NCBI GenBank assembly: GCA_039199695.1 | Contig: JBCCST010000010.1 | Span: 16,635 to 80,634 of the forward strand | From: Planctomycetota bacterium | GTDB taxonomy: Bacteria; Planctomycetota; Phycisphaerae; Phycisphaerales; Phycisphaeraceae | Direction: 5' to 3' | DNA: 64,000 bases | In this document: in pieces, positions 1 through 64,000 of the stretch | Layout of the letters: every line of letters starts with the position of its first letter | How positions within the stretch are numbered: the first letter of the stretch is position 1 | The notes under the pieces: generated by a model | The model's database searches: none | What the model saw: only the letters and a program-made list of their open reading frames with translations | What the model was told of the DNA's origin: nothing | Program-made: the position numbers and the translations under genes

Positions 1-902
1 ATCTCGGGACGGTTTGGGATCGTAAGGTCGGAACCCACGATCGCACGCCCCGCACGATCAAGAGGCGTGCCGAGACTCTGAAGCAGCGGGCTCGCTTTGA
101 CTCCGGCCGCCCAGAAAATATTTTGCGCCGGGACAAATTCTTCATCAATATGCACGCCGTTTTCATCCAACGATGACACACGGCGGTTCAACTCGACCTC
201 CACACCAAGCGATTCGAGATCACGCTTCGCACGGGCGGACAGAGCTTCGGGAAATCCGGCCAGCACCCGCGGGCCACCCTCAAACAAGACCACGCGGGCG
301 GTTTTGGTGTCGATGTTGCGGTATTCTCGCGGCAGGGTTCGGCTGGCAATCGACTTGATCGCGCCAGCAAGTTCAACGCCGGTCGGACCACCACCGATCA
401 CCGCGAACGTGAGCGCGGCGCGGCGTGCGGCTTCGTCGGCCTCGTGTTCGGCCGACTCGAAGGCCAACAGCATCCTCCGCCGGATCTCGGTCGCGTCTTG
501 GATCGTCTTGAGCCCCGGGGCGACCGACTCCCAATGGTCGTTACCGAAATAATCGTGCCGCACACCAACACACAAGACTAAATAATCGTACGGGACGGTA
601 CCTTCTTCGACCACGACCCGTCGTTGCTCGGCATCGATCCCCACCACATTAGCGAGTACCACCTGGCAGTCTGCTTTTTCGGCTAGCGCGGATCGGATCG
701 GTGCACTGATGCTGGCCGGCGAGAGCGAAGCGGTCGCCACTTGGTACAACAACGGCTGGAATACGTGATGGTTCTGCCGATCCAAGAGAGCGACATCCGC
801 ATCAACCCCCCGAAGTTGCTTGGCCACGGCGAGACCCGCGAAGCCACCCCCAATAATGAGTACCCGTGGTCGATCCGACGACTTACCCTGTTCTCTTGTG
901 AT
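1..902 (-). CDS. ndh: Type II NADH dehydrogenase-like NAD(P)/FAD-dependent oxidoreductase; 3' end runs off the window and the start codon is anomalous
   Basis: Manual translation of the minus strand gives RVLIIGGGFAGL, NHHVFQPLLYQVAT, YDYLVLCVG and FAVIGGGPTGVELAGA, motifs typical of NDH-2. An in-frame TGA lies at 915-917 and there is no ATG/GTG/TTG between it and the first Rossmann motif. Confidence 0.85.
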   Translation of the reverse strand, partial: MTREQGKSSDRPRVLIIGGGFAGLAVAKQLRGVDADVALLDRQNHHVFQPLLYQVATASLSPASISAPIRSALAEKADCQVVLANVVGIDAEQRRVVVEEGTVPYDYLVLCVGVRHDYFGNDHWESVAPGLKTIQDATEIRRRMLLAFESAEHEADEAARRAALTFAVIGGGPTGVELAGAIKSIASRTLPREYRNIDTKTARVVLFEGGPRVLAGFPEALSARAKRDLESLGVEVELNRRVSSLDENGVHIDEEFVPAQNIFWAAGVKASPLLQSLGTPLDRAGRAIVGSDLTIPNRPE

Positions 903-988
903 AGCTAGCCTCTCTCATTCATGCGGGAGCGAAGTTGCGCTTCATACCCAAGAAAGCCGAAAGTTTTATCGACCCACCGATTTGAACC

Positions 989-1002
989 TTGATCAAGATC
1001 AG
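989..1002. promoter_or_regulatory. FNR/CRP-family-like binding site upstream of ndh
   Basis: TTGAT-CAAG-ATCAG is a 9/10 match to the FNR consensus TTGAT-N4-ATCAA. It sits about 40 nt upstream of a plausible minus-strand start site near a -10-like AAAACT (967-962). Confidence 0.45.
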
Positions 1003-1183
1003 GTTGAAGTATCGAAAGCGTATGGCCCCTGATTCACGATCTGTGTTGCGTCGATATTCGATCGCATCGGATCGCTCGTGCCGCAACAGCAATAAAGGCA
1101 GTACGTCTCGACCACACCGGCCCCGATTCAATTAGCCGCTATCGGAACAGAAAAACCACCTTTGGATTTTTCATCAAACCAAC

Positions 1184-1199
1184 TTATCCAGTTGGATAA
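1184..1199. promoter_or_regulatory. Perfect 7+2+7 palindrome, operator-like
   Basis: TTATCCA-GT-TGGATAA in an AT-rich intergenic region. The regulator is unknown. Confidence 0.3.
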
Positions 1200-1363
1200 T
1201 ATTCGGCCGCTCGTGTTGTTGCAAGGCCATTGGGGGTCACATCTTTGCAGATGAGCGGGAGATAGAAAGGCTGTGAGTGATACCGGATGCAATCATCAAC
1301 ATTACGGCGGTCAACCTCACCATAGATCATCACCTTACGGCGAGGCGATCAACACCTGAGAAC

Positions 1364-1398
1364 AAAAAAGAGTTCCCGTCTGGTTGACGAGAACTCTT
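1364..1398 (-). terminator. Rho-independent terminator downstream of tRNA-Gly
   Basis: The minus strand reads AAGAGTTCTCGTC-AACCA-GACGGGAACTCTT followed by a T-run. Confidence 0.8.
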
Positions 1399-1408
1399 GA
1401 AAGATCAG

Positions 1409-1481
1409 AGAGGGTGACCGGGGTCGAACCGGCAACATTCAGCTTGGAAGGCTGACGCTCTGCCAATTGAGCTACACCCTC
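1409..1481 (-). tRNA. tRNA-Gly (TCC), CCA not encoded
   Basis: Cloverleaf with a GAGGGTG/CACCCTC acceptor stem, anticodon loop CTTCCAA, T-loop GGTTCGA and discriminator U. Confidence 0.95.
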
Positions 1482-1631
1482 GATGATGAGCAATACTCAT
1501 TACCCCACAAGATGCTATCACAATAGTGAAAGCACGGCTAAGCGTCACCTTTGCGTTCGTGCTTACGGCAGATCTGACGAGTTAGCCTCAACGGGATCTA
1601 TGTTTGGGCGTTATCCGGTCGGGCGGCTTGA

Positions 1632-2297
1632 TTAATCGCCGTCATTATCAAGCCGCGACATCCGGCCGAGGTACACGCGGTTGGGGTCGACCGAGCCTTT
1701 GAAACCCTCGGCGTTGTTGAAATATTCGGTGTGGACGCCGATGCCGTCGGTGGCGGTTTGGGTGCTCCAGTAGCGGATGCCGACGCGGTTGCCCTCGTCG
1801 TCGGTTTCCCACGCCAGGAAGATGACGCTGTGGCCGGACTTGCCGCGCCAAAACTGAAGGAAGTCGCCCGCCTGAGCGTCGTCGTGTTCCACCGCATAGC
1901 CGATGCCGAGTTGTTCCAAAGCGTAGACGCATTGGGTCTCGGCCGAGACTTCATTCGTGCCGTACCACTGGCGCTGGAAGGTTTTGATTTCTTCAAACGA
2001 TTTATCTCGGATCAGTCGGCTGCGTTTGGCGGCTTCCATGGCCACCGTGAACGTGATGCCCGAGCAGTAGGTGCCGTCGGCAGAGGTCTTCTTGAGGACG
2101 ACTTTCCCTTGGTGCCGGATGGTGTGCGGCACGCCGGTGCTTTCCCATTCGTAGCCGCCGCCGGTGGGCATGCGGTCGATGAGCTTGAGGACCATCGAAT
2201 TGACGGCGGCCTCGTCGGCGGCTGCCGGGGCGGCATTAATCGTCGCGGCCAAACAAAGAAGAACGCCGATTATCCATCGCCAAGGGCTGTTCTGCAT
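1632..2297 (-). CDS. Secreted NlpC/P60- or CHAP-like cysteine hydrolase, putative peptidoglycan endopeptidase
   Basis: ATG at 2297 with a GAGGAG RBS and a signal peptide (WIIGVLLCLAATINA-A). Cys motif GTYCSGITF and His motif GDFLQFW..SGHSVIF form a papain-like dyad. Confidence 0.6.
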   Translation of the reverse strand: MQNSPWRWIIGVLLCLAATINAAPAAADEAAVNSMVLKLIDRMPTGGGYEWESTGVPHTIRHQGKVVLKKTSADGTYCSGITFTVAMEAAKRSRLIRDKSFEEIKTFQRQWYGTNEVSAETQCVYALEQLGIGYAVEHDDAQAGDFLQFWRGKSGHSVIFLAWETDDEGNRVGIRYWSTQTATDGIGVHTEYFNNAEGFKGSVDPNRVYLGRMSRLDNDGD

Positions 2298-2421
2298 ATG
2301 GAACTCCTCGAGTAGTTGGAACAGATTGTAACCCGCTGGGTCGAGCTTCGGCCACGATTCAACCAACAATTTGGATTCGATGACTCTTCGCCAACCGCTA
2401 TCGCCCGCTAAACTATGGGCT

Positions 2422-3531
2422 ATGGCGATGGCTGAGTTGTTTGCCCGCACGATCGACCACTACCTCGAACCGATCCGGCCGTACCTGGCCGACTCGTCGG
2501 TGACCGAGGTGATGGTCAACGCGCCGGACGAGATATACGTCGAGCGCGACGGGCAACTCGTACTCACCGATGCTCGCTTCGACGACACCGAACGTTATGA
2601 AGCCGCCGTCAACAATATTCTGCAGTTCACCGGGAAATCGCTGGCCGACGAAGAAACCCTCGTCGACGCCCGGCTGCCGGACGGCTCACGCGTCCACGTG
2701 GCTAAGGCCCCTTGCGCGCGCCACGGCACCGTGATGAGCATCCGCAAGTTCAGCCGGATGATGCTCGATATCGATTGGCTAATCGAACTCGGCTCGCTGA
2801 CGACCCAAGCCCGCGACTTCTTGAAGGTCGCGGTGGTCGCCGAGCAAAACGTGCTCGTCGCCGGCGGCACGAGTTCGGGCAAGACCTCGCTGCTCAACGC
2901 GATGTCGGCGTTCATCCCGTCGGGCGAGCGCCTGGTCGTCATCGAAGACTCCGCTGAGCTGCAGCTCCAGAAAGACCACTTGGTGTCGTTGGAATCCAAA
3001 CCCGCCGACACGTTTGGCCGAGGCGCGATCGGCGTGCGCGACTTGTTCCGGTCTTCGCTCCGCCTCCGCCCCGACCGGATCATCATCGGCGAGGTCCGCG
3101 GCGGTGAAGCCCTCGACATGATCCAGGCCATGACGTCCGGCCACGGCGGGTCGATGGGCACGCTCCACGCCAACACCCCCGCCGACGCGCTCAACCGACT
3201 CGAAACCATGGCGCTCATGTCCAAAGTCGAGCTGCCGCTGCACGCGCTGCGTAGCCAAGTCAGTTCGGCGATCGACTTGGTCGTACAGATGTCCCGACAG
3301 ATCGGCGGCCGGCGGCTGGTCACCCACATCAGCGAGGTCTTGCCTCTGGGCGACCATAACTATTACCAACTCCGCGATATCTTCACGATGAAACAAGTCG
3401 ACGACGATGACGGAGGTAAGGCCATGTGGCTGACCTGGACCGGCCAAGAATCCGTGCTGGCCGGGCGACTTGATGCCGATCAACAAGCGGCCGCATCTCC
3501 GGCGGTTCGCGCGATCTTTGGTCTGGATTGA
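2422..3531 (+). CDS. cpaF: Tad pilus assembly ATPase CpaF/TadA, short copy 1
   Basis: Walker A GGTSSGKT, Asp box VIEDSAELQL, Walker B PDRIIIGEVRG and His box GHGGSMGTLHAN. Confidence 0.9.
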   Translation: MAMAELFARTIDHYLEPIRPYLADSSVTEVMVNAPDEIYVERDGQLVLTDARFDDTERYEAAVNNILQFTGKSLADEETLVDARLPDGSRVHVAKAPCARHGTVMSIRKFSRMMLDIDWLIELGSLTTQARDFLKVAVVAEQNVLVAGGTSSGKTSLLNAMSAFIPSGERLVVIEDSAELQLQKDHLVSLESKPADTFGRGAIGVRDLFRSSLRLRPDRIIIGEVRGGEALDMIQAMTSGHGGSMGTLHANTPADALNRLETMALMSKVELPLHALRSQVSSAIDLVVQMSRQIGGRRLVTHISEVLPLGDHNYYQLRDIFTMKQVDDDDGGKAMWLTWTGQESVLAGRLDADQQAAASPAVRAIFGLD

Positions 3532-3559
3532 AGCTGCGGGTTCCGATAAGATGGAGAAT

Positions 3560-3805
3560 ATGGACGTTAGCCGTTTGTCCGCCGAGCCACCAACCGACTC
3601 ATGCAAACACCGTATTTCGCGTATTTTACGGCGTTTTCGTCGAAAATGGCGTCGAGACGGTGAGCGCGGAGCTACCCTGTTGGAGTGGCTATTGCTGCTC
3701 GCGGCCGTCGCCCTGCCGAGTTACTTTATAATTCAGGTTGGCTTAGCGACGCTTTTTGCCCACTACCGTCTGGTCACCACAATCAACGGCCTGCCGCTGC
3801 CGTGA
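3560..3805 (+). CDS. Flp/TadE-like prepilin
   Basis: Basic leader followed by ERG^ATLLEW (Glu at +5) and a hydrophobic helix. GGAG RBS before ATG 3560. Confidence 0.65.
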   Translation: MDVSRLSAEPPTDSCKHRISRILRRFRRKWRRDGERGATLLEWLLLLAAVALPSYFIIQVGLATLFAHYRLVTTINGLPLP

Positions 3806-3911
3806 CCCGTACGGGCTTACGCTCCACCCAACCACCCCGGCCTTTGAACCGGCCGACGCCCCACTACACGGGGCAATTCCCCACCGCCCCTTCGCCTCCG
3901 AGGCCTTTGTC

Positions 3912-4151
3912 ATGAAGAAGAAGACCCTGACTCTGATTCGAACATCTCGGCGCATCCTAAAGACGCTCCATCGCGACGAACGCGGGGCCGAGGGCCTCGA
4001 GAAGCTTCTGATCGTGGCCGCCATCGTCTTGCCGCTGCTCGGGCTACTCATCCTCTTCCGCCAGTCGTTGGGTGACTGGGTCGTGGGTGAATGGGATGAC
4101 GTCCGAGACTCGGCCGAGGGTGACCTGCCCGGCCCGTCCAACACGCCGTGA
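3912..4151 (+). CDS. Flp-type (type IVc) pilin
   Basis: 79 aa: basic leader, RDERG^AEGLEK (Glu at +5), hydrophobic segment and short acidic tail. Confidence 0.75.
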   Translation: MKKKTLTLIRTSRRILKTLHRDERGAEGLEKLLIVAAIVLPLLGLLILFRQSLGDWVVGEWDDVRDSAEGDLPGPSNTP

Positions 4152-4210
4152 CCACCGGATCGATTGAGCATGAGCATCACGGCAGATATTTCCGACGCGG
4201 GTGATGATTC

Positions 4211-4783
4211 TTGACCGCGACCCCGTGGATCATGTACGTCCTGCTGATCGGGGTGGTCATCGTAGCCGCGGTGACGGATCTCCGGACAACCTTGGTACCC
4301 AATCGGCTGACCTACCCCGCGATTCTCGCCGGGTTGATTATTTGGCCCGTGGCCGGGTTTATCGTCAAAGACGGAGGCTTGGCGATCGAATGGGGCCAAG
4401 CGTCTTGGCTCGGCATGCTCAGCGGGCTGATTCCCTTTGCGTTGTTGGTGATGACCGCCGGGCTGGGCGGGGGCGACATGAAACTCATGGCCGCGGTCGG
4501 GGCGTTGTCCGCCTCGTGGGAGGTGGTCCTGAGCACGACGATTTACGCGCTGGTCGTCTCTGTGTTCATGGCGGTGTTTGTCATGATCCGCAAAGGCGTG
4601 GTGAAGCAGACCCTCAGCCGAGTGTTTTCGGCGGCGCTCCTGGCCTCGGCTCGGGTGAAAACCGACCTGCCCAAAGACAGCCCGACGGTCGCGTTCGCCG
4701 CGGCGGTGGCGGTCGGCGCCGTCGTGGCCGGGGCCGAGCAAATGGTCGGCTGGGACTCGCCGTGGCGTGCATTCAGCCCGTAG
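4211..4783 (+). CDS. cpaA: Prepilin peptidase CpaA/TadV (A24 family, no methylase domain)
   Basis: Catalytic Asp motifs AVTDLRTTLVPN and GLGGGDMKL, with multiple TM helices. Confidence 0.85.
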   Translation: MTATPWIMYVLLIGVVIVAAVTDLRTTLVPNRLTYPAILAGLIIWPVAGFIVKDGGLAIEWGQASWLGMLSGLIPFALLVMTAGLGGGDMKLMAAVGALSASWEVVLSTTIYALVVSVFMAVFVMIRKGVVKQTLSRVFSAALLASARVKTDLPKDSPTVAFAAAVAVGAVVAGAEQMVGWDSPWRAFSP

Positions 4784-4856
4784 GCCGGACCGCCGGCTTG
4801 CCTAAAACCCCAATGTGCAATAGCCCGCACGATTTACGCGTTTTGCGGGTAAAATA

Positions 4857-7421
4857 ATGGACCCCATGCCCGACCCCGAAACCCCCGGCCCCGCCAACTC
4901 CGCCGTCACGACCTTGAGCCTCAAACCGGGCGATCAAGTCGATGCTTTTACCATCGTCGACACCATCGCGACGACCGGCTCGGCCGTGGTTTTCAAAGCC
5001 CACGACGCCTTGCTCGATCGCCACGTCGCGATCAAACAGATCATCCTCGGCCATGAAGATTCCGACGAAGCCCTGCGCAAACGCATCCGCGACGAAGCCG
5101 CGATCCACAAACGCGTTTCGACGTCGCAACCCAAACACCTGATCCAATTCATCGACGCCGTGGACGACCCGCGGGGGCTGATGCTCGTCGGCGAGTATTA
5201 CCCGTCGACCTCGCTCGAAGACCTCTTGGCCAAGACCACCGCCCCGCTCGACGAACGCCAAGCGCTCGGCATCGTCGCAGCCACCGCCAAGGGCCTCGAA
5301 GCGATCCACGGCGCGGGCGTGGTCCACCGCGACCTCAAGCCGAGCAACATCCTGCTCGGCGAGGACGGCGGGCTGAAGATCTGCGACTTCGGCCTCTCGG
5401 CGTTGATCGAGTCGCAAGACTCGCTCTCGCTCGGCTCGGTCCGCTACATGGCCCCCGAGTTGCTCAAATCCGAGACCGCCGACGGACGCGCCGACCTCTA
5501 CTCGCTGGGCATCATCGCCTACGAGATGCTCGCGGGGCGAGCGAACTTCGACGTGGCTTTCCGCAATGTGTTGCGTGACCAGCGCAACCAGGCGATGCGT
5601 TGGATGAAGTGGCACACCAACCTCCGCGTGTCCGCGCCGCTGCTCGACGACTACCTGCCCGATCTGCCGCCCCACCTGGTGCAACTCGTGGCCCGGATGA
5701 TGGACAAGGACCAGGCCCGCCGCGTCGGCACCGCGGAGGACGTGATCGACGCCATCCGCCGACACTTCACCGGCGACGGCCCGGATACCGATCTGTCTCC
5801 GCGACGCAGCATCGACCACCCCGGCATGGGTCCCGCCACCACCAGCACCCCGGGCGACACCACGGAGTTGCCGAGCACGAGCAAACTCCCGCTGATGCTG
5901 GGGGGCTTCCTGCTGTTCTGGGTGGTAGTCTTCGGCGTGCTTTTCGTGATCAACGATCAGAAGAAAAAATCCGCCTACAACCAAAAACTGGCCGACGCCA
6001 ACGCCTTGATCGACGAGGGCATTGATCGCTACGACGAAGGCGATTACAACGGGTCCCTCGAAAACTACCAAGCCGTGCTCGCGGTTTGGCCCGAAGAGAG
6101 CGAAGTCGCCCGGAATGCCCAACTCGGCGTCTGGAAAGCCCAGGGCCGTATCGCGTTTGCTGAGGCCCGATACGACGATGCGGTTGCCTTTTTCGAGCAA
6201 TACAAAGACGGGGGTGGCAGTGCGGTGACCGTCGATACCCTGATCCTCGAAGCAAAAGACAACGAGGCTTTTGCCCAGATCGATCAGACGGTGCTCGAAG
6301 CGATCGAAACGGGCGAGTTCACCGAAGCGCAACAAACCGTCAAAGAAGCCCGCGAACAAAACTGGACCGACGGCCAAGTCGCTCGACTGGACGAACTCGA
6401 CACGCTTATCGACGAACGCCGAGCCGAGGTACTGGCCGCCGAGCGCATCGCCGAGGCCCGGCGTCTGGTGGAGGCCGGCGACCGCCCCGCGGCCATCGAA
6501 GTTTTAGAAGATTTGGCCGGGTTGCCCGAAGAAGGCCAGACACTCCTGACCGAGTTACGGGCGGACGTGGCCTACGACAACGCGATCGCGGAAGGCGAAG
6601 AAGCCCTCCGCACCGGCCGACTCGGCGAAGCGGTAGACGCGTGGCGGGCGGCCTTGGCCCTCCGCCCCGACGAAGCACTCGAATCCCGGATCGCCCGCGT
6701 CGAGGCCCGCCGCCTGGTCGCGGAAGCCGCCAAGCTGTTCGACAACGGCGAGTTTGACGCCGCCGAAATCCGCATCGCCGCGGCGCTCGACCAAGACCCC
6801 GAAAACGTCGACGCGCTGCGTCTGCAGCAGCAGATCGCGGTCAAGACCGAGCTCGCCATCATCGAACGGCGAGGCGACGCGGCCCTGGCCGCCGGTAACC
6901 TGAGCGGCGCGATCACCGCTTATGAAGAAGGCCTGGGACTGGCCCCGGATTACCAGGCGCTGGTCCAAAAGCTCAACCGCGTGCGGGTACGCCAAAATCT
7001 CGATAGCGCCCGTGCCGCGATCAACGACGGCAAACTCGATCAGGCCGACGCTTTCCTGAAAGACGCCCAACTCATCGACCCGGACAACACCGACGTGGCC
7101 GAACTGTTGGCCACCCTCGATACGCAGCGCCGCTACCGGGACCTGATCACTCAGGCCGCCGAGGCCCGCGCCATCCCCGATTTCGGCCGGGCCAAGCGCC
7201 TCTACCGCGAGGCCAAAGAACTCGTGCCCGGCGACGAGATCGACAAGCTGATCGAACAACTCGACTTCGACAACTTCCTCGCTCAGGCCCGCGCTTTGAT
7301 CGCCAAGGGCGAACTCGCCGCCGCCCGGGGCATGTTGCAACAGGCCCGCCGCATCGACTTCACCCCCGAACTTGCCAAGCTCCTCGAAGAAGCCGAGGGC
7401 ACCCCGCCGGCCAGCAAGTAA
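4857..7421 (+). CDS. Transmembrane Hanks-type Ser/Thr protein kinase with C-terminal TPR-like repeats
   Basis: Motifs VAIK, HRDLKPSNILL, DFG, YMAPE and DLYSLG, then a single TM (LMLGGFLLFWVVVFGVLFVI) and about 480 aa of TPR-like helical repeats. Confidence 0.9.
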   Translation: MDPMPDPETPGPANSAVTTLSLKPGDQVDAFTIVDTIATTGSAVVFKAHDALLDRHVAIKQIILGHEDSDEALRKRIRDEAAIHKRVSTSQPKHLIQFIDAVDDPRGLMLVGEYYPSTSLEDLLAKTTAPLDERQALGIVAATAKGLEAIHGAGVVHRDLKPSNILLGEDGGLKICDFGLSALIESQDSLSLGSVRYMAPELLKSETADGRADLYSLGIIAYEMLAGRANFDVAFRNVLRDQRNQAMRWMKWHTNLRVSAPLLDDYLPDLPPHLVQLVARMMDKDQARRVGTAEDVIDAIRRHFTGDGPDTDLSPRRSIDHPGMGPATTSTPGDTTELPSTSKLPLMLGGFLLFWVVVFGVLFVINDQKKKSAYNQKLADANALIDEGIDRYDEGDYNGSLENYQAVLAVWPEESEVARNAQLGVWKAQGRIAFAEARYDDAVAFFEQYKDGGGSAVTVDTLILEAKDNEAFAQIDQTVLEAIETGEFTEAQQTVKEAREQNWTDGQVARLDELDTLIDERRAEVLAAERIAEARRLVEAGDRPAAIEVLEDLAGLPEEGQTLLTELRADVAYDNAIAEGEEALRTGRLGEAVDAWRAALALRPDEALESRIARVEARRLVAEAAKLFDNGEFDAAEIRIAAALDQDPENVDALRLQQQIAVKTELAIIERRGDAALAAGNLSGAITAYEEGLGLAPDYQALVQKLNRVRVRQNLDSARAAINDGKLDQADAFLKDAQLIDPDNTDVAELLATLDTQRRYRDLITQAAEARAIPDFGRAKRLYREAKELVPGDEIDKLIEQLDFDNFLAQARALIAKGELAAARGMLQQARRIDFTPELAKLLEEAEGTPPASK

Positions 7422-7506
7422 GTCCGCCCGCCGGCCACGCTCGGCCACACCACCCCACCGCCCCGGAATACACCCACTCCGGATTCGCGTACGGAACACC
7501 ATCCCC

Positions 7507-8340
7507 ATGAGTCAGATGCCCGGTTCTCCCACCGTCCCTTTGCCCAAAAAGCCCGGCCAGGCCGGCGCGACCACACCCGGTGCTCCCCCGGCCAGTCCGA
7601 AGCTCGTGGGTTTGGCGCTACTGATCGCGTTGATCGCGGTGGTGTTGGTCAACCTCTATATCCTTGGCGTCAAAAAGGCGGCCGAGGAAGGCGAGTACCG
7701 GTTCTTCCGGCTGGTGGTCGCCAAAGACGTGGGACAAACTTTGGAACTCGAAGACGTCCGCCTCGTCGGCGTCCCCGAAAGTTTCCGCGATGCGTTCCGT
7801 GACGTTGTCGAACCCAACAGCCAGGGCCAGCCCCTGCGGTTGGGCGATCCGTTTACCCGCCGGGCCGAGGCGGGCGAGCCGCTGACCACGCGCATGTTCG
7901 ACGACCTCACCGGCGACGCCTCCCGCCGGCTGATCACCGAAGGCTTCCGCGGCGTGTCGTTGCCGGTGGTGTCGAAGCTGCTCCCTGACCCGCTCAAGTC
8001 CGAAATGCGGGTGGACATCCTCGCCCCCGTCCGCACGACCGGCGGGCGGCAGGAAATCATGCCCGTGATGGAAAATGTCCGCGTGGTCAGCGTGGGCTCG
8101 CGCACGATCGTCGATGAACAATCCGGCGGCCGATCCGCGGGCAACTTCGAAACTCTCACGGTCGAAGTCCGCCCAGGTGAAGCGGTGCTGCTCGAAGAGA
8201 TCACGCAAGAAGTCCAGAAGACCGGCGTGTACCGTGTCCTGCTGCGTTCCCCGGATGATCAACGCCCGACTTTCATCCCCGAAGGCGGGCTCAATCCCGA
8301 TATCCTCGAACGCTACGGACTACAAGCCGCTTCGCGGTAG
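7507..8340 (+). CDS. cpaB: Flp pilus assembly protein CpaB/RcpC (SAF domain)
   Basis: N-terminal TM, SAF-like segment (VVAKDVGQTLELEDV) and CpaB-type segment (GFRGVSLPV..MRVDIL..VMENVRVVSVG..TLTVEV). Confidence 0.75.
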   Translation: MSQMPGSPTVPLPKKPGQAGATTPGAPPASPKLVGLALLIALIAVVLVNLYILGVKKAAEEGEYRFFRLVVAKDVGQTLELEDVRLVGVPESFRDAFRDVVEPNSQGQPLRLGDPFTRRAEAGEPLTTRMFDDLTGDASRRLITEGFRGVSLPVVSKLLPDPLKSEMRVDILAPVRTTGGRQEIMPVMENVRVVSVGSRTIVDEQSGGRSAGNFETLTVEVRPGEAVLLEEITQEVQKTGVYRVLLRSPDDQRPTFIPEGGLNPDILERYGLQAASR

Positions 8341-8355
8341 ACGCCGCTTCGCGGC

Positions 8356-8453
8356 AGTGATGAGTACTCAGTGAACAGTAATGAGTACGAGTCGCCGACT
8401 AATCCCGAAAACTTGTACCTTCACTCGTCACTATTCACTGTGCACTCATCACT
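8356..8453. repeat. Heptamer-unit inverted repeat element 1 (AGTGATG-type)
   Basis: Left arm AGTGATG AGTACTC AGTGAAC AGTAATG AGT. The reverse complement of the right arm (8423-8453) is AGTGATG AGTGCAC AGTGAAT AGTGACG AGT, matching at 26/31 positions. Confidence 0.85.
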
Positions 8454-8463
8454 CTGACTTGAA

Positions 8464-10329
8464 ATGCAATTCTGGCTCTACGACCACAGCAACAACCTCC
8501 GTCATACCCTCGAGGCCGAGGGCGACCCGATCAACATCGGGCGTGACGATGGCTGTGACATCGTGCTCAAGAGCGCCTTCGTCGCCCCGCGGCACGCCCG
8601 CATCTTGCGCAAGGGCAACCGCATGGTAGTCGAAGCGCTCAGTCAGGCCGGCACCCGCGTCGCCAACCGCGAGGTGCAAAAAGGCGCGCCGATGCTCGTG
8701 GACTTCGGCGACGAGATCCAGATCGGCCAGTTCACCATCGCCATCGTCGGCCGCAACGGCGAGGCCGTCGACACCCGCACCGCCGACGAAGATCGCCTGC
8801 AGGCCCGGCTGATGGAACTCGAACAAGAAGTCCACGCCGAGTTGCTCGAACGCATGAACCTCCGCGTCACGGGGAGCATCCGCAAGGACGACGACGCGTT
8901 CCTCAACCAAGTCCTCTTCCACCTCGACGAAGTGTTGGAGTCTCGCGTCAATGCGCTCGAGCCGGGCATGATCCGACTGGCCTGCATGCACCACCTGCAC
9001 CGCCTGGTCACCGCGGAGGTGGTGCGGCAATGCCAGGGCAAAGTCCAGACCGAATACAAGTCCGGCGACGACCGCCTGCTCAACGCCGCGTTTGAAACGC
9101 AGATCACCGAACTGGTCACGTCGTTGGTCGACATGATGCCGTTGCTGTTCGACCCGTCGAGCGTCAGCGAAGACCTCGCGGTGGCCGAGGACTCTTTCGA
9201 CGAGTTGTTCGAGAAGGAATACCCCACGCTCGACCGCGAGGTGACGCGGTACATCGTCCAACGCACCGTCGCCAAAGACATCCAGGACATCATGCTCGGC
9301 CTCGGCCCGCTGCAAGACCTCCTGGAGATGCCGTCGGTCAGCGAGATCATGGTCGTCGGCAAAGACCGCATCTACATCGAAAAGAACGGCATCATTCAGC
9401 CGACCACGCGAACGTTTTTCTCCGACGACGTGTTGCTGTCGATCATCGAACGCATCCTCGCGCCCGTCGGCCGACGCGTCGACACGTCAACACCGCTGGT
9501 CGACGCCCGCCTCGCCGACGGCAGCCGGGTCAACGTGGTGATCCACCCCTTGTCGCTGGTCGGGCCCTGCATGACCATCCGCAAGTTCGGCTGGGTGCCG
9601 TTCACCATGGACGACCTGGTCGAGCGCGGCGCGATGAGTTCCAACGTCGCGCGGTTCCTGCAGGGCTGCATCGTCGGCCGATCCAACATCGTCATCGCCG
9701 GCGGTACCGGCTCGGGCAAGACCACCCTGCTCAACGTCTTGGGCGCCTACGCCCGGCCCAACGAACGGATCATCACCGTCGAAGAGTCGGCCGAGCTCCA
9801 ACTTCCCCAACCCCACGTCGTCAAACTCGAAGGCCGACCCGCCAACATCGAAGGAAAGGGGGCGTACAGCATCCGCGAACTCGTCCGCAACAGCCTGCGG
9901 ATGCGCCCCGACCGCATCATCGTGGGCGAGGTCCGCGGCCCGGAGGCCATGGACATGCTCCAGGCCATGAACACCGGCCACGACGGCTCGCTCTCGACCG
10001 TCCACGCCAACAACCCCCACGACGCGATGAAACGACTCGAAGCGTTGGTACTCATGGCCGTGGAGATGCCCATGCGGGCGATCCGCGAACAGATCGTCAC
10101 CGCCGTCGACCTCGTGGTTCAGGTCACCCGTTTCGCCTCCGGCCACCGCCGTGTCACCGCGATCTCCGAAGTGACCTCCATCGACCCCGAGACCGGCACC
10201 ATCCGCCTCGAAGACATCTTCACCCTCAAAGACCCCAAGCAACCCACCCTCCGCCACACTGGCTACATCCCCACGTTCGCCGAAGAAATGGTCGAACGCG
10301 GCGACTTCGACGTGGACGTTTTTCTCTAA
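8464..10329 (+). CDS. cpaF: FHA-domain-fused CpaF/TadA ATPase, copy 2
   Basis: N-terminal FHA fold ([25 protein letters not shown]), Walker A GGTGSGKT, Walker [12 protein letters not shown] and His box [12 protein letters not shown]. Confidence 0.9.
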
Positions 10330-10332
10330 ACC

Positions 10333-11184
10333 ATGCACAACCCGCCGCTGTTCATCCTGCTCAACGTCTGCGTCTTTGCCGCCGCGTACCTGCTCGTGCG
10401 CCACGGCAAAGAACCCGCCGTACGTTTCCGAGAACGTCAGGAACTCGGCTACGACCGGGTGCTGCGTCGGCAGCTCATGATGGAGATCGAGCCCCGGCAG
10501 GCCTTCACGATGGCGATGTCGGGCATCGCGGTCGCGGTGGTTTTCGCGTTTCTCCTGACGTTTAACCTCTTCGTTGCGGTGGTGTGCGGCGCGATCGCGT
10601 ATTTCATCCCGACGGTCGTGGTGCGGCACCTCGAATTCAAGCGCCGCAAGCAGCTGGAATCGCAACTGATCGACGGGCTCACCACGATCTCGGCCGGGGT
10701 CAAGGCCGGGTTGAACCTCGTACAATCGATGGAGATGCTCGTCGACAACCAGACCGGGCCGATCAAACAGGAGTTTGCCCAACTCCTCCGCGAGTATCAG
10801 ATGGGTCGCGACCTCAACCAAGCGATGCAATCGGCGGCCAATCGGATCGGCTCACCGTTGTACCGCCTGACCTTCACCGCGATCGAAATGCACCGGCTGC
10901 GTGGCGGCGACACGGGTGAAAGCATGGACCGGCTCGCCGAGGCCGTCCGTGAAATCAAGAAACTCGAAGGCAAGCTCGACGCGATCACCGCGCAGAGCCG
11001 GTCGCAGGCCTCGATGATGGCGGTGATGCCGTTTGTGTTCATCTTCATCCTCTACATCATCGATCCCGCGGGGATTCAGCTGCTGTTTACCGAGACCATC
11101 GGTCGGGTGCTTCTGCTGATCGCCGCGGCCTTGATCCTCGGGGCGTTTCTGTGGATCCGGAAAATCATGGCGGTGGATATCTAA
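10333..11184 (+). CDS. tadB: Tad inner-membrane platform protein TadB
   Basis: T2SSF-like segments (QLIDGLTTISAGVKAGLNL..GPIKQEF..GGDTGESMDRL) and position directly after cpaF. Confidence 0.85.
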   Translation: MHNPPLFILLNVCVFAAAYLLVRHGKEPAVRFRERQELGYDRVLRRQLMMEIEPRQAFTMAMSGIAVAVVFAFLLTFNLFVAVVCGAIAYFIPTVVVRHLEFKRRKQLESQLIDGLTTISAGVKAGLNLVQSMEMLVDNQTGPIKQEFAQLLREYQMGRDLNQAMQSAANRIGSPLYRLTFTAIEMHRLRGGDTGESMDRLAEAVREIKKLEGKLDAITAQSRSQASMMAVMPFVFIFILYIIDPAGIQLLFTETIGRVLLLIAAALILGAFLWIRKIMAVDI

Positions 11185-11187
11185 GCG

Positions 11188-12087
11188 ATGAGCCTCGAGC
11201 AGTTGTTTATCTCGGCGATCGTGTTTGCGGGCGTGTTCCTACCGATCTACGCGATCTTCCGCTACCCGGTGCCCACCGCACCGCCGGTGAACCGGCGGAT
11301 CGCCCGGGCGATGGGGGCCGATCGCGCCACGATCTTTGAGCAGCCGCTGCTCGCGCCGATCCTCAACTTTATCGTCGCGATCGCCAGCCGATTGAACCTG
11401 CCCAAAGTCCGGGCCGACATCCGACAAGACCTCGACGCGTCCGGAAACGCATCCGGCTACAGCGTCGAGCAGTATCTGAGCCTATGCGTATTGTCGGGGT
11501 TGACCGTAGCGTTGCTCGCGGGCTTCGGCGAGTTGTGGCTGGGCGGCGGGCTGCTCCTGATCGTGTTGCCGCTGGGGGCGGCGGGCGGGTTTTATGTGCC
11601 GTTGATCCTGCTGCACGGCGCACGCAACCGCCGGGTGATCCGTATTGCCAAGCAGTTGCCCTACACCCTTGATCTGATCGCGTTGGTGATGGCCGCTGGC
11701 TCGAGCTTCGGCGAAGCGGTCCAGACGCTGATCCGCGACAACCCCGAAGACGAACTCAACCAGGAACTCAAGATCGCGTTGTCGGAGATCGAGTACGGCT
11801 CGACCCGGGCGGCGGCGCTCAAAAACCTGGGCACGCGCATCCCGCTCGAAAGTCTCCGTAGCGTTATCGCCTCGGTCAACCAAAGCGAGAAGCTCGGCAC
11901 GCCCATGGCCGCCGTCCTCAAAGTCCAGGCCGACATGCTGCGGGCGCATCGCGGCGTGATCGCCGAGAAAAAATCCGCCTCGGCCAGCCTGCGCATCCTC
12001 GTGCCGTCGATGATGATTATGATTTCGGTGGTGGTCATCGTGTTCGCGCCGATGATCATCCGCTACATCAAAGGCGACTTGTTTTGA
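11188..12087 (+). CDS. tadC: Tad inner-membrane platform protein TadC
   Basis: QLPYTLDLIALVMAAGSSFGEA..EIEYG..EKLGTPMAAVL motifs typical of TadC. Confidence 0.85.
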   Translation: MSLEQLFISAIVFAGVFLPIYAIFRYPVPTAPPVNRRIARAMGADRATIFEQPLLAPILNFIVAIASRLNLPKVRADIRQDLDASGNASGYSVEQYLSLCVLSGLTVALLAGFGELWLGGGLLLIVLPLGAAGGFYVPLILLHGARNRRVIRIAKQLPYTLDLIALVMAAGSSFGEAVQTLIRDNPEDELNQELKIALSEIEYGSTRAAALKNLGTRIPLESLRSVIASVNQSEKLGTPMAAVLKVQADMLRAHRGVIAEKKSASASLRILVPSMMIMISVVVIVFAPMIIRYIKGDLF

Positions 12088-13061
12088 ATGCTCAACTCCT
12101 CGAAGTCACGATCACCGCCGGGCCGAGCGCCGGCCAGCGGATGCGGGTGAACCAGTCGCCGGCCAGCTTCGGCCGCGGGATGGACAACCCGCTGGTCATC
12201 GATCTGGCGACCGTGTCGCGGGTGCACGGCGAGCTGCGCTTTAAGGACGACCGCTGGGTGGTCGCCAACCTCTCCAAAAACGGCACGAAGCTTAACCACC
12301 GCTCAGTCGGCCGTAAGCCGCGGCCGCTGCGCGACGGCGACCACATCGTCGTCGGGAATCAACCCGTGATGTCGGTCGTGCTGCGCGAAGGCAACGGCGA
12401 GGGGCCAACGATCACGGAGGCCGCTGACGCGGCAGCAAATGACGTCGGCACCGCCAACGCGGCCCCGCCCCGGGCGGGGATGAGCCCACGGACCAAGCTG
12501 TGGCTGGCGATCATCGGGTTCTGGGTGGTGGTGTTCGGCGCGGCGTTTTTTGTGTCCAGCGGGGCCGACAACGGCGAGGCTCGGACCGGACCGGGCATTC
12601 CCATGTTGACCGACCGTCAGATCGCCGAAGCCATCCGGGCCCAACTTCCGGATCAGGAAGCCTCACCGCGCACGGCCGCGCAACACTTTGACGAGGCCGA
12701 GGCGTACTACGGCCTGATCAACGCCGACCCGCAAAACGCCTTCCGCGCGCTCTACGCCTACAAAACCGCCTTGTCCTACGCCTACGGCGATCGTTTCACC
12801 GACGACCGCGACGACTGGGGCGGTAAACCGGCGGCCGATCTCGCCATCGCTCAGAAACGCTACGGCGAACTCGAAGCCCAGCTGATCGCTGACGTCCAAC
12901 GTCTCTACAAAGATGCCCACGGCAAACTTATGGACCGGCGCTACAGCGAGGCTAGACTAGGGTTTGATAAAGTCTTTCGTCTATACAACGACCCGCAGAG
13001 CCCAATCTACCGCAACGCCCTGAAACAACGCGACCTCGCCCGGCAACGCCAAGACAACTGA
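12084..13061 (+). CDS. FHA domain-TM-helical (TPR-like) protein
   Basis: Canonical FHA residues (FGR, VSRVH, SKNGT), one TM ([19 protein letters not shown]) and a helical C-terminus. The TTG start overlaps the tadC stop. Confidence 0.85.
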
Positions 13062-13117
13062 GTTTATGCACCGCTCTGATCTTTGCCTTTCTCGATACCC
13101 CCAAGAAGCGACTCCCG

Positions 13118-14359
13118 ATGAACCGCCCCGCCACCGTAACCACCTCTGCCGCCGCTCCCGACGCAACCTCCGTGCCCGACACCGAGGGACACTTCGGCGC
13201 CTTCGGCGGCAGCTTCATCCCCGAGACGCTACATAAAGCCGTCGCCGAGCTCGGCGAGGTGTACGCCGTCGCGAAGGACGATCCTGCTTTTCAACAGCAG
13301 ATGACGGAACTCAACCGTGACTACATCGGCCGGGCCACGCCGCTGCAGTTCGCGCCACGCCTGACCGAAAAGGCTGGCGGCGCGCAAATCTGGATCAAGC
13401 GCGAAGACTTGGCCCACACCGGGGCGCACAAGATCAACAACGCTATCGGTCAGTGTCTGCTGACGATCCGCATGGGCAAGCATCGCATCATCGCCGAGAC
13501 CGGGGCCGGCCAGCACGGCGTCGCCACCGCCACCGCCGCCGCGAAGTTCGGCCTCGACTGCGAAGTCTTCATGGGCACCGAAGACATGCGCCGCCAACGC
13601 CCCAACGTACTGCGGATGCGGCTCATGGGAGCCAAAGTCACCGGCGTCGAATCGGGCAGCAAGACCCTCAAGGACGCGACCAACGCCGCGATGCGCGACT
13701 GGATGGCCACCAGCGAAAACACCCACTACACCATCGGGAGCGTCGTCGGACCCCACCCCTTCCCGATGATCGTACGCGACTTCCAATCGGTCATCGGCAA
13801 GGAAACCTATGGCCAATGCCTCGACCAGCTCGGCCGACTGCCGGATTGCATCACCGCGTGCGTCGGCGGCGGGTCGAACGCCGCGGGCATGTTCCACCCC
13901 TTCGCCACGAACCCCGACGCCCAAGACGTCAAACTCGTCGGCGTCGAGCCCGGCGGCGTCGGCACCGAGTTTGGCAAGCACGCTGCTTCGCTTTCCTACG
14001 GCGAACCGGGCGTCCTGCACGGCTCGCTCTCCTACGTCCTCCAAGACCACGACGGCCAAACCGCGCCGGTCCATTCGGTCTCCGCGGGCCTGGATTACCC
14101 GGGCGTCGGCCCCGAACACGCTTACTGGAAAGACTCGGGCCGGGTGACCTACGCCAGCGTGACGGATACCGAAGCCCTCGACGCTTTCCAACTCATGTCC
14201 AAGCTCGAAGGCATCCTGCCCGCGCTCGAATGCAGCCACGCCATGGCCCACACGCTCAAACTTGCGGCCGACATGCCGAAGGATCAGATCATCGTGATGA
14301 ACCTCAGCGGCCGCGGCGATAAAGACCTCGACGAGGTCGTCCGCGTCCTGAAGATGTGA
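13118..14359 (+). CDS. trpB: Tryptophan synthase beta chain
   Basis: [15 protein letters not shown] (PLP lysine), [15 protein letters not shown] and [13 protein letters not shown]. Confidence 0.97.
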
Positions 14360-14420
14360 TCACAACAGCAAACTCGGTAGAGATGTTTAGAGTTCGGCGC
14401 GAGAAACAGCCAGCCTTGCT

Positions 14421-15404
14421 TTACCGTTCTGACCACTCCTCGTACCCCCCGTCGTATAACGCCACCTCGTAACCCAGATGCTTCAAGATCACCCAAGCCA
14501 TAGAGGCGTGGATACCCGCGGTGTCGTAGATGATCAACGACCGATCGGGATCAAGCCCCGCGTCCACCAGTAACCGACGGATTTCGGCTTCCGGCTTCAT
14601 CCAAGGCGGGTTGTGGCCAGCCAGTACGGAGTCCCAAGGGAAATTAATGGCACCTTCAATTCGGCCACGCTTTTCGACCCCGGCGGACCGCCGCTCGCCG
14701 CTGAACTGCGAAGCGGGACGGACGTCCACCACGAAAGGTCCGTTTTCATCCGCCAAGGCTTTCTCGACGTCGGCCGCCGTGGCCAACACGCCCGGCTGGA
14801 TGGAAGCGCTCCACGAAGTCGGCTCGGCTGGAGCGGACAACTCGGTGGTGGCGGGTAACCCACGGGCTTTCCAGCCCTTCATCTGGCCGTCGAGTAAATA
14901 CATCTCGGCGTTGAGACCAAAGTACTCCAACATCAGATAAACCCGCGCCGCGAACACGCCCGAGGAATCGCCCAGCAGAACAACCGTGGACGAATCGTCG
15001 ATACCCAGCGACCGCACCAGCGCCTCGGCTTGGGCAGGCGGTGGCATCTCCACGTGCAGGTCTTGACCGATGAAAAGATCAAGAAACTCGGCGTACCGTG
15101 CACCGGGTAGGTGCGCCCGGCGGTAAGTACCATCGCCGTGGCCGACATGGACGAGGACCAGCCCCGGGTCATCAAGCCGGTTGAGGAGTTCATCGGGCGA
15201 AATGATCCGACTTGGGTTGATACGTTCGGCTTCGATGATTGGCGGGGCTTCAGCCGGGGCGGCTGATTCTTGCACCACGCTCTGACACCCAGCCAGAATC
15301 ATGACAACAGCGCAACTGGTTAACCTAGCAAGCCGATGCCGCCAAGCAGAAATCTCGCCGAGGAAAGCTAGGCGGTCAGAAGTGTTGAAGGACAAAACGC
15401 TCAT
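14421..15404 (-). CDS. Tandem-rhodanese-domain lipoprotein lacking the catalytic Cys
   Basis: Lipobox ILAGC and rhodanese motifs (AHLPGARY, VVDVRP..QFSG, GRIEGAINFPW, YDGGYEEW). The active-site loop reads IIYDTAGIHAS. Confidence 0.8.
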   Translation of the reverse strand: MSVLSFNTSDRLAFLGEISAWRHRLARLTSCAVVMILAGCQSVVQESAAPAEAPPIIEAERINPSRIISPDELLNRLDDPGLVLVHVGHGDGTYRRAHLPGARYAEFLDLFIGQDLHVEMPPPAQAEALVRSLGIDDSSTVVLLGDSSGVFAARVYLMLEYFGLNAEMYLLDGQMKGWKARGLPATTELSAPAEPTSWSASIQPGVLATAADVEKALADENGPFVVDVRPASQFSGERRSAGVEKRGRIEGAINFPWDSVLAGHNPPWMKPEAEIRRLLVDAGLDPDRSLIIYDTAGIHASMAWVILKHLGYEVALYDGGYEEWSER

Positions 15405-15423
15405 CGCGTCAGTGTAGCCCAAC

Positions 15424-17160
15424 TCAAGCCGAGCGCGGACGACGCAGCATCACCAAGCCACCCAGTGCGATAAGGCCCGCCGTGGCGGGCTCGGGGATGA
15501 ACGTCACGGCGGCTTGTCCGGGCAGCGTGTTGCCGAAGTTGTCGGCCCACACGGTGTAGTCCGCCGCGTCGATCACGCCGTTGCCGTTGCCGTCGGCTTC
15601 CAAGTCGACCATCGAGCCGAAGTTGTCGGCCCACACGGTGTAGTCCGCCGCGTTGACCTCGCCGTCGCCGTTGTAATCGCCCAGGAGGACGGAAGGCCAA
15701 TCGAGTTCCATCGTGAAGAATGCGCGGTTGGTCCCGCCGGTGACGTTGGTGCGTGCCTGTAAAGCGAGGGTCGCCGATTCGTTGGCGTCGCGGTCGGACA
15801 ACGCGATTCCGCCGGTTAGGTCGAAGAGGCTTCCGTTGTCGGTTGAGTCTCCGGGGGCGAGCACGGTGTTGCCGTTGACGATGATCGACTCGTCATAGAT
15901 GAACGCGACATCGCCCTGATTGTTGATGGTCACGCTCGTAATGGACTCGCTGGGCGAGAGGTTGCGAAATACTTCTTGCCCATTGATCAGCAGCAACTCG
16001 GAGTAGTCTGGGTCATCACCGTCGTTCTGGAATTCGGGGTTGCCGATTTCGATCACCACCGCGTAGTCGCCCGAGTCGTTGACATCAAAACTCCCGAGAT
16101 CGCGGATCCTGACCGGGTCACCCCCGCCCCCGACTTCGTTGGCGTAAACCTCGTCGTCTTGGATGAGCGTGCCCGCGGACGTGGTTAGGAAAGAATTGTT
16201 AAGCACCAGCCCTCTAGTGATCCCGTTAGGCTCGGCTACACTCGGATCAGGGTCGAGGTTGATCTGGATGTTGATATTGGGGTCGACGTCCACTTCCGTG
16301 ATGTAGTTCGAGCCGGAATCGGAGACCCGTACCGCGCCCAACGGCTGAATATCCAAATCACTGGAACCTGAGGGCTGGATCTCGGCTGGCCCCAGCACCA
16401 AATCCGAACCGATGGGGTTGGTCAGTGTGTCTCCCGACTTCAACAGGGTGCTGTAGTCACCGGTTTGGCTGTCGTAGCGGAAGATCGCCTGATCGATCAC
16501 GGCACCGGTCCGCCCGTCGAGCGGCGATCCCGGGGCCGAACCGGTGAGCGTCTCGCTGGTGGTAAACGTCCCGAGAAAGAACACGTCGCCATCCTCGGCG
16601 ATATCAACGAAACGTAAGCCGGACGTGCCGTCGTCGAACTGGGCTCCCGTGTTCACCCCGGCCGAGAGCGGGACCGCGGTGCTCTCGGCGACCAGCAGGG
16701 TGTCATCGAGGAAGATACCGTCGGGTTCAAACTGAGCCCCCGTCGAGAGCTTTGCGCTGTAGCCCAGTTGACCGGCGGCGTTCAAACGCCCCGAGCCCAA
16801 CGCGGTCGTCGTGGTGGTGCCGGTGCCCTCGGCCAGCACGACCCCCGGGCTGGCGGGGTCGCCGCCGTAAAAACGGTCGGTGCGGACCGTTTCAAAATTC
16901 GTGAAATCGAAGAAAGTCGTGCTTGCCCGGGCCACCACCTGTCCGTCGGATGAGATCGACGGCGTACCTGCCAACGATGAAACACTGGCCTCGGGGAACG
17001 AATCATCGTCGCCGATCAAACGGATCGGCGTCGTTGACGAATCGGGGCCGGGGTTTAAGTACTGGGCACCAGCCGATCCAGCCAAGATATATCCGACTGC
17101 TGCCGCGACTAAACACAAAGCTGCCGAGTGCCGACACTTTAAGAAGTTAAAACCAACCAT
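15424..17160 (-). CDS. Secreted protein with a planctomycete-type dockerin-like duplicated motif and a PEP-CTERM sorting signal
   Basis: Signal peptide, GDYNGDGEVNAADYTVWADNFG repeated as GNGNGVIDAADYTVWADNFG, and C-terminal IPEPATAGLIALGGLVMLRRPRSA. Confidence 0.85.
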   Translation of the reverse strand: MVGFNFLKCRHSAALCLVAAAVGYILAGSAGAQYLNPGPDSSTTPIRLIGDDDSFPEASVSSLAGTPSISSDGQVVARASTTFFDFTNFETVRTDRFYGGDPASPGVVLAEGTGTTTTTALGSGRLNAAGQLGYSAKLSTGAQFEPDGIFLDDTLLVAESTAVPLSAGVNTGAQFDDGTSGLRFVDIAEDGDVFFLGTFTTSETLTGSAPGSPLDGRTGAVIDQAIFRYDSQTGDYSTLLKSGDTLTNPIGSDLVLGPAEIQPSGSSDLDIQPLGAVRVSDSGSNYITEVDVDPNINIQINLDPDPSVAEPNGITRGLVLNNSFLTTSAGTLIQDDEVYANEVGGGGDPVRIRDLGSFDVNDSGDYAVVIEIGNPEFQNDGDDPDYSELLLINGQEVFRNLSPSESITSVTINNQGDVAFIYDESIIVNGNTVLAPGDSTDNGSLFDLTGGIALSDRDANESATLALQARTNVTGGTNRAFFTMELDWPSVLLGDYNGDGEVNAADYTVWADNFGSMVDLEADGNGNGVIDAADYTVWADNFGNTLPGQAAVTFIPEPATAGLIALGGLVMLRRPRSA

Positions 17161-17355
17161 CTTTCTCAATCCGTGTGCTTATAAACGCTCGCTTGGCGTC
17201 CAACGAGGCATGGATTAGACGTCACCAATCTCTTGCCAACTACCCAAACTTATATAACATAGGAGCTTGCCCTGGAACCTGCAAGCCTAAAACATAAGTG
17301 ATTACGAGTATAGACTACGGGGTGGTGGCCCACATATATGCCCATCCATTGAGGT

Positions 17356-18174
17356 TTGATGTTGATGTACCCCTCCGCTTTCCGCTTAAATCGAAATCCC
17401 TCTTCAGCGTTCACTCTGATCGAACTGCTCGTGGTCATTAGCATCATCGCCCTGCTGATCGGTATCCTCCTGCCCGCACTCGGAAAGGCTCGCGCCAGCG
17501 GCCGTCAAATCGCCTGCCTCGCCAACGTTCGCAGCATCTTTCAGGGCGGAGCGACCTACGCCACTGACTACAAAGGCTTCTTACCCCACGGCAATCAAGT
17601 CGGCTACCACGCCTACCACATCGCACCGGGCCAAGCCTTTCCCACTTCGACCCACCAGACTGGCTTAGCGAACGGCACAATCAATGCAATGGGCGTAGCT
17701 GCGGCGCTTGAAAAAGGGGACCATATGGTGGGCTCAGGCCCGGCATGGATATGCCCCTCGGCCATCCCCGAAATGCAGGATTACGGCAATACATACCTAG
17801 TTAGGCCATCATTCGCCCCGAATGATCCTTCGTTAGGCACCGACGAACAATGGAAAAATATCGCGGCTACACCTTATGACGAAATGGAATTCAGATACAG
17901 GCAAGACGCCGGCGCAGACGTGAAAGTCTGGTACGTTCAAGACAACCGCAATACGGCAGCAGCTCCGGCGATTGATCAAGCCACACTGGATGCCAATGCT
18001 AATAATCCTACATGGTCTGGTTTTGGACCTTTCGGTGGACCTGGCCCATTCGCTGGTTTCGATCCGGTTAATGAGCCGCATGCAATCGGGCAACTCACTA
18101 ATTTTGATTCATTAAACGCAGCCTTCATGGATGGTTCAGCGGCGTTACGTGGTAATGTGAGAAATTTCCAATAA
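17356..18174 (+). CDS. Prepilin-type N-terminal cleavage/methylation protein (DUF1559/H-X9-DG-like)
   Basis: A^[36 protein letters not shown], an internal WICPS and a C-terminal PH...NAAFMDGS. The exact start (17356/17359/17365) is uncertain. Confidence 0.85.
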
Positions 18175-18196
18175 ATTTAACTCTGCTGTCGAGGTC

Positions 18197-19372
18197 TTGT
18201 TCATGAATCGCGACGGTTTATTTTGTGTGGGAAGTTTGACCCTGATCGCAGTGACTTTTCTGGTCAACGCCAATCTCACCGATGGGGCAAGCTCGGCTGA
18301 GTCTAAGGCCGAACTTGGCCCTACGGCCCTTCGCACCGCCTACTCCAAGCCCCCCGCCGAGTGGCCGGCGATGATTGTGGATGAGGGCGTTGACGCCGTC
18401 GAGTTGGGCCTGCTGCCCGATGTAGAGTTCCCCGACGACAACCCGTACACCAAGGAAAAAGCCGAACTCGGGCGTCAGCTGTTCTACGACCCCCGGTTAT
18501 CGGCCAGCGGGGAGATGGCGTGCGCTTCGTGTCACGACCCGGACCTCGGCTGGGCCGACGGGCGGACCGTGTCGTTCGGCCGACAACGCCTGGAACTGCA
18601 TCGCAATGCGCCCACCGCGATGAACTCCGGGCACACGGACGTCCTGTTTTGGGACGGCCGGGCCGACTCGCTGGAGGACCTGACGCTCAAGGTCATCGAA
18701 AACGAAGACGAGATGCACGGCGTCGGCGAAGAGGTCGCGAAAATCATCAACGACATCCCCGAATACCGCGAACAAGTCAAGGCCGTGTTCGGCGAAGACG
18801 AAGTCACCATCAACGCGATCACCAAGTCCGTCGCGACCTTCATCCGTACGATCAACGGCGGCCGCAGCGACTTCGATCGCTTCCTCAAAGGCCGGCCCGA
18901 CGCGTTGTCCGACGCGGCGCTGCGCGGCCTGCACCTGTTCCGTACCAAAGCGTTGTGCATGAACTGTCACCACGGCCCGACGCTGTCGGACAACCTCCTG
19001 CACGCCACCGGCCTATCACTCTACGGCACGCTCCGCGAGGACCTCGGGGCCTATCACGTCACCGGCGACCCCGATGACTCTGGCAAGTTCAAGACACCGC
19101 CGTTGCGGCACGTATCCCGCACCGGGCCGTACATGCACCACGGGCTGTTTGAGTCTCTGCTGGTGACCGTGCGGGCGTACAACGGCGGGATGATCGAGCC
19201 GCGGCCGAAGAAAGACCGGCCCAACGATCCGCTGTTGCCGAAGAACTCGCACCTGCTGCACGAACTAAACCTGACCGATTCGGAGCTACACGACCTCGTA
19301 GCGTTCCTCGAGTCCTTAGAAGAACCCCACCGCCGGGTGCTGCCGCCGAAGCTGCCGCCGTTTACGGAGTGA
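18197..19372 (+). CDS. Di-heme cytochrome c peroxidase superfamily enzyme, MauG/MbnH-like
   Basis: Signal peptide, two CxxCH motifs (CASCH, CMNCH), LFWDGRA and FKTPPLRHVSRTGPYMHHG..VRAYN. Confidence 0.85.
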   Translation: MFMNRDGLFCVGSLTLIAVTFLVNANLTDGASSAESKAELGPTALRTAYSKPPAEWPAMIVDEGVDAVELGLLPDVEFPDDNPYTKEKAELGRQLFYDPRLSASGEMACASCHDPDLGWADGRTVSFGRQRLELHRNAPTAMNSGHTDVLFWDGRADSLEDLTLKVIENEDEMHGVGEEVAKIINDIPEYREQVKAVFGEDEVTINAITKSVATFIRTINGGRSDFDRFLKGRPDALSDAALRGLHLFRTKALCMNCHHGPTLSDNLLHATGLSLYGTLREDLGAYHVTGDPDDSGKFKTPPLRHVSRTGPYMHHGLFESLLVTVRAYNGGMIEPRPKKDRPNDPLLPKNSHLLHELNLTDSELHDLVAFLESLEEPHRRVLPPKLPPFTE

Positions 19373-19483
19373 TTCGGCTCAGGGCCGTTGTAATTAAACA
19401 AGCCTAGCGAATACTGGCCTCACGGCGTCGCGCGTCTACGTTTAGCGGGTGACGCGAAGCGTCCCGCGTTTGCTCTTCACGCG

Positions 19484-20662
19484 TCACGGAAAGATCGCGT
19501 CGAGGATCGGCTGCCGCCAGATCATCACGACGAGCGTTGCCCCGCAGAGATACGGGCCGTACGGGATGACGCGGACTTTGCCCTTGACCAGCGCCGCGAC
19601 GCCGGCCGTGACCACAGCCGCGATGATGCCGAAGAACGGGGCGATGAAGAACGCCAGCGTCGTGTCCCGCCAGCCGATCACCGCGCCAACCGCGGCCATC
19701 AGGTGGACATCACCCAGCCCCATCGCTTCCTTACCGAAGCCCAGCGTGCCGAGGACGCGGGTGGCCCAGACGATCCCGCCGCCGGCGAGGTAGCCCAGCA
19801 ACACGCCGCCAATGGCCTGCCAAAGCGGGTCGCGGACGACCTCGCCCTCGGCCGTGGCTTCCGCGGCGAAGACGAATTGATCAAGCACGAAACCAACCCC
19901 GGCCCCCACGAGTGGAAAGATCAGGAACAGGAGTTCCTTACCGATCTCACGCCGCGGGTGCGGGTGGACCAAGATGAGATTCGGGTCGTCGGGGTCCGCG
20001 CCCTCCGGCAACGGGATTTCCTCGGCGAAACTCAATGGCAAGATTTTCATCTGCAGCAATATGATCGCCACGATCAGCCCCGCCGTGCCGCCGATCGCCA
20101 AGCCGATTTGGTCGGTTACCGGGATGAGCATGTCGTAAGACTGCCCCACCGCTAACAACTCTGCGGGCACCCAACCCATCGCCACCGAGCCCGGCAACAC
20201 CAGGATCGCCACGCCCGCCGCAATCCACGTCAGGCTCAAAGGGATGATGTAGAGCTTCGCGTCGATCATCGTCGCCGCGATCATGCACGACAACAGCACG
20301 AGGTGAACCGCCAAAACGGGCCAGGTGTCGACTAACTCCGATCCCGCGAACGGCATCCGCAGATCGGTGAAGTAGTACGCATACGTCAACCCGAAAAACA
20401 GGAGCGCCGTTGCCGATTCGACCAGCGGATACTGGACGCTGATCTTCATTTTGCAGTTGCGGCACTTGCCTTTGAGCCACAGCCACCCCAGCACCGGCAC
20501 GTTGTCGTACGCCGCCAACTTCTTCTCGCACCCCGGGCAACGCGACGGCGGCGAGATCACGCTCAGCCCCGCCGGCACGCGGTAGATCACGACGTTGAGA
20601 AAACTCCCCACGCATGCGCCCCAGACGGTCAGCAGAATGAGGGCGAAAACTTCAATGGGCAT
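19484..20662 (-). CDS. pilD: Type IV prepilin peptidase/N-methyltransferase (PilD-like)
   Basis: GSFLNVVIYRVP, Zn motif SRCPGC..KCRNC, and catalytic Asp motifs MIDAKLYIIP and MGLGDVHL. Confidence 0.85.
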   Translation of the reverse strand: MPIEVFALILLTVWGACVGSFLNVVIYRVPAGLSVISPPSRCPGCEKKLAAYDNVPVLGWLWLKGKCRNCKMKISVQYPLVESATALLFFGLTYAYYFTDLRMPFAGSELVDTWPVLAVHLVLLSCMIAATMIDAKLYIIPLSLTWIAAGVAILVLPGSVAMGWVPAELLAVGQSYDMLIPVTDQIGLAIGGTAGLIVAIILLQMKILPLSFAEEIPLPEGADPDDPNLILVHPHPRREIGKELLFLIFPLVGAGVGFVLDQFVFAAEATAEGEVVRDPLWQAIGGVLLGYLAGGGIVWATRVLGTLGFGKEAMGLGDVHLMAAVGAVIGWRDTTLAFFIAPFFGIIAAVVTAGVAALVKGKVRVIPYGPYLCGATLVVMIWRQPILDAIFP

Positions 20663-20669
20663 CGGGAAA

Positions 20670-20766
20670 ATTTCGGACTTGAGATTTCAGATTTCGGAGA
20701 AAGTCGACCTTGGTCTATCGGCAAGCTCGGGGCCCGAACCGAAATCCACAATCCCAAATCCGAAAT
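20670..20766. repeat. Heptamer-unit inverted repeat element 2 (ATTTCGG-type)
   Basis: Left arm ATTTCGG ACTTGAG ATTTCAG ATTTCGG. The reverse complement of the right arm (20739-20766) is ATTTCGG ATTTGGG ATTGTGG ATTTCGG, matching at 23/28 positions. Spacer is 41 nt. Confidence 0.85.
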
Positions 20767-20791
20767 CGAGAGTTCAATCGGCCTCGATGGC

Positions 20792-21004
20792 TTAATCAGA
20801 TTCCGATATGGATTGATCCTCGGTCAACTCCGCGATCTTCTTCTCGGCCGAATCCAAAATTGATCGGCAGCGTTGGATCAGCTTCGTGCCGTCTTCGTAT
20901 CGCTTGAGCGCGTCTTCCAGGCCGATCTCGCCGGACTCGATCTGCTCGATCAGGCCCTCCAGTTGATCCACCGCTTGCTCAAAACTCGGAGCTTTTTTAC
21001 TCAT
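20792..21004 (-). CDS. xseB: Exodeoxyribonuclease VII small subunit
   Basis: SFEQAVDQLEGLIEQIESGEIGLEDALKRYEDG..L..AEKKI, adjacent to xseA. Confidence 0.92.
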   Translation of the reverse strand: MSKKAPSFEQAVDQLEGLIEQIESGEIGLEDALKRYEDGTKLIQRCRSILDSAEKKIAELTEDQSISESD

Positions 21005-21021
21005 GCCGTCATTATCCCGAT

Positions 21022-22332
21022 TCACGCGAAGAGTGTCGGCTCGCCGTCGGCGTTCTTCATCGGCTTAGCTCGTCGCGGCTTTCGCGTCGGCTTCGGTGGC
21101 TCACCGCCGTCCACCGTAGACATCACGCGGCCGTCGGCCAGTACCGTGGTCAGCCGACTTCCGGAATTGGCATCGGCCACGGAACGCAGCAGCTTACCGT
21201 CGTCGGCGAGGGTGTAGCTGTAACCGCGTTTGAGGACGTTGGTCGGGGCGACCGCGTCGAGCGTGCGGGCCATCGCTTCCAGCCGTTTACGATCGTCGGC
21301 CACCCGGCGGGGCAAGGCCGCGGTCAGTAGTTGCTCAAGTCCATCGACACGCTGCCGGGCCTGATCCACGAACCGCTGGGGGTTTTGAAACAGCGGATGG
21401 CGGGCCGCGGCGTCGAGGCGGTGGCGGGCGACCTCGGCGTGTCGCCGAAGGGCCAGCGTCATCCGCCGTTCGAGTTGTTCGACCTGTTGCTCCAGCACCG
21501 CCCGGTCGGGCACCAGGGTCATCGCGGCTTGCGTCGGCGTAGCGCAGCGCAGGTCCGCGACCAACTCGGCGACCGTCGTGTCCGTCTCGTGGCCGATCGC
21601 GGCGACGATCGGCAGCGTGCAGTCGTAGACCGCATCCGCCACGATCCGCTCGTTGAAGGCCCATAGGTCCTCAAGGCTGCCCCCGCCACGGGTCAGCAAC
21701 ACCGCGTCGATCCCGAGCTTGGCCCCGTATTCGGAAAGATGGTGCAAAGCAGCCGCGATCTGTGGGGCCGCGTCGTCGCCCTGCACCCGCACATCGACCA
21801 AGACCAGTTCGCAGCCCGCCCAACGTTGGCCGGCGGTGTTGATCACGTCCTGCAACGCCGCAGCCGACCGCGAAGTCACCACCGCGATCTTTCTCGGTAC
21901 CCCCGGAAGTGGTTGCTTGTGATTAGGGTCGAAGTAACCCCGCCCGCGCAACTCTTCGATCATCGCCCGCAGCGCGAGTTCACGCGCGCCCTCGCCGACG
22001 GGGGCGAGTTGGTCGACGTAGAGCTGCACGCTGCCCTGGGCATCGTAGAAATCGATCCGGCCGGTGGCGACGACCTCCATGCCGTCGCGAACGGGGAAGC
22101 CGACCTTGCGGGCCGCCGACGCGAACATCACCGCCCGGATCGAAGCGTCGTGGTCCTTGAGACTGAAAAACCAGTGGTTGCGGTCCGACAGGTTCGAGAC
22201 CTCTCCGACCACGCGGACGCGGCTTGGCAAGTTCTGGGTCAACGCGGATTTGATGCGATCGGCCAACTCGGCGACCGACCACGGCGTATCGTCGCAGGGC
22301 GAAGTCTCGGGCGATTCGGAAAACAGGGCCAT
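21022..22332 (-). CDS. xseA: Exodeoxyribonuclease VII large subunit
   Basis: OB-fold segment (VVGEVSN..HWFFSLKD), TRGGGSLEDLWAFNE, AIGHETD, TPTQAA and LKRGYS. Confidence 0.95.
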   Translation of the reverse strand: MALFSESPETSPCDDTPWSVAELADRIKSALTQNLPSRVRVVGEVSNLSDRNHWFFSLKDHDASIRAVMFASAARKVGFPVRDGMEVVATGRIDFYDAQGSVQLYVDQLAPVGEGARELALRAMIEELRGRGYFDPNHKQPLPGVPRKIAVVTSRSAAALQDVINTAGQRWAGCELVLVDVRVQGDDAAPQIAAALHHLSEYGAKLGIDAVLLTRGGGSLEDLWAFNERIVADAVYDCTLPIVAAIGHETDTTVAELVADLRCATPTQAAMTLVPDRAVLEQQVEQLERRMTLALRRHAEVARHRLDAAARHPLFQNPQRFVDQARQRVDGLEQLLTAALPRRVADDRKRLEAMARTLDAVAPTNVLKRGYSYTLADDGKLLRSVADANSGSRLTTVLADGRVMSTVDGGEPPKPTRKPRRAKPMKNADGEPTLFA

Positions 22333-22341
22333 CACATTAGT

Positions 22342-23475
22342 TTAGACCGTCGGCAAATCGCGCGTCAGCGTGACGCCATTGCCATGGCCCGCTTCACCGT
22401 CGGGGAAGACCGCGACGCCGTCGGGGCCGACCTTCACGCCGTCGGCGATGTCCTCGGCCAGAAGCAGGGCACCGTCCATGTCCACGTAGTCCAGCAGCGG
22501 CAAGAGTTGGCCGATCGCGCTAATGCCGACGGTGGTTTCGGTCATGCAGCCGATCATGACCTTCATGTCGAGTTCTCGCGCTCGCGCGATCATGCGTCGG
22601 GCGGGGGTCATGCCGCCGCATTTGGTGAGTTTGATGTTGATGCCGTGGAAGCAGCCGGCACAGGCTTCGACGTCGGCTTCGGTGATGCAGGACTCGTCGG
22701 CCATGATGGGCAGGTCGCTGCCGAAGTAGACCGCTTCGTGCTCGCTGCACGGCAGGTCGCGTTTCAGAGGCTGTTCAATAAACTCGACGCCGAGTTGTTT
22801 AAGCGGGCCGGAGATGCGGATCGCTTCTTCCGCGGTCCACGCGGTGTTGGCATCGACGCGGAACGTGGCGTCGGTTTCTTTCCGCAAGCGCTCGACGAGG
22901 GCCAAGTCGGTCGCTAATGAACCGGTGCCGAGCTTGATTTTGTAGACCGGGAAATCGGGGAATTCTCGGAGCTTCTCGGCCATCACCTCGGGCTCGGCCA
23001 TGCCGATGGTGTAGTCCGAAACCGGGCAGGTCGATCTATCGATGGAAAACAGTCTCCATGTCGGTTGCTGCTTCTGCTTTCCCACCAAATCGTAAGCCGC
23101 CTGATCGACCGCGCATCGAAGAAACGCAACGACGGCATCCGGCATAGAAATACCATCCGTCCGCCAACCAAGCGATGGCACTCGAGAGTTTTTACAACCA
23201 CCCTCAATCCATTCAACCCGATCATACGCTTCGGCGATCCAAGTCTCATGACCCGGCTCACCCGCGATATCCATTTGCACCGCTTCAACCATGCCTTCTA
23301 CCGTCACCCCAAAATAAGGGATCGCCGCGGCTTCGCCGTAGCCCGACAGACCCGTGTCGGGGTCGCTGAGTTCGACGATGAGGTTGTTCTGAACCGTCCG
23401 TGTGCCGTGGGCGATGGTCCAGGCGTGGCGGAGCGGGAGTTCGACGGGATGAAGTTTGAGTTCAAGGTGCGGCAT
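22342..23475 (-). CDS. Enolase-superfamily dipeptide epimerase/N-acyl amino acid racemase (DgcA/AEE-like)
   Basis: YKIKLG, RVDAN..W, FIEQP, IMADES, GINIKLTKCGG, GCMTE and YVDMDG. Confidence 0.85.
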   Translation of the reverse strand: MPHLELKLHPVELPLRHAWTIAHGTRTVQNNLIVELSDPDTGLSGYGEAAAIPYFGVTVEGMVEAVQMDIAGEPGHETWIAEAYDRVEWIEGGCKNSRVPSLGWRTDGISMPDAVVAFLRCAVDQAAYDLVGKQKQQPTWRLFSIDRSTCPVSDYTIGMAEPEVMAEKLREFPDFPVYKIKLGTGSLATDLALVERLRKETDATFRVDANTAWTAEEAIRISGPLKQLGVEFIEQPLKRDLPCSEHEAVYFGSDLPIMADESCITEADVEACAGCFHGINIKLTKCGGMTPARRMIARARELDMKVMIGCMTETTVGISAIGQLLPLLDYVDMDGALLLAEDIADGVKVGPDGVAVFPDGEAGHGNGVTLTRDLPTV

Positions 23476-23481
23476 GGAGCG

Positions 23482-24603
23482 TTACTTACCTAACTCCGCT
23501 TTGAGCGCCATGGTCGCCTCGGCCAACACCCGCGGGCCTTCGCGGTACACGTCGCACACCGGCAACTGCAACTCATCTTCAACCCGCTTGCGTTCGGCCT
23601 CGACCGCCGCGTCGTCTTTCAGCCGACGGCTGTTCATCGCGACGCCGATGAATTTGCAGGGTTGTTCGAGGTTGGCGACTTGCTCGTAAATCTTTTTGAC
23701 CGCCGGCAGCGGGGTGAGCGGCAGGTGGGGGCGGCCGTGCATATGCGGACGCTCAGCCTCATAACACAGGATCAGGCCGTCGGGCAGCGTGCCGTGCAGG
23801 AGGCCGTAGGTCACGCTGGAGTAGCTGGGGTGGACCAGCGTCGCTTGGCCTTCGATGACGAGGATGTCGTGGTGTTGGTTGCGTTTGATCAGGCGTTCGG
23901 ACGCGCCGTTGATGAAGTCGGCCACCACACAATCGATCGGAGCGCCGCCCGCGGTGGGGTCGTCGCGCTCTTCTGCGGTCATGGTCAAGGAGTTGTTGAT
24001 TCCGGGGGCGACGAGGATGCCGGTTTGGCCGGTGGCGACGAACTTGGCGTCTTGGCCCAACGCCTGAAGGCCCAGCGCGACTTCGACCGAAGCGACCATC
24101 TTGCCGCAGGAGCAGTCTTGGCCCACCGCATGGATCTTCAAACAATCGGGACGCAGGTCGAGGCGGTCAGCGACCTCGTGTTCATCGTTCTTACGGACGT
24201 CCCGCAGCGTGGCCCCGCCTTCATCGGCTGCCGCGACAATCTCGGGATCGTCGACCAGAAACTGGTGCAAGCCCGCGGTGATGTTCACGCCACGTCGGGC
24301 CGCGTCGAGGACGACGCCTCGCATCGCGGCGGGCAACCGGCCGCCGGGCGGGGCGACGCCGATCACCAATTCGTCGATGCCCCGGGCCGCCTCGCCCAAG
24401 GCCTCGAGCGACGGCACGATGGGCGTGTCGCCCCCGAAGCCCAAAGCGTGCTGCGTGGTTTGTCCGGCGGTCTGCGTGTCGATCAGGGCCACCACTTCAT
24501 CGCCGCGATACCGCAGCAGGCTGACGGCGGTTTTGGCCGACAGCGGGTTGGTCTGGCCCTCGGTCAGGATGGCGAGGTGTGGGGTCAAAGTGGGCTCCAG
24601 CAA
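23482..24603 (-). CDS. DUF1611 family protein (DgcN-like D-amino-acid N-acetyltransferase)
   Basis: AKTAVSLLRY, AGLHQFL, VGQDCSCGKM, FVATGQTGI and IEGQATLVHPSYS. Located directly upstream of the epimerase gene. Confidence 0.85.
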   Translation of the reverse strand: MLEPTLTPHLAILTEGQTNPLSAKTAVSLLRYRGDEVVALIDTQTAGQTTQHALGFGGDTPIVPSLEALGEAARGIDELVIGVAPPGGRLPAAMRGVVLDAARRGVNITAGLHQFLVDDPEIVAAADEGGATLRDVRKNDEHEVADRLDLRPDCLKIHAVGQDCSCGKMVASVEVALGLQALGQDAKFVATGQTGILVAPGINNSLTMTAEERDDPTAGGAPIDCVVADFINGASERLIKRNQHHDILVIEGQATLVHPSYSSVTYGLLHGTLPDGLILCYEAERPHMHGRPHLPLTPLPAVKKIYEQVANLEQPCKFIGVAMNSRRLKDDAAVEAERKRVEDELQLPVCDVYREGPRVLAEATMALKAELGK

Positions 24604-24698
24604 AAATTTAAATTATAGAATAACAGTTTTATGTGACCCGCATGGCCGACGTTCTCGCGGCGCCATCCGCACGGTTTTTGTCTTGATCCGTCATGTGA

Positions 24699-25826
<1,128 letters not shown>

Positions 25827-25872
25827 CCCTCGGAAAAAAGACATAACGTTTCCGACATTCAAACATGAAGCT

Positions 25873-25904
25873 AAAGCCCACGGATAGCCATCCGTGGGCT
25901 TTTT
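25873..25904 (+). terminator. Rho-independent terminator after gap
   Basis: AAAGCCCACGGAT-AGCC-ATCCGTGGGCTTTTT, a perfect 13-bp stem. Confidence 0.85.
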
Positions 25905-25921
25905 CTCGCTAACCTGAACCC

Positions 25922-26671
<750 letters not shown>

Positions 26672-26734
26672 CTGGACTTCAATGTTGACCGCACCTGCTG
26701 ACTAGCCAGTCAGCCAGGTATGGCGTTCGTCGGT

Positions 26735-27541
26735 TTACGCGTTGCCCGTGAGCTCACGCAACGCCAGCCCGATGTCGTCTTGCCGCATGAGGTGTTCCCC
26801 AACCAACACCCGGTGAACGTCCGCCTCGGCGAGGCGTTGGATGTCGTCGTGGGTGCGGATACCTGATTCGCTGACCAGGATGTCGGTGCTGGGCACTTCC
26901 TTGAGCAGTTCGAGCGTGTGGCCCACGTCCGTGGTCATAGTTTTGAGGTTGCGGTTGTTGATGCCAAGCAGTTGGTAGCCCGGGTGCGGAAACCCGACGT
27001 GCGATTTGACCTGAATCAACGATTCGTAGTCGTGGACCTCGACCAACGCGGTAAGCTTGAGTTCGGTCGCGAGGATCAGCAGGTCGATCATTTGGGCTTC
27101 GCCCAGGCACTCGGCAATCAGCAGCACCGCGTCGGCCCCGGCCGCGCGGGCCTCGTAGATCTGGTACGGATCGATGATGAAGTCTTTGCGCAGCACCGGC
27201 AGCGGGACGGCTTTCTTGATCTGAGCGATGTACTCCAGCTTGCCCTGGAAGTATTTCTCGTCGGTGAGGCAGGAGATCGCCGCGGCACCGTTTTCGTGAT
27301 AAGTCCGGGCCACCGCGACGGGGTCGAAGTCGGCGCGGATCACCCCGGCCGAGGGGCTGGCTTTTTTGACCTCAGCGATCACGCGGAGACTGCCCTTGGG
27401 CCGGGTCACCGCCGCAAAAAAATTGCGGGGCGGGTCGGCGGCCGCCGCCGCGGCTTTCACCTCATCCAGCGGCCGGGCCCGCTGAGCGGCCTCGACTTCA
27501 AGGCGTTTGTATTCGACGATTTCGTTCAACATGTCACTCAT
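26735..27541 (-). CDS. trpC: Indole-3-glycerol phosphate synthase
   Basis: IAEVKKASPSAG, SCLTDEKYFQG, LRKDFII, GINNRNL and SESGI. Confidence 0.96.
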   Translation of the reverse strand: MSDMLNEIVEYKRLEVEAAQRARPLDEVKAAAAAADPPRNFFAAVTRPKGSLRVIAEVKKASPSAGVIRADFDPVAVARTYHENGAAAISCLTDEKYFQGKLEYIAQIKKAVPLPVLRKDFIIDPYQIYEARAAGADAVLLIAECLGEAQMIDLLILATELKLTALVEVHDYESLIQVKSHVGFPHPGYQLLGINNRNLKTMTTDVGHTLELLKEVPSTDILVSESGIRTHDDIQRLAEADVHRVLVGEHLMRQDDIGLALRELTGNA

Positions 27542-27561
27542 GAGCCGCACAGGATACCGGA

Positions 27562-27664
27562 TAGGCGCTAGCCGTTGGCCGTTAACCGCTAGCCCGCAAC
27601 CGAATATCGGCCAGCAGCGTATCCCGCGAGATGGTTCGGGCTAACGGCGAACGGCTAGCGCCTA
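27562..27664. repeat. Heptamer-unit inverted repeat element 3 (GCCGTTA/GCGCTAG-type)
   Basis: Left arm TAGGCGCTAGCCGTT GGCCGTT AACCGCT AGCCCG. The reverse complement of the right arm (27637-27664) is TAGGCGCTAGCCGTT CGCCGTT AGCCCG, so the arms differ by one 7-nt unit. Spacer is 40 nt. Confidence 0.85.
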
Positions 27665-27696
27665 ACGGCTCCGGCCCCATCGTGTATCTTGCAGCG

Positions 27697-29121
27697 ATGG
27701 CCAAAGTCAAAACCCAATTCGTCTGCCGGAGCTGTGGCGCGATGTCGCCGCGGTGGATGGGCAGGTGCCCCGAGTGCGGCGAGTGGGACGGGCTCGAAGA
27801 GGTGAAGCAGGCGGGCAAGGGGGCTGGCCTCGACCCACACCGCGGCATCGCCCCGCCGACCGACGGTGACCACGCCGAGGCCAAACCGATCACGGCCGTG
27901 GTCGAGGGCGACGAGCAAGCGGCCGGACGGATCGCCACGGGGATCGGAGAGTTTGACCGCGTGCTCGGCGGGGCCGAGCCGCTCCGCGGCATCGTTCCAG
28001 GCAGCGCCACCATGCTCGGCGGCGACCCGGGGATCGGCAAATCCACGCTGATGCTGCAGGCGGCGATCGCGTTGGCCCGGCGGGGGCAGACGGTGTTGTA
28101 CGTCACCAGCGAAGAGTCGGCCGGTCAACTCCGGCTGCGGGCCGAGCGTTTGGCCACCACCGAGCCCGACGGCAAGCCGACCGACGAAGGCTTACCGCAA
28201 GAACTGTTTGTGCTGGCCGACACCAATCTCGCCCGCATCGCGGACCAGGCCCGCAAGCTCAACCCGGTGCTGCTGGTGATCGACTCGATCCAAATGGTCT
28301 ACAAGGGCGATCTGGCCGCAGCCCCCGGCAGCGTGACGCAGCTGCGGGCGTGCTGCCTCGAACTGGTCTACCACGCCAAGTCCACGGGCAGCGCGTTGAT
28401 GCTCGTTGGCCACGTCACGAAACAGGGCGCGCTCGCGGGGCCACGGCTGCTCGAACACATGGTCGACACCGTGCTCTACTTCGAGGGCGACCGCTACCAC
28501 AGCCACCGCGTGGTCCGCGGCGTCAAGAACCGTTTCGGCAGCACGCTCGAAGTCGGCTTGTTTGAGATGACCGACCGCGGGCTGCTCGAGGTGCAAGACG
28601 GCGCGGGCCTGCTCGCGGCCGAGTACCAGCCACGCAGCGGGAGCGTGGTCTGCCCGGTGTTGTCGGGCACGCGGTGCCTGCTCATCGAGATGCAAGCCTT
28701 GACCGCCACCGGTTTCCTCGGCTCGGCCAAGCGCAAGGTCTCCGGCCTGGACCGCTCCCGGCTCGACATGCTCATCGCGGTGCTCGAAAAACGTGGCGGG
28801 CTGCGGCTGGCCGATCAGGATGTGTTCGCGTCCAGCGTGGGCGGGATGCGCGTGGGCGAACCCGCGGCCGATCTTTCCTTGGCCTTGGCGATCGCGGGCG
28901 CCCACTTGGATCGGCAACTCGACCACGGCACATGTGCCGTCGGTGAACTCGGCCTGGGCGGCGAGGTCCGCAGCGTGCAGCAGGCCGAGCGACGGATCGT
29001 CGAGGCGGCCCGGATGGGTTTCAAACGGATTGTTTGCCCGGACGCCCGTTGGCCGAAGATCAAGGGAGCGGAATTGGTGCCGATCAAGACGCTGGACCAC
29101 GCGCTCCAGCAGTTGAACTAA
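27697..29121 (+). CDS. radA: DNA repair protein RadA/Sms
   Basis: Zn finger (FVCRSCG..WMGRCPECGEW), GGDPGIGKSTL, KNRFG and a Lon-like C-terminal domain. Confidence 0.96.
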   Translation: MAKVKTQFVCRSCGAMSPRWMGRCPECGEWDGLEEVKQAGKGAGLDPHRGIAPPTDGDHAEAKPITAVVEGDEQAAGRIATGIGEFDRVLGGAEPLRGIVPGSATMLGGDPGIGKSTLMLQAAIALARRGQTVLYVTSEESAGQLRLRAERLATTEPDGKPTDEGLPQELFVLADTNLARIADQARKLNPVLLVIDSIQMVYKGDLAAAPGSVTQLRACCLELVYHAKSTGSALMLVGHVTKQGALAGPRLLEHMVDTVLYFEGDRYHSHRVVRGVKNRFGSTLEVGLFEMTDRGLLEVQDGAGLLAAEYQPRSGSVVCPVLSGTRCLLIEMQALTATGFLGSAKRKVSGLDRSRLDMLIAVLEKRGGLRLADQDVFASSVGGMRVGEPAADLSLALAIAGAHLDRQLDHGTCAVGELGLGGEVRSVQQAERRIVEAARMGFKRIVCPDARWPKIKGAELVPIKTLDHALQQLN

Positions 29122-29156
29122 CCCGGCGAGTCGCCGGAACGATCAGGGAAGACACG

Positions 29157-30401
29157 ATGAGCCGACGGTGGGCATACGGCTGGGGGGCATGGCTGAGTTG
29201 CCTGCTGTGCGGCGGGGCGTTGGCCCAATTCGTCTCGGGCGATTGGGTCGAGCGCAGCGAGGCCCGCGTGCAGGAGCACCGCACCACGCCGGTCTCGTTT
29301 CTGGTGTTGGATGCCGAGGGGAAGCTTGCACCGAACGCCACCATCCGCCTCGAGCAACTTGAGCACGCCTTTCGGCTCGGTTTCATCGCCCACGGCGATC
29401 TGCCCGCGAAGTACAACGCCGAGGCTGAGGTGTGGCGGACGTTCAACGCGGTATCGCTCGAAAAGTTCACAACGTGGCGGCAGATGCAGCCGGACGGCCC
29501 CGAGTCGTTTTCACGCGATGCGGTCGACCGGGCGATCGCTGCCGCGCAATCGGTGGACTTGGAGGTGCGTTGGGGATCGCTGGCCTCGGCCGACACGTTT
29601 GACCTGCCGGACTGGGTGGTGCCGTTGCGTGGCGAAGCGTTGTTTGAAGCTTGGCGCGGCTATTCCGATCGGATCGCCGATGCCTACGGCCCGGAGTTGA
29701 TCGACATAGACCTGGCCGAGGAAACCCTCGATCACGATCGGCTGAGCCCCGCGATGATCCGCCTGATTGCCCAGGATTGGCGAGCCGTGCGGCAAGACCT
29801 GCCGTCGCGATTGCGTTACGAACAAGTTTTGGCGGGCTCGCGGACGTTCGCGGCAATCGAAGCGATGGACGGCGTGCTCAAGCAGCGACTAGGAATTGAA
29901 GGCTTCACGATCGACCAGGCGTTTCCGCCCCGCGCTGTGGCCCAGGACCTCCTCGAACCCGCGGTTCAACGGCTGTCACGTTTTGGTCGGCCGATCGCGG
30001 TCGGCTCGCTGGAGATCGGCGGGGCCCACGCCATCGAAACCGCGGTCAACACCGAAACCGTACTCCGCACGCTCTTTGCTAACCCGATGATCACCGGCAT
30101 CTACTTCTCGGGGCTGTCGCCCGACGAGGTCTCCGATCCCTCGGCCGCAGTGTTCGATGAACAAGGCGAACCCACCGCCGTCGGCCGAACGATCGATCGC
30201 CTGTTTCGAGAAACGTGGTGGACCGACACGACCCTGACCAGCGACAAGCTCGGAAAAGCTCAAGCCGAGGTCTATCGCGGCCGCTACCGCGTGACCGCGA
30301 CGCTCCCCGACGGCAGCTCGGTAACCACGACGCTGTCGTTGCTGGAACAAGAAGTTGAGCCGAGTGAAATCATCTTGATGCCGGTCGCCGAGAGCGAATG
30401 A
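29157..30401 (+). CDS. Secreted GH10 (endo-xylanase)-fold protein, probably catalytically degenerate
   Basis: Signal peptide and GH10-like layout (HAFRLG, FNAVSLEK..W, LPDW, ITGIYF, WWTD..D..G..GRYRV). Catalytic motifs are altered. Confidence 0.6.
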   Translation: MSRRWAYGWGAWLSCLLCGGALAQFVSGDWVERSEARVQEHRTTPVSFLVLDAEGKLAPNATIRLEQLEHAFRLGFIAHGDLPAKYNAEAEVWRTFNAVSLEKFTTWRQMQPDGPESFSRDAVDRAIAAAQSVDLEVRWGSLASADTFDLPDWVVPLRGEALFEAWRGYSDRIADAYGPELIDIDLAEETLDHDRLSPAMIRLIAQDWRAVRQDLPSRLRYEQVLAGSRTFAAIEAMDGVLKQRLGIEGFTIDQAFPPRAVAQDLLEPAVQRLSRFGRPIAVGSLEIGGAHAIETAVNTETVLRTLFANPMITGIYFSGLSPDEVSDPSAAVFDEQGEPTAVGRTIDRLFRETWWTDTTLTSDKLGKAQAEVYRGRYRVTATLPDGSSVTTTLSLLEQEVEPSEIILMPVAESE

Positions 30402-30418
30402 CGAATCCTGCTCAGCGG

Positions 30419-31519
30419 TTACAACGCGGCTAATCGCTGGGCGCGGTCCTCGGCGATCAATGCTTCGATGAGATCATCCAACGCGCCGGACATGTGGGTT
30501 TGCAGGTTGAAGTTCCGACTCAGCCGATGGTCGACGACCATGTTGTCTTTCCAGCGGTAGGTCCGGACGCGCTCACTCCGGCCGCCGGTGCCGATCATCT
30601 GGCTGCGTTGGTCGGCGTACTCGGCGTCCTTCTGGGCCTGCATCCGTTCGTACACCCGGGCCCGCATCAGTTGCATCGCCTTTTGGCGGTTCTGAGCCTG
30701 GCTCTTGGATTCCTGCATCCGCACTTCGATGCCGGTGGGCTTGTGGATCATGTGCACGGCGGTGGCGACTTTGTTGACGTTCTGCCCGCCGGGGCCCTGC
30801 GCGGTCGTGACGTGGATCTCCAGATCGCTGTCGGGCAACTCGACCTCGACTTCTTCGGGCTCGGGCAACACGGCCACCGTCGCGGTGCTGGTGTGCACCC
30901 GGCCCTGGGTTTCGGTGGCCGGGACGCGCTTGACGCAATGGACCCCGCCCTCGTAGCCCAGGCCCTGCCAGACGCCTTCGCCGCGGACCGTGGCGGTGGC
31001 GGCGCGGAGACCGCCCTGCTCGCCTCCCGAAGCATCCAGGATTTCGAATTTCCAGCCGCGCGACTTGGCGAAGTGCTGATACACCTCAAAAAGCTCCCCG
31101 GCGAACAGCGCCGCCTCAGCCCCGCCCGTGCCGGCGCGGACTTCCAGGATCACCGAGCCGATCGCCGCGTCGTCGGCGGTCACCAGTTCGTTGCTGATCT
31201 CGTCCATCAGGGCCGCCGAGCGTTGACGCAGTACGGGCAACTCCGCCTCGGCCATCTCGACGAGTTCGGGGTCGCGTTCGTCGCCGGTCGTGTCGATGAT
31301 CTGTTGCGCCTCGGCCGCCTCGGCTTCGAGTTGTTGAAGTTCACGATATTTGCCAACGATCCCCGACAAAGCTGAACGCTTGGTCCCCAAGACCCGGACT
31401 TGCTGGTGGTCCGCGACCACGGCCGGGTCGGCGAGTTGTTGTTCCAACTCATCGAACTGCCGGGTCACTTCGTCCAGCTTCTGCCGGATCGGGTCGTGGG
31501 GGGAAGGGGTCGAGGCCAT
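30419..31519 (-). CDS. prfA: Peptide chain release factor 1
   Basis: RVPATETQGRVHTS (PxT anticodon mimic) and GPGGQNVNK. Confidence 0.93.
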   Translation of the reverse strand: MASTPSPHDPIRQKLDEVTRQFDELEQQLADPAVVADHQQVRVLGTKRSALSGIVGKYRELQQLEAEAAEAQQIIDTTGDERDPELVEMAEAELPVLRQRSAALMDEISNELVTADDAAIGSVILEVRAGTGGAEAALFAGELFEVYQHFAKSRGWKFEILDASGGEQGGLRAATATVRGEGVWQGLGYEGGVHCVKRVPATETQGRVHTSTATVAVLPEPEEVEVELPDSDLEIHVTTAQGPGGQNVNKVATAVHMIHKPTGIEVRMQESKSQAQNRQKAMQLMRARVYERMQAQKDAEYADQRSQMIGTGGRSERVRTYRWKDNMVVDHRLSRNFNLQTHMSGALDDLIEALIAEDRAQRLAAL

Positions 31520-31539
31520 CGGGGCAAGATACCACGAAC

Positions 31540-31574
31540 AAAAACAGCAGGCCGTGCGTTAGCGTACGGCCTGC
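31540..31574 (-). terminator. Rho-independent terminator after the PEP-CTERM gene
   Basis: GCAGGCCGT..ACGGCCTGC stem followed by a T-run on the minus strand. Confidence 0.65.
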
Positions 31575-31609
31575 ATCGAATATCAGGGATACCGATTCGG
31601 AGTCTGGTT

Positions 31610-32284
31610 CTACGCGGAACGACGCCGGGTCAAACAAACCAAAGCCAGCCCGCCGATCAAGGTTGGCGCCATGGGCTCGGGCACGATGGTGATGTCGATG
31701 TCGTCGAAGGTGAAGGGGTCGTCTTCAAGATTGACAAGCACCAGCGAAAAGCCGTTCTCGGCGTTGAAGGACGCGATGAACCCGTCGGGGATGACGCTGT
31801 CGCTGATCGAGTTGCTGTTCGATCCGACCGAGACGGTCGCGGTGGTATCGTCGGCGTCTCCGGTGATGGTGAAATCGACGACAAAGCTATCGGGGGCGGC
31901 TTGATTCGACACCGCGTTACCGTTTTCTTCGGGGGCGGTGAACGCGTCACCCGCGTTGGCGCTGGTCAATACCTGGGCGGTGCCCCCGGCACCGATCTCA
32001 TCGACCTCGCCGCCGTAGCTGACGGTCCCGTCGGTGATCAGAAAGAGCGCTCCAAAATTCACCTCGCCGGTGAAGTCGAAGGTCAGGGTGCCGCTGATGG
32101 TGTAGTCGTCGGTCGCGGTCAACCCGCCAGCCGAGAGCAACGAGAAACTCTGTTGCGAGTTACCCGCGATGGTGCGGTTGCTGTCGGTGTAATCCACCAA
32201 AGTCGCGTGTGCCGTCGTGCCCCCCAAAACCGACAAGCCCAGAGCGATTTGAAACAAAGACAAAGTTAAATACCGCAAGTGCAT
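31610..32284 (-). CDS. Small secreted PEP-CTERM protein
   Basis: GAGGAG RBS, signal peptide, beta-rich acidic body and C-terminal IVPEPMAPTLIGGLALVCLTRRRSA. Confidence 0.85.
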   Translation of the reverse strand: MHLRYLTLSLFQIALGLSVLGGTTAHATLVDYTDSNRTIAGNSQQSFSLLSAGGLTATDDYTISGTLTFDFTGEVNFGALFLITDGTVSYGGEVDEIGAGGTAQVLTSANAGDAFTAPEENGNAVSNQAAPDSFVVDFTITGDADDTTATVSVGSNSNSISDSVIPDGFIASFNAENGFSLVLVNLEDDPFTFDDIDITIVPEPMAPTLIGGLALVCLTRRRSA

Positions 32285-32455
32285 CTCCTCAACCAAGATC
32301 GTGACGATCCAAAGTAATCGATCGACAACAAATTAAAGCGGAGATTCAGCCTGTCCGCAAGGGGGAAAACCTTACCTCCGCAAACAAAACAGCGTTCATC
32401 AAGATGCTTCTTGACGAACGCTTGGGGTTTTGCACACGAACGATCTAGCGGCTGC

Positions 32456-32716
32456 TTACTTCTTGCCGAAGTAGTTGCCCGCAAACTTCTTCTGGAACTT
32501 CTCGACCCGGCCCGCGGTGTCGACGAACTTCTGCTTGCCGGTGAAGAACGGGTGGCTCATGCTGGAGATGTCCACTTTCACGAGCGGATACTCGTTGCCG
32601 TCTTCCCACTTGATCGTTTCCTTGGAGGTCGCGGTCGAGCGGGTGATGAACATTTCGTCGGCCGAAACGTCGCGGAACACCACGGTGTGGTACTTGGGAT
32701 GGATATCGTCTTTCAT
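32456..32716 (-). CDS. rpmE2: 50S ribosomal protein L31 type B (Zn-independent)
   Basis: [46 protein letters not shown], with no Cys motifs. Confidence 0.95.
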
Positions 32717-32851
32717 AGCAACTCGAGGGGTTGGTGTTTGAAAATAATCGGCTCAAAACCGCCCGGGGCCCACGGCCCGCCGCCCGATTTCGAGTCGGGT
32801 AATATACCCCGCTTTCCCACCTCACGCAACGCCCCACAAGAGACCCCGACC

Positions 32852-33805
32852 ATTTCTGACGCTTCACCCCCGAGCCCAGCCCCCCAGACCCCGACACCGC
32901 CCGATATCTACCTCAACGGGCGGATGGTGCCCGCCGCCGAGGCCCGCGTCTCGGTCGCCGACGCGGGTTTCCAGCACGCGGTGGGCCTGTTTGAGACCTT
33001 TCAGGTGCACCAGGGCCGGCCATTCCGGCTGCAGCAGCACCTCGACCGCCTCGCCGGCTCAGCCCGCGAACTGGGGCTGGCCGACGAATTCCAGACCGCC
33101 CCGCTGGCCGAGGCCGTGCAAAAAACCATCGAGCACAACGGCCTGGTCCGGGCCCGGATGCGGCTGACGTTGACCGCCGGGACGCTGTCGATGCTCAACA
33201 CCAGCCCCGACGGCCAGCCCGAGATCGAGGTGCAGCGTACCGTCGCCATCGTGCCCTCCGAGCCCACCGCCTACGCCCCGGAATACTTCACCCAGGGCAT
33301 CACCGCGCTCATCCACGGCCCCGCCGCCAGCCCGTTCGACGACAACGCCGGGCACAAAACGCTCAACTACTGGTCGAGGCTCCGCTCGCTCCGCCGGGCC
33401 GCCGCCGCGGGAGCGGGCGAAGCCCTCTGGCTCAACATCACGAACCATCTGGCCTCCGGCGCGGTGAGTAACCTGCTGCTGGTTAAAGACGGCAAGTTGT
33501 TCACGCCGTTTGCTCGCGGCGAAGAAGTCCCCGAAGCCCTGCGGGCACCGGTACTGCCCGGCGTGACGCGGGCCGCGGTGATCGAGTTGGCGCACCAACG
33601 CAACATCGAAGTCGTGCGAAAGATGCTGACCGTCGAAGACCTGCTCGAAGCGGACGAGGTCATGCTGACGAATTCGGGATGGGGCGTGTTGCCGGTCACG
33701 AAGGTGGAACAACGCGAGATCGCCGACGGCAAAGCCGGGCCGATGAGTACGGCTCTGCGTGAAGGGCTGAACCAATTGTTCGTGGATGAAACGGCGGGCG
33801 CTTGA
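32852..33805 (+). CDS. Class IV aminotransferase (D-amino acid/branched-chain/ADC lyase-like); start codon uncertain
   Basis: IYLNG, GLFETF, HLDRL, HKTLNY (PLP Lys), SGAVSNL, LPGVTR and ADEVMLTNS. Confidence 0.85.
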   Translation: MSDASPPSPAPQTPTPPDIYLNGRMVPAAEARVSVADAGFQHAVGLFETFQVHQGRPFRLQQHLDRLAGSARELGLADEFQTAPLAEAVQKTIEHNGLVRARMRLTLTAGTLSMLNTSPDGQPEIEVQRTVAIVPSEPTAYAPEYFTQGITALIHGPAASPFDDNAGHKTLNYWSRLRSLRRAAAAGAGEALWLNITNHLASGAVSNLLLVKDGKLFTPFARGEEVPEALRAPVLPGVTRAAVIELAHQRNIEVVRKMLTVEDLLEADEVMLTNSGWGVLPVTKVEQREIADGKAGPMSTALREGLNQLFVDETAGA

Positions 33806-33843
33806 CCGGTTTTTACCGTCGGCAGAACTTAGCGGCCTTCACC

Positions 33844-34431
33844 CTACCGGCGTTGCTCGCTGAACATCTCACGCATAAGTTGGTTCATCTGCGAATCGCC
33901 GTTGGCCACCCGATCGCTGATGTGTTCGCGAATCTTCTCGTCCCGCTCGGCCTGTTCTTCGGGGGTACGTTCGGGCTGTTGCCCCGGGCCACCGTCGGGG
34001 CCCTGCCCCGGCCTTCCCCGACGAAACGTGCCGATCATCGCGTCGCGTTCTTCGGGGGTCATCTCGGCCATCTGCACCAGCATCTGCCGCATCATCACGG
34101 TGCGGGCGTCGCGCATCGCTTCGCTGAGCTCTTCGTCTTCCGCGCGCAGCCGGCGACGCTCTTCGGGGTCCAGCGAGCCGTACTGCTCGCGGATCACGTC
34201 GTAGTACGGCTGCTTGGCTTCTTTCGATAACCGTTCAAACCGCGGCGATTCGATTACCGCTCGGGCCTCATCGATCGTCTCGGGCATCGCCGGCGGGGTA
34301 AAATACCACGAAGCTCCGCCCGCGATCGCCACGAGCAGGACGCCCCCGGCGATCACGCCGCTCCGCTTGAGCAGACGCTGTCGCCGCTCGGCCTTCACAT
34401 CGACGTCTTGGACTTGGATCTTTCCGGGCAT
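33844..34431 (-). CDS. Single-TM helical protein, partner of the adjacent prepilin-like protein (copy B)
   Basis: Basic N-terminus, TM and WYFTPPAMPETIDEARAV motif. Paralog of 35184-35885. Confidence 0.75.
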   Translation of the reverse strand: MPGKIQVQDVDVKAERRQRLLKRSGVIAGGVLLVAIAGGASWYFTPPAMPETIDEARAVIESPRFERLSKEAKQPYYDVIREQYGSLDPEERRRLRAEDEELSEAMRDARTVMMRQMLVQMAEMTPEERDAMIGTFRRGRPGQGPDGGPGQQPERTPEEQAERDEKIREHISDRVANGDSQMNQLMREMFSEQRR

Positions 34432-34462
34432 GGAATACTCCGCGGGTTGAGGCGTTGCTAGA

Positions 34463-35089
34463 TTAGTTGACCACGATATCGACGTGGCCGTCGCCGAACA
34501 GGATATTGCGTTTGAAATGGCGTTTGGGGACCAACTGGGTTCCGCCGCCGACGAGATTGAACTCGGTACCCCCCTCTTCGCCGTCGAAGTCGCTGGCGAC
34601 CTCGATCTGGGCGTCGGTCCAGCCCAGGCGTTCGATAAACCGGCGGTCGAGGATGTCGGCCATCGTCGTGCCCGCCACCGAAGGGCTGTAGACATAACTG
34701 ATACCCGTCAGCGGAAACACCGTGTCGTCGTCCGGACAAAGGTAGATCGGGTTCGTGTCATCGGCCCCCACGTCCACATAGTTGCGTAGCACTTCATATA
34801 ACGGCGGGTCACCGCTGATCGCGACAAACGGCTCGGGTATCGGCCGGGCCAACGGATAGACCTCGTCGTGATCGATTAAATAGCTGCTGAGCACCAAACC
34901 GATCTGACGCAGGTTGCTGGAGCAGGTGACGCGTTGGGCCGACTCGCGGGCCCCCGAGAGTGCGGGCAAGAGAATGCCGACCAAGATTGCGATGATGCCG
35001 ATGACCAACAGCAGTTCGATCAACGAGAAACCGTGGCGAGCCAAGCGACGGCGTGTCGGCCGAGAGCCGGATGGATTGAGCAACATCAT
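34463..35089 (-). CDS. Prepilin-type H-X9-DG-like protein (copy B)
   Basis: G^[45 protein letters not shown] and [14 protein letters not shown]. Confidence 0.88.
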
Positions 35090-35183
35090 GCGAGGTTTCC
35101 GTGGCCGTTGGTCGTAAGCGATAAGGTGACTACACCGCGTTTACGCAGAACGATAGGCCAACGTTACAGATCGGGCCCGGAAA

Positions 35184-35885
35184 TTAGTTGCCGCTCTGCT
35201 GCTGCTCGCGTTGCTGACGTCGTTCGTTGCGCATCTCGCTGCGGAGTTGGCTGTTCTGGGCGTTGCCGTTGGTCGCCCGTTCGTTGACGCGTTCGTTGCT
35301 CGGGCCGCGTCGTCCACCTTCGCCCCCGCCGCGGTTACCCTCACCCGAACCGTTATCCGCCCCGCCGCGGTTGCCCCCGCGTTCGCCGGCTTCGGGGCGT
35401 CCTTCACCGTTCTCCGGCGGACCGCTCCGATCACGCTCGCCGCCGCCGCGCTCCGCCCGACGGGCGGCACGCTCGGCTTCCATCTCGGCCATCATCGCGG
35501 CCCGTTCTTCGGGCGTCGCCAAGACGTAGGCCTTGGTAAACGCGTCCCGCTCGGCATCCCGCGACGCCCGCAACGCCTCGCGCATCTGTTCGTTCTCTTG
35601 CATCATGGCCCGCCGTTGATCGCGATCAAGCGAGCCAAACTGCTCGCGGATCACGTCGAGGTACGGCTGCTTCTGGGCCTTGCTCAACCGCTCATACCGG
35701 GGCGATTCAACCACCGCCCGGGCTTCATCGATCGTTTCGGGCATCGCTGGCGGGGTGAAATACCACGCCATCCCCGAGCCGCCCCCGAGGACCACGGCCG
35801 CGCCGAGCGTGATGGCGGCGGTCTTGAGGCGGCGTCGGCGACGCTCGGCTTTCACGTCGACTTCCTGGACGGTCATTCGTGCCAT
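35184..35885 (-). CDS. Single-TM helical protein with an R/G/E-rich tail (copy A)
   Basis: VQEVDVKAERRRRRL, TM and WYFTPPAMPETIDEARAV. Paralog of 33844-34431. Confidence 0.75.
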   Translation of the reverse strand: MARMTVQEVDVKAERRRRRLKTAAITLGAAVVLGGGSGMAWYFTPPAMPETIDEARAVVESPRYERLSKAQKQPYLDVIREQFGSLDRDQRRAMMQENEQMREALRASRDAERDAFTKAYVLATPEERAAMMAEMEAERAARRAERGGGERDRSGPPENGEGRPEAGERGGNRGGADNGSGEGNRGGGEGGRRGPSNERVNERATNGNAQNSQLRSEMRNERRQQREQQQSGN

Positions 35886-35947
35886 GAGTTTTCTCACTTT
35901 TGCTCTGCAAGATAAGGTTTACAAGGGGAGGTGGGGATCGTTTGGTT

Positions 35948-36571
35948 TTAGATGCCGGGCAGGTTGATATCGACGTGGCCGTCGGCGAAGAGCAGGTTCC
36001 GCTTGAAGTGGCGCTTGGGCACAAACAAGTCGCTGCCGTCTTCGAGGAAGAATACTGAGCCGCCTTCGTCGCTTTCTTCGCCGTCGAAGTCGCTGGCGAT
36101 GCGGATGTAAGAGGCGTCCCAACCCATCCGCTCCACGAAGCCGCGCGACAATATCTCCGGCAGCGTCGTGCCGCCCGCCACGCTGGGTTCGTACTTGTAG
36201 CTCATCCCCGCCAACGGGTACACGGTATCGTCGTCGGGGCACTGGAAGACGCGGTTGGTTTCGGGGGCCTGGCCCACCTCGACGTAGTAGCTCAAGACTT
36301 TGTAGAGCGGGGCTTCGGTGCTGAGCGTTGGAAAAGGCGAGGGGATCGGCCGGGCGACGGGGAAGACGCCGTCGTAGTCCTGGGTGTAAGACTCCATGAT
36401 GACGCCGATCTGGCGGAGGTTACTGGAGCAGGTCACCCGCTGGGCCGAACGGCGGGCCCCGGCCAACGCCGGAAGCAATATGCCGACGAGCAACGCGATG
36501 ATGGCAATCACCACCAGCAATTCGATGATCGTGAAACCGCTGGGTTCGGGACGGGAGGCTGACCGGGGCAT
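35948..36571 (-). CDS. Prepilin-type H-X9-DG-like protein (copy A)
   Basis: G^[45 protein letters not shown] and [14 protein letters not shown]. Confidence 0.88.
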
Positions 36572-36649
36572 GTCGTGTTCCGGGATGGGATGAGGGATAT
36601 CCAGCCGCTTGCCGCGGCTACATTCCAGCACAACGCCCCAACGGCCGAC

Positions 36650-37753
36650 CTATTGCGTGTCCGCCGGCTCAAATTTCATCACCAGGTCAAAAAGCTCGGC
36701 CCCCAACGCTTCGCCGACGCCCAAATCCTTGATCATCGCCAGTTTGAGCGTATCGCAGGACAACTGGGCGTTGAAGTTGCTCTCGACCGCCCGGCCCATG
36801 CCCTCGAGTACTACCAGGTCGACGTCCGCCGCGTCCACCGCTGCGGCGAGCTCCGGGCTGATCCGCGACAGGTCGATCAGCGGCGCGTTGTTGCCGCTGG
36901 CGACGAGCGTCAACTGTTGCGTCGCAAGCGCGTCACGAACCAAAGGATCGAACTCGGCGATAGCCCGAACCAGTTCGCCCAACTCGGCGTGGGTCACGTC
37001 GTTCAACGAGGCCTGGGTATTCGCGGTCAGGATCACCGCGGTGCCGCGTTTGAGCAGCTCGCGGGCCAGGGGCAGCATGCCCAGCGTGACGTCCGGCCCG
37101 GCGTTATCGACAAACATGACCGCGGCGCGGTGCGGCGGGCCGTCGAGACGCTGGAACCAGGCATCCAACGCGTCGAACCGCCACGGCCGGGGCTTGAGCT
37201 TGGCCCGGACCGCGTGGAAATCGACGCGTTGGTCGGTGAACATCGCCACCGTCTCGGTCGCCCCGAGGTCGTAAATGTTGCCCGCGAAGACGCCCTGGAT
37301 GACCGCCACGCGACGCCCGGATTCGGGCATCGCGTCGAGTTCCGTCAGCAACGCGGGCAGCAATCCCAAGGCGTGCTCGGTGTCGGTCTGTTTCGCCAAC
37401 CGGTAGGCGTCGTCGATGTTGGCCGACCTTAAAGCCCGCTCCCGGGCGTAACAGATCTCAAGGATATCCAGTCGGCCGAAGGCGGCGGGATCGGCTTCGA
37501 CGATGTCGAGATACGCGAGGAACCGGTCGCTCGCCTCGGCGATCGAACGCTCGACGGTCTCCACATCCTCGCCGCGGTCTTCGGCCTCGGCCCGATAGGC
37601 TTCCAGCAGCCCGCCGAAGTGGCTGCGAAACAAGCCCAGCCAATACGCCCGGCGTTCGGGGAGGTCGAGCAGGTCCCACTCGCAGGCTTGGTAATTTGCC
37701 GGGTCGGCCAGCATCGGGAAAACAGCCGTGTTGTCGGTGGATTGGACACTCAT
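36650..37753 (-). CDS. DUF89/ARMT1-like damage-control metal-dependent phosphatase (PANK4-like)
   Basis: AGNIYDLGA, MFVDNAGPD and VLEGMGRAVESN. Confidence 0.8.
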   Translation of the reverse strand: MSVQSTDNTAVFPMLADPANYQACEWDLLDLPERRAYWLGLFRSHFGGLLEAYRAEAEDRGEDVETVERSIAEASDRFLAYLDIVEADPAAFGRLDILEICYARERALRSANIDDAYRLAKQTDTEHALGLLPALLTELDAMPESGRRVAVIQGVFAGNIYDLGATETVAMFTDQRVDFHAVRAKLKPRPWRFDALDAWFQRLDGPPHRAAVMFVDNAGPDVTLGMLPLARELLKRGTAVILTANTQASLNDVTHAELGELVRAIAEFDPLVRDALATQQLTLVASGNNAPLIDLSRISPELAAAVDAADVDLVVLEGMGRAVESNFNAQLSCDTLKLAMIKDLGVGEALGAELFDLVMKFEPADTQ

Positions 37754-37824
37754 CGCCCAAGGGTAACAGACCGGGATGGACGCGAGGCCGAGCGGTCTTC
37801 TCGAACCGCAGGTTCACCGCGAAT

Positions 37825-38457
37825 TCACAACGCGGCGAAGTTTTGTAAGATCCGCAGGCCCACCCGTTGCGACTTCTCGGGGTGGAATTGCGTGGCCCAG
37901 ACGTTGTCCTGATGCAAGGCGGCACAAAACGGCGAGCCGTATTCGGCCGTCGCCGCAACGACAGCGTCGTCTTGCGGCACGCAGTAGTAGCCGTGCACAA
38001 AATAGACGTAGGCCTCGTCCTCCAACCCGGCGAAAAGCGGGCTGTCGTCGCGCGGCTCGAGCCGATTCCACCCCATGTGCGGGACCTTGAGACGCGGCCG
38101 ACCCGGCCCCTGATCTTCCTCGAAACGCACCACCGTGCCCGGCACCACGCCCAACCCCGCGACCGGGTCGACCTCGGCGTCTTCGGTAGAGCTGTCCAGC
38201 AAGAGTTGCATGCCCATGCAGATGCCCAGCAGCGGCCGACCGCTGGCGATGAAGTCCTTGACCGGCTCCACAAAACCGCGATCGCTCAGCTGTTCCATCC
38301 CGTCCGCGAAGTTGCCGACGCCCGGCAGGATCAGCTTCTCGCAGCCGACTACTTCGTGAGGATCATCGACCACCACCGCCCGCGTGCCGCCTAATTGCTC
38401 GAACGCTTTTTGCACCGAGCGGAGGTTTCCCATGCCGTAGTCGAGGATGCCGATCAT
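37825..38457 (-). CDS. hisH: Imidazole glycerol phosphate synthase, glutamine amidotransferase subunit
   Basis: DYGMGNLRSV, LPGVG, LGICMGMQ, YFVHGY and QFHPEKS. Confidence 0.96.
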   Translation of the reverse strand: MIGILDYGMGNLRSVQKAFEQLGGTRAVVVDDPHEVVGCEKLILPGVGNFADGMEQLSDRGFVEPVKDFIASGRPLLGICMGMQLLLDSSTEDAEVDPVAGLGVVPGTVVRFEEDQGPGRPRLKVPHMGWNRLEPRDDSPLFAGLEDEAYVYFVHGYYCVPQDDAVVAATAEYGSPFCAALHQDNVWATQFHPEKSQRVGLRILQNFAAL

Positions 38458-38557
38458 GATGCGTTTCGCGAGTCGGGGGATGCGGCGAACAAAAAAGAAG
38501 TCGAAGGCCCGTGGATGACCTTCGACTCCGCATTATTTCGAAAACGGTTCAAGCGGA

Positions 38558-39196
38558 TTACTCACCCGCGAGGATAACCACGATCTCAACGCGTCGGCTG
38601 AGCTCTTTGGTTTCTTTGGCTTTCTGAGCGCCAAAGCCCGCGGCGTACATCAGCTCGGCGGGCAGGCCTTGGTCTTCGAGGTAACGATAGACCGCGGCGG
38701 AACGTTCGAGGCTGAGTTGGAGGTTGTCGTCCCAGCCCGACTTCTTGATCGGGTCGGTGTCGGTGTAGCCCTCGACACGGATGCGTCGGCCGGGGTATTC
38801 CGATTCGATGATGCTGGCGATGCTGGCCAACGTACTCTGCGACGCAGTGTTCAGCGCGACTTTGCCCGGGGCAAACAGCAGGTCGCCGGGGACGCTGACG
38901 GTCACAGCCTGGTCGGTCGCCGTGGCGGTCACGCCGCCGCCGACGTCGTCGAACGCGGTTTCGTCGCTCACCATGACCGCACCCGAAAGGTCGCTGCGGA
39001 GCGTCGCGTTTTCCATGTTGAGTGCGTCGTTGGCGCGACGCAGATCGTCGATCAGGTCCTGGGCTTCCTGGTTCTGGCTGAACAGAGCGTTGCGCTCATC
39101 GCGGAGACGTTTCATCTCCGGCCCGCAGCCGGTGGCCACGATGGCGAAGACCAAGAGTCCGACCCCGAAAAATTTGTTGGTGTGCTGACCGAGCAT
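38558..39196 (-). CDS. OmpA/MotB-family peptidoglycan-binding lipoprotein
   Basis: Lipobox VATGC, a coiled coil and an OmpA-C domain (LLFAPG..IRVEGYTD..NLQLSLERSAAV..GFG..RRVEI). Confidence 0.85.
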   Translation of the reverse strand: MLGQHTNKFFGVGLLVFAIVATGCGPEMKRLRDERNALFSQNQEAQDLIDDLRRANDALNMENATLRSDLSGAVMVSDETAFDDVGGGVTATATDQAVTVSVPGDLLFAPGKVALNTASQSTLASIASIIESEYPGRRIRVEGYTDTDPIKKSGWDDNLQLSLERSAAVYRYLEDQGLPAELMYAAGFGAQKAKETKELSRRVEIVVILAGE

Positions 39197-39451
39197 TGCC
39201 GTTCCTTTCGCCGTGGCGTGTTGAGGGAGTCCGTTCCGAATCCGCCCTTCCGGAGCGACAAGATAGCAAAATCCCCGCTCCCCGGCGACGCCCGCCGTCC
39301 CGAAAGCCCTGGGGTTCAAGCGATATAAATCGTGATGCCCGGTCCCGTTATCCCCAAAATCCGCGGCAGGAGACGCTAGGATACAGATTCTATAATTTAT
39401 CTATCCGCCATGATCATCCGACCACGGCTCGGCGCTGCTCAGTGAAACCCC

Positions 39452-42400
39452 ATGGATCATTCAACCCTCGCCCCGCCTGACACCCCTGCCGCCTTGGAAT
39501 CCGCGTTGCGCGATGCGGTGCGGGGCGAGGTGTACGCCGACGCGGCGACGCGGGGCATCTACGCCACCGACGCCAGCCACTACCAGCAGCAGCCGCGGGT
39601 GGTGGTCGTGCCGTTGGATGAAGCCGACGTGGTCGCCGCCTTGCGGGTGGCGCATGAGCACAAAGTTCCCACCACGCCGCGTGGCGCCGCGACCGCCCTG
39701 TCGGGCCAGACCTTTGGGCCGGGCATGGTGTTGGACCTGTCGAAACATTTTACCGAGGTGTTGGAGGTCAACGCCGAAGAAGGCTGGGCCCGCGTCCAGC
39801 CGGGCGTGGTGCGCGATCGGCTGAACGCCCAACTCAAACCGTCGGGTTTGCACTTCGCCCCCGACCCCGCCACGTCGTCCCGGGCCACCGTCGGCGGGAT
39901 GGTCGGCAACAACTCGTCGGGCACCCGCTCGATCGTCTACGGTAAAACCATCGACCACACCCTGTCCTGCCGGGTCGCGCTGGCCGACGGCACCGTGATC
40001 GATTGCGAGGCCACCGACGACGACACTTGGCAACGCAAAGCCGCGGGGGAAGGCGTGGAAAGTCCGCGCGAGGCCGAGGTGTACCGCGGGGTGCGCGACT
40101 TGGTCAACCGTTACCAAAACGACATCAACCAGGCGTTCCCGCGCGTGATGCGGCGGGTGTCGGGCTACAACCTCGATGAGTTTGTCGATGGGGCTGGTTA
40201 CTGCGGGCCGATCGGGCCGCGGGCCGACGAAATCGAGGTCGGCCGTCATCGCGCCTGGAATCTGTCGAACTTGATCGTGGGCAGCGAAGGCACGCTGGGT
40301 GTCTTGCTGGAAATCAAGATCCGCCTCACGCCGTTGCCGCGAGCCACCGCCGTCTGCGTCGTACATTTCGACGACGACCTCGCGTCGCTCGCCCAGGTCC
40401 CCGCGATCAACACGCACGGCCCGTCGGCCGTCGAACTGCTCGACCGCAGCGTGCTCCGCGAAGCGAAGGTCAACCCCGCCACGAAAGACATGGCGTGGTG
40501 GATCGAGGGCGACCCCGCGGCGGTGCTGCTCACCGAGTTCTTCGGCGACACGCCGGAAGACGCGGCGAGCAAAGCGCAGAGCTTTGCCCGTGCGATGCAG
40601 ACCCAGAACATCGGCTACGCCCACCCCGTGCTGGAAAGACCGGCGGCACAAAAAGACGCGTGGGAAACCCGCAAACTCGGGCTCGGCCTGATCTCCAACG
40701 TCAAAGGCCCCGTGAAGGGTCAAGCGTTTGTGGAAGACGCATGCGTGCCGGTCGAGGTGTTGGCCGAGTACATCGGCGGGCTGCAGGCCAAGTGTCGCGA
40801 GGTCGGCATCGAGTATTCGATGTACGCCCACGCCTCGGTCGGCGTGATCCACTTCCGCCCCGCCATCGACCTGCACCGTCAAGACCACCGCGACGCGATG
40901 CGCACGATCGCCGAGTACGCCTTCGAAGAAGTAAAAAGATACGGCGGCGTCTTCGCCGGCGAGCACGGCGACGGCTTTGTCCGCGGCGGCTTCATCCCCC
41001 GGACCTACGGCCCGGCCGTCTACGACGCCTTCGTCCAACTCAAAAACCTCTTCGATCCCCACAACCTGATGAACCCCGGCAAAATCATCGACAGCCCGTC
41101 GATGACCGACGCCGACCTCTTGCGTTACGGCAACCAGTACCGCGTCGCGGAGGTGCCTTCGCAATTCAAGTACCGGGATCAGGGCGGCTTCCGCTTGGCC
41201 GTCGAGCAGTGCAATGGCGTGGGAGCTTGCCGCAAACTCGGCAGCGGGACGATGTGTCCGTCGTACATGGCCACCATGGACGAGAAAGATACCACCCGCG
41301 GCCGGGCCAACGCGCTGCGGCTGGCCATGTCGGGGCAACTGAACAATAGCGGTTCCAGCGGCGAGGGGACGTTAACCGTCGAGGACATGACCACCGCCCT
41401 AGGCGGCGACGAGGTGCACGGCGTGCTCGATCTCTGCTTGTCCTGCAAAGCCTGCAAGACCGAATGCCCCAACGCGGTGGATATGTCCAAGCTCAAGGCC
41501 GAGGCGTTGCAGATGCGTCACGACCAGCAAGGCGTGCCGCTGGGTTACAAACTCATCGGCCGGATGCCGGACGTCTCGAAGTTCATGTTCGGCCCGATGG
41601 CTTGGGTCGGTAAGACGCTCGACAAATTGCCGCCCTACCGCGTGTTGTTCGAAAAACTGACGGGGATCGACCGCCGTCGGCCGCTGCCGCCGTTCGCGAC
41701 CCGGCACCTCAAGTCGTTGCTTAAACGACGTGGAGTAACTTCGCCGGTGGCCGACGACGCGAAGACCGTCGTCCTGTTCAACGACACCTACACCAACACG
41801 ATGGAGCCTCACCTCGGCGTCGTCGCGGTCGAACTCCTCGAAGGCTGTGGGTACCGGGTCATCCTCGCCAACGCGGGCTGCTGTCAACGCCCGCGGCTCT
41901 CCAAAGGTCTGGTGAAGGAAGCCAAGAAACTGGGGACAAAGACCATGGCCAATCTCGATGCCTTCGCCAAGCAGGGCCTGCCGATTGTTTGCTTGGAGCC
42001 GTCGTGTGCTTCGGCGCTCGCCGACGATCTACCGGATCTGATCGACGACGCCGAGTTGGGCCAGCGAGTGGCGAATCAAGTCAAAATGATCGATGTGTTT
42101 CTCGAAGCCGAGGGCGTCAAACTCCGCAGCAAACACCCCGACGTGTTGTTACACGGCCACTGCCACCAGAAGGCCCTGTTCGGCACCAAGGCCATTCACC
42201 AACTCGCCGCGACCATGCCCGACACCACCTGCGAAGAAGTCGACTCGGGCTGCTGCGGTATGGCTGGCTCGTTCGGCTACGAACACCACGACCTGTCCGA
42301 AAAGATAGGCGAAGACCGCCTGTTTACCGCCGTCCGCGAGGCGGTTAAAGACGGCAAGACCATTGTCGCCTGCGGCATCTCCTGCCGGCACCAACTGCAC

Positions 42401-42493
42401 GACTTCCTTGACGTGAAAGCAAAGCACTGGGTCGAGACCGTTGAGGCGATGCCGACCAACGCGTCAGCTAACGGGTCAGCGGCCGATACTTGA
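39452..42493 (+). CDS. FAD-linked oxidase fused to a (4Fe-4S)/CCG domain (D-lactate/glycolate dehydrogenase-like)
   Basis: RGAATALSGQ, GSEGTLG, GEHGDG, CNGVGAC..MCPS, CLSCKACKTECP and CCG motifs. Confidence 0.9.
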   Translation: MDHSTLAPPDTPAALESALRDAVRGEVYADAATRGIYATDASHYQQQPRVVVVPLDEADVVAALRVAHEHKVPTTPRGAATALSGQTFGPGMVLDLSKHFTEVLEVNAEEGWARVQPGVVRDRLNAQLKPSGLHFAPDPATSSRATVGGMVGNNSSGTRSIVYGKTIDHTLSCRVALADGTVIDCEATDDDTWQRKAAGEGVESPREAEVYRGVRDLVNRYQNDINQAFPRVMRRVSGYNLDEFVDGAGYCGPIGPRADEIEVGRHRAWNLSNLIVGSEGTLGVLLEIKIRLTPLPRATAVCVVHFDDDLASLAQVPAINTHGPSAVELLDRSVLREAKVNPATKDMAWWIEGDPAAVLLTEFFGDTPEDAASKAQSFARAMQTQNIGYAHPVLERPAAQKDAWETRKLGLGLISNVKGPVKGQAFVEDACVPVEVLAEYIGGLQAKCREVGIEYSMYAHASVGVIHFRPAIDLHRQDHRDAMRTIAEYAFEEVKRYGGVFAGEHGDGFVRGGFIPRTYGPAVYDAFVQLKNLFDPHNLMNPGKIIDSPSMTDADLLRYGNQYRVAEVPSQFKYRDQGGFRLAVEQCNGVGACRKLGSGTMCPSYMATMDEKDTTRGRANALRLAMSGQLNNSGSSGEGTLTVEDMTTALGGDEVHGVLDLCLSCKACKTECPNAVDMSKLKAEALQMRHDQQGVPLGYKLIGRMPDVSKFMFGPMAWVGKTLDKLPPYRVLFEKLTGIDRRRPLPPFATRHLKSLLKRRGVTSPVADDAKTVVLFNDTYTNTMEPHLGVVAVELLEGCGYRVILANAGCCQRPRLSKGLVKEAKKLGTKTMANLDAFAKQGLPIVCLEPSCASALADDLPDLIDDAELGQRVANQVKMIDVFLEAEGVKLRSKHPDVLLHGHCHQKALFGTKAIHQLAATMPDTTCEEVDSGCCGMAGSFGYEHHDLSEKIGEDRLFTAVREAVKDGKTIVACGISCRHQLHDFLDVKAKHWVETVEAMPTNASANGSAADT

Positions 42494-44153
42494 TCCGGTG
42501 CGGCTGGTCGGCGTCTTCGCCCTTGCGTTTGCGTAGGTCCGCGGCGTAGGCGGCGTAGTTGCCCTCAAAAAACTTCACTTGGCTGTCGCCCTCAAACGCG
42601 AGGATGTGGGTCGCCACGCGGTCGAGGAACCAGCGGTCGTGGCTGATGATCACGGCACAGCCGGGGAAGTTTTCCAGGGCCTCTTCCAGCGAGCGGATCG
42701 TGTTGACGTCCAGGTCGTTGGTCGGCTCGTCGAGCAGCAAGACGTTGAACTCGGTGGTGAGCATCCGGGCGAGGTTGACGCGGTTGCGCTGCCCCCCGGA
42801 CAGCGAACCCACCAACTGCTGTTGGTCACTCCCCGAAAAATTGAAGCGGGCGACGTAAGCCCGGCTGTTCATCTCGAGGTCGCCGAGCTTGACGTTTTCC
42901 TTGCCGCCGCTGATCGACTGCCAGACCGAGTGGTCGTCTTCGAGGCTTTCTCGCATCTGCTCGACGTAGGCGAGTTTGACGGTTTCACCGAGTTCGAGGG
43001 TGCCGGCGTCGGGCGATTCCTGGCCGACGAGCATCTTGAACAGCGTGGTCTTGCCCGCACCGTTGGGGCCGATGATCCCGACGATGCCGCCGGGCGGGAG
43101 GTCGAAGCTGACGTCGTCGAGCAGGAGTTTGTCGCCGTAGGCTTTGGAGACGTTGCGGGCGGTGAGGACCTTGTCACCGAGGCGTGGGCCTGGGGCGAGG
43201 TAGATCTGCACGTCTTTGGCCCGCTTGCGGTGCTCGGCATCGTAGAGCGCTTCGAACCGCGCCACGCGGGCCTTGTTCTTCGCCTGGCGAGCGGCGGGGG
43301 ATTTGCCGATCCACTCGGATTCGCGTTTGAGTTCCTTCGCCCGCTTCGCGTCGTGCTTGGCCTCGAGCTCGAGGCGTTTTTGTTTCTGTTCCAGCCAGGA
43401 CGAGTAGTTGCCCTTCCAGGGGATGCCCTGGCCGTGGTCGAGCTCGAGCATCCAGCCCGCGACGTTGTCGAGGAAGTAGCGGTCGTGGGTCACCGCGATG
43501 ACCGTGCCGGGGTACTGCTGGAGGTGCTTTTCCAGCCAGCCGATGCTCTGGGCGTCGAGGTGGTTCGTCGGTTCGTCGAGCAGCAACACGTCCGGCTGCT
43601 CCAGCAACAGCCGGCAGAGCGCGACCCGCCGTTTCTCGCCGCCCGACAACGGGCCGATCAGCGCATCCGAAGGCGGGCAACGCAGCGCATCCATCGCCAT
43701 CTCCAGCTTGCTGTCGATCTCCCACGCCCCCATCGCGTCTAGCTTCTCCTGCACCACGCCCATGCGTTCGAGCCGCTTGTCCATTTCTTCCGGGGGCATC
43801 TCTTCGCCAAATTTCTCGTTGATCGCGTCGTACTCGGCCATCAACTCCGTCACAGGTTTCACCGCTTCGCGCACCACCTCGATAACCGTCTGGTCGTCCG
43901 GCAGCGGCGGCTCCTGCGGCAGGTAACCCACCGTCGTGCCCGGCTGCGCCTGAACCTCACCCTCAAAATCGGTATCGACCCCCGCGAGGATCCGCAGCAA
44001 CGACGACTTACCTGCACCGTTCAGCCCGAGCACGCCGATCTTCGCGCCATAGTAGTACGACAGGCTAACGTCGTTGAAGACCACGTTGCGGTCGTAACGC
44101 TTGGTCACGCCCATCATGGAGTAGATGATTTTGGTTTCGTCGGTGGTGGACAT
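42468..44153 (-). CDS. ettA: Energy-dependent translational throttle A (ABC-F)
   Basis: Two ABC domains (GLNGAGKS/LSGGE and GPNGAGKT/LSGGQ), AKIGVLG and C-terminal HRIKYRPL. The 3' end overlaps the convergent gene by 26 nt. Confidence 0.93.
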   Translation of the reverse strand: MSTTDETKIIYSMMGVTKRYDRNVVFNDVSLSYYYGAKIGVLGLNGAGKSSLLRILAGVDTDFEGEVQAQPGTTVGYLPQEPPLPDDQTVIEVVREAVKPVTELMAEYDAINEKFGEEMPPEEMDKRLERMGVVQEKLDAMGAWEIDSKLEMAMDALRCPPSDALIGPLSGGEKRRVALCRLLLEQPDVLLLDEPTNHLDAQSIGWLEKHLQQYPGTVIAVTHDRYFLDNVAGWMLELDHGQGIPWKGNYSSWLEQKQKRLELEAKHDAKRAKELKRESEWIGKSPAARQAKNKARVARFEALYDAEHRKRAKDVQIYLAPGPRLGDKVLTARNVSKAYGDKLLLDDVSFDLPPGGIVGIIGPNGAGKTTLFKMLVGQESPDAGTLELGETVKLAYVEQMRESLEDDHSVWQSISGGKENVKLGDLEMNSRAYVARFNFSGSDQQQLVGSLSGGQRNRVNLARMLTTEFNVLLLDEPTNDLDVNTIRSLEEALENFPGCAVIISHDRWFLDRVATHILAFEGDSQVKFFEGNYAAYAADLRKRKGEDADQPHRIKYRPLTR

Positions 44154-44218
44154 GGTGGGCAGTGTACCCCCTCCCCCCGGAAGTGAGGTGAGGCAAGCAA
44201 GGTGCAATGGCGGGAAAT

Positions 44219-44249
44219 AAAAAACCTCCGGCCGATGGGCCGAAGGTTT
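44219..44249 (-). terminator. Terminator downstream of tRNA-Pro
   Basis: The minus strand reads AAACCTTCGGCC-CATC-GGCCGGAGGTTTTTT. Confidence 0.75.
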
Positions 44250-44254
44250 CGAGA

Positions 44255-44328
44255 TCGGGGCGACAGGATTTGAACCTGCGACCTCCACACCCCCAGTATG
44301 GCGCGCTACCAAGCTGCGCTACGCCCCG
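44255..44328 (-). tRNA. tRNA-Pro (GGG)
   Basis: CGGGGCG/CGCCCCG acceptor stem, anticodon stem CCATA/TGTGG with loop CTGGGGG, and T-loop GGTTCAAAT. Confidence 0.95.
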
Positions 44329-44413
44329 AGAAACGGGATCGCCAATGGCGAACCGCAAAGGATACCAATTCTCGCCAAGCGACGCCAGCGGCCCCGGACC
44401 ACGCCGAAATGCG

Positions 44414-45037
44414 TCAAAGCGAGCCTTTGGTCGAAGGAATATCGTTGTGGGTCACCGCGACGGCCATCCGCAGGGCCCGGCCGAACGCCTTGAACAACCC
44501 CTCGGCGATGTGGTGGTTGTTGTCGCCCCAGGGCACCTCGAGGTGCAAGTTCATCTTGGCGTTGTTCACCACCGCGTTGAAAAATTCTTTGACCAGTTGG
44601 ACGTCGAACTGCCCGATCGACTCGCCGACGATGGCCGGCGGATCGATGCCGTAGCCGACCCAATCGACCTTGAACACGAACGCCGGCCGACCCGACAGGT
44701 CCAGGGCGGCGCGGGCGAGCGTTTCGTCCATCGGCACTGCGGCGTGGCCGTAGCGTTCGATGCCGCGTTTGTCGCCGAGGGCTTGATCGATGGCTTGGCC
44801 GAGCACGATGCCGACGTCTTCGACGGTGTGGTGGTCGTCGATGTAGGTGTCGCCGTCGCAGGTGACTTTCAGCGCAAGTCGGCCGTGCTTGGCGATGTGG
44901 GTGAGCATGTGGTCGAAGAAACCGACGCCGGTCTGGATGTCGTCGGGCTTTCCGGGGGAGCCGGTTTGGTCCAGATCGAGACTCAGCTTGATCTTGGTTT
45001 CGTTGGTGTCGCGTTGGAGGGAAGCGGATCGCGTCAT
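44414..45037 (-). CDS. hisB: Imidazoleglycerol-phosphate dehydratase
   Basis: RDTNETKI, TGVGFFDHML, DDHHTVED, NNHHIAE and PSTKGSL. Confidence 0.97.
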   Translation of the reverse strand: MTRSASLQRDTNETKIKLSLDLDQTGSPGKPDDIQTGVGFFDHMLTHIAKHGRLALKVTCDGDTYIDDHHTVEDVGIVLGQAIDQALGDKRGIERYGHAAVPMDETLARAALDLSGRPAFVFKVDWVGYGIDPPAIVGESIGQFDVQLVKEFFNAVVNNAKMNLHLEVPWGDNNHHIAEGLFKAFGRALRMAVAVTHNDIPSTKGSL

Positions 45038-46167
45038 GGGAGCACCGAGTCGAGGATGCGGAGGAGTTGGTCGTTTTGCGGCGGCGTGCCGACGGTGATG
45101 CGGAGTTTGTCGGTCAGCCGGGGCTTGCTGAAGTAACGGATGAGCACGTTGTTGTGCTTGAGGGCTTCGTAGAGCGCTTTGGCCTGTTCGTCGGGCGATT
45201 GTGTATCACTGCCGAGTACGGCCGCCAACACAAAATTGGTGTGGCTATCGCCGACCACAAAGCCGCGCTCACGGAGAGCCGCGGTGAGTCGGTTGCGCTC
45301 GGCGATAGTTCGATCCCAGGTGGACTGGGCGTAGGTTTGATCGCGCAACGCTGCGGTTGCGGCGGCCTGAGCGAGGATATCGGTGTTGTAAGAATCGCGG
45401 GCTTTGTCGAGGGTGTTGATGATCGCGGGGCTGGCTAATCCGTAGCCGAAGCGTAAGCCGGCCAACGAATAGCCTTTGCTCAGGCTGCGGAGGATGACCA
45501 CGTTTTCGATGCCGTCTTGCAACAAGGGCAGCGCGTTGTGCGGCGCAAAATCGACGTAGGCCTCGTCGATGACCAGAATCCCCTCGAAATCCGCGGCGAG
45601 CTTGCGGAGCGTGTCGAGCGATTCGAGTTGCCCGGTCGGGGCGTGGGGGTTGACGATGAACGCGAGTTGGCAGTCCGCGGCGTTGAGTTGCTGGGCGTAG
45701 TCGGCGGGGAGTGAGAATCCATCGCCTTCGCGTGGCACCACCGTCACCGGCGCGTCCTGGATGTGCGCCAAGACGGGGTAGAGCGTGTAGCTCGGGTCGG
45801 TCATGCCGATGCCGCCGCCCGCCGAAACGGAATCCGTCGCCGGCGGGCAGTACACGGTGATCAGGAGGCGGAGCAGTTCGTCGCCGCCGTTGGTGGCGAT
45901 GACGTGCTGGGCGGACAAGCCGTGTAGCTTGCCCGCGGCCTGCCGGAACTCAGCGGCGTCGGCCGGGGGATACAGCCGCAAAGCCTCGGGGCTGAGCCCG
46001 CGGATCGCTTGCATCACCGCGTCCGAGGGCGGATAAGGGTTTTCGTTGGTATTCAGCTTGACGATGCCGTCGCCAAAGTCGCCGCCGCCGAGCGTTTCGC
46101 GGTAGCCGGGCTGCTCGCCGGGGACGTAGGCGTGCAGGCGTTGGATGTTGGGGCGTTCGTCGGGCAT
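45034..46167 (-). CDS. hisC: Histidinol-phosphate aminotransferase
   Basis: KLNTNENPY, NGGDE, NPHAPTG, IDEAY and RSLSKGYSLAGLRFG. Overlaps the hisB start. Confidence 0.93.
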   Translation of the reverse strand: MPDERPNIQRLHAYVPGEQPGYRETLGGGDFGDGIVKLNTNENPYPPSDAVMQAIRGLSPEALRLYPPADAAEFRQAAGKLHGLSAQHVIATNGGDELLRLLITVYCPPATDSVSAGGGIGMTDPSYTLYPVLAHIQDAPVTVVPREGDGFSLPADYAQQLNAADCQLAFIVNPHAPTGQLESLDTLRKLAADFEGILVIDEAYVDFAPHNALPLLQDGIENVVILRSLSKGYSLAGLRFGYGLASPAIINTLDKARDSYNTDILAQAAATAALRDQTYAQSTWDRTIAERNRLTAALRERGFVVGDSHTNFVLAAVLGSDTQSPDEQAKALYEALKHNNVLIRYFSKPRLTDKLRITVGTPPQNDQLLRILDSVLP

Positions 46168-46308
46168 GGCAAGCCGCGTATCGTCGCAGAGCGGACGTAG
46201 CGGGTCAAAAACCCCGGTCCGTATGCTTCCCCTATTTTTGTAAGCCGAGACGAGTTTTGTCCCCACTCCGGGCCGCGCGACGACCGCGATCGGCCTAAAC
46301 TGTCAGCT

Positions 46309-47934
46309 ATGCGAACGCAGCGATCAGGGAAGAAGACGGCGAGCGCGATGTTTGTTGCTTGGCTTGGGTTGAACGTCCTGACGGTCGTCCTGGTCTCGAC
46401 CCTCGCGGCCGCGCAAGCTGCCGAGACGTCGTTAGACTTTGACCAGGCGTCCAAAGAAACCGCACCCGGGATCAAGGCCGACGAGGCGACCACCCGGGCG
46501 GCGATCCAGCTGTTCAACGACGCCGTGACCGTCCAAGCCAACGGCAAGCACAATCGCCTGCTGCGGGCGTTGCGGCACCTCGAAGCGCCCGCCCTCGGCC
46601 CGTTGTTTGTCGAATTGTCGCGTGCGTCGCACCCGTCGCTCCAAGTCCACGGCCTGCTGGGAGTCGCTGAACTCAATCAACCTCGGGGACTGATCGCTTC
46701 GGACATCGCCGCGGTCGCTCGACCCGACGTGCAGGCCGAACTTATCAGCGCTGCCCTCGACGGCGACCTGATCGACGAACCGACCCGCGCAGCGCTGTTG
46801 AGCTGGCACAGCCTGCCGCCGGGCGTGAAGCTTCTGCTGGCCACGCCCCAGGTGGCAGCAGGCGAATACGACTACAACTCGCCGGGCTATGAACATTTGT
46901 TCGCGGCGATGGACGACGACACCCTCGGGCGTCGCGGTTTGTCGGCAATGCTTTTGAATCAGCTCGGAGAAGACCAGGGCCGACAAACCCTGGAATCGAT
47001 CACCGACTCCACCCATCCTTCGTCCGACGCCGTGCGGGCGACGCTGCTGGAGACCGCTTGGACCCACGGGCTTAACGGCAGCGCTGCGTGGGCCTACGAC
47101 GTCGCCACCCGACCCGGGACGCCGCCCCGTCTGGAAATGCTGGCGCTCAAGGTGGCCATCAGGTTTGGTGACGGCCGAGGCGACGCTCGCTGGACCCAGC
47201 GATTCGAATCCGGCGAAGACATCTCGCTCCGCACCCGGCTGGCGTGGGTCGGCCTCGAAGTCGCGCCTTGGCTTTCGCCCGAGCGGTTTGCCCCCCTCAT
47301 CAAGTCGGACGATCCGTTGATCGCGCAACTTGGCCTCACGGCACAAGCCGTCGCTCAATCACGTCCGGGACACGGCCAACACCCGGCCGTCGAAGCTCAC
47401 GCCGTCGCGCTGATTGAAACCAATCACCCCCAAGCCGCCCGTTGGGCGGCCGAGTACGCCTCGGAAACCGGCTCGGCGGCGCTCGCGGCGGCGGTCGTGA
47501 TGAAGACCGACCCCGGCGAGCCACGCGGCCGGGCCCGCCGACTCGACGCCGTGGTCCGCAGCACCCAAACTCTGATCCAACTCGAACCCGAAATGGCCGA
47601 GCGTTTGCTGGTCGCCGCCCTGCAATCTGAGGATGTGGACCCCGCTTGGCAGCGCGGCGTGCTGCTGGGCCTGATCCGCAGCCGCAGCGACGCCGCCCGC
47701 GAGATCGGCGACCAACTACCACCCTTTACCGACCGCAACACCGAGGCGCTGGCGCTGGTGCTCCGGCTGCAAAACCCCGCCCCACTGAATGAGACACAGG
47801 CCGAAGATTTATCGCTGGTCCTGCGTGGCGGGGCCGACCTGGACGATTCGCTACGGGTCCAGATGGCGTGGGCGTATCTGTACCGCACCGGGCAAGGAGC
47901 CGAAGCGATCGCCGCGGTCTTGGCCGAGCCTTGA
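46309..47934 (+). CDS. Hypothetical exported alpha-helical (HEAT/ARM-like) protein
   Basis: Long ORF with genome-typical codon usage, a hydrophobic N-terminal segment and helical repeats. No family recognised. Confidence 0.6.
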   Translation: MRTQRSGKKTASAMFVAWLGLNVLTVVLVSTLAAAQAAETSLDFDQASKETAPGIKADEATTRAAIQLFNDAVTVQANGKHNRLLRALRHLEAPALGPLFVELSRASHPSLQVHGLLGVAELNQPRGLIASDIAAVARPDVQAELISAALDGDLIDEPTRAALLSWHSLPPGVKLLLATPQVAAGEYDYNSPGYEHLFAAMDDDTLGRRGLSAMLLNQLGEDQGRQTLESITDSTHPSSDAVRATLLETAWTHGLNGSAAWAYDVATRPGTPPRLEMLALKVAIRFGDGRGDARWTQRFESGEDISLRTRLAWVGLEVAPWLSPERFAPLIKSDDPLIAQLGLTAQAVAQSRPGHGQHPAVEAHAVALIETNHPQAARWAAEYASETGSAALAAAVVMKTDPGEPRGRARRLDAVVRSTQTLIQLEPEMAERLLVAALQSEDVDPAWQRGVLLGLIRSRSDAAREIGDQLPPFTDRNTEALALVLRLQNPAPLNETQAEDLSLVLRGGADLDDSLRVQMAWAYLYRTGQGAEAIAAVLAEP

Positions 47935-48049
47935 ACCTGTGTCCCGCTAGGCGACGGCCAAGTTCCGCGATATCTTGTCCGCCCCGCGGGCCGACCCACG
48001 CCTTTGAATACCGTCGGCCGATACGATTCGCCGATACATCTGAATCACC

Positions 48050-49225
48050 ATGAGCGACATCCCCCTGAGCCAGCCTGATCTGACCGACGACGACATCGAC
48101 GCCGTGGTCGACACCCTCCGCAGCGGACGGCTGAGCATCGGCCCCAAGCTCGAGCAGTTCGAACGCGACGTGGCCCGCCGTTCGGATCGACGCGTCGGCA
48201 TCGGCGTCTCGTCGGGTACGGCCGGCCTGCACCTGGTCTTGCTCGCGCTGGGCGTAGGGCCGGGCGATGAGGTCATCACCACGCCGTTCAGTTTTATCGC
48301 GTCGGCCAACTGCATCCTGATGGTCGGGGCGACTCCCGTGTTTGTCGACATCTGCCCCAAGTCGTTGAACATGGACCCGGCCAAGGCCGAGGCGGCCGTG
48401 ACCGACAAGACCAAAGCCATCGTCGCCGTCGAAGTCTTCGGCAACACCACGCACATGGCCGCGCTCGAAGCGATAGCCCGCAAGTACGAGATACCCTTGG
48501 TGGAAGACTGCTGCGAAGGCCTGGGCGGCACCGCGGCCTGCGGCCGGGCGGTCGGCTCGTTCGGCCGGGCGGGCGTGTACGGCTTCTATCCCAACAAACA
48601 GATCACCACCGGCGAAGGCGGCATGATCGTCACCGACGACGACACCCTCGCCGACCGCTGCCGGAGCCTCCGCAACCAGGGCCGCGCCACCGCGGCCCAC
48701 ATGGGCACCGACAAAAACGCCGGGTCGTGGCTGGCCCACGAACGGTTGGGCTACAACTACCGGCTCTCGGAGATCAACGCGGCGTTGGGTATCGTGCAGA
48801 TGCAACGCCTCGACGCCATGCTCGAGGCCCGCCGCACGGTGGCCGGGCACTACATGCGTCGGCTGATGGACTGGGACGACTTGGTCCTGCCCACCGTCGA
48901 GCCCGCCGCCGAGGCGACCATGTCGTGGTTCGTCTTCGTGGTGCGGCTCACCGCGGACTACGGCCACGTCGAACGCGACCGCATCATCCAGGGTATGAAG
49001 CGTCACGAGATCGGCGCCTCGAACTACTTCCCCTGCATCCACCTTCAGCCGTTTTACCGCCAACAGTTCGGCTTCAAGAAAGGCGACTTCCCCATCGCCG
49101 AGTCGATCAGCGAACGCACGCTCGCCCTGCCGTTCTTCAACCGGCTGGAAGCGACGCAGGTCGAACTGGTCTGCCACACGCTGAAAGTCATGATTCAGCG
49201 GGAACAACTGCTCAAACGCGACTAA
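48050..49225 (+). CDS. DegT/DnrJ/EryC1/StrS family PLP-dependent aminotransferase
   Basis: SSGTAGLHL, GPGDEVIT, VEDCCE, FYPNKQITTGEGGM and GYNYRL. Confidence 0.92.
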   Translation: MSDIPLSQPDLTDDDIDAVVDTLRSGRLSIGPKLEQFERDVARRSDRRVGIGVSSGTAGLHLVLLALGVGPGDEVITTPFSFIASANCILMVGATPVFVDICPKSLNMDPAKAEAAVTDKTKAIVAVEVFGNTTHMAALEAIARKYEIPLVEDCCEGLGGTAACGRAVGSFGRAGVYGFYPNKQITTGEGGMIVTDDDTLADRCRSLRNQGRATAAHMGTDKNAGSWLAHERLGYNYRLSEINAALGIVQMQRLDAMLEARRTVAGHYMRRLMDWDDLVLPTVEPAAEATMSWFVFVVRLTADYGHVERDRIIQGMKRHEIGASNYFPCIHLQPFYRQQFGFKKGDFPIAESISERTLALPFFNRLEATQVELVCHTLKVMIQREQLLKRD

Positions 49226-49369
49226 ACCGGCGTCCAAATCAGTCAAAAACTCCCCCTTATCAACCCCGTAACCCCACAGCCGGTTATCCGCGGCCGAGGC
49301 TTTCGGCAAAGGCAGCGTTGACCTACAATTTAAAAACCTCTTTCACCCGTAAACCAAAGGCGGTTCCCC

Positions 49370-49639
49370 TTGGCCAAAGCTCACGTCGACCCCGAAGACC
49401 TCGTCAAGTTCGCCAAATCGCTCGGGCACTTCAACCGCACGATGCAGGAGATGACCGGCAGCCTCAAGGGACAGATGCGTCGGCTCGAAACCACCTGGCA
49501 AGACCAAGAGCAGGCCAAGTTCTCACAAGAGTTCTTCGACGCCCTGCGTTTCATCGACCGCTTCGTCGAATCCAACGAACAACACGCCCAGTTGTTGGTC
49601 AAAAAGGCGCGCCTGATCGAGGCCTACCTCGACGCGTGA
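49370..49639 (+). CDS. WXG100-family protein (WxD variant), EsxA/B-like
   Basis: 89-aa helical hairpin with central TTWQD, N-terminal VDPEDL..F and C-terminal IEAYLDA. TTG start. Confidence 0.8.
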   Translation: MAKAHVDPEDLVKFAKSLGHFNRTMQEMTGSLKGQMRRLETTWQDQEQAKFSQEFFDALRFIDRFVESNEQHAQLLVKKARLIEAYLDA

Positions 49640-49704
49640 AGCTCGAAACGATTTGACGTAGTAGTTCGTATTTTCAGCGGCCGATCGATTCACCAAGGAA
49701 GTAC

Positions 49705-50331
49705 ATGGCCAAAGGCGCCCGGGTTCAATCCGTTCAACAACTCGCCGACTTCCGGGCGTTCCTCGTGAAGTTCGCCGAGGGCGTGCGTCACGGCACGAGC
49801 ATCGCCGAAAGCGAAGTCCAAAGCACCGTCCGTTGGCTCAAAGACGAACACCCCCAACGTCTTCTGGGCGAGCGGCGCAAAGCCGAGCGTGCGCTGCAGG
49901 ACGCCACCGACGACCTCCGCCGTAAACGCCTCCAACCCACCGCCACCGGCGACCCGCCCTCGGTGGTCACCGAGCAGAAAAACCTCGCCAAGGCCAAAGC
50001 CAAGAAGCAGTGGCTCGACGACAAACTCACGGCCACCCAACGCTGGTCGCGTCAGTTCGACAAAGAAGCGACCCAGTTTCAAGCCGGACTCCAGGCGGCC
50101 CAAAGCCTGCCCGAAGCCGTGATCTCGCGGGCGCTGGCCCGACTCGAAGGGCACGTCATCGCCCTCGAAAAATACCTGGAAGCCCAGAACCCTCGGCCCA
50201 CCTTGTCTTCGCAACCATCCGCCGACTCGGGTGGGATCGCTCGCAGCGGCGACGTGGGATCCGAAGCCGAAGAGGAATCCGCCACCGCCGACCCCACTGA
50301 TGAAGACCCACAAGACAAGGAACAGCCATGA
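49705..50331 (+). CDS. Elongated WXG100-like helical protein
   Basis: About 160 aa of predicted helix plus an acidic tail. Shares N-terminal LxxFxxxLxxF and C-terminal ExYL[D/E]A with the upstream WXG100 protein. Confidence 0.6.
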   Translation: MAKGARVQSVQQLADFRAFLVKFAEGVRHGTSIAESEVQSTVRWLKDEHPQRLLGERRKAERALQDATDDLRRKRLQPTATGDPPSVVTEQKNLAKAKAKKQWLDDKLTATQRWSRQFDKEATQFQAGLQAAQSLPEAVISRALARLEGHVIALEKYLEAQNPRPTLSSQPSADSGGIARSGDVGSEAEEESATADPTDEDPQDKEQP

Positions 50332-50540
50332 GCCTTGGCGTCGGCGCTTCGACTTTGAACGATGCCCGCAAGGCGCTCAACGCCCGCTGGGACGAACTCC
50401 GCCGCCAGTGGGACGACGCCGCGGCGGCCAAGTTTGAGCAAGATTTTATCCAACCCATGGACCACGACCTCAAGCAAGCGATCGACGCGATGATCCACGC
50501 CCAGCAGGCCGTCCAACGGGCCCGACAGGAATGCACATGA
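50328..50540 (+). CDS. Small WXG100-like protein
   Basis: 70-aa helix-turn-helix with central RQWDD..A.KF. ATGA overlaps with both neighbours. Confidence 0.65.
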   Translation: MSLGVGASTLNDARKALNARWDELRRQWDDAAAAKFEQDFIQPMDHDLKQAIDAMIHAQQAVQRARQECT

Positions 50541-53500
50541 CGTTTAACGGCAGCGAAAACAACGAGAACCCCATCACCTCGGCCGACGCTTCGACGGCGT
50601 TGTCGTCCATCGGCCGACGCCAGCTCGCGGCCCTGGCCGACTTGATCGATCTGTCCAACACCAGCGACCGGGCCGAACGCCTCTTGCTGAGCGACGCCGA
50701 GCAACGCCAACACTTCATCACCCGGCGTTACGAACTCAACCACGACCGCATCACAACCCGGCACCGCACCCGCCGGCACCGCATCGAAAAACAGCACGCC
50801 AAGCAACGCGCCCGCTTCCAACAAGAATTCGATCAGAAGCAGGCCAAGCTCCAAGGCGACGCTCAAGCCCTGCGTAAGAAGATCGAACGCCAGGCCCAGG
50901 AATCAACCAGCAAAACCGCTTCGGAAGAGAGCCACGAAAAATGGGTCGCCGACAGCATGCTCGAAGGCCGGCTCAACGAACTCAAGGCCGAACTCGAACG
51001 CGACCGCGACCAACTCGAAACCATGCGGAACCACGCCGCCGGCTTGGACGAACAAGCGGGCGACACCCTGCGTCGCTACCGCTACCGTGACCTGTCGATG
51101 CCCGAGCACACGCCCTCGACCCCGCCGGCCGACGAAACCCCGGCCGACCCCGAAGCCGCGTTCAACGAGTTGATCGACGACTACCCGCAGCAAGACGCGC
51201 AACTCAAAGCAGCCCTCCAACAGCTCAAGAAACTTTTGCTGCCCGCCTTGTTTCTGAGTTTCCTACCGTATCTCTTTTGGTTCGTCTTAACGCTGGGCAT
51301 TACGGCGGGTTTGATCGTGCTGGGCAACGAACTGGCGTGGACCTGGTCCCCGATCATCACCGGAGCCGGGGCCTTCGTGGTCGGCGGCGGCCTGGTCTGG
51401 CTTGTCGGCAAAATCATATTCAACGCGGGCTCGAAAAAAGTCGCGCTCGCCTTGGGGCAGTATCACGCACAACGCGAAACCCACCTGAACTACCTAGACG
51501 AAGTCCGACACGCCGCGCAGATTAAACACGATGTGCGCGGCGATGCCGCCCGCCAGGAACGCGACGCGGCTCACGACAAAACCAAAGCCAAATATGCCCC
51601 GTATTTCGCCAAAATCGATCAACGCCGCGAACAGTCCGCCGCCGAGCTCGACGGTAAAGTCAAGGGCAAACTTGATCGTATCAACGAACACTTCCAACAA
51701 GAACGCGGCGCCTTCGACGCCGCATCGGCGGACGAACTGAAACAACTCGACGAGCGCTTCGACCGCCGGATCGACATCACAACCCGTCGCCGCGACCGCG
51801 ACCAAACCTCGCTCGACTCCGAACACGGCAGCAGCGCCGCCCGCCTCCAACAGAAATGGGAAGCCGGCCGAGACCGACTGCTCCACAGCCTCGAAGAGAT
51901 GCGTCGGCTTGAAGACACCTCCAATCGGCCGTGGGCCGACGCCGCGTGGGCCGACTGGGTCCCCCCGACCAGCCCCGCCCCGGCGGTCCGCTTCGGTTCG
52001 ATTACGCTCGACACCGACAACCTGCTCGACGAGCAGGCGGCGGGTGGACGTTTCGACCTGAACCTGCCCGCCTCGCTGTCCGTGCCCGCCCTGCTGTCCG
52101 GGCCGGACCAACGGTCCTTCTACCTCGGCACCCCGCCCGAGCAGCGCCCCGCTGCGCTCGCCATGATGCAATCCGTGATGCTCCGGCTGCTCACCACGAT
52201 GCCGCCGGGCCAGGTCAAGTTCACGCTGATCGACCCGATCGGCCTCGGCGAATCCTTCGGCGGTTTCATGCACCTGGCCGACCACGAAGAATCGCTGGTC
52301 AACGGCCGGGTCTGGTCCGAACCCGCCCACATCGACCGCCGGCTCACCGACCTGACCGATCACATGGGGCAGATGATCCAGAAGTATCTGCGCAACGATT
52401 ACGACTCCATTGATCAATACAACGAACAAGCCGGTGAGCTGGCCGAGCCCTACCGCTTCCTCGTCGCCGCCGACTACCCCCAAGGCTTCTCGACCGACGC
52501 CGCCGCCCGACTCAACAGCCTCGCGGCCAGCGGGGCCCGGTGCGGCGTGTTCGTGCTGGTCCTCCACGATCAACGCACCGCCCCACCCACCGGCGAGATC
52601 GACGACCTCAAACGCCACTGCACCGCTGCCTCGTTCAGCCCCGACGACGGCTGGCGTTGGCGTCACCCGATCACCGAGCGCTTCCCGTTTACTCCCGATT
52701 CACCGCCCGACGAAGACCTGGTCAGCCAGATCGTGGGCAAGGTCGGCCGAGCCGCCATCGAGGCCGGCCGGGTCCAGGTGCCCTTCTCGACCATCACCCC
52801 GAACGCCGGCAGCCCCGAGGTGTGGTCGCGCAGCGCTTCGGAAGACCTCGAAGTCGCTATCGGCCGAGCGGGCGCGACCCGGCTGCAATCCTTCCGCGTC
52901 GGCCGCGGCGTGGCGCAACACGCTTTGGTCGCCGGTAAAACCGGTTCGGGTAAGTCGTCGCTGCTGCACACGCTCATCACCAACCTCTGCTTGTGGTATC
53001 CGCCGGATCAGCTTGACCTGTACCTGATCGACTTCAAAAAGGGCGTCGAGTTCAAGCCCTACGTCAACCACCGGCCGCCGCACCTGCGGGCGATCGCGAT
53101 CGAGTCCGACCGCGAGTTCGGCCTGTCCATCCTCAAACGGCTCGACGCGATGCTCGACGAACGTGGCGAGAAGTTCCGCGAAGCAGGCGTGGCGAATCTC
53201 GCCGGCTACCACCAAGCCGTGCCCGATCAACCGATGCCGCGAGTGCTGCTGATCGTCGACGAGTTCCAAGAACTGTTCGGCCAAGACGACGCGATCTCGC
53301 AGAGTGCCACGCAACTGCTCGACCGCTTGGTGCGGCAGGGCCGGGCGTTCGGGATGCACGCCTTCCTCGGCTCGCAGTCGCTCAGCGGTGCCGCGGGACT
53401 ACCCCGTGGCACCATGGGGCAGATGGCCGTGCGCATCGCGCTGCAATGTTCGGAAAACGACAGTCAACTGATCCTCGGCGATGAGAACTCCGCCGCCCGC

Positions 53501-54577
53501 CTGCTCACCCGCCCCGGCGAAGCGATCTACAACGACCAGAACGACACGCTCGAAGCCAACAGCCTGTTCCAGGTCGCTTGGCTGCCCGACCACGAGCTGC
53601 GCGACAGCCTGCGCACGATCACGAACCTTGCGGCCGAGAGCGGGGTTGATCCGGGCGCCTGTCACATCTTCGAGGGTAACGCCCCGGCCGTGCTCGCCGA
53701 GAACCAGCCGCTCAACGCCATGCTGCAAAGCCCCGATTGGCCGGCGGTTCCCAGCGGGACCCACGCCCCCTCGGCCTACCTGGGCGACCCTATCGCGATC
53801 GACGCCCCCACCGCGATCACCTTCCCCAAGCTCAACGGCGCCAACGCCCTGGTCCTCGGGCAAAACGCCGACAACACGCTCGGCCTGCTGTGCGCCGGGC
53901 TCCTGTCGCTCGCCGCGGCCCACCGCCCTGACCGCGCCCGCTTTGTCGTCTTCAACGGTTCGACCGAGCCCGAGCACGACGAACAGCTCCGCCAAACCCT
54001 GGACACGCTACCGCACGGCGTCGCCCAGGTGCCGTTCCGCGATGTCGACTCGTCGCTCGCCGAGTTTCACGCCGAGCTGCAACGCCGCATCGAAGACGGT
54101 GCCCCGACCGACACCGCCGAGGCCCCGACCACGTTCATCGCGGTGTTCGGCCTCCAACGCTTCCGCCAATTCCGCAAGTCCGACGACGGCTTCTCGTTCT
54201 CGCTGGACGACGACGCCGGCGGCGCTTCGAAGCCCGACGAACAGCTGCTGGACCTGTTGCGTGACGGCCCGGTCGTGGGCATGCACCTGATCGTCGTCGC
54301 CGACCGCGCCGCCTCGATCGAACCGGTCTTCGACCGCCGAGCGTTGCGCGAGTTCGACAACCGCGTCATGTTCCAGATGTCCGCCACCGACTCGGCCCAG
54401 ATCATCGACAGCAGCGAAGCCAACGACCTCGGCCCCTACCGGGCCTTGCTCTACCGCGAAGACCGCGGGACGATCACGCGCTTCCGGCCGTATGGGATGC
54501 CTTCGGAGGATGACCTCGCCCGTTTCAAACACTCGCTTGCCCGATCAATCCGAGGAAATTCGACTTCCCGGAGTTGA
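50537..54577 (+). CDS. Membrane-anchored FtsK/SpoIIIE-family ATPase, EssC/EccC-like, with three P-loop-fold domains
   Basis: Coiled coil, two TMs, coiled coil, degenerate domain 1, intact domain 2 (AGKTGSGKS, YLIDFKKG, IVDEFQE, RQGRAFGMH..GSQ) and degenerate domain 3. Confidence 0.88.
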   Translation: MTFNGSENNENPITSADASTALSSIGRRQLAALADLIDLSNTSDRAERLLLSDAEQRQHFITRRYELNHDRITTRHRTRRHRIEKQHAKQRARFQQEFDQKQAKLQGDAQALRKKIERQAQESTSKTASEESHEKWVADSMLEGRLNELKAELERDRDQLETMRNHAAGLDEQAGDTLRRYRYRDLSMPEHTPSTPPADETPADPEAAFNELIDDYPQQDAQLKAALQQLKKLLLPALFLSFLPYLFWFVLTLGITAGLIVLGNELAWTWSPIITGAGAFVVGGGLVWLVGKIIFNAGSKKVALALGQYHAQRETHLNYLDEVRHAAQIKHDVRGDAARQERDAAHDKTKAKYAPYFAKIDQRREQSAAELDGKVKGKLDRINEHFQQERGAFDAASADELKQLDERFDRRIDITTRRRDRDQTSLDSEHGSSAARLQQKWEAGRDRLLHSLEEMRRLEDTSNRPWADAAWADWVPPTSPAPAVRFGSITLDTDNLLDEQAAGGRFDLNLPASLSVPALLSGPDQRSFYLGTPPEQRPAALAMMQSVMLRLLTTMPPGQVKFTLIDPIGLGESFGGFMHLADHEESLVNGRVWSEPAHIDRRLTDLTDHMGQMIQKYLRNDYDSIDQYNEQAGELAEPYRFLVAADYPQGFSTDAAARLNSLAASGARCGVFVLVLHDQRTAPPTGEIDDLKRHCTAASFSPDDGWRWRHPITERFPFTPDSPPDEDLVSQIVGKVGRAAIEAGRVQVPFSTITPNAGSPEVWSRSASEDLEVAIGRAGATRLQSFRVGRGVAQHALVAGKTGSGKSSLLHTLITNLCLWYPPDQLDLYLIDFKKGVEFKPYVNHRPPHLRAIAIESDREFGLSILKRLDAMLDERGEKFREAGVANLAGYHQAVPDQPMPRVLLIVDEFQELFGQDDAISQSATQLLDRLVRQGRAFGMHAFLGSQSLSGAAGLPRGTMGQMAVRIALQCSENDSQLILGDENSAARLLTRPGEAIYNDQNDTLEANSLFQVAWLPDHELRDSLRTITNLAAESGVDPGACHIFEGNAPAVLAENQPLNAMLQSPDWPAVPSGTHAPSAYLGDPIAIDAPTAITFPKLNGANALVLGQNADNTLGLLCAGLLSLAAAHRPDRARFVVFNGSTEPEHDEQLRQTLDTLPHGVAQVPFRDVDSSLAEFHAELQRRIEDGAPTDTAEAPTTFIAVFGLQRFRQFRKSDDGFSFSLDDDAGGASKPDEQLLDLLRDGPVVGMHLIVVADRAASIEPVFDRRALREFDNRVMFQMSATDSAQIIDSSEANDLGPYRALLYREDRGTITRFRPYGMPSEDDLARFKHSLARSIRGNSTSRS

Positions 54578-54611
54578 TCGCTTTAATCGACAGTAAATAG
54601 ATGAGTTACCC

Positions 54612-55436
54612 TTAACTCTCGTCAATATCAAATCTACGTAAACTCATAGTGCGTACGAGTGCGTCTTCTGTTCCGAACAAGGAATAGTGGTTGATATTGA
54701 AATCATCTAACTGACGTAACGCTGTTATTCGGTCTGATCGAGGCAGAGTTAGCTTGATCAACACATCTTGATGGGCAATTGGAGATGGCACAACATCATG
54801 ATGCGAACAAAACATATGCCTATTCCGCTCTGAATCCCAAGTGGTTGCTGTCGTATACCACGCTTTCTGATTGAAGTGTCTTGCATGCGTCGTCACGTAT
54901 GGCCCATGTGTATCAATCATGCTTTCTCCTCCACTTGCAGATTTATGTCCTTCAGGTGTTTCGATGAACGCATAAACAGACACATAGCTAGCGCTACCAG
55001 CAGACTCAAAAGCAAAATACGCTGCGATGTAAGGGGAAGTGGTCCAATCCAATAGTGGCGATGGAAAGCCATGATGCCTTAAGTGAACAAGATAGTCGTA
55101 ATGCGGAAGATAAACCCGCATAGAATCTTGCCTATTTTCTATTTCACGCAAAATCTCAGGATATGTTTTTAATCCCCACTGCTTACCGCTGACTGATTCG
55201 ATCTCGTTGACACAAGAATCTGCTCTCTGCAAATACTTTTGTACTGAATACTCCTCGGTTGAAGCACGCTCAAGCGTAGTAATTAGAGGCCAATCACTAT
55301 TAGCTTGACCACGAAAAAGTATCTCGTTATCGAGCTCCCTACCGGAAATACCGACAGTTCGCTTCCCGTATTTATTTCTAATGTCGGATATAGCAGTTGC
55401 ATAATCCGCCCATGAATTCAGCGTAATCGTTTCCAT
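54612..55436 (-). CDS. FRG domain-containing protein, low GC
   Basis: LFRGQANSDWPL..TLER and LRHHGFPSPLLDWTTSPYIAAYFA. Confidence 0.88.
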   Translation of the reverse strand: METITLNSWADYATAISDIRNKYGKRTVGISGRELDNEILFRGQANSDWPLITTLERASTEEYSVQKYLQRADSCVNEIESVSGKQWGLKTYPEILREIENRQDSMRVYLPHYDYLVHLRHHGFPSPLLDWTTSPYIAAYFAFESAGSASYVSVYAFIETPEGHKSASGGESMIDTHGPYVTTHARHFNQKAWYTTATTWDSERNRHMFCSHHDVVPSPIAHQDVLIKLTLPRSDRITALRQLDDFNINHYSLFGTEDALVRTMSLRRFDIDES

Positions 55437-55490
55437 AACTTCCCCAAGAATTTCTTACCCATATATCCCAAAGAGCAAGCAGGACATAAC

Positions 55491-56591
55491 TCACGCCCCC
55501 GTCAGGAAGTGGCAGATATCGCCGTCTTGGACAACGTAAGCTTTACCCTCGGCCCGGAGTTTGCCCGCCTCGCGGATGGCTTTTTCTTCTTTGTGTTGGA
55601 CCAGGTCGTCGAGCGTATAGACTTCGGCGCGGATGAACTTGGCTTCGAAGTCGGTGTGGATGACGCCGGCGGCTTCGGGGGCGGTGGCGCCGATGGGGAT
55701 GGTCCAGGCGCGGACCTCTTTTTCGCCGGCGGTGAAGTAGCTCTGGTAGCCCAGCAGCTTGTACGCGGCGCGGGCCAGCACGGCCAGGGCGGGCTCTTCG
55801 AGGCCGACGCTCTCGAGCATCTCGTCGCGGTCGGCGTCGTCGAGCTCGGCCAGTTCGCTTTCGAGCTTCGCACACACCGGCACGACCGCGCCGCCCTCTT
55901 CCTCGGCCCGAGCGCGGACCCGGCCGACGAGTTCGCCTTCGCCGTGCAGGTCGTCTTCGTCGACGTTGGCGACGTAGAGGACTTGCTTAGCGGTGATCAG
56001 GCCGAAGCTCTTGAGAGCTTTGAGTTCTTCGGGGTCGAGTGATCCCGACGCGATCAGGTTGCGGATCGGCTTGCCCTCGGCCAGAACCGGCTGGCATTTT
56101 TGCAAGAGCGCGAGGCGGGCCTTGGCATCCTTGTCGCCGGACTTGGCGTTGCGGGCGGCCTTCTGCAGCGAGTTGTCCACGGTGGCCAAGTCCGAAAGCA
56201 TCAACTCGGTGTCGATGACCTCGATGTCACGGATGGGATCGACGCTGCCGTCGACGTGGGTGATGTCGTCGTCCTCGAAACACCGGACGACGTGCAGGAT
56301 CGCGTCGACGGATTTGATGTGGCTGAGGAACTTGTTGCCCAGGCCCTCGCCCTCGGACGCGCCCTTGACGATGCCGGCGATGTCTACGAGCCGCAACGCC
56401 GCGGGGATGACTTTATGGGGCGGGATGTAGGTCGTGATGGTTTCGAGCCGACCGTCGGGAACGGGGACGACGCCGACGTTGGGCTCGATGGTGCAGAACG
56501 GGAAGTTCTCGCTGGGGATGCCCGCTTGGGTGAGGGCGTTAAAGAGAGTTGATTTGCCCACGTTGGGGAGGCCGACGATTCCTGCTTCCAT
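55491..56591 (-). CDS. ychF: Redox-regulated ribosome-binding ATPase YchF
   Basis: [39 protein letters not shown] and a TGS domain. Confidence 0.96.
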
Positions 56592-56806
56592 AGTGGGGCA
56601 GATGATAGCAAGCTGTCTGATTTGTGCATGGTTTTAAGGGGAAAATCGTTCATGCCGGGTTTGCTGAATGGGAAGCTGAGCCCCTGCAGTGCGGGCATGA
56701 TTCTGGTAAAATGGAGGTTTGCGGAGGGTGGTGCTTTTGCCCCGTGTGCACCGCCCGCCGGAAGACTTGAAACGCTCGTTAAAACCTGCTTCGGAAACCC
56801 TGCCTC

Positions 56807-59497
56807 ATGGCCGAAACGCCCCCCGAAAACACCCCCGAGGACGACCTGAACCCCGACGAGCTGCCCGGCGAAGGAGCCGGCGACGGCCCGGTCATCGGCG
56901 GTAAGGTCCAAGACCTCGCGATCGAGCGCGAGCTTGCCGACAGCTACCTGACCTATGCGATGTCGACCATCGTCGACCGCGCCCTGCCTGACGTCCGCGA
57001 CGGGCTCAAGCCTTCGCTGCGCCGCATCCTCGTGGCGATGAACGACCTGAACCTCCGGCCCGGCAGCAAGCACCGCAAGTGCGCCAAGATCGTCGGCGAC
57101 ACCACCGGCAACTACCACCCCCACGGCGACCAGTCCGTCTACGCCGCCCTCGTCGGCATGGCCCAGGGCTGGAAGATGCGCCACACCATGGTCGACCCGC
57201 AGGGCAACTTCGGCAGCGTCGACCCCGACCCCCCCGCCGCGATGCGCTACACCGAGGCACGCATGGCCTCGCCCGCCGCGGACATGCTCGACGACCTCAA
57301 GCTCGACACCGTCGACTGGCAGGAAAACTACGACGCCACCCGTGACGAGCCCACCGTCTTGCCCGGCAAGTTCCCCAACCTGCTGGTCAACGGCAGCCTG
57401 GGCATCGCCGTGGGCATGGCCACCAGCCTGCCGCCGCACAACCTCGGCGAGGTCTGCGACGCCATCACCGCCGTCGTCAACAACCCCGAAATCGAGTTGC
57501 CCGAACTCTTGCAGATCATCCCCGGCCCCGACTTCCCGTCGGGCGGCACGATCATGGGCCGGGCGGGCATCGCCGCGGCCTACCGCACGGGCCGTGGCCG
57601 CGTGACCGTCCGGGCGAAGATGCACCAGGAAACCTCGGGCAAGCAGGAACGCTTGGTGGTGACCGAACTGCCGTATCAGGTCAGCAAGGTCAACGGCGTG
57701 ATCGACAAGATCGTCGCCATGAACAAGGCCGGCCGGCTCGAAGACATCGCCGACATCGTGGATGAATCGTCTAACCGCGCCGGCATGCGGGTCGTCATCA
57801 AGCTCAAACGCGGCGCTTCACCCGAAGCCGTGGAGAACCAGCTTTACGCCCTGACGCCGCTGCAGTCGACGTTCTCGATCATCAACATCGCGCTGGTCAA
57901 GGGCCAGCCGCGGACGCTGAGCCTGCGGCAGATGATCGACTGCTACGTCGATCACCGCGTCGAGGTCACCCGCCGCAAGACCGCGTTCCTGCTCAACAAA
58001 GCTCAGCAGGAAGCCCACCGCATCGAGGGCCTGATCTACGCGGTCTGCGACATCGACGAGGTCATCAAACTGATCCGCGAATCGACGACCCGCGACGAAG
58101 CCATCGAGAAACTGATGGCCCGAGGCTTCCGCATCCCCGCCGACCACCCTTACGCCCCGACGATCCCCCAGCGGCTGCTCGACGCGTCGCAGGACGATGT
58201 GCGGCTCACCCGCGTCCAGGCCGAGGCCATCGGCCGATTGCAACTCATCCAACTCGTCGGCCTCGAGATCGAAAAGCTTGTCAACGACTACACCAAGCTC
58301 GTCGGCGAAATCGAAGAGTACGAAGCCATCCTGGCTGACCCCAAGCGGGTCGAGGCGATCATCCTCGACGAAGTGGCGGAGATGAAGTCGAAGCACGCGA
58401 ACGATCGCCGCACGGTGATCGAAGAGGGCGAAGCCAACGACCTCGATATGGCCGCGCTCACGCCGGTCGAGCAAGTGGTCGTGACCATCACCCACTCGGG
58501 CTACGTCAAACGCCTGCCCTCGGCCGAGTACAAGACCCAGGGCCGCGGCGGCAAGGGCGTCATCGGGGCGAAATCCAAGGAAGACGACTTCACCGAAGAA
58601 GTCTTCGTCGCCAGCACGCACGACGACCTCTTGTGTTTCACCAACACCGGCCGGGTCTTCAAGATCAAGGTATTCAACATCCCCGAGGCCGGGCGGACGA
58701 GCCGCGGCCGATCGATCGTGAACATGATCAAGCTGCAAGACGGCGAGCGGGTGGTCGAGTTCATGCCGATCGCCGACTTCGAGAAGGGCGAAGACTTCCT
58801 GCTGTTCGCCACCGCCAACGGGCTGGTGAAGCGGACCGCCCTGGCCGACTACCGCAACGTCAACAGCTCCGGCCTGATCGCGCTGAACCTCCGCGACGGC
58901 GACTCGCTGGTCGGCGTGAAGTGGGTCAGCGAAGAAGACCACATCCTGCTCGGCACCGCGTCGGGCATGGCCATCCGCTTCCAGGCCGAGGACGCCCGGG
59001 CGATGGGCCGCAACGCCAGCGGCGTGAAGGGCATCGACCTGGCCAACAACGACACCGTGGTCGGCGTGATCCGCTGCGCCCCCGAAAACAACGCCGCCGA
59101 CCTCTTGACCGTCACCGAGAACGGCTACGGCAAACGCACGCCACTGGTCGAATACCTCGTCCAGTCCGAAGACGGCAGCACCCGGCCGCAGGGCCGCGGC
59201 GGTAAGGGCCGACGCGACATCCAGACCACCGCCCGCAACGGCAGCGTGGTTGCCCTTCGTCGTATCACCGAGGCCGACGACCTGATGCTGATCACGGTCA
59301 ACGGCATGATCGTCCGCATCAGCGCCGAAACCGTCCGCCAGACCAAACGCGCCTCGGCGGGCGTCCGCGTGATCTCGCTCTCGGCGGGCGATAAGCTCGT
59401 GGGCGTGGCCCGGGTTAAAGACGAAGACGACAGCCCGGCCGAACCGTCCGGCGAGAACAACACCCCGTCGATCGATGACACGGGCGACGACGACTAA
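56807..59497 (+). CDS. gyrA: DNA gyrase subunit A (no adjacent gyrB)
   Basis: [27 protein letters not shown] (catalytic Tyr), GyrA-box QGRGGKG, beta-pinwheel CTD and an acidic tail. Confidence 0.94.
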
Positions 59498-59539
59498 TCA
59501 CCACACCCCCAGCGCCGCGCCGCGGCCCAAGGAATCCGT

Positions 59540-59878
59540 ATGCCGCTGCAAAAATGGTCCGATCAGATCTGGGTGAGCCAGATGTCCGACGAGCCCGCGT
59601 TCTCCGAAGAGATCGAGGTGTTCAAGTCTCAGTACGCCGCCGCCGAAGAGCCGCCACACGTGGTGATCGATCTCTCGCAGGTCGCGGTACTCAACAGCTC
59701 GAACATCTCGCAGCTGTTGGAAATCCAGAAAACGGCGTCCGGACACGGCCGCCGGGTCCGCGTCGCGGGGCCGAACAACGCGGTGTGGTCGGTGTTTTTG
59801 ACCGCAAGCCTCGATAAGGTTTTCGAGTTTTCGCAAGACACCGCGACCGCTTTGGCTGAGCTACAACTCGGCGGTTGA
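59540..59878 (+). CDS. STAS domain protein (anti-sigma factor antagonist-like)
   Basis: VVIDLSQVAVLNSSNISQL..L..ASLDKVF. Confidence 0.85.
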   Translation: MPLQKWSDQIWVSQMSDEPAFSEEIEVFKSQYAAAEEPPHVVIDLSQVAVLNSSNISQLLEIQKTASGHGRRVRVAGPNNAVWSVFLTASLDKVFEFSQDTATALAELQLGG

Positions 59879-59918
59879 CCGGGCACGAGCAACGCCACAC
59901 AACGGATGCTCAATTTCC

Positions 59919-59954
59919 AAAAAATAGCCCCGAGTTGATGCTCGGGGCTGTGTT
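59919..59954. terminator. Probably bidirectional terminator between convergent genes
   Basis: AAAAAATAGCCCCGAG-TTGATG-CTCGGGGCTGTGTT. Confidence 0.75.
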
Positions 59955-59981
59955 AATTCGCTGGATAGATAACTGACCGTT

Positions 59982-61331
59982 TTAGTTCAGTTGGTCGCCG
60001 TAGGTCCGCAGCGCTTGGGCGAGGCTTTGCGTGGCTTGTCCGATGGGGTCTTCGCCGATCATGGTTTCGGATTGGGCCAAGCCGTCGCTGATCACGTCGC
60101 GGGCCTGGTCGGTCAGGGCACCGGCTTGCTGGGCAAAGCCGTCCGCTTGGGAGCGCAGGCTGGAGGCCGCCGGGCTCTGGCTGATGACCGGGTTTTCGAG
60201 CACCGCCGCCAGCATCGCGCCGAAGTCGGCGGCGTAGTTGGCGTGGCGACTCAGCACGCCGGCCAGTTCAGTCTTCGCGCCGACCTGTCCGAAACGCAGC
60301 GTCACTTTGTCGGCCGCGTCGGCGAGGCCGATGGCGGTTTCCAGTTCAGACACCGCAAGATTCATATCGGCGGTCGCGGCTTCCATTGGAGCCTGAACGC
60401 CATCGTTGTAAGCCGCCACCAATTTACTGATTTCGGCTTCGAGATCGTTGAACGCAATGGTTTGCTTGCTCCCCGCAGCCGCCACGTCACGAGCCGCCAG
60501 CGTTCCCTCGGTTTCGACTTTTTGCTTGAGGTCGGCGATTTCTTCCGACATCTGGTCCCAGAGACCGATCTCCCGCTGCAGCGCCGCGATCTGCTCGGCC
60601 GCCAGCTGCGCTTCGATTTCCTGCTCCTGAGCTTTGCGTTGGGCTTCCTGAGCATCGAGCTGGGCCGAGTAGGCCTTGGTGTAGACGTCCTGCTTGACCT
60701 CGTCGTTCGGGGCGACGAGCGACTGCTCTTCAAACTCCTGGGCCCGCGTGAGGTGGCTGGCCGCTTGGCTGTTGAGCGACTCGGCTTTGTTGGCGGCGCC
60801 TTCACGCAGCACCGACAACTCGGAGATGCCCGCGTTCGCGGCGGCTTTGCTCTGGCTGATCATGCCCTGGCCTTCTTCGAGGGCCGCGATAATAGCTTCG
60901 CTGTCGCCGCCGCGGGCGACGATCAGGGCGTTGATGCGTTGGGCCGTGGCGATTTGGTTGAACAGTCCGACGCTGGTCTGGTTGATCTGCGTAAAACCCG
61001 CGGCGGCCTGCTCGGCCGAGGTTCGGCCCTGCGAGGACTTGACGCCCGACAGCAGGCGATGGGCCCCGGTTTTGGACAGGCGATCGGTATCCAACGCGAT
61101 GACGGCTTTGAGTTTTGACTCGGCATCGCTCAGCCGTTGCGTGCGGAACTCGGTGTAGCTGCCCGCCGAGTCGTCGCTCAGAAAGCCCTGCTCGGCCTCG
61201 TCGAGGACCGCGATCGCTTCGTCGAGTGCGGCGCGGGCTTTGGCGGTCTGGGCCAGTTGATCGTCGCAGCCAATCATCACCCCGGTGAGCGAAATCGATC
61301 CGGCCAGCATCAAAGTTTGGAGTCGGGTCAC
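59982..61331 (-). CDS. Hypothetical long coiled-coil lipoprotein
   Basis: Lipobox-like VMIGC followed by about 420 aa of Ala/Gln/Glu-rich helix. GTG start inferred. Confidence 0.65.
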   Translation of the reverse strand: MTRLQTLMLAGSISLTGVMIGCDDQLAQTAKARAALDEAIAVLDEAEQGFLSDDSAGSYTEFRTQRLSDAESKLKAVIALDTDRLSKTGAHRLLSGVKSSQGRTSAEQAAAGFTQINQTSVGLFNQIATAQRINALIVARGGDSEAIIAALEEGQGMISQSKAAANAGISELSVLREGAANKAESLNSQAASHLTRAQEFEEQSLVAPNDEVKQDVYTKAYSAQLDAQEAQRKAQEQEIEAQLAAEQIAALQREIGLWDQMSEEIADLKQKVETEGTLAARDVAAAGSKQTIAFNDLEAEISKLVAAYNDGVQAPMEAATADMNLAVSELETAIGLADAADKVTLRFGQVGAKTELAGVLSRHANYAADFGAMLAAVLENPVISQSPAASSLRSQADGFAQQAGALTDQARDVISDGLAQSETMIGEDPIGQATQSLAQALRTYGDQLN

Positions 61332-61499
61332 GCGGCAAGCCTTTCGGTACAAAACGGAAAAATCCAGACGCAAGGAGGTTAACCCTTGGGACCTCATAAG
61401 ATAACGCAAGAGGCGTCCGGGCAACACCCCTGCCCGGCCATTGCCGCCGAATCCGCCGGAATAACGCCTTGAATCGACACGGAACGCAGGAATATCGGG

Positions 61500-62735
61500 T
61501 CAAGCCGGTTTTGGCTGACCCTTGCCGACCGCCGATGAAGGCTGAGCTTCCGGCGTTTCGGGCAGCGGTTCGGGGTTGAGGCCGTAGTCCAGGTCGTCCT
61601 GAAAAAGGCTCTCGATCCACGCGACGTATCGCTGGAAATCGGAATCGTCGGTCGAGCGGAACATGGGCCGCCAGCCCTCGATCTCCGGGGCGGGGAACCG
61701 GGCCGACTCGCGGACCAGCCCCCACTGCAGCAGCAGCGAAAACTCGGGGTTGGCCCGATTGATCATCGGGTTCCCCTCGTGGCGGAACTGGGTGAGTCGG
61801 TAGAAATTGGTGTAGGCCTCGGCCTCGCTGGTGGGGCGTTTGTTGAACAAGGACAGGCCGGGGATCGCCCCGTGGCCGAAGGTCGGTGCGAAGTATCCGG
61901 CGACGTACTGGGGGTTGACGCCGCGGCGGAATTTGGCGAGCGCGGCCGGCTCCTGCCGGACATCGACCTGGTCGTAAAAGTCGCGGGCCTGGATGCGGAA
62001 CAGCAGATCGAGTTGTTGGTAGCCTTCAAGCCGTTTGATCGACACGCGATCACGTCGATCCGGCGGAACCAGGCGGTGGTCTTTGTACTTCTCGAAAAAC
62101 GAATCCATCGTCTCGTCCTCAATCTCAACCCGGGGCTTGGTGTCGAGATCGATCTCGTAGACCTTGATGAGGTTGATCTGGGCCGGCGAGAGAAAGGGGT
62201 CGTCCTCGGTGGCGCCGCGTCGTTCGAGACGCCTCGGGTCGTCGGGGTCCGGCGCAGTGGCTTCGCCCTCGGTTTCCTCCAGGCGGAGCTTGGCGTCGAC
62301 CACGGCGCTTTGTTCGAGCACCGCGGGATGCTCGGGGAAGTCTTGTTCGAGTTCGGTGAGTTCGAATTTGGCCCAGGCCAACGCGTCGAGTTCGAGCATC
62401 TCGCGGGCCAGATCGAGTCGGCCCGCCAGGTCGCGGTCCGAGAGGGCCCGTCGTTTCTTGCGGTAGATTTCCTCGGGGGTGTCCAGCAGCCGAAACTGGA
62501 CGATATCCTCCTGCTTGAAACTGGCGTTAATGCCTTCGACGCTCAGCACCACTTCTTCGTCGCTCTGCCGAACCAGCTCGCCGCGGACCACGTTTCCGTC
62601 TTTCGTTTGCACCACCGCACGCCGGGTTTCCGCCGAAGCGTTCGTCGCCCCCCAGAACACCAAAACACCCACAACGCCAAGCAACAACGGTCGATTGCCG
62701 CGAAAGACACGGCCGTAAATCGAAGGGGCAGGCAT
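61500..62735 (-). CDS. Hypothetical secreted protein with a small N-terminal beta domain, a helical linker and a possible heme-less planctomycete cytochrome-like domain
   Basis: Signal peptide, VQTKDGNVVRGEL and a C-terminal region ..FAPTFGHG..TNFYRL..INRANPEFSLLL. Confidence 0.6.
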   Translation of the reverse strand: MPAPSIYGRVFRGNRPLLLGVVGVLVFWGATNASAETRRAVVQTKDGNVVRGELVRQSDEEVVLSVEGINASFKQEDIVQFRLLDTPEEIYRKKRRALSDRDLAGRLDLAREMLELDALAWAKFELTELEQDFPEHPAVLEQSAVVDAKLRLEETEGEATAPDPDDPRRLERRGATEDDPFLSPAQINLIKVYEIDLDTKPRVEIEDETMDSFFEKYKDHRLVPPDRRDRVSIKRLEGYQQLDLLFRIQARDFYDQVDVRQEPAALAKFRRGVNPQYVAGYFAPTFGHGAIPGLSLFNKRPTSEAEAYTNFYRLTQFRHEGNPMINRANPEFSLLLQWGLVRESARFPAPEIEGWRPMFRSTDDSDFQRYVAWIESLFQDDLDYGLNPEPLPETPEAQPSSAVGKGQPKPA

Positions 62736-62960
62736 ATGAAACTCCTGGCGACGAGACGAAAACTCAATGTCGGGTCGAACAACCGGCCGCGTGGGATACC
62801 TCAATCATAGGTGTAGGTGCCATCGGCGAAAAGCAAAACTTAAGTCCCCGCTCTTACCAACGAGTTTGGACCCAGCGATGCACTTCTTGGGATTGGAGGC
62901 GGAGGACGATAAAACCAGCCGATCGTGAACCCGCGTTTTACTCGGCCCGACCACGTCGAC

Positions 62961-63356
62961 TCAGTCTCCGCTGAGCAGGTCCTCGGCCAACGTGATCAGC
63001 CGTTCGAGCCGGACAGGTTTAAGCAGATACCCATCCACCTGAAGGTTCTCGGCGTACTGCTGGTGGCGTTTGCCCTCGTTGGCGGTGACCATGATCACGC
63101 GGGGCGAGGTGGTGAATTTCTTGACCTTCTCGAGCACGAGGAAGCCCGACCGCTTCGGCAGCATCATGTCCAGCACCACGAGGTCCGGCGGATCGCCTTC
63201 ACAGATACGAACGGCCGAGTTACCGTCGCCGCAGATCTGGGTTAAAGCACCCTCGGCCTGGAGCGCGTGGTCGATCGCGGCGCGGATTTCCGGGTCGTCG
63301 TCGACCACGAGGATTTTCTTGTCTTTCAGGCGGAGCGGTTCGTCTTGATCAACCAT
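62961..63356 (-). CDS. Single-domain response regulator (receiver)
   Basis: ILVVDDD, PDLVVLDMMLP (phospho-Asp), IMVTA and YLLKP. Confidence 0.92.
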   Translation of the reverse strand: MVDQDEPLRLKDKKILVVDDDPEIRAAIDHALQAEGALTQICGDGNSAVRICEGDPPDLVVLDMMLPKRSGFLVLEKVKKFTTSPRVIMVTANEGKRHQQYAENLQVDGYLLKPVRLERLITLAEDLLSGD

Positions 63357-63599
63357 GGGAGCGTTTTTCCGTGGGTGTGTCGTCACACCCAATAAGGTCA
63401 AATGGGGAAGATAAATCAGCCGTACACGGGGCGGGGCTTGAAGCGGTTTCAAGCGAACGCACGGCGTTAAATCGCTGCAAGTTCGCGTCGGTCGCTTGGG
63501 TGCAGCATACCAAGCCGGACGGGGGATTATGGCCAGCCGCTGCCGCCGGTCAAGCCGAGGGGGCCAAATTCAGGACTAACCTGTATTTGAGCACTTGGC

Positions 63600-64000
63600 T
63601 CACGCGGTGTAGAGCGGGGGCGGGTTCTCCAGTTGGCGCATCAGGTCGTCGGTCATCCAGGGGAGGCCTTCGAGGTTGCGCCGCAGGGCTTTGGGGATCG
63701 GCTTGCCGTTTTTTTCGTGTCGAGGCCGACTCTTCCAGCGGCGGTGGCTCCACAGAAACTGGTCCGGCCGATCGCGAACCATCGTCTCAAACGCCCGGCA
63801 ATACCGGGCGGTGACGTAGTACAACGGGTCGGGCTGGGCTTCCCATTCTTCGGGACGAATGATGTCGGTGATGCCCATCTCGAAACGGAAATCCTGAGCG
63901 ATCCGGTGGGCGTAGCCGCAGACCACCGGGGCGCGGTGCTTCATGGCGAGCAAAGCGATGGATTTATAGGTGCTCGCCAGCCGGCCGAAAAACGGAACAA
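63600..64000 (-). CDS. LpxL/HtrB-like lipid A or lysophospholipid acyltransferase; 5' part outside the window
   Basis: FVPFFGRLAST..ALLA and FETMVRDRPDQFLWSHRRWKSRP. Confidence 0.85.
   Translation of the reverse strand, partial: VPFFGRLASTYKSIALLAMKHRAPVVCGYAHRIAQDFRFEMGITDIIRPEEWEAQPDPLYYVTARYCRAFETMVRDRPDQFLWSHRRWKSRPRHEKNGKPIPKALRRNLEGLPWMTDDLMRQLENPPPLYTA

Follow-up and report, generated by a model that had tools for sequence, protein, structure and literature searches.

Gene Content of the Locus

Ten intact genes, all on the + strand, lie at positions 2422-13061 of the window (i.e., the whole 64,000-nucleotide stretch of DNA that was analyzed), in the order cpaF1, flpA, flpB, cpaA, kinase-TM-TPR, cpaB-like, FHA-cpaF2, tadB, tadC, and FHA-TM-helical. 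This order had been noted in a preliminary description of the sequence and was confirmed by profile matches, reading frames, and synteny; the arrangement is far beyond chance, and the order is repeated in approximately 35 other species. As judged by tblastn, the locus is the sole Tad system of a 3.65-Mb Phycisphaeraceae MAG.

Two Flp-type prepilins are encoded downstream of cpaF1. FlpA (84 aa; 3551..3805), which had no match in Pfam or NCBIfam, was recognized by a motif read directly in the sequence: a long basic leader and the cleavage motif ERG↓ATLLEW, with Glu at +5, are combined with a single hydrophobic helix, and G↓ATxLEW is kept in 9 orthologues. FlpB (79 aa; 3912..4151) matches Flp1_like under the cut-off (E = 0.003) and carries ERG↓AEGLEK, also with Glu at +5, of which G↓AEGLEK is invariant across 14 orthologues. 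The A24 prepilin peptidase gene cpaA (4211..4783; Peptidase_A24, 1.2e-14) specifies a polytopic protein of 190 aa, the size of TadV/CpaA, in which hydrophobic segments were detected. The inner-membrane platform proteins are encoded by tadB (10333..11184; T2SSF, 5.7e-16) and tadC (11188..12087; T2SSF, 3.8e-13).

The product of the cpaB/rcpC-like gene (7507..8340; longest frame opening at 7372) is periplasmic with an N-terminal TM anchor. Its identity as CpaB is putative, since it rests on matches to RcpC (1.2e-4, 22.4 bits) and TIGR03177 (3e-9, 36.4 bits) that both fall under the curated cut-offs; a weak collinear match links it to the CpaB of a paralogous locus, which itself passes Pfam with 52 bits. 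The gap between this gene and FHA-cpaF2 contains a long intergenic hairpin (8356..8453, +; MFE -47.6 kcal/mol, z = -4.76), whose stability was equalled by 0 of 200 shuffles.

Because all sizeable frames in the stretch could be assigned, a secretin, a ParA-like TadZ, a TadD lipoprotein, and TadG are absent from the locus. Genes for effectors, toxins, or immunity proteins were likewise found neither within nor beside it. The neighboring gene at 1632-2297 on the - strand encodes a putative secreted hydrolase with no Pfam match.

Two Motor ATPases

CpaF1 (2422..3531, longest frame opening at 2371; T2SSE, 2.9e-50; TIGR03819, 5.6e-81) is a short CpaF/TadA-like ATPase of 369-386 aa that lacks the IDR and three-helix bundle at the N terminus. 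Its Walker A motif is GGTSSGKT, at residue 165 in the long frame, and it aligns to Caulobacter crescentus CpaF with 266 bits from CpaF residue ~149 onward. FHA-CpaF2 (8464..10329; FHA, 8e-12; T2SSE, 3.5e-56; TIGR03819, 8.4e-96) is composed of an FHA domain at residues 1-100, a conserved helical region of ~170 aa, and a canonical CpaF NTD and ATPase with Walker A at residue 413, and it matches C. crescentus CpaF structures with 336 bits. In an ATPase tree, CpaF2 was placed within the canonical CpaF clade (SH-aLRT 100), where the planctomycete sequences form a clade of their own, and CpaF1 was placed outside; the CpaF1 and CpaF2 sub-clades mirror one another. The tree thus indicates that the two motors are different, long-separated ATPase lineages. 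A recent copying event as the origin of CpaF1 was rejected from the same tree, in which CpaF1 is an old lineage evolving separately.

Kinase and FHA Proteins

The Hanks-type Ser/Thr kinase (4857..7421; Pkinase, 3.8e-49; TPR_2/14/19) consists of a kinase domain (residues 1-310), a TM helix (341-369), and a TPR array of ~485 aa, which the topology places in the periplasm, as previously proposed. VAIK(57), HRD(157), DFG(177), and APE(198) are kept in 29 kinase orthologues, and by these motifs the kinase is predicted to be catalytically intact. The juxtamembrane linker carries a conserved Thr335 (codon 5859-5861) within a T-x-x-[LVI]-P motif, found in 27-28 of the 29 orthologues and also retained in the sister family. 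T-x-x-L/V/I-P is a typical FHA docking motif. It is not found in the PEGA-type kinases of paralogous loci and is thus not universal to the class.

The last gene (12084..13061; FHA, 2.4e-14) encodes an FHA-TM protein, with an FHA domain at residues 1-100, a disordered linker, a TM helix at 137-162, and a periplasmic six-helix TPR-like domain of ~150 aa. AF2 modelling of this protein gave pLDDT values of 84.7 and 95.9. No significant match to the periplasmic domain was found in the PDB. The phosphate pocket of the FHA domain is canonical, with G30, R31, S45, R46, H48, N66, and G67 invariant. By structural comparison, its closest structures are GarA/OdhI (E 4e-9), which are phosphothreonine-dependent FHA regulators, and the FHA domain of ArnA ranks 13 among its neighbors. 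The pocket of the CpaF2 FHA domain, in contrast, is degenerate: among 35 orthologues, the phosphothreonine-contacting Ser is invariantly replaced by Ala and the Asn is replaced by Ala in at least 90%, and phosphothreonine reading by CpaF2 is not to be assumed. Of the two FHA domains of this locus, a canonical pocket is kept only by that of the FHA-TM protein, and if phosphothreonine is read at all, the FHA-TM protein and not CpaF2 is most likely the reader.

These features also bear on the possibility that the locus encodes a scaffold rather than a switch, with structural FHA domains and TPR arrays and a kinase that regulates little or nothing. The FHA domains would then be phospho-independent, as in T3SS YscD/PrgH, and the TPR arrays would replace the missing TadD/TadZ functions. 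Consistent with such a scaffold are the loss of Ser and Asn from the CpaF2 pocket, the matches of both FHA domains to the Yop-YscD_cpl family, the lack of a PP2C phosphatase in the locus (a single PP2C_2 gene lies elsewhere in the genome), and, weakly, the periplasmic TPR-like helical arrays, a fold that is used by the pilotins PilF/TadD and by BamD. However, every catalytic motif of the kinase is kept both within the family and outside it, a sign that catalysis is under selection, and the invariant pocket and nearest structures of the FHA-TM protein point the same way; we therefore consider a purely structural role unlikely.

Conservation across Planctomycetes

The complete gene order, with both the kinase gene and the FHA genes in place, was found in the approximately 35 species-level relatives, one of them the isolate Poriferisphaera sp. 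WC338, with CpaF2 identity down to 66%, and a CpaF2 orthologue is present in ~80 of 121 family genomes. Paralogous loci occur in four family genomes, and all four contain cpaA, cpaF1, cpaB, FHA-cpaF, tadB, and tadC; at least one has an FHA protein (Pfam-confirmed, L098), and the sensor of their kinase is CarboxypepD_reg/PEGA, not TPR. The kinase is retained by these rearranged paralogous versions and by distant versions in at least eight other planctomycete families, lying within 10 kb in 12 of 14 loci fetched outside the family of the window (plus the paralogous second locus of sister family f3). In three distant FHA-CpaF loci (family f9), neither the kinase nor tadB/C was found by tblastn. 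Sequence comparison thus indicates that the kinase and the canonical-FHA membrane protein are co-inherited with the machine phylum-wide, despite varying gene order and kinase sensor. The preliminary description had regarded the kinase and both FHA genes as integral to the Tad system, a view that non-conservation with the Tad genes would have contradicted; their conservation with those genes in relatives upholds it.

Minor Pilins and Secretins Encoded Elsewhere

The reported lack of a secretin and of tadG is true of the locus but not of the organism, since both exist elsewhere in the genome. A tadE-tadG-tadF cassette sits on a separate contig (C41) and co-varies with the locus among the 121 family genomes (77/3/3/38, Fisher p = 2.6e-24); in many other genera, it lies inside the locus. 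Three secretins are encoded, all outside the locus: two belong to their own GspD-type and STN-type clusters, and the third is an orphan TPR-secretin (contig C27). The orphan occurs in 115 of the 121 family genomes, with or without the locus (p = 0.41), and because it is near-universal irrespective of the locus, nothing ties it to the Tad machine. No secretin co-varying with or dedicated to the locus was found in these genomes.

The machine might accordingly be thought not to form a surface pilus but a short pseudopilus confined to the periplasm (either an endopilus or a T2SS-like piston), or to act only at the inner membrane and in the periplasm. The missing secretin, the lack of a co-varying one, and the commitment of two of the three to other clusters would fit this reading. 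Against it, the locus encodes a CpaB/RcpC-like protein, which in classical systems couples to the secretin (PMC12307814), co-variation links the locus to a TadG-like minor pilin, a secretin-like gene adjoins cpaB in two related loci (L120 and L122), and the genome supplies an orphan secretin that could be used. A pseudopilus is consequently, in our estimation, quite improbable.

A Proposed Model for Licensed Pilus Assembly

The locus is probably the core operon of a Tad/Flp (type IVc) pilus subtype particular to planctomycetes, a two-motor machine licensed by kinase and FHA protein, in which gating by phosphorylation and contact sensing are inferred. Through its periplasmic TPR array, the kinase may sense the state of the envelope or of assembly, and it would then autophosphorylate at the juxtamembrane Thr335 and/or phosphorylate parts of the machine. 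Docking of the canonical FHA domain of the FHA-TM protein onto that phosphothreonine would join the platform/motor to the kinase and the FHA-TM protein, and thereby license pilus assembly, which is the job of TadZ/CpaE in classical systems and would here be reached by a different route. The CpaF2 FHA domain, without the phosphate-contacting Ser and Asn, may serve as a phospho-independent interaction module, and the two motors may share out the work, for example, extension versus retraction. The outer membrane would be crossed via a secretin encoded elsewhere, for which the orphan TPR-secretin is an obvious, unproven candidate. The combination of the kinase, the FHA-TM protein, and a two-motor Tad machine was not found in the literature searched, and it offers a testable lead on how Tad/Flp-type pili are switched on.

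Comparison with Known Systems

Kil of Myxococcus xanthus (Seef et al. 2021, PMC8460266), a Tad-like contact-dependent killing apparatus, was compared by architecture only. The resemblance pointed out in the preliminary description is factually right, as KilF combines FHA and CpaF in one protein and FHA domains are abundant in the kil clusters. Both systems have a CpaF-type motor with an N-terminal FHA domain, further FHA proteins, CpaA, CpaB, a TadB/C-type platform, and Flp-type pilins, spread over more than one locus; TadD is absent from the planctomycete locus and reported missing from Kil, and Kil also lacks TadG and RcpB. Kil differs in that it runs on one ATPase and has a short secretin of its own, KilC, whereas two ATPases but no secretin are encoded in the planctomycete locus; no kinase is mentioned for Kil in the main text of PMC8460266, whereas a Hanks kinase is built into the planctomycete locus, whose motor FHA domain is degenerate. 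A Kil-like weapon that kills prey or competitors, triggered via the kinase upon cell contact, would suit the shared architecture and the contact-triggered kinase/FHA cascade of the Pseudomonas aeruginosa H1-T6SS (cited in PMC8460266), but the contact-dependent antagonism suggested earlier found no support and is very improbable, given the lack of effector, toxin, or immunity genes, the adjacent putative hydrolase gene that is retained beside 0 of 78 related loci, the differences in ATPases and secretin, and the separate CpaF2 clade.

FHA-CpaF proteins are already known as KilF (PMC8460266) and as "class III" CpaF, with the layout FHA-IDR-3HB-NTD-CAD (Yen et al. 2025, PMC12019362). CpaF2 shares the N-terminal FHA domain with class III, but its pocket Ser and Asn are replaced, its region between FHA and NTD is a conserved helical ~170 aa instead of a disordered linker, and its locus encodes a further, divergent ATPase where classical Tad systems rely on one bifunctional motor. 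The cascade upstream of Kil was still called unknown in 2025 (PMC12428579), as was the kinase upstream of FHA-decorated Tad systems.

On paper, the planctomycete locus would work like the threonine phosphorylation system that licenses assembly of the P. aeruginosa H1-T6SS (PpkA/PppA/Fha1/TagQRST): in each, the cluster for an envelope-spanning nanomachine also contains genes for an FHA protein and for a Hanks kinase that crosses the membrane once and bears a periplasmic sensor domain. The machines are unrelated (T6SS versus type IV filament), the H1-T6SS has a dedicated PP2C phosphatase that the planctomycete locus lacks, and the planctomycete FHA protein, unlike its H1-T6SS counterpart, is anchored in the membrane and has a domain in the periplasm. 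In Sulfolobus, another type IV filament, the archaellum, is likewise under the control of Ser/Thr kinases and an FHA protein (ArnA FHA, ArnB, and the kinases ArnC and ArnD; PMC12852372). The Arn proteins, however, are soluble and act on the levels of archaellum components, whereas the planctomycete proteins are membrane parts encoded within the assembly operon itself.

Gene Content and Order of the Tad Locus

The Tad locus comprises ten intact reading frames at 2371-13061, all co-directional on the forward strand and either overlapping or separated by gaps of 4-125 bases. Reading frames and profile searches confirmed the gene list and gene order proposed in a preliminary description, as well as its claim that no look-alike of a secretin, TadZ, TadD or TadG lies within the locus itself, every frame there being assigned. 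The first gene, cpaF1 (probable true start 2422; T2SSE, 2.9e-50), is followed by the small genes flpA and flpB, with the prepilin motifs ERG/ATLLEW and ERG/AEGLEK and Glu at +5 in each; the G/ATLLEW and G/AEGLEK motifs are kept among orthologues, and the Pfam Flp models match only below threshold. An A24 peptidase of TadV/CpaA size (CpaA, 190 aa; Peptidase_A24, 1.2e-14) precedes a Hanks-type kinase of 854 aa (Pkinase, 3.8e-49) that continues into TPR repeats. The next gene (probable true start 7507) is assigned as cpaB/RcpC-like on two independent models that both remain below threshold, PF16976 (22.4 bits; cut-off 28.8) and TIGR03177 (36.4 bits; cut-off 71); its position and N-terminal anchor fit RcpC/CpaB, and the CpaB of a paralogous locus passes at 52 bits. 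An FHA-CpaF fusion of 621 aa (FHA-CpaF2), the adjacent pair tadB and tadC directly 3' of it (T2SSF, 5.7e-16 and 3.8e-13), and a 325-aa membrane protein with an FHA domain at its N-terminus (FHA-TM) complete the locus. A hydropathy scan gave a single transmembrane segment each for the kinase (341-369), FHA-TM (137-162) and CpaB; from this topology, the kinase and FHA domains are cytoplasmic, and the TPR array and C-terminal helical domain periplasmic.

A scan for promoters and terminators returned no more sites than shuffled sequences did. Between cpaB and FHA-cpaF2, a hairpin of about 100 nt (8356-8453; MFE -47.6 kcal/mol, z -4.76) could divide the transcript of the locus into two segments or play a part in processing or stability. 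Downstream, trpB (13118-14359) begins after a 56-base gap behind the FHA-TM gene, and this position is kept in nearly all related family loci (66-91% identity); for a housekeeping gene to stay next to a pilus operon so persistently is unusual. The secreted protein encoded upstream on the minus strand (1632-2450; probable start 2297) was rejected as a part of the system, since it has no Pfam match and no counterpart beside the 78 related loci.

Conservation of the Kinase and FHA Genes

A conservation scan with one genome per species returned these 78 loci. The order cpaF1-flpA-flpB-cpaA-kinase-cpaB-FHAcpaF2-tadB-tadC-FHA_TM-trpB was found in about 35 of them, wherever the contig was long enough; all are from Phycisphaeraceae/Phycisphaerales, including the complete genome of Poriferisphaera sp. 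WC338, with identity floors of 66% for CpaF2 and about 31% for the kinase. A full-length CpaF2 orthologue is present in 80 of 121 evenly sampled family genomes. Four family genomes have a second, paralogous locus, whose CpaF2 is about 40% identical and whose order is rearranged: cpaA and cpaF1 lie on one side, followed by cpaB, FHA-cpaF, tadB, tadC, an FHA protein and a kinase. The FHA protein is found in at least one of the four loci (Pfam-confirmed in L098), and the kinase has a CarboxypepD_reg/PEGA periplasmic part in place of the TPR array. That a kinase is kept through rearrangement and sensor-domain exchange is better evidence of functional coupling than synteny alone.

Beyond the family, a phylum-wide sample of 401 genomes yielded full-length homologues of FHA-CpaF in no fewer than eight other families. 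A Hanks kinase lies within 10 kb in 12 of the 14 loci fetched from families other than the window's, and also at a paralogous second locus of the sister family f3 (L120). Outside the order, a CpaF1-type ATPase could be detected beside the motor in approximately half of the loci. A secretin-like gene adjoins cpaB in two loci, L120 and L122. Among the top-matching CpaF loci of other phyla, tblastn of the 10-kb flanks detected no kinase except at two Fimbriiglobus loci, where it lies about 8 kb off on the opposite strand.

In a same-genus MAG (JBCDJW010000001), a gene for an 835-aa MscS/MscK-like mechanosensitive channel, running on the opposite strand, separates cpaF2 from tadB (L050:11907-14414), and hence the locus tolerates interruption there. 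Another locus, L051, has a gap of about 1.7 kb in the same place.

The Kinase and Its Probable Reader

The kinase motifs VAIK (Lys57), HRDLKPSN in the catalytic loop, DFG and APE are conserved over 29 orthologues, with HLD in four. Thr335, about ten residues before the transmembrane helix, is kept in 28 of the 29, followed by Leu, Val or Ile at +3 in 28 and by Pro at +4 in 27. The sister family and one more distant locus share this motif; the PEGA-type kinases lack it. FHA domains commonly prefer a hydrophobic residue at pT+3, and on this ground Thr335 is proposed as a candidate FHA docking site.

Two FHA domains of the locus might read such a mark. In FHA-TM, the pocket residues G30, R31, S45, R46, H48, N66 and G67 are invariant, and in the AF2 model (pLDDT 84.7) the FHA domain is nearest to GarA/OdhI (E 4e-9), both of them pThr-dependent regulators and substrates of kinases. 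The FHA domain of CpaF2 retains the fold (8e-12) and the Arg of the GR motif; its pocket has the Ser of SxxH replaced by Ala in 35 of 35 orthologues and the Asn of NG replaced by Ala in at least 90%. In FHA domains of the Rad53 type, the phosphate and the backbone of the peptide are contacted by the pocket Ser and Asn. Among more distant planctomycete FHA-CpaFs, VSR.H and the Asn are still present, indicating that the loss of Ser and Asn is specific to the window's lineage. Judged from these residues, CpaF2 is unlikely to be a conventional pThr reader, and the phospho-mark is probably read by FHA-TM rather than by the motor. In CpaF2, the FHA domain is joined to the ATPase N-domain by about 170 residues that are conserved and helical rather than disordered.

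The periplasmic domain of FHA-TM is modelled with six helices (pLDDT 95.9) and has a TPR-like look; a fold search found no significant solved relative, the best being BamD at E 0.17. A transmembrane motif, FWVVVFG, common to the kinase and FHA-TM (E=0.001), was dismissed as a chance match that is not conserved among orthologues. No phosphatase gene is present in the locus, and the genome has a single PP2C_2 gene, on contig C75.

Two Motors of Different Lineages

For both CpaF2 and CpaF1, the best PDB relative is CpaF of C. crescentus (336 and 266 bits, respectively); TIGR03819 matches them at 8.4e-96 and 5.6e-81, both below the equivalog cut-off, and Walker A is intact in each. The alignment of CpaF1 starts only at CpaF residue ~149, and CpaF1 thus has neither the IDR nor the three-helix bundle. 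We placed 74 ATPase cores and two GspE-type outgroups in a maximum-likelihood tree, obtained by a quick search with SH-aLRT support only. Canonical CpaFs of many phyla and the planctomycete FHA-CpaF2 proteins formed one clade (SH-aLRT 100), within which the CpaF2 proteins of the kinase loci formed a group of 30 (SH-aLRT 99). CpaF1-type proteins fell outside this canonical clade, and their sub-groups mirror those of CpaF2: the family main type, the paralogous type with family f45, f56 with f31, and f85 with the distant family f9. The mirrored sub-groups and separate clades indicate that the pair is old and co-inherited rather than the product of a recent duplication. CpaF1 and CpaF2 may divide the labour between them.

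A CpaF1-type second ATPase was also observed after tadC in a myxobacterial Tad locus of the Polyangia MAG JAXLYE010000009 (L072:12937-14736); Tad loci with two motors thus also exist outside the planctomycetes. This protein has a 215-aa N-terminal extension with no recognisable domain; no FHA domain was detected in it, and it was rejected as a KilF-like FHA fusion.

Components Encoded Elsewhere in the Genome

The nearest relatives of the genome are Phycisphaeraceae MAGs. The assembly is 3.65 Mb in size and 92.9% complete, with the window on contig C10. When all locus proteins were searched against it by tblastn, the locus proved to be the sole CpaF/TadB/TadC system, the remaining T2SSE ATPases being GspE/PilB/PilT-like. 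A genome search for TadE revealed a tadE/tadG cassette on the minus strand of contig C41, encoding two TadE-like proteins (the first of 306 aa) and a 655-aa TadG-like protein whose PF13400 match, at 32.8 bits, passes the cut-off. Among the 121 family genomes, 77 have both the TadG-like gene and a CpaF2 orthologue, 38 have neither, and three and three have only one of them (Fisher p=2.6e-24). In the three genomes with TadG only, cpaF1 is still seen, suggesting that the assemblies are broken there. The locus itself contains the TadG-like gene, between cpaF1 and cpaF2, in many genera (e.g., G053:C14, G014:C7 and G020:C46, given as genome and contig); in the genus of the window, the minor-pilin cassette has evidently been relocated. 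The locus is thus not the whole system: its minor pilins are supplied in trans and co-vary with it.

No RcpA/CpaC secretin dedicated to the Tad system was found in the locus, although such a gene may have been missed in a genome that is 92.9% complete, and the CpaC-type domain PF13629 is absent from all three genomic secretins. These are a GspD type on C2, with N0 and six Secretin_N domains, clustered with a GspE-like ATPase; an STN+Secretin_N+Secretin protein on C7, near another ATPase; and an orphan of 1087 aa on C27, whose long N-terminal region is TPR-like and whose neighbours are housekeeping genes. The orphan was rejected as a dedicated channel, because it occurs in 115 of the 121 family genomes whether or not they have the locus (p=0.41); it is a candidate channel without specific support. 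The kinase's TPR array showed no similarity to the N-terminal TPR-like region of the secretin, and the weak Amuc_1098 match reflects generic TPR. The genome-wide search with the TadZ_N model PF16968 was uninformative, the model being silent in a Caulobacter control too.

Relatives of the orphan secretin's N-terminal part were also observed. A YfbK-like vWA protein of 1085 aa (L105, G000 C103:337-3594; vWF_A, VWA and YfbK_C, 3e-63) matches residues 265-642 of the secretin at 59% identity, and from this alignment the two look like proteins with a common N-terminal module. Frames of about 245 aa, approximately 5 kb upstream of cpaF1 in two family genomes (L103:6294-6908 in G074:C41 and L104:16049-16675 in G009:C16), have 37-39% identity to residues 560-769, that is, the N-domain region without the pore domain.

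Interpretation and Significance

Tad pili serve in adhesion and surface sensing, and in predation in Myxococcus and Bdellovibrio. The preliminary description had read the locus as a Tad machine gated by phosphorylation, possibly for contact-dependent antagonism. This reading is partly supported: the kinase and FHA genes are conserved with the Tad genes in relatives, and the module is an integral, conserved feature of a planctomycete Tad subtype. It needs correction in that FHA-TM, rather than the motor, is probably what reads the phospho-mark, and in that further parts of the system lie outside the locus. A killing role for the locus is unsupported. Phospho-licensed Tad assembly is the most economical reading of the evidence.

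A bolder proposal, which we regard as tentative and less likely than not, is that the locus represents a distinct, old planctomycete Tad class, in which a sensor Hanks kinase and a membrane-anchored FHA reader would have replaced licensing and positioning by TadZ through juxtamembrane pThr-x-x-L/V/I-P docking, and two co-evolving motors of different lineages would split extension and retraction. If true, a phospho-switch would for the first time be identified in a Tad system, with a pointer to the upstream kinase logic that is still missing for Kil-type machines.

The signalling of FHA-decorated Tad machines is an open question, and the operon described here itself encodes a kinase. Being co-inherited phylum-wide and present in cultured strains with closed genomes (e.g., Poriferisphaera sp. 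WC338), this kinase makes the question directly testable. That a canonical CpaF is constantly accompanied by a second, old ATPase lineage also calls into question the idea of a single bifunctional Tad motor. The cell biology of Phycisphaerae is, to our knowledge, little studied, and the locus offers a first functional handle on their pili.

Comparison with Known Systems

FHA-CpaF fusions have been published as "class III" CpaF (PMC12019362) and, in the Kil system of Myxococcus, as KilF (PMC8460266). The kil clusters are FHA-rich, and an unidentified upstream cascade was postulated for them by analogy with PpkA/Fha1 of the T6SS (PMC8460266; PMC10433427; PMC12428579); the main text of PMC8460266 does not mention a kinase, and the FHA proteins of Tad machines were still "promising candidates" in reviews to 2025, with the kinase not identified (PMC12428579). 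The Bdellovibrio tad genes have FHA and TPR genes nearby (bioRxiv 10.64898/2026.07.08.737194). Membrane kinases with periplasmic TPR arrays were reported to be common in Planctomycetota, in a study that does not mention pili (PMC11032199). In the full-text literature searched, we found no description of a kinase-embedded two-motor planctomycete Tad locus.

CpaF2 shares the N-terminal FHA domain with class III CpaF, whereas the predicted pThr-binding pocket appears not to be kept. The Kil system of M. xanthus resembles the window locus in its FHA-fused CpaF motor and further FHA protein, but has one ATPase and its own short secretin, KilC, in contrast to two ATPases and no secretin here. The PpkA/PppA/Fha1 pathway has a cognate PP2C phosphatase in its cluster, unlike the window locus; what the two have in common, as an analogy of mechanism only, is a membrane Hanks kinase and an FHA reader, both conserved in the window locus.

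Follow-up and report, generated by a model that had tools for sequence, protein, structure and literature searches.

Gene content of the locus

The window analysed here, a stretch of 64,000 nucleotides from the genome of a marine planctomycete, Algisphaera, contains at positions 2422-13061 a Tad/Flp-type (Tad/Kil-like type IVc) pilus locus with two distinct CpaF motor ATPases. The genes lie on the same strand in the order cpaF1-flp-flp-cpaA-Ser/Thr kinase-cpaB-cpaF2-tadB-tadC-FHA protein (Table 1) and may be transcribed as a single operon. The reading frame of cpaF1 spans 2371-3531, but homologues place the true start at the ATG at 2422. A 124-bp promoter region is common to cpaF1 and the divergent gene for a secreted protein, for which Pfam and NCBIfam scans gave no match.

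Table 1. Features of the Tad-like pilus locus and its upstream neighbour (window coordinates)
Feature	Position	Strand	Evidence
Secreted protein, divergent from cpaF1	1632..2297	-	ORF 1632-2450; signal-peptide-like stretch after Met at 2297
cpaF1, short CpaF-family ATPase, 369 aa	2422..3531	+	PF00437, motifs, homologue alignment
flp1, small Flp-type prepilin, motif G/ATLLEW (Gly -1, Glu +5)	3548..3805	+	Motif reading
flp2, second Flp-type prepilin, motif G/AEGLEK followed by a hydrophobic helix	3912..4151	+	Motif reading
cpaA/tadV, prepilin peptidase family A24	4211..4783	+	PF01478, E 1.2e-14
Membrane-anchored Hanks-type Ser/Thr kinase with extracytoplasmic TPR region	4857..7421	+	PF00069, E 3.8e-49, and TPR families
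cpaB/rcpC-like periplasmic protein (weak assignment)	7507..8340	+	Sub-cut-off matches; position conserved in relatives
Long imperfect hairpin, cpaB-cpaF2 spacer	8356..8453	+	Folding; ends 10 nt before the cpaF2 ATG
cpaF2, FHA domain, six-helix module and CpaF core, 621 aa	8464..10329	+	PF00498, T2SSE, motifs, AlphaFold2 model
tadB, platform protein, single T2SSF domain	10333..11184	+	PF00482, E 5.7e-16
tadC, second platform protein	11188..12087	+	PF00482, E 3.8e-13
Membrane protein with N-terminal canonical FHA domain (GR, SRVH, NGT motifs)	12084..13061	+	PF00498, E 2.4e-14

Among the Tad core parts, the A24 peptidase, TadB and TadC all score above their Pfam cut-offs, while the two Flp genes are recognised by motif only (G at -1, E at +5). 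Both flp genes are conserved in relatives; the first starts 16 bp past the cpaF1 stop, and its product had no match in the Pfam scan. The cpaB-like gene product reaches 22.4 bits against PF16976 (cut-off 28.8) and 36.4 against TIGR03177 (cut-off 71). A PF00263 match for the secretin (RcpA/CpaC) is found nowhere on the 88-kb contig, and three secretins are encoded elsewhere in the genome, two of them on a contig with a strong T2SSE (PF00437) ATPase match and one as an orphan on contig C27. The ORF list and the profile scan revealed no TadZ/CpaE, TadD or TadE/F/G between 2422 and 13061.

The Hanks-type kinase reads with intact HRDLKPSN, DFG and APE motifs. The FHA membrane protein, the position of which after tadC is kept in relatives, probably docks phospho-Thr, judging from its FHA motifs. 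The spacer hairpin has a minimum free energy of -47.6 kcal/mol (z -6.2; 0 of 200 shuffles equally stable); it is also present in Algisphaera agarilytica and absent from three other relatives, and a different hairpin occupies the spacer in G011.

Architecture of the two ATPases

Two intact CpaF copies of different architecture had been proposed in the initial annotation, and both reading frames are indeed uninterrupted, encoding proteins of 369 and 621 aa, the cores of which share 43% identity across 340 aa (E 3e-91). The Walker A sequences named at that stage, GTSSGKT and GTGSGKT, can both be read in the sequence, and the FHA domain claimed for the second copy was recovered as PF00498 at residues 24-88. 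Caulobacter crescentus CpaF (PDB 8RKD, 8RJF, 9E24) is the best match for both copies, with the same catalytic motifs, in sequence (phmmer E 4.5e-78 for CpaF1 and 4.8e-99 for CpaF2) as well as in fold, where it is the top Foldseek match for structure models of moderate confidence (pLDDT about 72). Of the ATPase families, both copies clear the cut-off of the general Pfam family PF00437 alone (E 2.9e-50 for CpaF1); the best NCBIfam model, the curated equivalog TIGR03819, gives 272 bits for CpaF1 and 321 bits for CpaF2, below its cut-off of 373.

CpaF1 carries the Walker A motif GGTSSGKT, the Asp box VIEDSAEL, the Walker B motif IIIGEVRG and the His box GHGGSMGTLHAN. It consists of the N-terminal domain and the ATPase domain only, without the hinge glycines, the platform-contact residues or the three-helix bundle, the last of which belongs to the minimum architecture of CpaF (PMC12019362). 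Its alignment begins at residue 149 of Caulobacter CpaF with about 14 residues preceding that point, and in several relatives an upstream stop allows at most 4 residues before the position that matches Met1 of CpaF1. The central-loop Glu (E331 equivalent) is replaced by Phe. Since it lacks the hinge glycines and the equivalents of D208 and E331, CpaF1 is a divergent subfamily member and not a canonical CpaF. Its earlier description as a short core ATPase is thus right as to length but incomplete, as the protein falls into a deep CpaF subfamily of its own, in which the surface towards the platform is remodelled. CpaF1 does not belong to the PilT/PilU family by sequence, as shown by the score against TIGR01420 (51.6 bits versus a cut-off of 319; E 7.8e-14 compared to 5.6e-81 for the CpaF type) and by lower TM-scores.

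CpaF2 is a canonical CpaF extended by an N-terminal FHA domain (drawn at residues 2-94) and a folded six-helix module, with T2SSE at residues 280-561. The FHA domain and three extra helices replace the disordered N-terminus of Caulobacter CpaF. The helical linker of about 170 aa that had been noted between FHA domain and core is real, but it is not loose: residues 104-278 are predicted as six folded helices (mostly pLDDT 75-89 in the AlphaFold2 model), with many invariant residues in the stretch, and contain the equivalent of the three-helix bundle. When the model is aligned to the 423-aa CpaF structure, 415-418 columns are covered, three-helix bundle included, so that three-helix bundle, N-terminal domain and ATPase domain, the published minimum architecture, are all present. 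The hinge glycines and the equivalents of D208 and E331 are kept. In its clade the FHA domain no longer has the SxxH Ser or the Asn-Gly motif and may therefore not bind phospho-Thr. Besides the Walker A motif GGTGSGKT, CpaF2 has the Asp box TVEESAEL compared to TCEDAAEL in Caulobacter; the D>E exchange pointed out earlier does exist, yet little weight is given to it, because it is conservative and clade-specific, occurring in 12 of 21 long-form orthologues while more distant ones keep ED.

Across 30 short and 21 long forms the catalytic residues (Walker A, Asp box, Walker B Glu, His box and inter-chain Arg finger) are invariant. The two groups differ at four other positions that are present in all 21 long forms: G147 (0/30 short forms), G149 (2/30), D208 (8/30) and E331 (0/30, with Tyr or Phe in 20). 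Mutating G147, G149, D208 or E331 abolished extension in Caulobacter (PMC11300603).

Distribution and co-inheritance of the pair

The genome encodes only two CpaF-like genes and only one TadB/TadC (single-domain T2SSF) gene pair. Both ATPases occur in 19 of 41 related genomes and neither in another 19; CpaF1 alone occurs in 3, all of which are fragmented MAGs, and CpaF2 alone in none. The gene order, including both ATPases, is shared within the genus, within the family and with a second family, and one relative has a second, divergent locus, again with a short and a long ATPase. Together with TadB/TadC the duo also occurs in other Planctomycetota families, Polyangia, 'Deltaproteobacteria' MAGs, Rhizobium lusitanum and Sumerlaeota. 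In the tree the short partners group with CpaF1, and the long partners, those of Polyangia included, with CpaF2. Both motor genes are as strongly conserved as trpB, with equally low dN/dS ratios (0.06-0.10 for CpaF1, 0.10-0.13 for CpaF2 and 0.10-0.15 for trpB).

A redundant or decaying duplicate, with one copy being a spare without a distinct role, has a precedent in Bdellovibrio bacteriovorus, where the extra paralogue tadA2 is dispensable (bioRxiv 10.64898/2026.07.08.737194). Full redundancy, which would have spoken against the initial annotation, is nevertheless very unlikely, almost to the point of dismissal, because the two genes co-occur beside a single TadB/TadC pair, have dN/dS values of 0.13 or lower and recur across phyla, while the two proteins share just 43% identity and fall into different deep clades. 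The broken copies in one genome (G001) belong to an assembly in which every gene of the region is frameshifted, trpB included. The core idea of distinct, non-redundant motors of one system is thereby upheld by co-occurrence, cross-phylum synteny, purifying selection and the single TadB/TadC pair.

The two genes differ in their neighbourhood. In every lineage cpaF2 lies immediately 5' of tadB-tadC; comparably, pilB adjoins pilC upstream. The cpaF1 gene forms a sub-module with flp and cpaA, which is at times located apart from the platform genes (L030, L040, L045 and G011). This, the presence of two Flp genes in the locus and the non-conserved platform contacts of CpaF1 would agree with a different job, in which CpaF1 powers another pilin-linked step instead of filament dynamics, for example the priming or extraction of one of the two Flp pilins, or substrate export. 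Such a role is considered quite unlikely, as the genome offers no other TadB/TadC-like partner, CpaF1 keeps the central-loop GxG and all motor motifs, and the short gene of Polyangia directly follows tadB-tadC.

Gene placement also bears on a mixed ring of CpaF1 and CpaF2, for example alternating 3+3, in which only three subunits would carry the three-helix-bundle and FHA arms and CpaF1 subunits would meet TadB and TadC in another way than CpaF2 subunits. The strict co-inheritance, with no genome having CpaF2 alone, and the inter-chain Arg finger R347 in both paralogues are consistent with such a hetero-hexamer, and an alternating ring fits the published arrangement of 3 CpaG and 3 CpaH under 6 CpaF (PMC11300603). 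In Anaerolineae and Fimbriimonadaceae, 2-3 CpaF units can be found in tandem within one polypeptide. The first unit of these fusions has about 95 residues before the core, enough to accommodate a three-helix bundle, while later units have about 32-38 and hence no bundle; the later unit of P0126 and of P0128 combines the absence of the bundle with Phe at 331, as does CpaF1. However, the fusions arose independently and do not join CpaF1 to CpaF2, so that they argue by analogy only. Furthermore, cpaF1 is located 0.2-2 Mb from cpaF2 in G011 and G191 and on another contig in Hyalangium. On balance, a hetero-hexamer is judged unlikely.

A proposed division of labour on one platform

Tad pili are treated as the model of a single-motor type IV filament, and the mechanism by which a single CpaF powers extension as well as retraction is described as unsettled (PMC12019362, PMC11300603). 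One ATPase serves both directions in Caulobacter, whereas two are present here. A division of labour between extension and retraction is tentatively favoured over a mixed hexamer. Two non-redundant CpaF-family hexamers would then serve the single TadB/TadC platform, CpaF1 and CpaF2 forming separate rings that alternate on it, as PilB and PilT do on PilC. CpaF2, which keeps the three-helix bundle, the hinge glycines, the Loop-8 Asp and the central-loop Glu, would be the platform-engaging motor and drive regulated extension; the Loop-8 Asp and the central-loop Glu are required by Caulobacter CpaF for pilus extension (PMC11300603). Its FHA domain and helical module may couple it to the membrane Ser/Thr kinase and the FHA membrane protein, and pilus assembly would therefore be switched post-translationally. 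CpaF1, the minimal paralogue with a conserved catalytic site, no three-helix bundle and an altered platform face, would power a reverse or auxiliary step, which is probably retraction. Taken as a whole, this proposal of one machine with two motors is given a little less than an even chance. In its favour, the layout of CpaF1, consisting of an N-terminal domain and an ATPase domain, matches that of PilT. Against it, the co-location of cpaF1 with pilin and peptidase genes would fit an assembly role too, the N-terminal region promotes retraction in Caulobacter (PMC11300603), and Caulobacter CpaF cut to the length of CpaF1 showed no detectable expression.

The proposed split resembles the type IVa PilB/PilT(/PilU) systems, in which a single platform serves two hexameric ATPases that are paralogues, the gene of the long, regulated ATPase adjoins the platform gene and the short one has core domains only. 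The analogy with PilT concerns architecture only, because CpaF1 is a CpaF by sequence and fold; strictly speaking it is no homologue of PilT, and any division of roles would have arisen independently within the CpaF family. The Myxococcus xanthus Kil system is likewise Tad-like, has the ATPase KilF with an N-terminal FHA domain as well as further FHA proteins, and is without TadD, TadG and RcpB (PMC8460266). Kil is, however, described with a single ATPase and its own secretin, whereas the present locus adds a short CpaF and a Hanks-type kinase. Class III FHA-CpaF proteins (Achromobacter xylosoxidans E3HIW0) share with CpaF2 the order of FHA domain, spacer, three-helix bundle, N-terminal domain and ATPase domain, but are described with a disordered spacer and without a partner ATPase (PMC12019362); in the long form studied here the spacer is predicted to be helical and is conserved, and a short paralogue is always present. 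Bdellovibrio bacteriovorus also encodes several TadA paralogues (TadZA, TadA2 and TadA3) with FHA and TPR regulators nearby, although at separate loci and without a conserved long-plus-short pairing. A kinase-FHA switch would be of the kind known from the threonine phosphorylation pathway of the T6SS; the kinase motifs are intact and the FHA domain of the membrane protein is canonical, and the FHA domain of CpaF2 may not bind phospho-Thr.

A published description of a long-plus-short CpaF duo was not found in the literature, and the two-CpaF arrangement represents a variant of the Tad-like pilus for which no description was found. It defines a distinct CpaF subfamily without the published minimum architecture and raises the question of an overlooked second ATPase in myxobacterial Kil-type systems. 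As a conserved natural two-CpaF system, it amounts to a separation-of-function experiment already run by evolution, in which the differences of the second motor fall precisely on those elements that are presumed to link CpaF with the platform. The duo is available in culture in Algisphaera agarilytica, the CpaF1 and CpaF2 of which are 93% and 94% identical to those of the window, and in Rhizobium lusitanum SEMIA 4060, which makes the question of the two motors directly testable. It is possible, if doubtful, that the duo marks an undescribed, widespread Tad-like class in Planctomycetota, Polyangia, some rhizobia and Sumerlaeota, in which extension and retraction are split between a canonical, kinase/FHA-gated CpaF and a paralogue with an aromatic central loop and without the three-helix bundle. 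If true, the PilB/PilT solution would have been reinvented independently inside the 'single-motor' Tad lineage, and the hinge glycines, D208 and E331 would be the positions that determine in which direction a CpaF motor works.

A Tad-like locus with two CpaF genes and one platform

The locus (see table) is situated on contig C10 (88 kb) of a 3.65-Mb genome in 112 contigs. The nearest named relative is Algisphaera agarilytica (Phycisphaerae, Planctomycetota; genome G008), whose long CpaF (P0273) is 94% identical to that of the window. All genes of the locus are encoded on the same strand with intergenic gaps of at most 123 bp. Terminator-like sites occur at background number (13 observed versus 9.8±3.0 expected), so that terminators dividing the locus were rejected and a single operon for the whole locus is plausible. 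A gene for a secreted protein is oriented divergently from cpaF1, with a 124-bp spacer in between.

Features of the Tad-like locus and associated elements (positions in the window unless a contig is named)
Feature	Position	Strand	Basis or remark
Secreted protein	1632-2297	-	No Pfam or NCBIfam match
cpaF1 (short CpaF, 369 aa)	2422-3531	+	ORF and Pfam/NCBIfam profile scan
Small Flp-type prepilin 1	3548-3805	+	Sequence motif
Small Flp-type prepilin 2	3912-4151	+	Sequence motif
A24 prepilin peptidase	4211-4783	+	Profile scan
Hanks-type membrane Ser/Thr kinase, TPR repeats	4857-7421	+	Profile scan
CpaB/RcpC-like gene (weak assignment)	about 7507-8340	+	Profile scan
Imperfect hairpin	8356-8453		cpaB-cpaF2 spacer; 3' end 10 nt before cpaF2 ATG
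cpaF2 (long FHA-CpaF, 621 aa)	8464-10329	+	ORF and profile scan
FHA domain of CpaF2	8464-8760	+	GR and His kept
tadB	10333-11184	+	Profile scan
tadC	11188-12087	+	Profile scan
Membrane protein with canonical FHA domain	12084-13061	+	Profile scan
FHA domain of membrane protein	12084-12380	+	GR, SRVH, NGT
trpB			Beyond locus end
Orphan secretin-domain protein (1098 aa)	C27:11835-15128	-	Contig without T2SSE ATPase

The initial annotation had described two intact CpaF motors in one locus. Both reading frames are indeed uninterrupted, and the quoted motifs are read in CpaF1 (GTSSGKT, IEDSAEL) and in CpaF2 (GTGSGKT, VEESAEL). The Asp-to-Glu change in the Asp box of CpaF2 was dismissed as a functional signal, as it is conservative and clade-specific. 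The T2SSE model yields about 20 matches across the 3.65-Mb genome, of which just the window pair is CpaF-like. Single-domain T2SSF genes occur as one pair only, tadB and tadC; platform genes with T2SSF on other contigs encode two domains and belong to the PilC/GspF type. Therefore, both ATPases have one platform to act on, whatever their roles.

A profile search detected no secretin on the contig of the window; the genome does have three secretin genes, all on other contigs. A candidate for the outer-membrane channel of this secretin-less locus is the orphan secretin-domain protein on contig C27, in which the N-terminal half is long, rich in Ala and Glu and TPR-like.

The long hairpin in front of cpaF2 (MFE -47.6 kcal/mol, z -6.2) has a similar counterpart at the corresponding site in A. 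agarilytica (locus L011). It is absent from this site in loci L012, L022 and L041, and genome G011 (locus L020) carries a different one. Since conservation does not extend past the closest species, a role as conserved regulator was rejected; the hairpin looks like a mobile repeat-type element.

Domain architecture and divergence of the paralogues

The cores of CpaF1 and CpaF2 share 43% identity, and Caulobacter crescentus CpaF is the best solved relative of both, by sequence and by fold. The AlphaFold2 model of CpaF2, of moderate confidence (pLDDT 71.7), comprises an FHA sandwich (residues 2-94), six helices (104-278) and an N-terminal domain (NTD) from residue 292. The stretch between FHA and NTD had been annotated as a helical linker, of which the helical character stands but the linker does not: it contains many invariant residues and, on comparison of model and structure, the equivalent of the CpaF three-helix bundle (3HB), and is thus a folded module.

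The CpaF1 model, likewise of moderate confidence (pLDDT 72.6), has two short helices only ahead of the NTD sheet. The alignment of CpaF1 to Caulobacter CpaF begins only at residue 149, and in several relatives no more than four residues fit between a stop codon upstream and the position matching Met1 of CpaF1. These observations show the short form to be genuine. An apparent FHA-CpaF1 fusion in genome G028 was rejected, its 1050-aa frame being open by chance in GC-rich DNA and the true start being MDKHTIF. The minimum architecture described for Bacteria consists of 3HB, NTD and ATPase domain, and the Caulobacter truncations 145-501, 147-501 and 149-501, equal in length to natural CpaF1, gave no detectable expression (PMC12019362).

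The catalytic elements (Walker A, the Walker B Glu, the inter-chain Arg finger R347 and the His box; Caulobacter numbering) occur without exception in the 30 short and 21 long proteins compared, as does the central-loop GxG. The two groups are separated by the hinge glycines G147 and G149, Loop-8 D208 and central-loop E331, each present in 21/21 long proteins versus 0/30, 2/30, 8/30 and 0/30 short ones, respectively, with Tyr or Phe at position 331 in 20 of the latter. In a set of 221 CpaF units, almost all of those outside the CpaF1-like clade have the signature D-E-G-G-R-E (positions 208, 331, 332, 334, 347 and 357). In Caulobacter CpaF, G147A/G149A, D208K and a quadruple mutant of E331-G334 each abolished pilus extension (PMC11300603). 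With the catalytic set kept and the platform-coupling elements changed, CpaF1 would be an active-looking ATPase for which canonical engagement of TadB/TadC is not possible.

In the FHA domain of CpaF2, Ala replaces the Ser of the SxxH motif and the Asn-Gly motif is lost, an altered state that is conserved in the Phycisphaerales-type clade. Because of this loss, a link between CpaF2 and the kinase may be indirect, for example via the membrane protein with the canonical FHA domain.

Conservation and distribution of the pair

Comparison with three congeners gives dN/dS values of 0.06-0.10 for cpaF1 and 0.10-0.13 for cpaF2, next to 0.10-0.15 for trpB. Among 41 related genomes, 19 encode both ATPases, 19 neither, three CpaF1 only (all fragmented MAGs) and none CpaF2 only. 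The complete gene order is kept within the genus and the family and extends to a second family. In genome G033 there is an additional locus (L015, contig G033:C2), complete and divergent, again with a short and a long ATPase, and in G011 cpaF1 is relocated 2 Mb from the remaining genes (L019/L020, G011:C10). Judged from these sequence comparisons, both genes appear functional and non-redundant; redundancy of the two CpaFs is most improbable. Pseudogenisation of cpaF1 in genome G001 (L021, G001:C5:534000-552000) was rejected, as all genes of the region including trpB are frameshifted, which looks like uncorrected long-read indel error in a 5-contig assembly and not like decay.

In a 400-genome sample of the phylum with inspection of loci, the same components (short CpaF, FHA-CpaF, TadB/TadC, FHA protein and Ser/Thr kinase) recur in many families in varying order. 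In Planctomycetota loci, cpaF1 tends to accompany flp and cpaA, while cpaF2 is always upstream of tadB-tadC. A prokaryote-wide scan with one genome for each species, covering the top 80 of over 600 matches and thus no census, revealed the duo beyond the phylum in Polyangiaceae, Polyangiales and Polyangia, in 'Deltaproteobacteria' MAGs, in Rhizobium lusitanum SEMIA 4060 and in a Sumerlaeota MAG; many of the compared genomes are MAGs. The typical order outside Planctomycetota is long CpaF, tadB, tadC, short CpaF. Maximum-likelihood trees place short partners with CpaF1 and long partners with CpaF2, and split the CpaF1-like set from all canonical CpaFs with 93-99% support, in 'quick' type searches with uncertain rooting. 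Basal CpaF1-like members still have FHA domains and long N-termini, which suggests that the short form was derived by loss. The CpaF pair is old and widespread.

The cultured R. lusitanum strain (L057, NZ_JACHBG010000011.1) encodes a short CpaF that has Phe at 331 and is oriented divergently to a cpaA...cpaB-FHA-cpaF-tadB-tadC cluster, and an additional ordinary alphaproteobacterial CpaF elsewhere. Its long partner has N-E-S-T at 208/331/332/334, so that the central-loop glycines are altered.

Possible roles on a shared platform and relation to known systems

The analysis is comparative and predictive throughout. Our preferred, tentative reading is that two separate motors take turns on one platform. 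CpaF2, which is canonical, encoded beside the platform genes and equipped with a regulatory module, would drive kinase-gated extension, and CpaF1, with its minimal, PilT-like layout, would serve retraction or an auxiliary step. However, the PilT analogy is architectural only, the N-terminus promotes retraction in Caulobacter (PMC11300603), and the altered CpaF2 FHA domain speaks against kinase gating through that domain. Furthermore, cpaF1 adjoins the pilin genes. A separate pilin-linked task for CpaF1 is rather improbable.

Assembly of CpaF1 and CpaF2 into one hetero-hexameric ring is unlikely but remains serious. It would fit the lack of genomes with CpaF2 alone, and in published models six CpaF subunits lie above three copies each of CpaG and CpaH (PMC11300603). 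An analogy is provided by tandem polypeptides with two to four ATPase units (P0121, P0126, P0128, P0124, P0125, P0127, P0123 and P0122), the top matches of an exhaustive search, which include a three-unit protein on several Anaerolineae contigs and a two-unit protein from Fimbriimonadaceae. There is room for a 3HB in the first unit and none in later units (P0121, P0126 and P0128 lack it there), and a later unit of P0126 and P0128 has Phe at the E331 position, a convergence on the CpaF1 pattern. By analogy, these natural fusions show that mixed CpaF assemblies can be viable. They are, however, independent inventions and silent on CpaF1-CpaF2 assembly; a Rosetta-stone argument was rejected, as trees derive the units from lineage-specific duplications and not from a CpaF1-CpaF2 fusion. 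The Methanococcus Epd pilus was also rejected as a two-ATPase precedent, the literature describing one ATPase (EpdL) and two platform proteins.

In the literature, Tad and Kil are described as single-ATPase systems. CpaF proteins with a fused FHA domain have been described before, namely class III (PMC12019362) and KilF from the Kil system of Myxococcus (PMC8460266), and at the locus level Kil and the window are alike in having FHA proteins and in the absence of TadD, TadG and TadZ-type genes. Multiple TadA paralogues per genome are known as well, Bdellovibrio tadA2 being dispensable. Nothing relevant on a two-CpaF Tad locus or on planctomycete Tad was found in the literature covered, most subscription journals being outside its scope and an earlier mention being possible. 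What is new is the conserved coexistence in a single system of a canonical FHA-CpaF and a member of a separate CpaF subfamily that has neither 3HB nor E331.

In a MAG of Hyalangium sp. (G433, L051), which is related to Myxococcus, the CpaF-like genes number exactly two and sit on separate contigs; one is long and KilF-like, the other is CpaF1-like with Phe at 331. This pair raises the question whether a second, unlinked ATPase exists in Kil systems, which are described as having one.

Follow-up and report, generated by a model that had tools for sequence, protein, structure and literature searches.

Four genes at positions 49370-54577 of the window (the whole 64,000-nucleotide stretch analysed), all on the + strand, form a stand-alone, membrane-anchored member of the known "solo-WXG plus three-domain YueA/EssC-like ATPase" operon type, and constitute a minimal relative of type VII secretion (T7SS). 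As judged from comparative sequence analysis, the most likely function, at a probability of roughly 55%, would be ATPase-driven export of a WXG100/hairpin complex through the inner membrane. The initial annotation had placed four co-directional genes here, and both the open reading frames and the ATGA overlaps linking orf2, orf3 and the ATPase gene (50328-50331 and 50537-50540) lie where it put them. The start of orf1, however, is a TTG and not an ATG; the product begins (M)AKAHVDP, in agreement with the family N-terminus MAKAxVDP. The genes are:

49370..49639, + strand: orf1, 89-aa WXG100-like helical hairpin protein, TTG start
49705..50331, + strand: orf2, 208-aa long helical hairpin protein
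50328..50540, + strand: orf3, 70-aa short WXG100-like hairpin
50537..54577, + strand: EccC/EssC-like FtsK/SpoIIIE ATPase, 1346 aa

The products of orf1 and orf3, first read as WxD and WDD hairpins, are indeed WXG100-like by Pfam/TIGR03930 and PDB profile matches. orf1 scores 32.1 bits against Pfam WXG100, above the 27.3-bit cut-off, and carries W43-Q-D45 within the family motif TW(Q/R)DQEQxKF, as well as a conserved C-terminal tail, RKAxxIEEYLxQ(R); P8, F14, L39, W43, D45, E47, F51, F55, L76, K79 and Y86 are invariant in 44 homologs. In a PDB profile search, the orf1 family aligned end to end, W-R-D turn included, with H. pylori HP0062 (3FX7, E 9e-13; a second structure is 2GTS), followed by B. 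anthracis EsxB and then S. aureus/S. agalactiae EsxA. orf3 falls below the Pfam WXG100 cut-off (20.5 bits, E 6e-4) and matches TIGR03930 (E 3e-6), the orf1 family in a profile-profile comparison (E 2.6e-5, probability 75%) and, as its best PDB match, S. aureus EsxA (E 8e-4). Its motif is W28-D-D30 (W..W-D-D), with W28 and D30 invariant among 44 homologs, and its penultimate Cys is near-invariant (..R[DE]C-x; C69 in 40/44). In both proteins, Asp takes the place of the WxG glycine.

orf2 had been called an elongated paralog, of which the elongation stands: AlphaFold2, run with 57 homologs, models a single two-helix hairpin (residues 8-76 and 88-161; mean pLDDT 86, hairpin >93), predicted from its ~70-residue helices to be ~100 Å long, followed by an acidic, disordered tail (162-208). 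Paralogy to orf1, in contrast, comes down to short shared terminal motifs (profile-profile E 0.0066, probability 6%). orf2 has no sequence match in Pfam, NCBIfam or PDB and no significant fold match in Foldseek (best E 0.07); F-BAR and Vipp1 helical hairpins are among its weak structural neighbours, none of them significant. Across the family, a fixed hairpin precedes a variable C-terminus, as 15 of the 57 homologs reach 327-377 aa and carry an Imm33-like domain at the C-terminus (Pfam PF24719, at most 54 bits). The only invariant residue is Y157, inside an A-L-E-x-Y motif, and the C-terminal tails of both orf1 and orf2 rank among their most conserved parts.

The length of the orf2 hairpin, these structural neighbours and the ~400 residues of coiled coil in the ATPase would suit ATP-driven helical polymer assembly or membrane remodelling, in which the ATPase polymerises orf2 hairpins at the membrane with orf1/orf3 as caps. 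We regard this as very improbable, as the best fold match is not significant, the closest relatives of the ATPase are secretion motors and 88% of the sampled phylum, some members of the same family and order among them, lack the cassette, which argues against a core cell-biology function.

The ATPase gene has an alternative ATG at 50531, giving 1348 aa; the identical database entry, P0005, is 1346 aa long, and the residue numbering below follows the 1348-aa form. The protein is the membrane ATPase that had been proposed (PF01580, 117 bits; membrane hairpin present), with the topology of EssC, namely a cytoplasmic N-domain, a membrane hairpin and then ATPase domains:

50531..51229, + strand: N-terminal region, residues 1-233; charged (33%), coiled-coil-like, cytoplasmic, no domain match
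51242..51421, + strand: membrane hairpin, residues 238-297; two hydrophobic helices, ~6-residue loop
51422..51925, + strand: helical stalk, residues 298-465; conserved length of ~165 aa
51983..52765, + strand: first FtsK-like alpha/beta domain, residues 485-745; degenerate, without Walker A or B
52847..53560, + strand: middle domain, residues 773-1010; predicted to be the only catalytically competent one
53567..54538, + strand: third FtsK-like alpha/beta domain, residues 1013-1336; degenerate, GQNADNTLG at the P-loop position

The N-terminal region ranges from 192 to 287 aa across 111 homologs, and the membrane hairpin (Kyte-Doolittle peaks centred at ~250 and ~287, modelled as helical) is present in all 111 full-length proteins. 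TM2 and the stalk form one continuous helix of ~190 residues in the AlphaFold2 model, and the first P-loop-like domain lies a median of 165 aa beyond TM2, a spacing of 165-169 aa in most of the 111 homologs. The first domain matches PF01580 weakly (E 5.6e-5) and is without GxxxxGK[ST]; it adopts an alpha/beta fold in the model and is strongly conserved family-wide. The middle domain aligns with EccC D1 and contains, by motif scan, a Walker A (GKTGSGKS, 802-809, nt 52934-52957) and a Walker B (LLIVDE, 906-911), both invariant in 31 homologs; exactly one Walker A occurs in 108/111 homologs. The third domain, likewise modelled as alpha/beta and devoid of Walker motifs, shows weak HMM similarity to the post-P-loop helix of EccC degenerate domains.

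In both sequence and fold searches, the ATPase is nearest to EccC/EssC and far from FtsK, in line with the relation initially suggested. NCBIfam models gave 130 (EccCa), 85 (EccCb), 83 (EssC) and 24 bits (FtsK), all below the equivalog cut-offs (1566 bits for FtsK), and the PDB sequence search returned T. curvata EccC (E 9e-42), EccC5 (5e-34), YukB (4e-26) and FtsK (4e-10). Foldseek matched EccC (4NH0, E 3e-29) over ~986 columns and all three domains, with FtsK at ~1e-10 and weaker matches to the TcpA coupling protein. Membership of the FtsK/HerA superfamily and the weaker fold matches to FtsK and TcpA would also be compatible with a pump that moves DNA, either a translocase or a conjugation-type machine in the manner of FtsK, SpoIIIE, TraB or TcpA, assisted by small accessory proteins. 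This we find scarcely credible, given the low FtsK score relative to its cut-off, an EccC/EssC Foldseek E-value better by at least 19 orders of magnitude, a separate canonical FtsK encoded elsewhere in the genome and no relaxase, integrase or other transfer gene linked to the cassette.

Canonical T7SS (ESX/T7SSa of Actinomycetota; Ess/Yuk T7SSb and variants c-j of Bacillota) likewise combine an EccC/EssC-type membrane ATPase of tandem P-loop domains with WXG100 helical-hairpin proteins encoded beside it, and orf2, a long hairpin accompanied by two small proteins, is reminiscent of PE/PPE substrates and of the LXG-Lap1-Lap2 complex; the earlier description as a stripped-down T7SS relative is borne out. 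The cassette differs in its single active ATPase domain (two or three nucleotide-binding ones in canonical systems), a coiled coil instead of an FHA or short N-terminus, the 165-residue stalk, WxD for WxG and a diderm host. It also has no EccB/D/E, mycosin, EssA, EssB, EsaA or YukD; as had been noted, other known components are missing, with EccB, YukC/EssB and YukD profiles giving zero matches in the whole 3.65-Mb genome (control genomes were positive) and no outer-membrane channel gene linked to the cassette. Within the genome, Pfam WXG100 matches only the two cassette genes, and custom orf1, orf2 and orf3 profiles found no further protein with these N-terminal domains and no extra cargo.

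The suggestion that this is an undescribed system does not hold. Zhang et al. 2012 (PMC3482391, Table 1 footnote 6) include planctomycetes and verrucomicrobia among the carriers of solo WXG plus a YueA-like ATPase in which the middle domain alone is active, and name such operons "mobile versions of T7SS". Three tandem FtsK-like domains with only the middle one predicted active, linked solo WXG100-like proteins and a patchy, apparently mobile distribution are common to that type and the cassette, with no difference in kind. Bell et al. 2024 (PMC11090510), who credit the stand-alone mobile version to Anantharaman et al. 2012, report the same operon type: its EssC-like ATPase, active in the central domain only, carries a coiled coil at the N-terminus and is encoded together with a coiled-coil protein and two WXG100 proteins; the WXG100 genes were argued to imply secretion for this ATPase type. 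Their CoCoNuT-linked operon resembles ours in an N-terminal ATPase coiled coil of >200 residues, three domains with only the central one active, and two WXG100 proteins, one without the canonical motif, plus a coiled-coil protein. However, CoCoNuT-linked ATPases reportedly have no membrane helices, and the CoCoNuT coiled-coil protein carries a fused D-ExK nuclease-like domain, whereas orf2 here has an acidic tail only. Related observations by Sutcliffe 2011, as relayed in a 2023 review (PMC10765036), concern WXG100 and FtsK/SpoIIIE pairs in Gram-negative bacteria, not functionally confirmed.

For export, we envisage that orf1 and orf3 would pair with the long orf2 hairpin in a rod-shaped helical bundle akin to the EsxA/EsxB dimer or the LXG-Lap1-Lap2 pre-secretion complex. 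The ATPase would read the conserved tail motifs (..IEEYL in orf1, ..ALExY in orf2); by its title, PDB entry 4N1A shows T. curvata EccC with the C-terminal signal peptide of a substrate bound. Twelve membrane helices of an ATPase hexamer would line a channel, and the single active ring would use ATP hydrolysis to push the bundle through the cytoplasmic membrane to the periplasm, with no outer-membrane step encoded. The cargo would be the variable orf2 C-terminus: the acidic tail in this genome, the Imm33-like domain in others, and a nuclease-like domain in the relatives linked to CoCoNuT. In favour of export we counted the WXG100 identity, the EccC/EssC-like motor, the four-gene linkage, the conserved tails and the variable orf2 end. 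Against it we counted that this support is entirely comparative; that canonical systems need EccB/D/E or EssA/EssB/EsaA, which the genome is without; the Asp for Gly exchange in both small proteins; the one active ATPase domain; an outer membrane with no linked channel gene; the immunity-type, not toxin, class of the orf2-fused domain; and the failure of custom profiles to reveal additional cargo. In addition, the ATPases of close CoCoNuT-attached relatives have no membrane helices (Bell et al. 2024, PMC11090510), so the shared core function may not be membrane translocation.

In H. pylori, the genes after HP0062 encode a 490-aa protein, a WHH-nuclease toxin domain, a SUKH immunity protein and a related FtsK/SpoIIIE-like ATPase, to which the cassette ATPase aligns through its first and middle domains (E 3e-42). 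The H. pylori ATPase is shorter (~830 aa) and is frameshift-interrupted in the strain examined; the locus has no orf2/orf3 homologs. This arrangement and the full-length homology of orf1 to HP0062 raise the prospect of a dedicated polymorphic-toxin exporter, in which the WXG100-like proteins would chaperone or target a toxin whose gene lies elsewhere. Such a role is improbable, however, as 80 planctomycete loci contain zero toxin/immunity pairs in or beside the cassette, and neither the three custom profiles nor Pfam WXG100 reach beyond the cassette in this genome.

Among 301 sampled Planctomycetota genomes, the ATPase was found in 35, orf1 in 36, and orf3 and the orf2 core in 34 each; the four genes occupy an almost identical genome set (~12%), one copy each, and the frequency in the phylum of L111 is 3%. 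Gene order, proposed earlier as a check, is kept across the PVC group in ~58 of the ~66 related loci with enough upstream DNA to score it, an arrangement far beyond chance. Genomic neighbourhoods differ between loci, and no other conserved neighbour was found at 80 loci, the FRG gene included. Here, Pfam assigns the flanks to an upstream DegT aminotransferase and a downstream FRG-domain gene, ychF and gyrA, all unrelated; no McrBC/CoCoNuT, vWA or TerY-P gene is among the flanking genes scanned (39.4-59.5 kb). The ATPase tree requires 23 changes against taxonomy, compared to a shuffled-label mean of 41; since it follows taxonomy more than random labels do, this suggests largely vertical descent, unlike a typical defence-island gene. 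The cassette is real and conserved across Planctomycetota, its four genes being inherited as a set.

In a non-secreting conflict or defence module, the ATPase and its helical partners would stay intracellular, at the membrane, acting in a sensor-effector or abortive-infection-type manner, with the small hairpins as regulators or adaptors and not substrates, in parallel to operons of Type III-A CoCoNuT/TerY-P loci. The occurrence of the operon type within defence loci, with ATPases free of membrane helices (Bell et al. 2024), the patchy spread, the variable neighbourhoods of these "mobile versions" (Zhang et al. 2012), the Imm33-like domain of long orf2 forms (a family known from polymorphic-toxin immunity loci) and the FRG gene, which lies immediately downstream in opposite orientation and is listed by PADLOC as a candidate defence gene (PDC-S15, E 5e-35), are all consistent with it. 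We nonetheless consider it rather unlikely: Pfam, NCBIfam and PADLOC detect no nuclease, toxin or other effector domain in the cassette, the ATPase tree tracks taxonomy, the FRG gene is not conserved beside the cassette, and the membrane hairpin and fixed-length stalk in 111/111 homologs point towards a membrane function.

Several features of the cassette go unmentioned in Zhang et al. 2012 and Bell et al. 2024, namely the stalk kept at 165 residues, the tail motifs shared between proteins, the Imm33-like domain that the hairpin protein can carry, and the fixed four-gene set with its strict co-occurrence even when unlinked: in one family the genes are dispersed over three loci, yet the complete set is retained.

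The cassette consists of four open reading frames on the + strand, at the positions that the initial annotation had assigned to them:

49370-49639, + strand: orf1, 89 aa, TTG start; small WXG100-like hairpin protein
49705-50331, + strand: orf2, 208 aa; long helical hairpin protein
50328-50540, + strand: orf3, 70 aa; small WXG100-like hairpin protein
50531 or 50537 (alternative ATG starts) to 54577, + strand: FtsK/SpoIIIE-type ATPase, a very long open reading frame

The orf1 product begins with (M)AKAHVDP, in agreement with the family N-terminus MAKAxVDP, and an identical database protein of 1346 aa (P0005) fits the ATPase start at ATG 50537. The orf2/orf3 and orf3/ATPase junctions are ATGA overlaps. 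Scanning 48900-55000 revealed no promoter-like sites, and terminator-like sites only at chance level; the orf1-orf2 spacer has no folding propensity beyond that of its shuffled versions (z = 0.6). The flanks are unrelated to the cassette, with a DegT-type aminotransferase gene upstream and an FRG-domain gene, ychF and gyrA downstream. The FRG-domain protein (274 aa; 54612-55436, - strand; Pfam PF08867, 75.6 bits), encoded convergently to the ATPase gene, gave a PADLOC hit (E 4.8e-35) to PDC-S15, a candidate defence family. The stretch bearing its gene has a G+C content of 0.54-0.56 versus about 0.63-0.67 and may represent a small acquired island.

Against the Pfam WXG100 model, orf1 scored 32.1 bits, passing the cut-off of 27.3, and orf3 scored 20.5 bits (E 6e-4), below it. 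In family alignments of orf1-3 made from the related loci, orf1 and orf3 are homologous at the profile level (hhalign E 2.6e-5), and homologs of orf1 are annotated by NCBI as 'WXG100 family type VII secretion target'. Moreover, the orf1 profile matched solved WXG100-type structures from end to end, with H. pylori HP0062 at the top (3FX7, E 9e-13), followed by B. anthracis EsxB and then by streptococcal and staphylococcal EsxA. WXG100-family protein(s) are encoded with the ATPase, as they are in type VII secretion in the broad sense. At the turn, one small protein carries W-Q-D and the other W-D-D rather than Trp-x-Gly; W and D are invariant in both families, G never occupies the turn position, and the HP0062 turn (W-R-D) is also devoid of Gly. 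The orf3 C-terminus is a near-invariant R-[DE]-C-x, its penultimate Cys (C69, 50534-50536) being present in 40 of 44 homologs; we know of no counterpart to this Cys among WXG100 features.

HP0062 was compared to ESAT-6 in the literature of 2009-2012. In the Helicobacter pylori locus among the related loci (L113; CP122955.1 214236-230496), HP0062 is followed by genes for a 490-aa protein, a WHH nuclease-toxin domain, a SUKH immunity protein and an FtsK-like ATPase, the last lying in three frames (259 + 106 + 500 aa) and devoid of a gene call. Toxin export as in this locus is one of the less likely readings of the cassette.

Searches with the orf2 sequence gave no match in Pfam (E <= 1), NCBIfam or the PDB. 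An AlphaFold2 model based on 57 homologs confidently shows one long hairpin whose two helices span residues 8-76 and 88-161 (pLDDT above 93), followed in the window copy by a disordered acidic tail of 47 residues. A fold search with this model returned generic coiled-coil hairpins only, none of them significant. LapA3/LapA4 (8GMH) appeared among the Foldseek matches at ranks 36-41 (E about 0.6), and the likeness of the cassette to the LXG/Lap complexes of T7SSb (LXG domain PF04740, DUF3130/DUF3958-type partners) is one of shape and part number only. The initial annotation had regarded orf2 as an elongated paralog of the small proteins; hhalign gave weak values for such a relationship (with orf1, E 0.0066, confined to the N-terminal 50 residues; with orf3, E 0.087), and what can be retained of the label is a pair of terminal motifs common to orf1 and orf2. 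These are A-x-V-x-[PS]-x-[ED]-x-L-x-x-F-x-x-x-L-x-x-F near the N-terminus and [IL]-E-x-Y where the last helix ends, both of which hold across 44 and 57 homologs; the motif Tyr is invariant in the two families and is the sole invariant residue of orf2.

The shortest orf2 homologs have about 165 aa and the longest 377 aa, the hairpin being constant and the C-terminus variable. Fifteen of the 57 aligned homologs (327-377 aa; among them those of loci L033, L035, L059, L052, L044 and L074) are fused to a domain that Pfam classes as Imm33-like (PF24719, scores up to 54 bits); it comprises the C-terminal ~100 residues and bears a conserved GDSGW motif. The fusion of an immunity-type domain to a T7-like helical hairpin was unexpected.

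The ATPase is built from the following elements (residue numbers of the 1348-aa form):

Residues 1-233: N-terminal region, charged and helical, with no domain match
Residues about 238-297: two hydrophobic helices with a six-residue loop between them (membrane hairpin)
Between the membrane hairpin and the first alpha/beta domain: helical stalk
Residues about 485-745, 773-1010 and 1013-1336: three alpha/beta domains

Walker A (GKTGSGKS, 802-809) and Walker B (LLIVDE, 906-911) motifs occur in the middle domain only, a single pair in place of the two or three nucleotide-binding domains by which T7SSa and T7SSb are strictly defined. Exactly one Walker A is found in 108 of 111 full-length homologs and the membrane hairpin in all 111; between the hairpin and the first domain lie 165 residues at the median, and 165-169 in the majority of these homologs. 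A pairing of the N-terminal coil with the stalk is unsupported, because their lengths do not convincingly co-vary across homologs (Pearson 0.10, Spearman 0.22). Residues 965-1011 (53423-53563), including RPGEAIYN, are among the most conserved stretches, yet have the lowest AlphaFold confidence (pLDDT below 50); the stretch may become ordered only on oligomerisation, as a pore loop or an inter-subunit element.

In NCBIfam comparisons, the ATPase scored 130 bits with EccCa, 83 with EssC and 24 with FtsK, all far under the equivalog cut-offs. Among PDB sequences, it matched T. curvata EccC with E 9e-42 and FtsK with 4e-10, and in Foldseek the EccC cytoplasmic region (4NH0) aligned with all three domains (E 3e-29, about 986 columns), as against one domain for FtsK (about 1e-10). 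The protein is thus a membrane-anchored tandem-P-loop ATPase nearer to EccC/EssC than to FtsK, as in type VII secretion broadly defined, and its combination with WXG100-like proteins makes the earlier type VII-like assignment sound. An FtsK/SpoIIIE DNA translocase was rejected (NF007615, 24 bits versus a cut-off of 1566), and an ordinary FtsK gene resides elsewhere in the genome (contig C7; PF01580, 210 bits); DNA pumping is another of the less likely readings. PADLOC hits for the ATPase were limited to SspH and mad8, through generic similarity of the FtsK domain, and the small proteins had none.

In the 3.65-Mb genome (93% complete), no match was found to EccB (PF05108), YukC/EssB (PF10140) or YukD (PF08817), all of which were detected in control genomes. 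The cassette neighbours include no accessory T7SS membrane component, the scope for EccE, EssA, EsaA and mycosin being these neighbours and that of the genome-wide search being the three former profiles. Within this coverage, the accessory core membrane components that belong to the strict definition of T7SSa and T7SSb (EccB/EccD/EccE/MycP, or EssA/EssB/EsaA/YukD) were not found. Pfam WXG100 revealed no further family members in the genome, and custom orf1-3 profiles found no extra cargo among all six-frame ORFs; the genome therefore gives no sign of additional cargo carrying these domains.

The cassette had been proposed as an undescribed system, which was not borne out. It has the features of the stand-alone solo-WXG / three-domain YueA-like ATPase operon of Zhang et al. 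2012 (PMC3482391), Bell et al. 2024 (PMC11090510) and Anantharaman 2012, namely a long N-terminal ATPase coiled coil, two WXG100-like genes (one of them atypical) and a coiled-coil protein. According to Bell et al., this operon type is found attached to defence loci of the Type III-A CoCoNuT kind. Its EssC homolog there has a coiled coil of >200 residues at the N-terminus and is active in the central domain only; the operon further encodes a pair of WXG100 proteins, of which one lacks the motif, together with a coiled-coil protein to which a nuclease-like domain is fused (PMC11090510). The CoCoNuT-linked ATPases have no membrane helices (PMC11090510), whereas the window's ATPase has a membrane hairpin. 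With this locus, a known, experimentally untouched operon type gains one more member. The immediate value of the locus is limited, and the operon type has been published before. The present analysis adds strict co-occurrence of the four genes even when unlinked, a fixed 165-residue stalk, shared tail motifs, Imm33-like cargo variants and full-length homology of orf1 to HP0062; these details provide concrete handles for experiments and leave the category unchanged.

Beyond the parts, linkage and kinship observed here, we infer from T7SS biology that the cassette would be an exporter of a helical bundle with a hexameric ATPase, delivering to the periplasm only, a reading to which we assign a probability of roughly 0.55. 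The small orf1 and orf3 hairpins would probably form a helical bundle with the long orf2 hairpin, as in EsxA/EsxB dimers and LXG-Lap complexes, and recognition would most likely rest on the conserved C-terminal Tyr-containing tails, by analogy with the EccC-signal peptide complex 4N1A. The ATPase would probably assemble into a hexamer. A 12-helix channel formed by the ATPase alone is conceivable, because the central pore in ESX-5 structures is lined by EccC membrane helices. Polymer assembly instead of export of the bundle is less likely.

It is quite improbable that the cassette is a self-sufficient translocase with a single motor. In such a machine, a hexamer of the ATPase alone would be the inner-membrane channel, the exported three-part rod would comprise orf1 and orf3 bound to the orf2 hairpin, and the orf2 C-terminus would bear exchangeable, non-toxin cargo. 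In many planctomycetes this cargo would be the Imm33-like immunity-type domain, so that a periplasmic protective factor would be placed and no toxin fired. If this holds, no simpler type VII-like machine would be known, and LPS-type diderm bacteria would have their first characterised example.

To our knowledge, type VII secretion has been studied almost solely in Gram-positive bacteria and mycobacteria, in which several membrane proteins are required. As a periplasmic exporter, the four-gene version, with one active ATPase ring, no accessory membrane proteins and a host with an outer membrane, could reveal the minimum for moving folded helical bundles across a membrane.

Relatives of the ATPase number thousands in metagenomes, the nearest named one being from Algisphaera agarilytica (89% identity). 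A species-level scan (one genome per species; RPGEAIYN as search pattern) yielded at least 591 loci, the best 80 of which derive from Phycisphaerae, Planctomycetia, Brocadiia and two bins labelled Verrucomicrobiota. Relatives of Singulisphaera and Gemmata are among the carriers. Of the ~66 loci whose upstream DNA is long enough for the comparison, about 58 keep the order orf1-orf2-orf3-ATPase, whose conservation the initial annotation had offered as a check. All-against-all clustering of the ORFs flanking the 80 loci returned only the four genes and shadow ORFs, with no further conserved neighbour. In one even set of 301 Planctomycetota genomes, the counts were as follows:

ATPase: 35 of 301 genomes
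orf1: 36 of 301 genomes
orf3: 34 of 301 genomes
orf2 core: 34 of 301 genomes

Several genomes of the window's own family and order lack the whole gene set. This patchy distribution agrees with the main rival to periplasmic export, a defence- or conflict-linked role without secretion, which we consider unlikely. The solubility of the CoCoNuT-linked relatives, the immunity-type domain on orf2 homologs and the candidate defence gene (PDC-S15) adjoining the cassette likewise point to such a role; the FRG gene, however, is not a conserved neighbour. As relatives are wired into CoCoNuT defence loci, the cassette may reveal a non-secretory use of the motor, and either outcome would inform the evolution of ESX/Ess machines.

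The four genes occur in nearly identical sets of carrier genomes, each in single copy, the exceptions being one fragmented assembly and one genus with a short ATPase and orf1 only. In one planctomycete family (f8), including genome G043 (loci L016 and L114), the cassette is dispersed over three distant loci (in G043, ATPase at 5.92 Mb, orf1 at 2.50 Mb, orf2 and orf3 at 4.30 Mb). That all four genes are kept in single copy although dispersed is strong evidence that they work together. Clustering by taxonomy in the ATPase tree is far above that with shuffled labels, and not perfect. In the phylum to which the related locus L111 belongs, labelled Verrucomicrobiota, 10 of 301 genomes carry an orf1-type gene. 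The exceptional genus (G008 and G176; locus L032) has genomes of 9.3-9.5 Mb, in which an ATPase of about 960-1008 aa and orf1 were detected, and orf2 and orf3 were not. At the dispersed f8 loci, a DksA/TraR-type zinc-finger gene precedes the ATPase gene and an unrelated sulfatase gene follows orf1.

Follow-up and report, generated by a model that had tools for sequence, protein, structure and literature searches.

The window analyzed here, a 64,000-nucleotide stretch of planctomycetal DNA, contains four tightly packed genes on the forward strand that lie in the order O1-O2-O3-O4 and form a stripped-down, type VII-like secretion operon. Named relatives place the genome in the Phycisphaerae, close to Algisphaera. 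The genes and their features, including the terminal motifs that are shared by the products of O1 and O2, are listed in Table 1. The ATG of O3 overlaps the stop codon of O2, and O3 and O4 share 10 nt. Orthologues have an ATG in place of the TTG with which O1 begins, which supports this start. The cassette is flanked by genes encoding the housekeeping proteins DegT aminotransferase, YchF, and GyrA, and by a gene with an FRG domain. The FRG-domain gene is low in GC.

Table 1. Genes, motifs, and other features of the O1-O4 cassette, with positions counted from the first nucleotide of the window
Feature	Position	Strand	Description
O1	49370..49639	+	89-aa WXG100 protein, W-Q-D turn, HP0062-like, TTG start
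O1 N-terminal motif LVKFAKSLGHF (residues 11-21)	49400..49432	+	conserved phylum-wide (49 orthologues)
O1 C-terminal motif LIEAYLDA (residues 82-89)	49613..49636	+	Tyr86 codon at 49625-49627
O2	49705..50331	+	208 aa, predicted long helical hairpin (residues 10-161) followed by an acidic disordered tail
O2 N-terminal motif LADFRAFLVKF (residues 13-23)	49741..49773	+	within the segment homologous to O1
O2 hairpin loop QPTATGDPPSV (residues 77-87)	49933..49965	+	sole non-helical stretch inside the predicted hairpin
O2 C-terminal motif ALEKYLEA (residues 153-160)	50161..50184	+	Tyr157 codon at 50173-50175
O2 disordered acidic tail (residues 162-208)	50188..50328	+	pLDDT 53-69
O3	50328..50540	+	70-aa truncated WXG100-like protein, W-D-D turn, neither motif
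O4	50531..54577	+	1348-aa membrane FtsK/SpoIIIE (EssC/EccC/YueA-like) ATPase

O4 starts 0.9 kb downstream of O1 in the same operon and provides the linkage to an FtsK/SpoIIIE-family ATPase by which WXG100 genes are recognized. Its product matched the Pfam family FtsK_SpoIIIE (8e-34), and its best NCBIfam matches were EccCa, EccCb, and EssC (TIGR03924, TIGR03925, and TIGR03928), all of which remained far below the cut-offs (130 bits for TIGR03924). The protein has two hydrophobic (TM) segments at about residues 234-300, and a single Walker A motif at 802 (GKTGSGKS) with one Walker B motif at 905, that is, one active P-loop. Solo WXG proteins that go together with a distinct YueA-like ATPase, in which only the middle one of three HerA/FtsK domains is active, have been described from planctomycetes, verrucomicrobia, some proteobacteria, and other lineages (Zhang 2012, PMC3482391, Table 1 footnote 6). 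The cassette in the window is of the same type, and in O4, too, the ATPase region has its one Walker A/B pair in its central part. In contrast, the long-hairpin protein O2, the 70-aa protein O3, and the terminal motifs are not mentioned in that footnote (PMC3482391), and we met no account of either the long-hairpin protein or these motifs in our literature search. Hence the cassette is of a known kind, and what is new is the Tyr-centred end motif that its WXG100 protein has in common with the protein in its cargo slot. No accessory T7SS components (EssA/EssB/EsaA, EccB/D/E, or MycP) and no outer-membrane conduit are encoded near the cassette, and export across the diderm envelope is therefore only putative. 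A PADLOC scan gave the small proteins no place in any defence system and returned only generic FtsK/HerA-type P-loop matches for O4.

O1 is a true WXG100 protein by Pfam, by PDB profile, and by fold. It matched the Pfam family WXG100 (PF06013) with 32.1 bits at a cut-off of 27.3, and TIGR03930 with 26.4 bits, below the cut-off of 44.85. Its closest solved relative in a profile search was HP0062 from Helicobacter pylori (3FX7/2GTS; E 3e-12), and EsxB and EsxA proteins came next. The AF2 model of O1 (pLDDT 91.7) has the hairpin typical of WXG100 proteins, with helices predicted at residues 8-40 and 46-88 and a turn between them, and the top 44 Foldseek matches in the PDB were all WXG100 structures (TM 0.64-0.89). 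The turn itself reads W43-Q-D45 instead of Trp-x-Gly, and both its W and its D are invariant in 49 orthologues. The smallest protein, O3, scored below the cut-offs of both families (20.5 bits with WXG100 and 27.3 bits with TIGR03930), and hhalign aligned residues 25-82 of O1 with residues 10-67 of O3 at a probability of 82%. W28 and D30 of O3 are invariant, and the protein is exactly 70 aa long in 27 of 30 Phycisphaerae orthologues. An earlier note on this DNA had cast O3 as the partner without a signal, and O3 does fit the description of a motif-less WXG100 partner, being WXG100-like, trimmed at both ends, and free of either motif.

O2 did not match any Pfam family at E <= 1, LXG (PF04740) included, or any NCBIfam family. 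Its AF2 model predicts two helices of about 70 residues each (residues 10-76 and 88-161; pLDDT 93-98) on either side of a loop that is invariant in close relatives and of which G82 and S86 are conserved more widely. About half of the Phycisphaerae orthologues have an Imm33-like domain after the hairpin; the copy in the window has the tail only, and the tail region is absent in other classes of Planctomycetota. Foldseek searches with the O2 model gave no match at E <= 0.001 and only generic long hairpins, and a PDB sequence search with the O2 profile yielded nothing meaningful. By TM-score, the closest folds were long hairpins that include LapA3 and LapA4 from the TelA-LXG complex (8GMH), with non-significant TMt values of 0.62-0.63.

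Profile comparison linked O2 to O1. In hhalign, residues 1-51 of O1 aligned with residues 1-52 of O2 at probabilities of 71-90% (P 2e-6 to 4e-5), compared with P values of at least 0.0075 for reversed controls. This significance required phylum-wide alignments that included other classes; alignments restricted to Phycisphaerae showed no significant relation between O1 and O2 (probability 1%). The relation is as strong as that between O1 and O3, and the aligned stretch takes in the turn Trp of the WxD motif (W43 in O1 and W44 in O2). The two families share about 30% identity, and the O1 HMM directly matched one O2 orthologue at both ends. The C-terminal match alone (O1 73-88 against O2 144-159) is too short to reach significance and gave P values of 0.017-0.035, which overlap those of the reversed controls. 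An internal duplication of O2 was also considered, with W114 as a second Trp motif, and was not adopted; it gave a P value of 0.0036 and a stray match of the N-terminal HMM at residues 104-117. As judged from the profile relation, O2 is probably an elongated WXG100-superfamily paralogue of O1, with a hairpin of about 150 residues rather than about 90. The proposal of a lengthened hairpin is thus borne out by the two long helices of the AF2 model and by an N-terminal half homologous to O1. Since this homology covers about 50 residues including the turn Trp, the N-terminal motif is inherited; it is WXG100 helix-1 sequence and not a separate new signal.

The shared motifs can be read directly in both proteins. 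O1 reads MAKAHVDPEDLVKFAKSLGHF...ARLIEAYLDA* and O2 reads MAKGARVQSVQQLADFRAFLVKF...IALEKYLEAQNPRP..., and each contains LxxFxxxLxxF near the start and [I/L]ExYL at the end of its helical part, as the earlier note had it; both strings are lacking from O3. The proposed common start MAK.A.V is exact in O2 (MAKGARV), whereas O1 starts with MAKAHV and can be aligned only with a one-residue gap. The C-terminal motif was said to close the helical part of both proteins, and in the AF2 models Y86 of O1 is indeed in the last turn of helix 2 and Y157 of O2 precedes the last residue of helix 2 by 4 residues. Both patterns are short, and both were drawn up with the sequences already in view, as would suit a chance match in helical proteins rich in Leu and Glu. 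However, of the 22,828 ORFs of 50 aa or more in a six-frame translation of the genome, LxxFxxxLxxF occurs in 44 and [IL]E.YL[DE]A in 4, and only O1 and O2 contain both; for these post-hoc patterns, the joint expectation for one protein is about 9e-8. The conservation of the motifs at the same positions across the phylum and a parallel pair of proteins in H. pylori (see below) also speak against coincidence, which is refuted by the conservation data and which we consider extremely improbable. A scan of the proteome had been suggested as a way to find further substrates, and it revealed no more carriers in the genome, which is 93% complete: the family HMMs and joint N/C-motif HMMs recovered only O1, O2, and O3 from all ORFs, and the next best match had an E value of about 1. 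If the motifs are a tag, the cassette would therefore serve only its own products in this organism.

We analyzed the conservation of the cassette and its motifs within Planctomycetota. The O2 family is present once per genome in 95 of the 301 Phycisphaerae genomes sampled, with Algisphaera agarilytica among the carriers of the family, and occurs in other classes too, and O1 was found in 52 of 401 genomes sampled across the phylum. The gene order O1-O2-O3-O4 is kept in 29-30 of 30 fetched Phycisphaerae loci. Twenty loci came from other classes, two of them cut by contig ends; O1, O2, and O3 occur together in 15, of which 13 also yielded O4. Alignment of 49 O1 sequences revealed that P8, F14, L18, L39, W43, D45, E47, F51, L76, A80, Y86, and L87 are invariant and L11 and F21 nearly so, and that positions 88-89 are variable. 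All 120 O1 relatives from databases have [IV]E[ED]YL. Y157 is the sole invariant residue of O2 in 46 sequences from across the phylum, with L154 present in 40 of them, an acidic residue at position 155 in 43, and variable residues at positions 158-160. Within the N-terminal motif of O2, F16 and F23 are each kept in 38 of the 46 sequences, and positions 13 and 20 are hydrophobic. Tyr157 is also kept in 63 of 63 full-length O2 relatives from databases, and the motif Tyr is never Phe in these 120 and 63 sequences. The acidic residue is at Y-2 in O2 and in O1 of Phycisphaerae, and at Y-1 in O1 of other classes (I-R-E-Y-L). With the trailing [D/E]A unconserved and the acid shifting in position, the robust core of the motif is [I/L/V]-(acid at -2 or -1)-Y. 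Of the ExYL[D/E]A motif in the earlier note, the Tyr core stood up to the comparison of orthologues by which the motif was to be judged, with the Tyr invariant in 49 and 120 sequences of O1 and in 46 and 63 of O2, but the trailing [D/E]A is free to vary, and in other classes the Glu is found at Y-1 instead of Y-2. Later database searches were dominated by close relatives, and none of the matches listed came from outside Planctomycetota.

An invariant Tyr could still be part of an inherited structure that stabilizes the open end of the hairpin and has no role in targeting. The significant homology between the N-termini of O1 and O2 would agree with this explanation, as would the heptad-like spacing of L76, I83, and Y86-L87 in O1 and of L147, L154, and Y157 in O2, and the hydrophobic C-terminal pattern that WXG100 proteins generally keep (PMC3935865). 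Indeed, the hydrophobic positions of the motifs follow the ordinary a/d pattern of coiled coils, and much of the motif could therefore be packing. However, an aromatic residue needed for packing is expected to drift to Phe or Leu, and here about 280 sequences from the two families all retain the Tyr; moreover, O3 is a WXG100-like hairpin that lacks both motifs. The predicted geometry points in the same direction. In both AF2 models helix 2 is longer than helix 1 by 7-10 residues, which would carry the Tyr past the beginning of helix 1. From these predicted helix lengths, the Tyr would belong to an overhang of helix 2 rather than to the two-helix core, and it would adjoin the non-helical N-termini, M-A-K-A-x-V-D-P in O1 and M-A-x-G-A-x-V-x-S in O2. 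Such an overhanging Tyr matches the C-terminal signal residues of canonical WXG100 proteins, which project from the helical bundle (PMC3935865). We consider a purely structural role of the motifs rather unlikely.

The YxxxD/E signal of T7SS substrates reportedly goes back to Daleke in 2012. Like this signal, the Tyr of O1 and O2 is on the last turns of helix 2 and is present on some members of the set and absent from another, O3. The spacing of the YxxxD/E type, which the earlier note had invoked, was not found, since neither O1 nor O2 has an acid at Y+4 as a rule. In O1 the Tyr is followed by no more than 3-5 residues, the last being R, H, or A; the position Y86+4 is past the C-terminus in the window and is R or H in orthologues. 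The residue at Y157+4 of O2 is Q in the window and D/E in only a minority of sequences. Unlike in YxxxD/E, the conserved acid of O1 and O2 is upstream of the Tyr (Y-2 or Y-1). Export by known T7SS depends on a Tyr-based motif that is positioned at the end of helix 2 and missing from the partner protein (PMC3935865), and an extended C-terminal pattern of WXG100 proteins, HxxxD/ExxhxxxH, has been described (Poulsen 2014, PMC3935865). It places a hydrophobic residue, an acid at +4, and further hydrophobic residues at +7 and +11 on one helix face. A80-xxx-E84-xx-L87 of O1 fits the first three positions of this pattern in Phycisphaerae, where the protein is too short for the fourth; other classes have R, Q, or K in place of E84. 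WXG, LXG, and LDXD domains are export domains of T7SS (Zhang 2012, PMC3482391). O2 resembles WXG/LXG toxins and the LXG-Lap proteins of T7SSb in having a long N-terminal hairpin, a variable C-terminal module, and small WXG100-like neighbours. In contrast to LXG toxins, O2 has no toxin as its module; it has an acidic tail, which relatives replace or extend by an Imm33-like domain of the immunity type.

A toxin is present at the corresponding place in H. pylori, where HP0062 and the FtsK-like HP0066 have been called a minimal T7SS set (PMC4978471). HP0062 has a W-x-D turn (W-R-D) instead of W-x-G (PMC3397514), and it is like O1 in its fold (TM 0.83), its length of about 86-90 aa, its C-terminal acid-Tyr motif, and its linkage to an FtsK/SpoIIIE ATPase. 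Natural HP0062 has 86 aa and ends with ...LE[EQ]DY in 23 of 24 strains. It ends exactly at the Tyr, unlike O1, and the 'YLEH' in the PDB alignment is therefore partly tag, with 'LEH' as the start of the tag. The gene after HP0062 starts with MAEWKTDTEEVKK..., close to the MSRVQMDTEEVRE... of HP0062. The conserved N-terminal domain that it encodes, of about 185 residues, ends with ...AIDNEY directly before a strain-variable part, in which a WHH nuclease domain was identified (40.4 bits, cut-off 25.1). A SUKH-1 immunity gene (35.9 bits, cut-off 25.4) and the FtsK-like ATPase gene follow. The locus differs from that in the window in several respects: the protein in the O2 slot is, unlike O2, a polymorphic WHH nuclease toxin of 395-500 aa with a SUKH immunity gene, no equivalent of the 70-aa O3 was recognized, and the ATPase is without the long N-terminal coiled coil and is split in the strain read. 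Here, in a second phylum, the gene downstream of the WXG100 gene again has the start in common with it and an acid-Tyr end of its N-terminal domain, and its product is clearly a cargo. That the O2 slot in H. pylori holds a WHH-nuclease toxin with an HP0062-like N-terminus supports a role of O2 as cargo.

A further possibility is that the motifs form the interface that joins O1, O2, and O3 in a hetero-oligomeric helical bundle, as in LXG-Lap or PE-PPE, and that the ATPase recognizes another element, for example the conserved loop of O2 or a C-terminal Cys motif of O3. The helices of O2, with about 67-74 residues, are about as long as the hairpins of O1 and O3 placed end to end, the LapA3/LapA4 hairpins are among the best, albeit non-significant, TM-scores of the O2 model, and the genes of O1, O2, and O3 are translationally coupled and co-occur. 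However, HP0062 crystallizes as a homodimer without partners of the O2 or O3 kind (PMC3397514), and identical motifs on two subunits are more simply explained by a common reader. An interface of this kind thus seems quite unlikely to us.

We therefore favour a Tyr-centred targeting or docking role for the motifs of O1 and O2, a reading that the present comparisons suggest and to which we would give about even odds (roughly 0.5). O1 and O2 would be paralogous WXG100-superfamily hairpins within a conserved four-gene cassette of the solo-WXG type with an EssC/YueA-like ATPase, and their two terminal motifs would be the two strands of one structural site at the open end of the hairpin. At this site, the pre-helical N-terminus together with the initial turns of helix 1 (A-x-V-[D/S]-P-x-x-L-x-x-F-x-x-x-L-x-x-F) would be adjacent to the final turns of helix 2 ([I/L]-[D/E]-x-Y). 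The resulting Tyr-centred surface may be the docking determinant of both proteins, as in canonical T7SS substrates, and the signal would be a variant of the YxxxD/E type in which the acid precedes the Tyr and does not follow at +4. Docking would most likely take place on the ATPase of the cassette, and the WxD turn of O3, which has no motif, may contribute to it. O2 would be the cargo-type member, which combines a trafficking hairpin with a variable C-terminal module; this module may be represented by the acidic tail in the window, the Imm33-like domain in relatives, and the WHH nuclease in the H. pylori counterpart.

In a wider and doubtful version of the docking reading, the solo-WXG cassettes of diderm bacteria, from Planctomycetota to Helicobacter, might use a bipartite export tag of their own that is read by an ATPase with a single active domain and that suffices to route a WXG100 protein and a long-hairpin cargo across the inner membrane. 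The tag would consist of A-x-V-[D/S]-P-x-x-L-x-x-F clasped to the C-terminal [I/L]-[D/E]-x-Y, with the hydroxyl group of the Tyr being essential, and the cargo would carry swappable C-terminal modules such as a nuclease toxin or an Imm33-like domain.

If the motif is only structural, O1 and O2 are an ordinary case of paralogy. A single Tyr per protein, which does not vary across the phylum in either O1 or O2 and has a counterpart in H. pylori, offers a handle on substrate choice, and the long-hairpin protein is suggested to occupy the place of the cargo in the cassette. If the motifs do act as a tag, the substrates of cassettes with a WXG100 protein and an FtsK-like ATPase in double-membraned bacteria would become predictable, and the signal logic of the T7SS type would predate the split between its Gram-positive and diderm versions.

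The closed end of the helical hairpin of O2, the 208-aa second protein of the cassette, emerged as a second candidate functional site when its sequence was compared with those of its relatives. Among close relatives, the turn of the hairpin and the residues flanking it (DDLRRKRLQPTATGDPPS) do not vary, and conservation of G82, S86, E90 and K92 extends to the wider Phycisphaerae set. The second Trp-centred stretch of O2 weakly resembles both the first stretch (VRWLKDEHP) and the WxD region of O1, the 89-aa WXG100 protein. Alignment of the N-terminal half of O2 with the C-terminal half by hhalign gave a P value of 0.0036, and there are thus hints in the sequence of an internal repeat.

O3, the truncated WXG100-like protein, is conserved in both length and C-terminal end. 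It is exactly 70 aa long in 27 of the 30 Phycisphaerae orthologues, and its C-terminus follows the conserved pattern [D/E]-Cys-x-COOH; 43 of 45 sequences from across the phylum have the Cys. This penultimate Cys might form a disulfide, undergo modification or itself act as a recognition element.

The comparison of O1 with the H. pylori WXG100 protein HP0062 calls for care. Comparison of the PDB 3FX7 alignment with the H. pylori loci (L055-L078) showed that genomic HP0062 stops at the Tyr; in the PDB chain, which has 94 residues, the 'LEH' after this Tyr is where a His-tag begins. The likeness to the Y-L of O1 is overstated if the PDB sequence is taken at face value. A 599-bp contig labelled Streptomyces kronopolitis (L080) encodes a protein with 94% identity to H. 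pylori HP0062, most likely owing to contamination of that assembly.

Directly downstream, the cassette adjoins a gene for an FRG-domain protein with a GC content of ∼44%, against ∼63% in its surroundings. The gene was probably acquired horizontally, and its product has a match in PADLOC to PDC-S15, a candidate defence family (E value 5e-35).

Features of the cassette, of its downstream neighbour and of the H. pylori HP0062 locus
Feature	Location	Remarks
O2 loop	window 49933-49965	plus residues 69-92
Second Trp-centred stretch of O2 (TQRWSRQFDKE)	window 50035-50060	residues about 104-117, W114
O2 tail motif GGIARSG	window 50230-50250	O2 residues about 176-182
O3	window 50328-50540	C-terminus at 50529-50537
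FRG-domain protein gene	window 54612-55436	- strand, low GC
O2 orthologues of 328-361 aa	L010-L012, L014, L015, L017, L019, L020, L023-L026, L028, L032	
Polymorphic toxin gene	L061 7272-8627	H. pylori HUP-B14
SUKH-1 immunity gene	L061 8597-8971	H. pylori HUP-B14, after the toxin gene

The disordered tail of Phycisphaerae O2 is variable except at one small conserved motif, a hydrophobic residue followed by Ala or Ser and then Arg (consensus M-x-R, R180); O2 proteins of other classes have no tail. About half of the Phycisphaerae orthologues, those of 328-361 aa listed in the table, carry an additional C-terminal globular domain of ∼130 residues beyond the linker, which matches the Pfam Imm33-like family PF24719 (47.6 bits in the orthologue at L011) and is also flagged in many database matches. 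In H. pylori, the gene following HP0062 encodes a polymorphic toxin of 395-500 aa, with a conserved N-domain of ∼185 aa and a C-terminus that differs by strain. In strain HUP-B14 this C-terminal part carries a WHH nuclease, the SUKH-1 immunity gene comes next, and the FtsK-like ATPase further downstream reads as two overlapping ORFs. In the extended Phycisphaerae O2 proteins, a cargo-like protein is thus joined to a domain of the immunity type, the opposite of the toxin in H. pylori.
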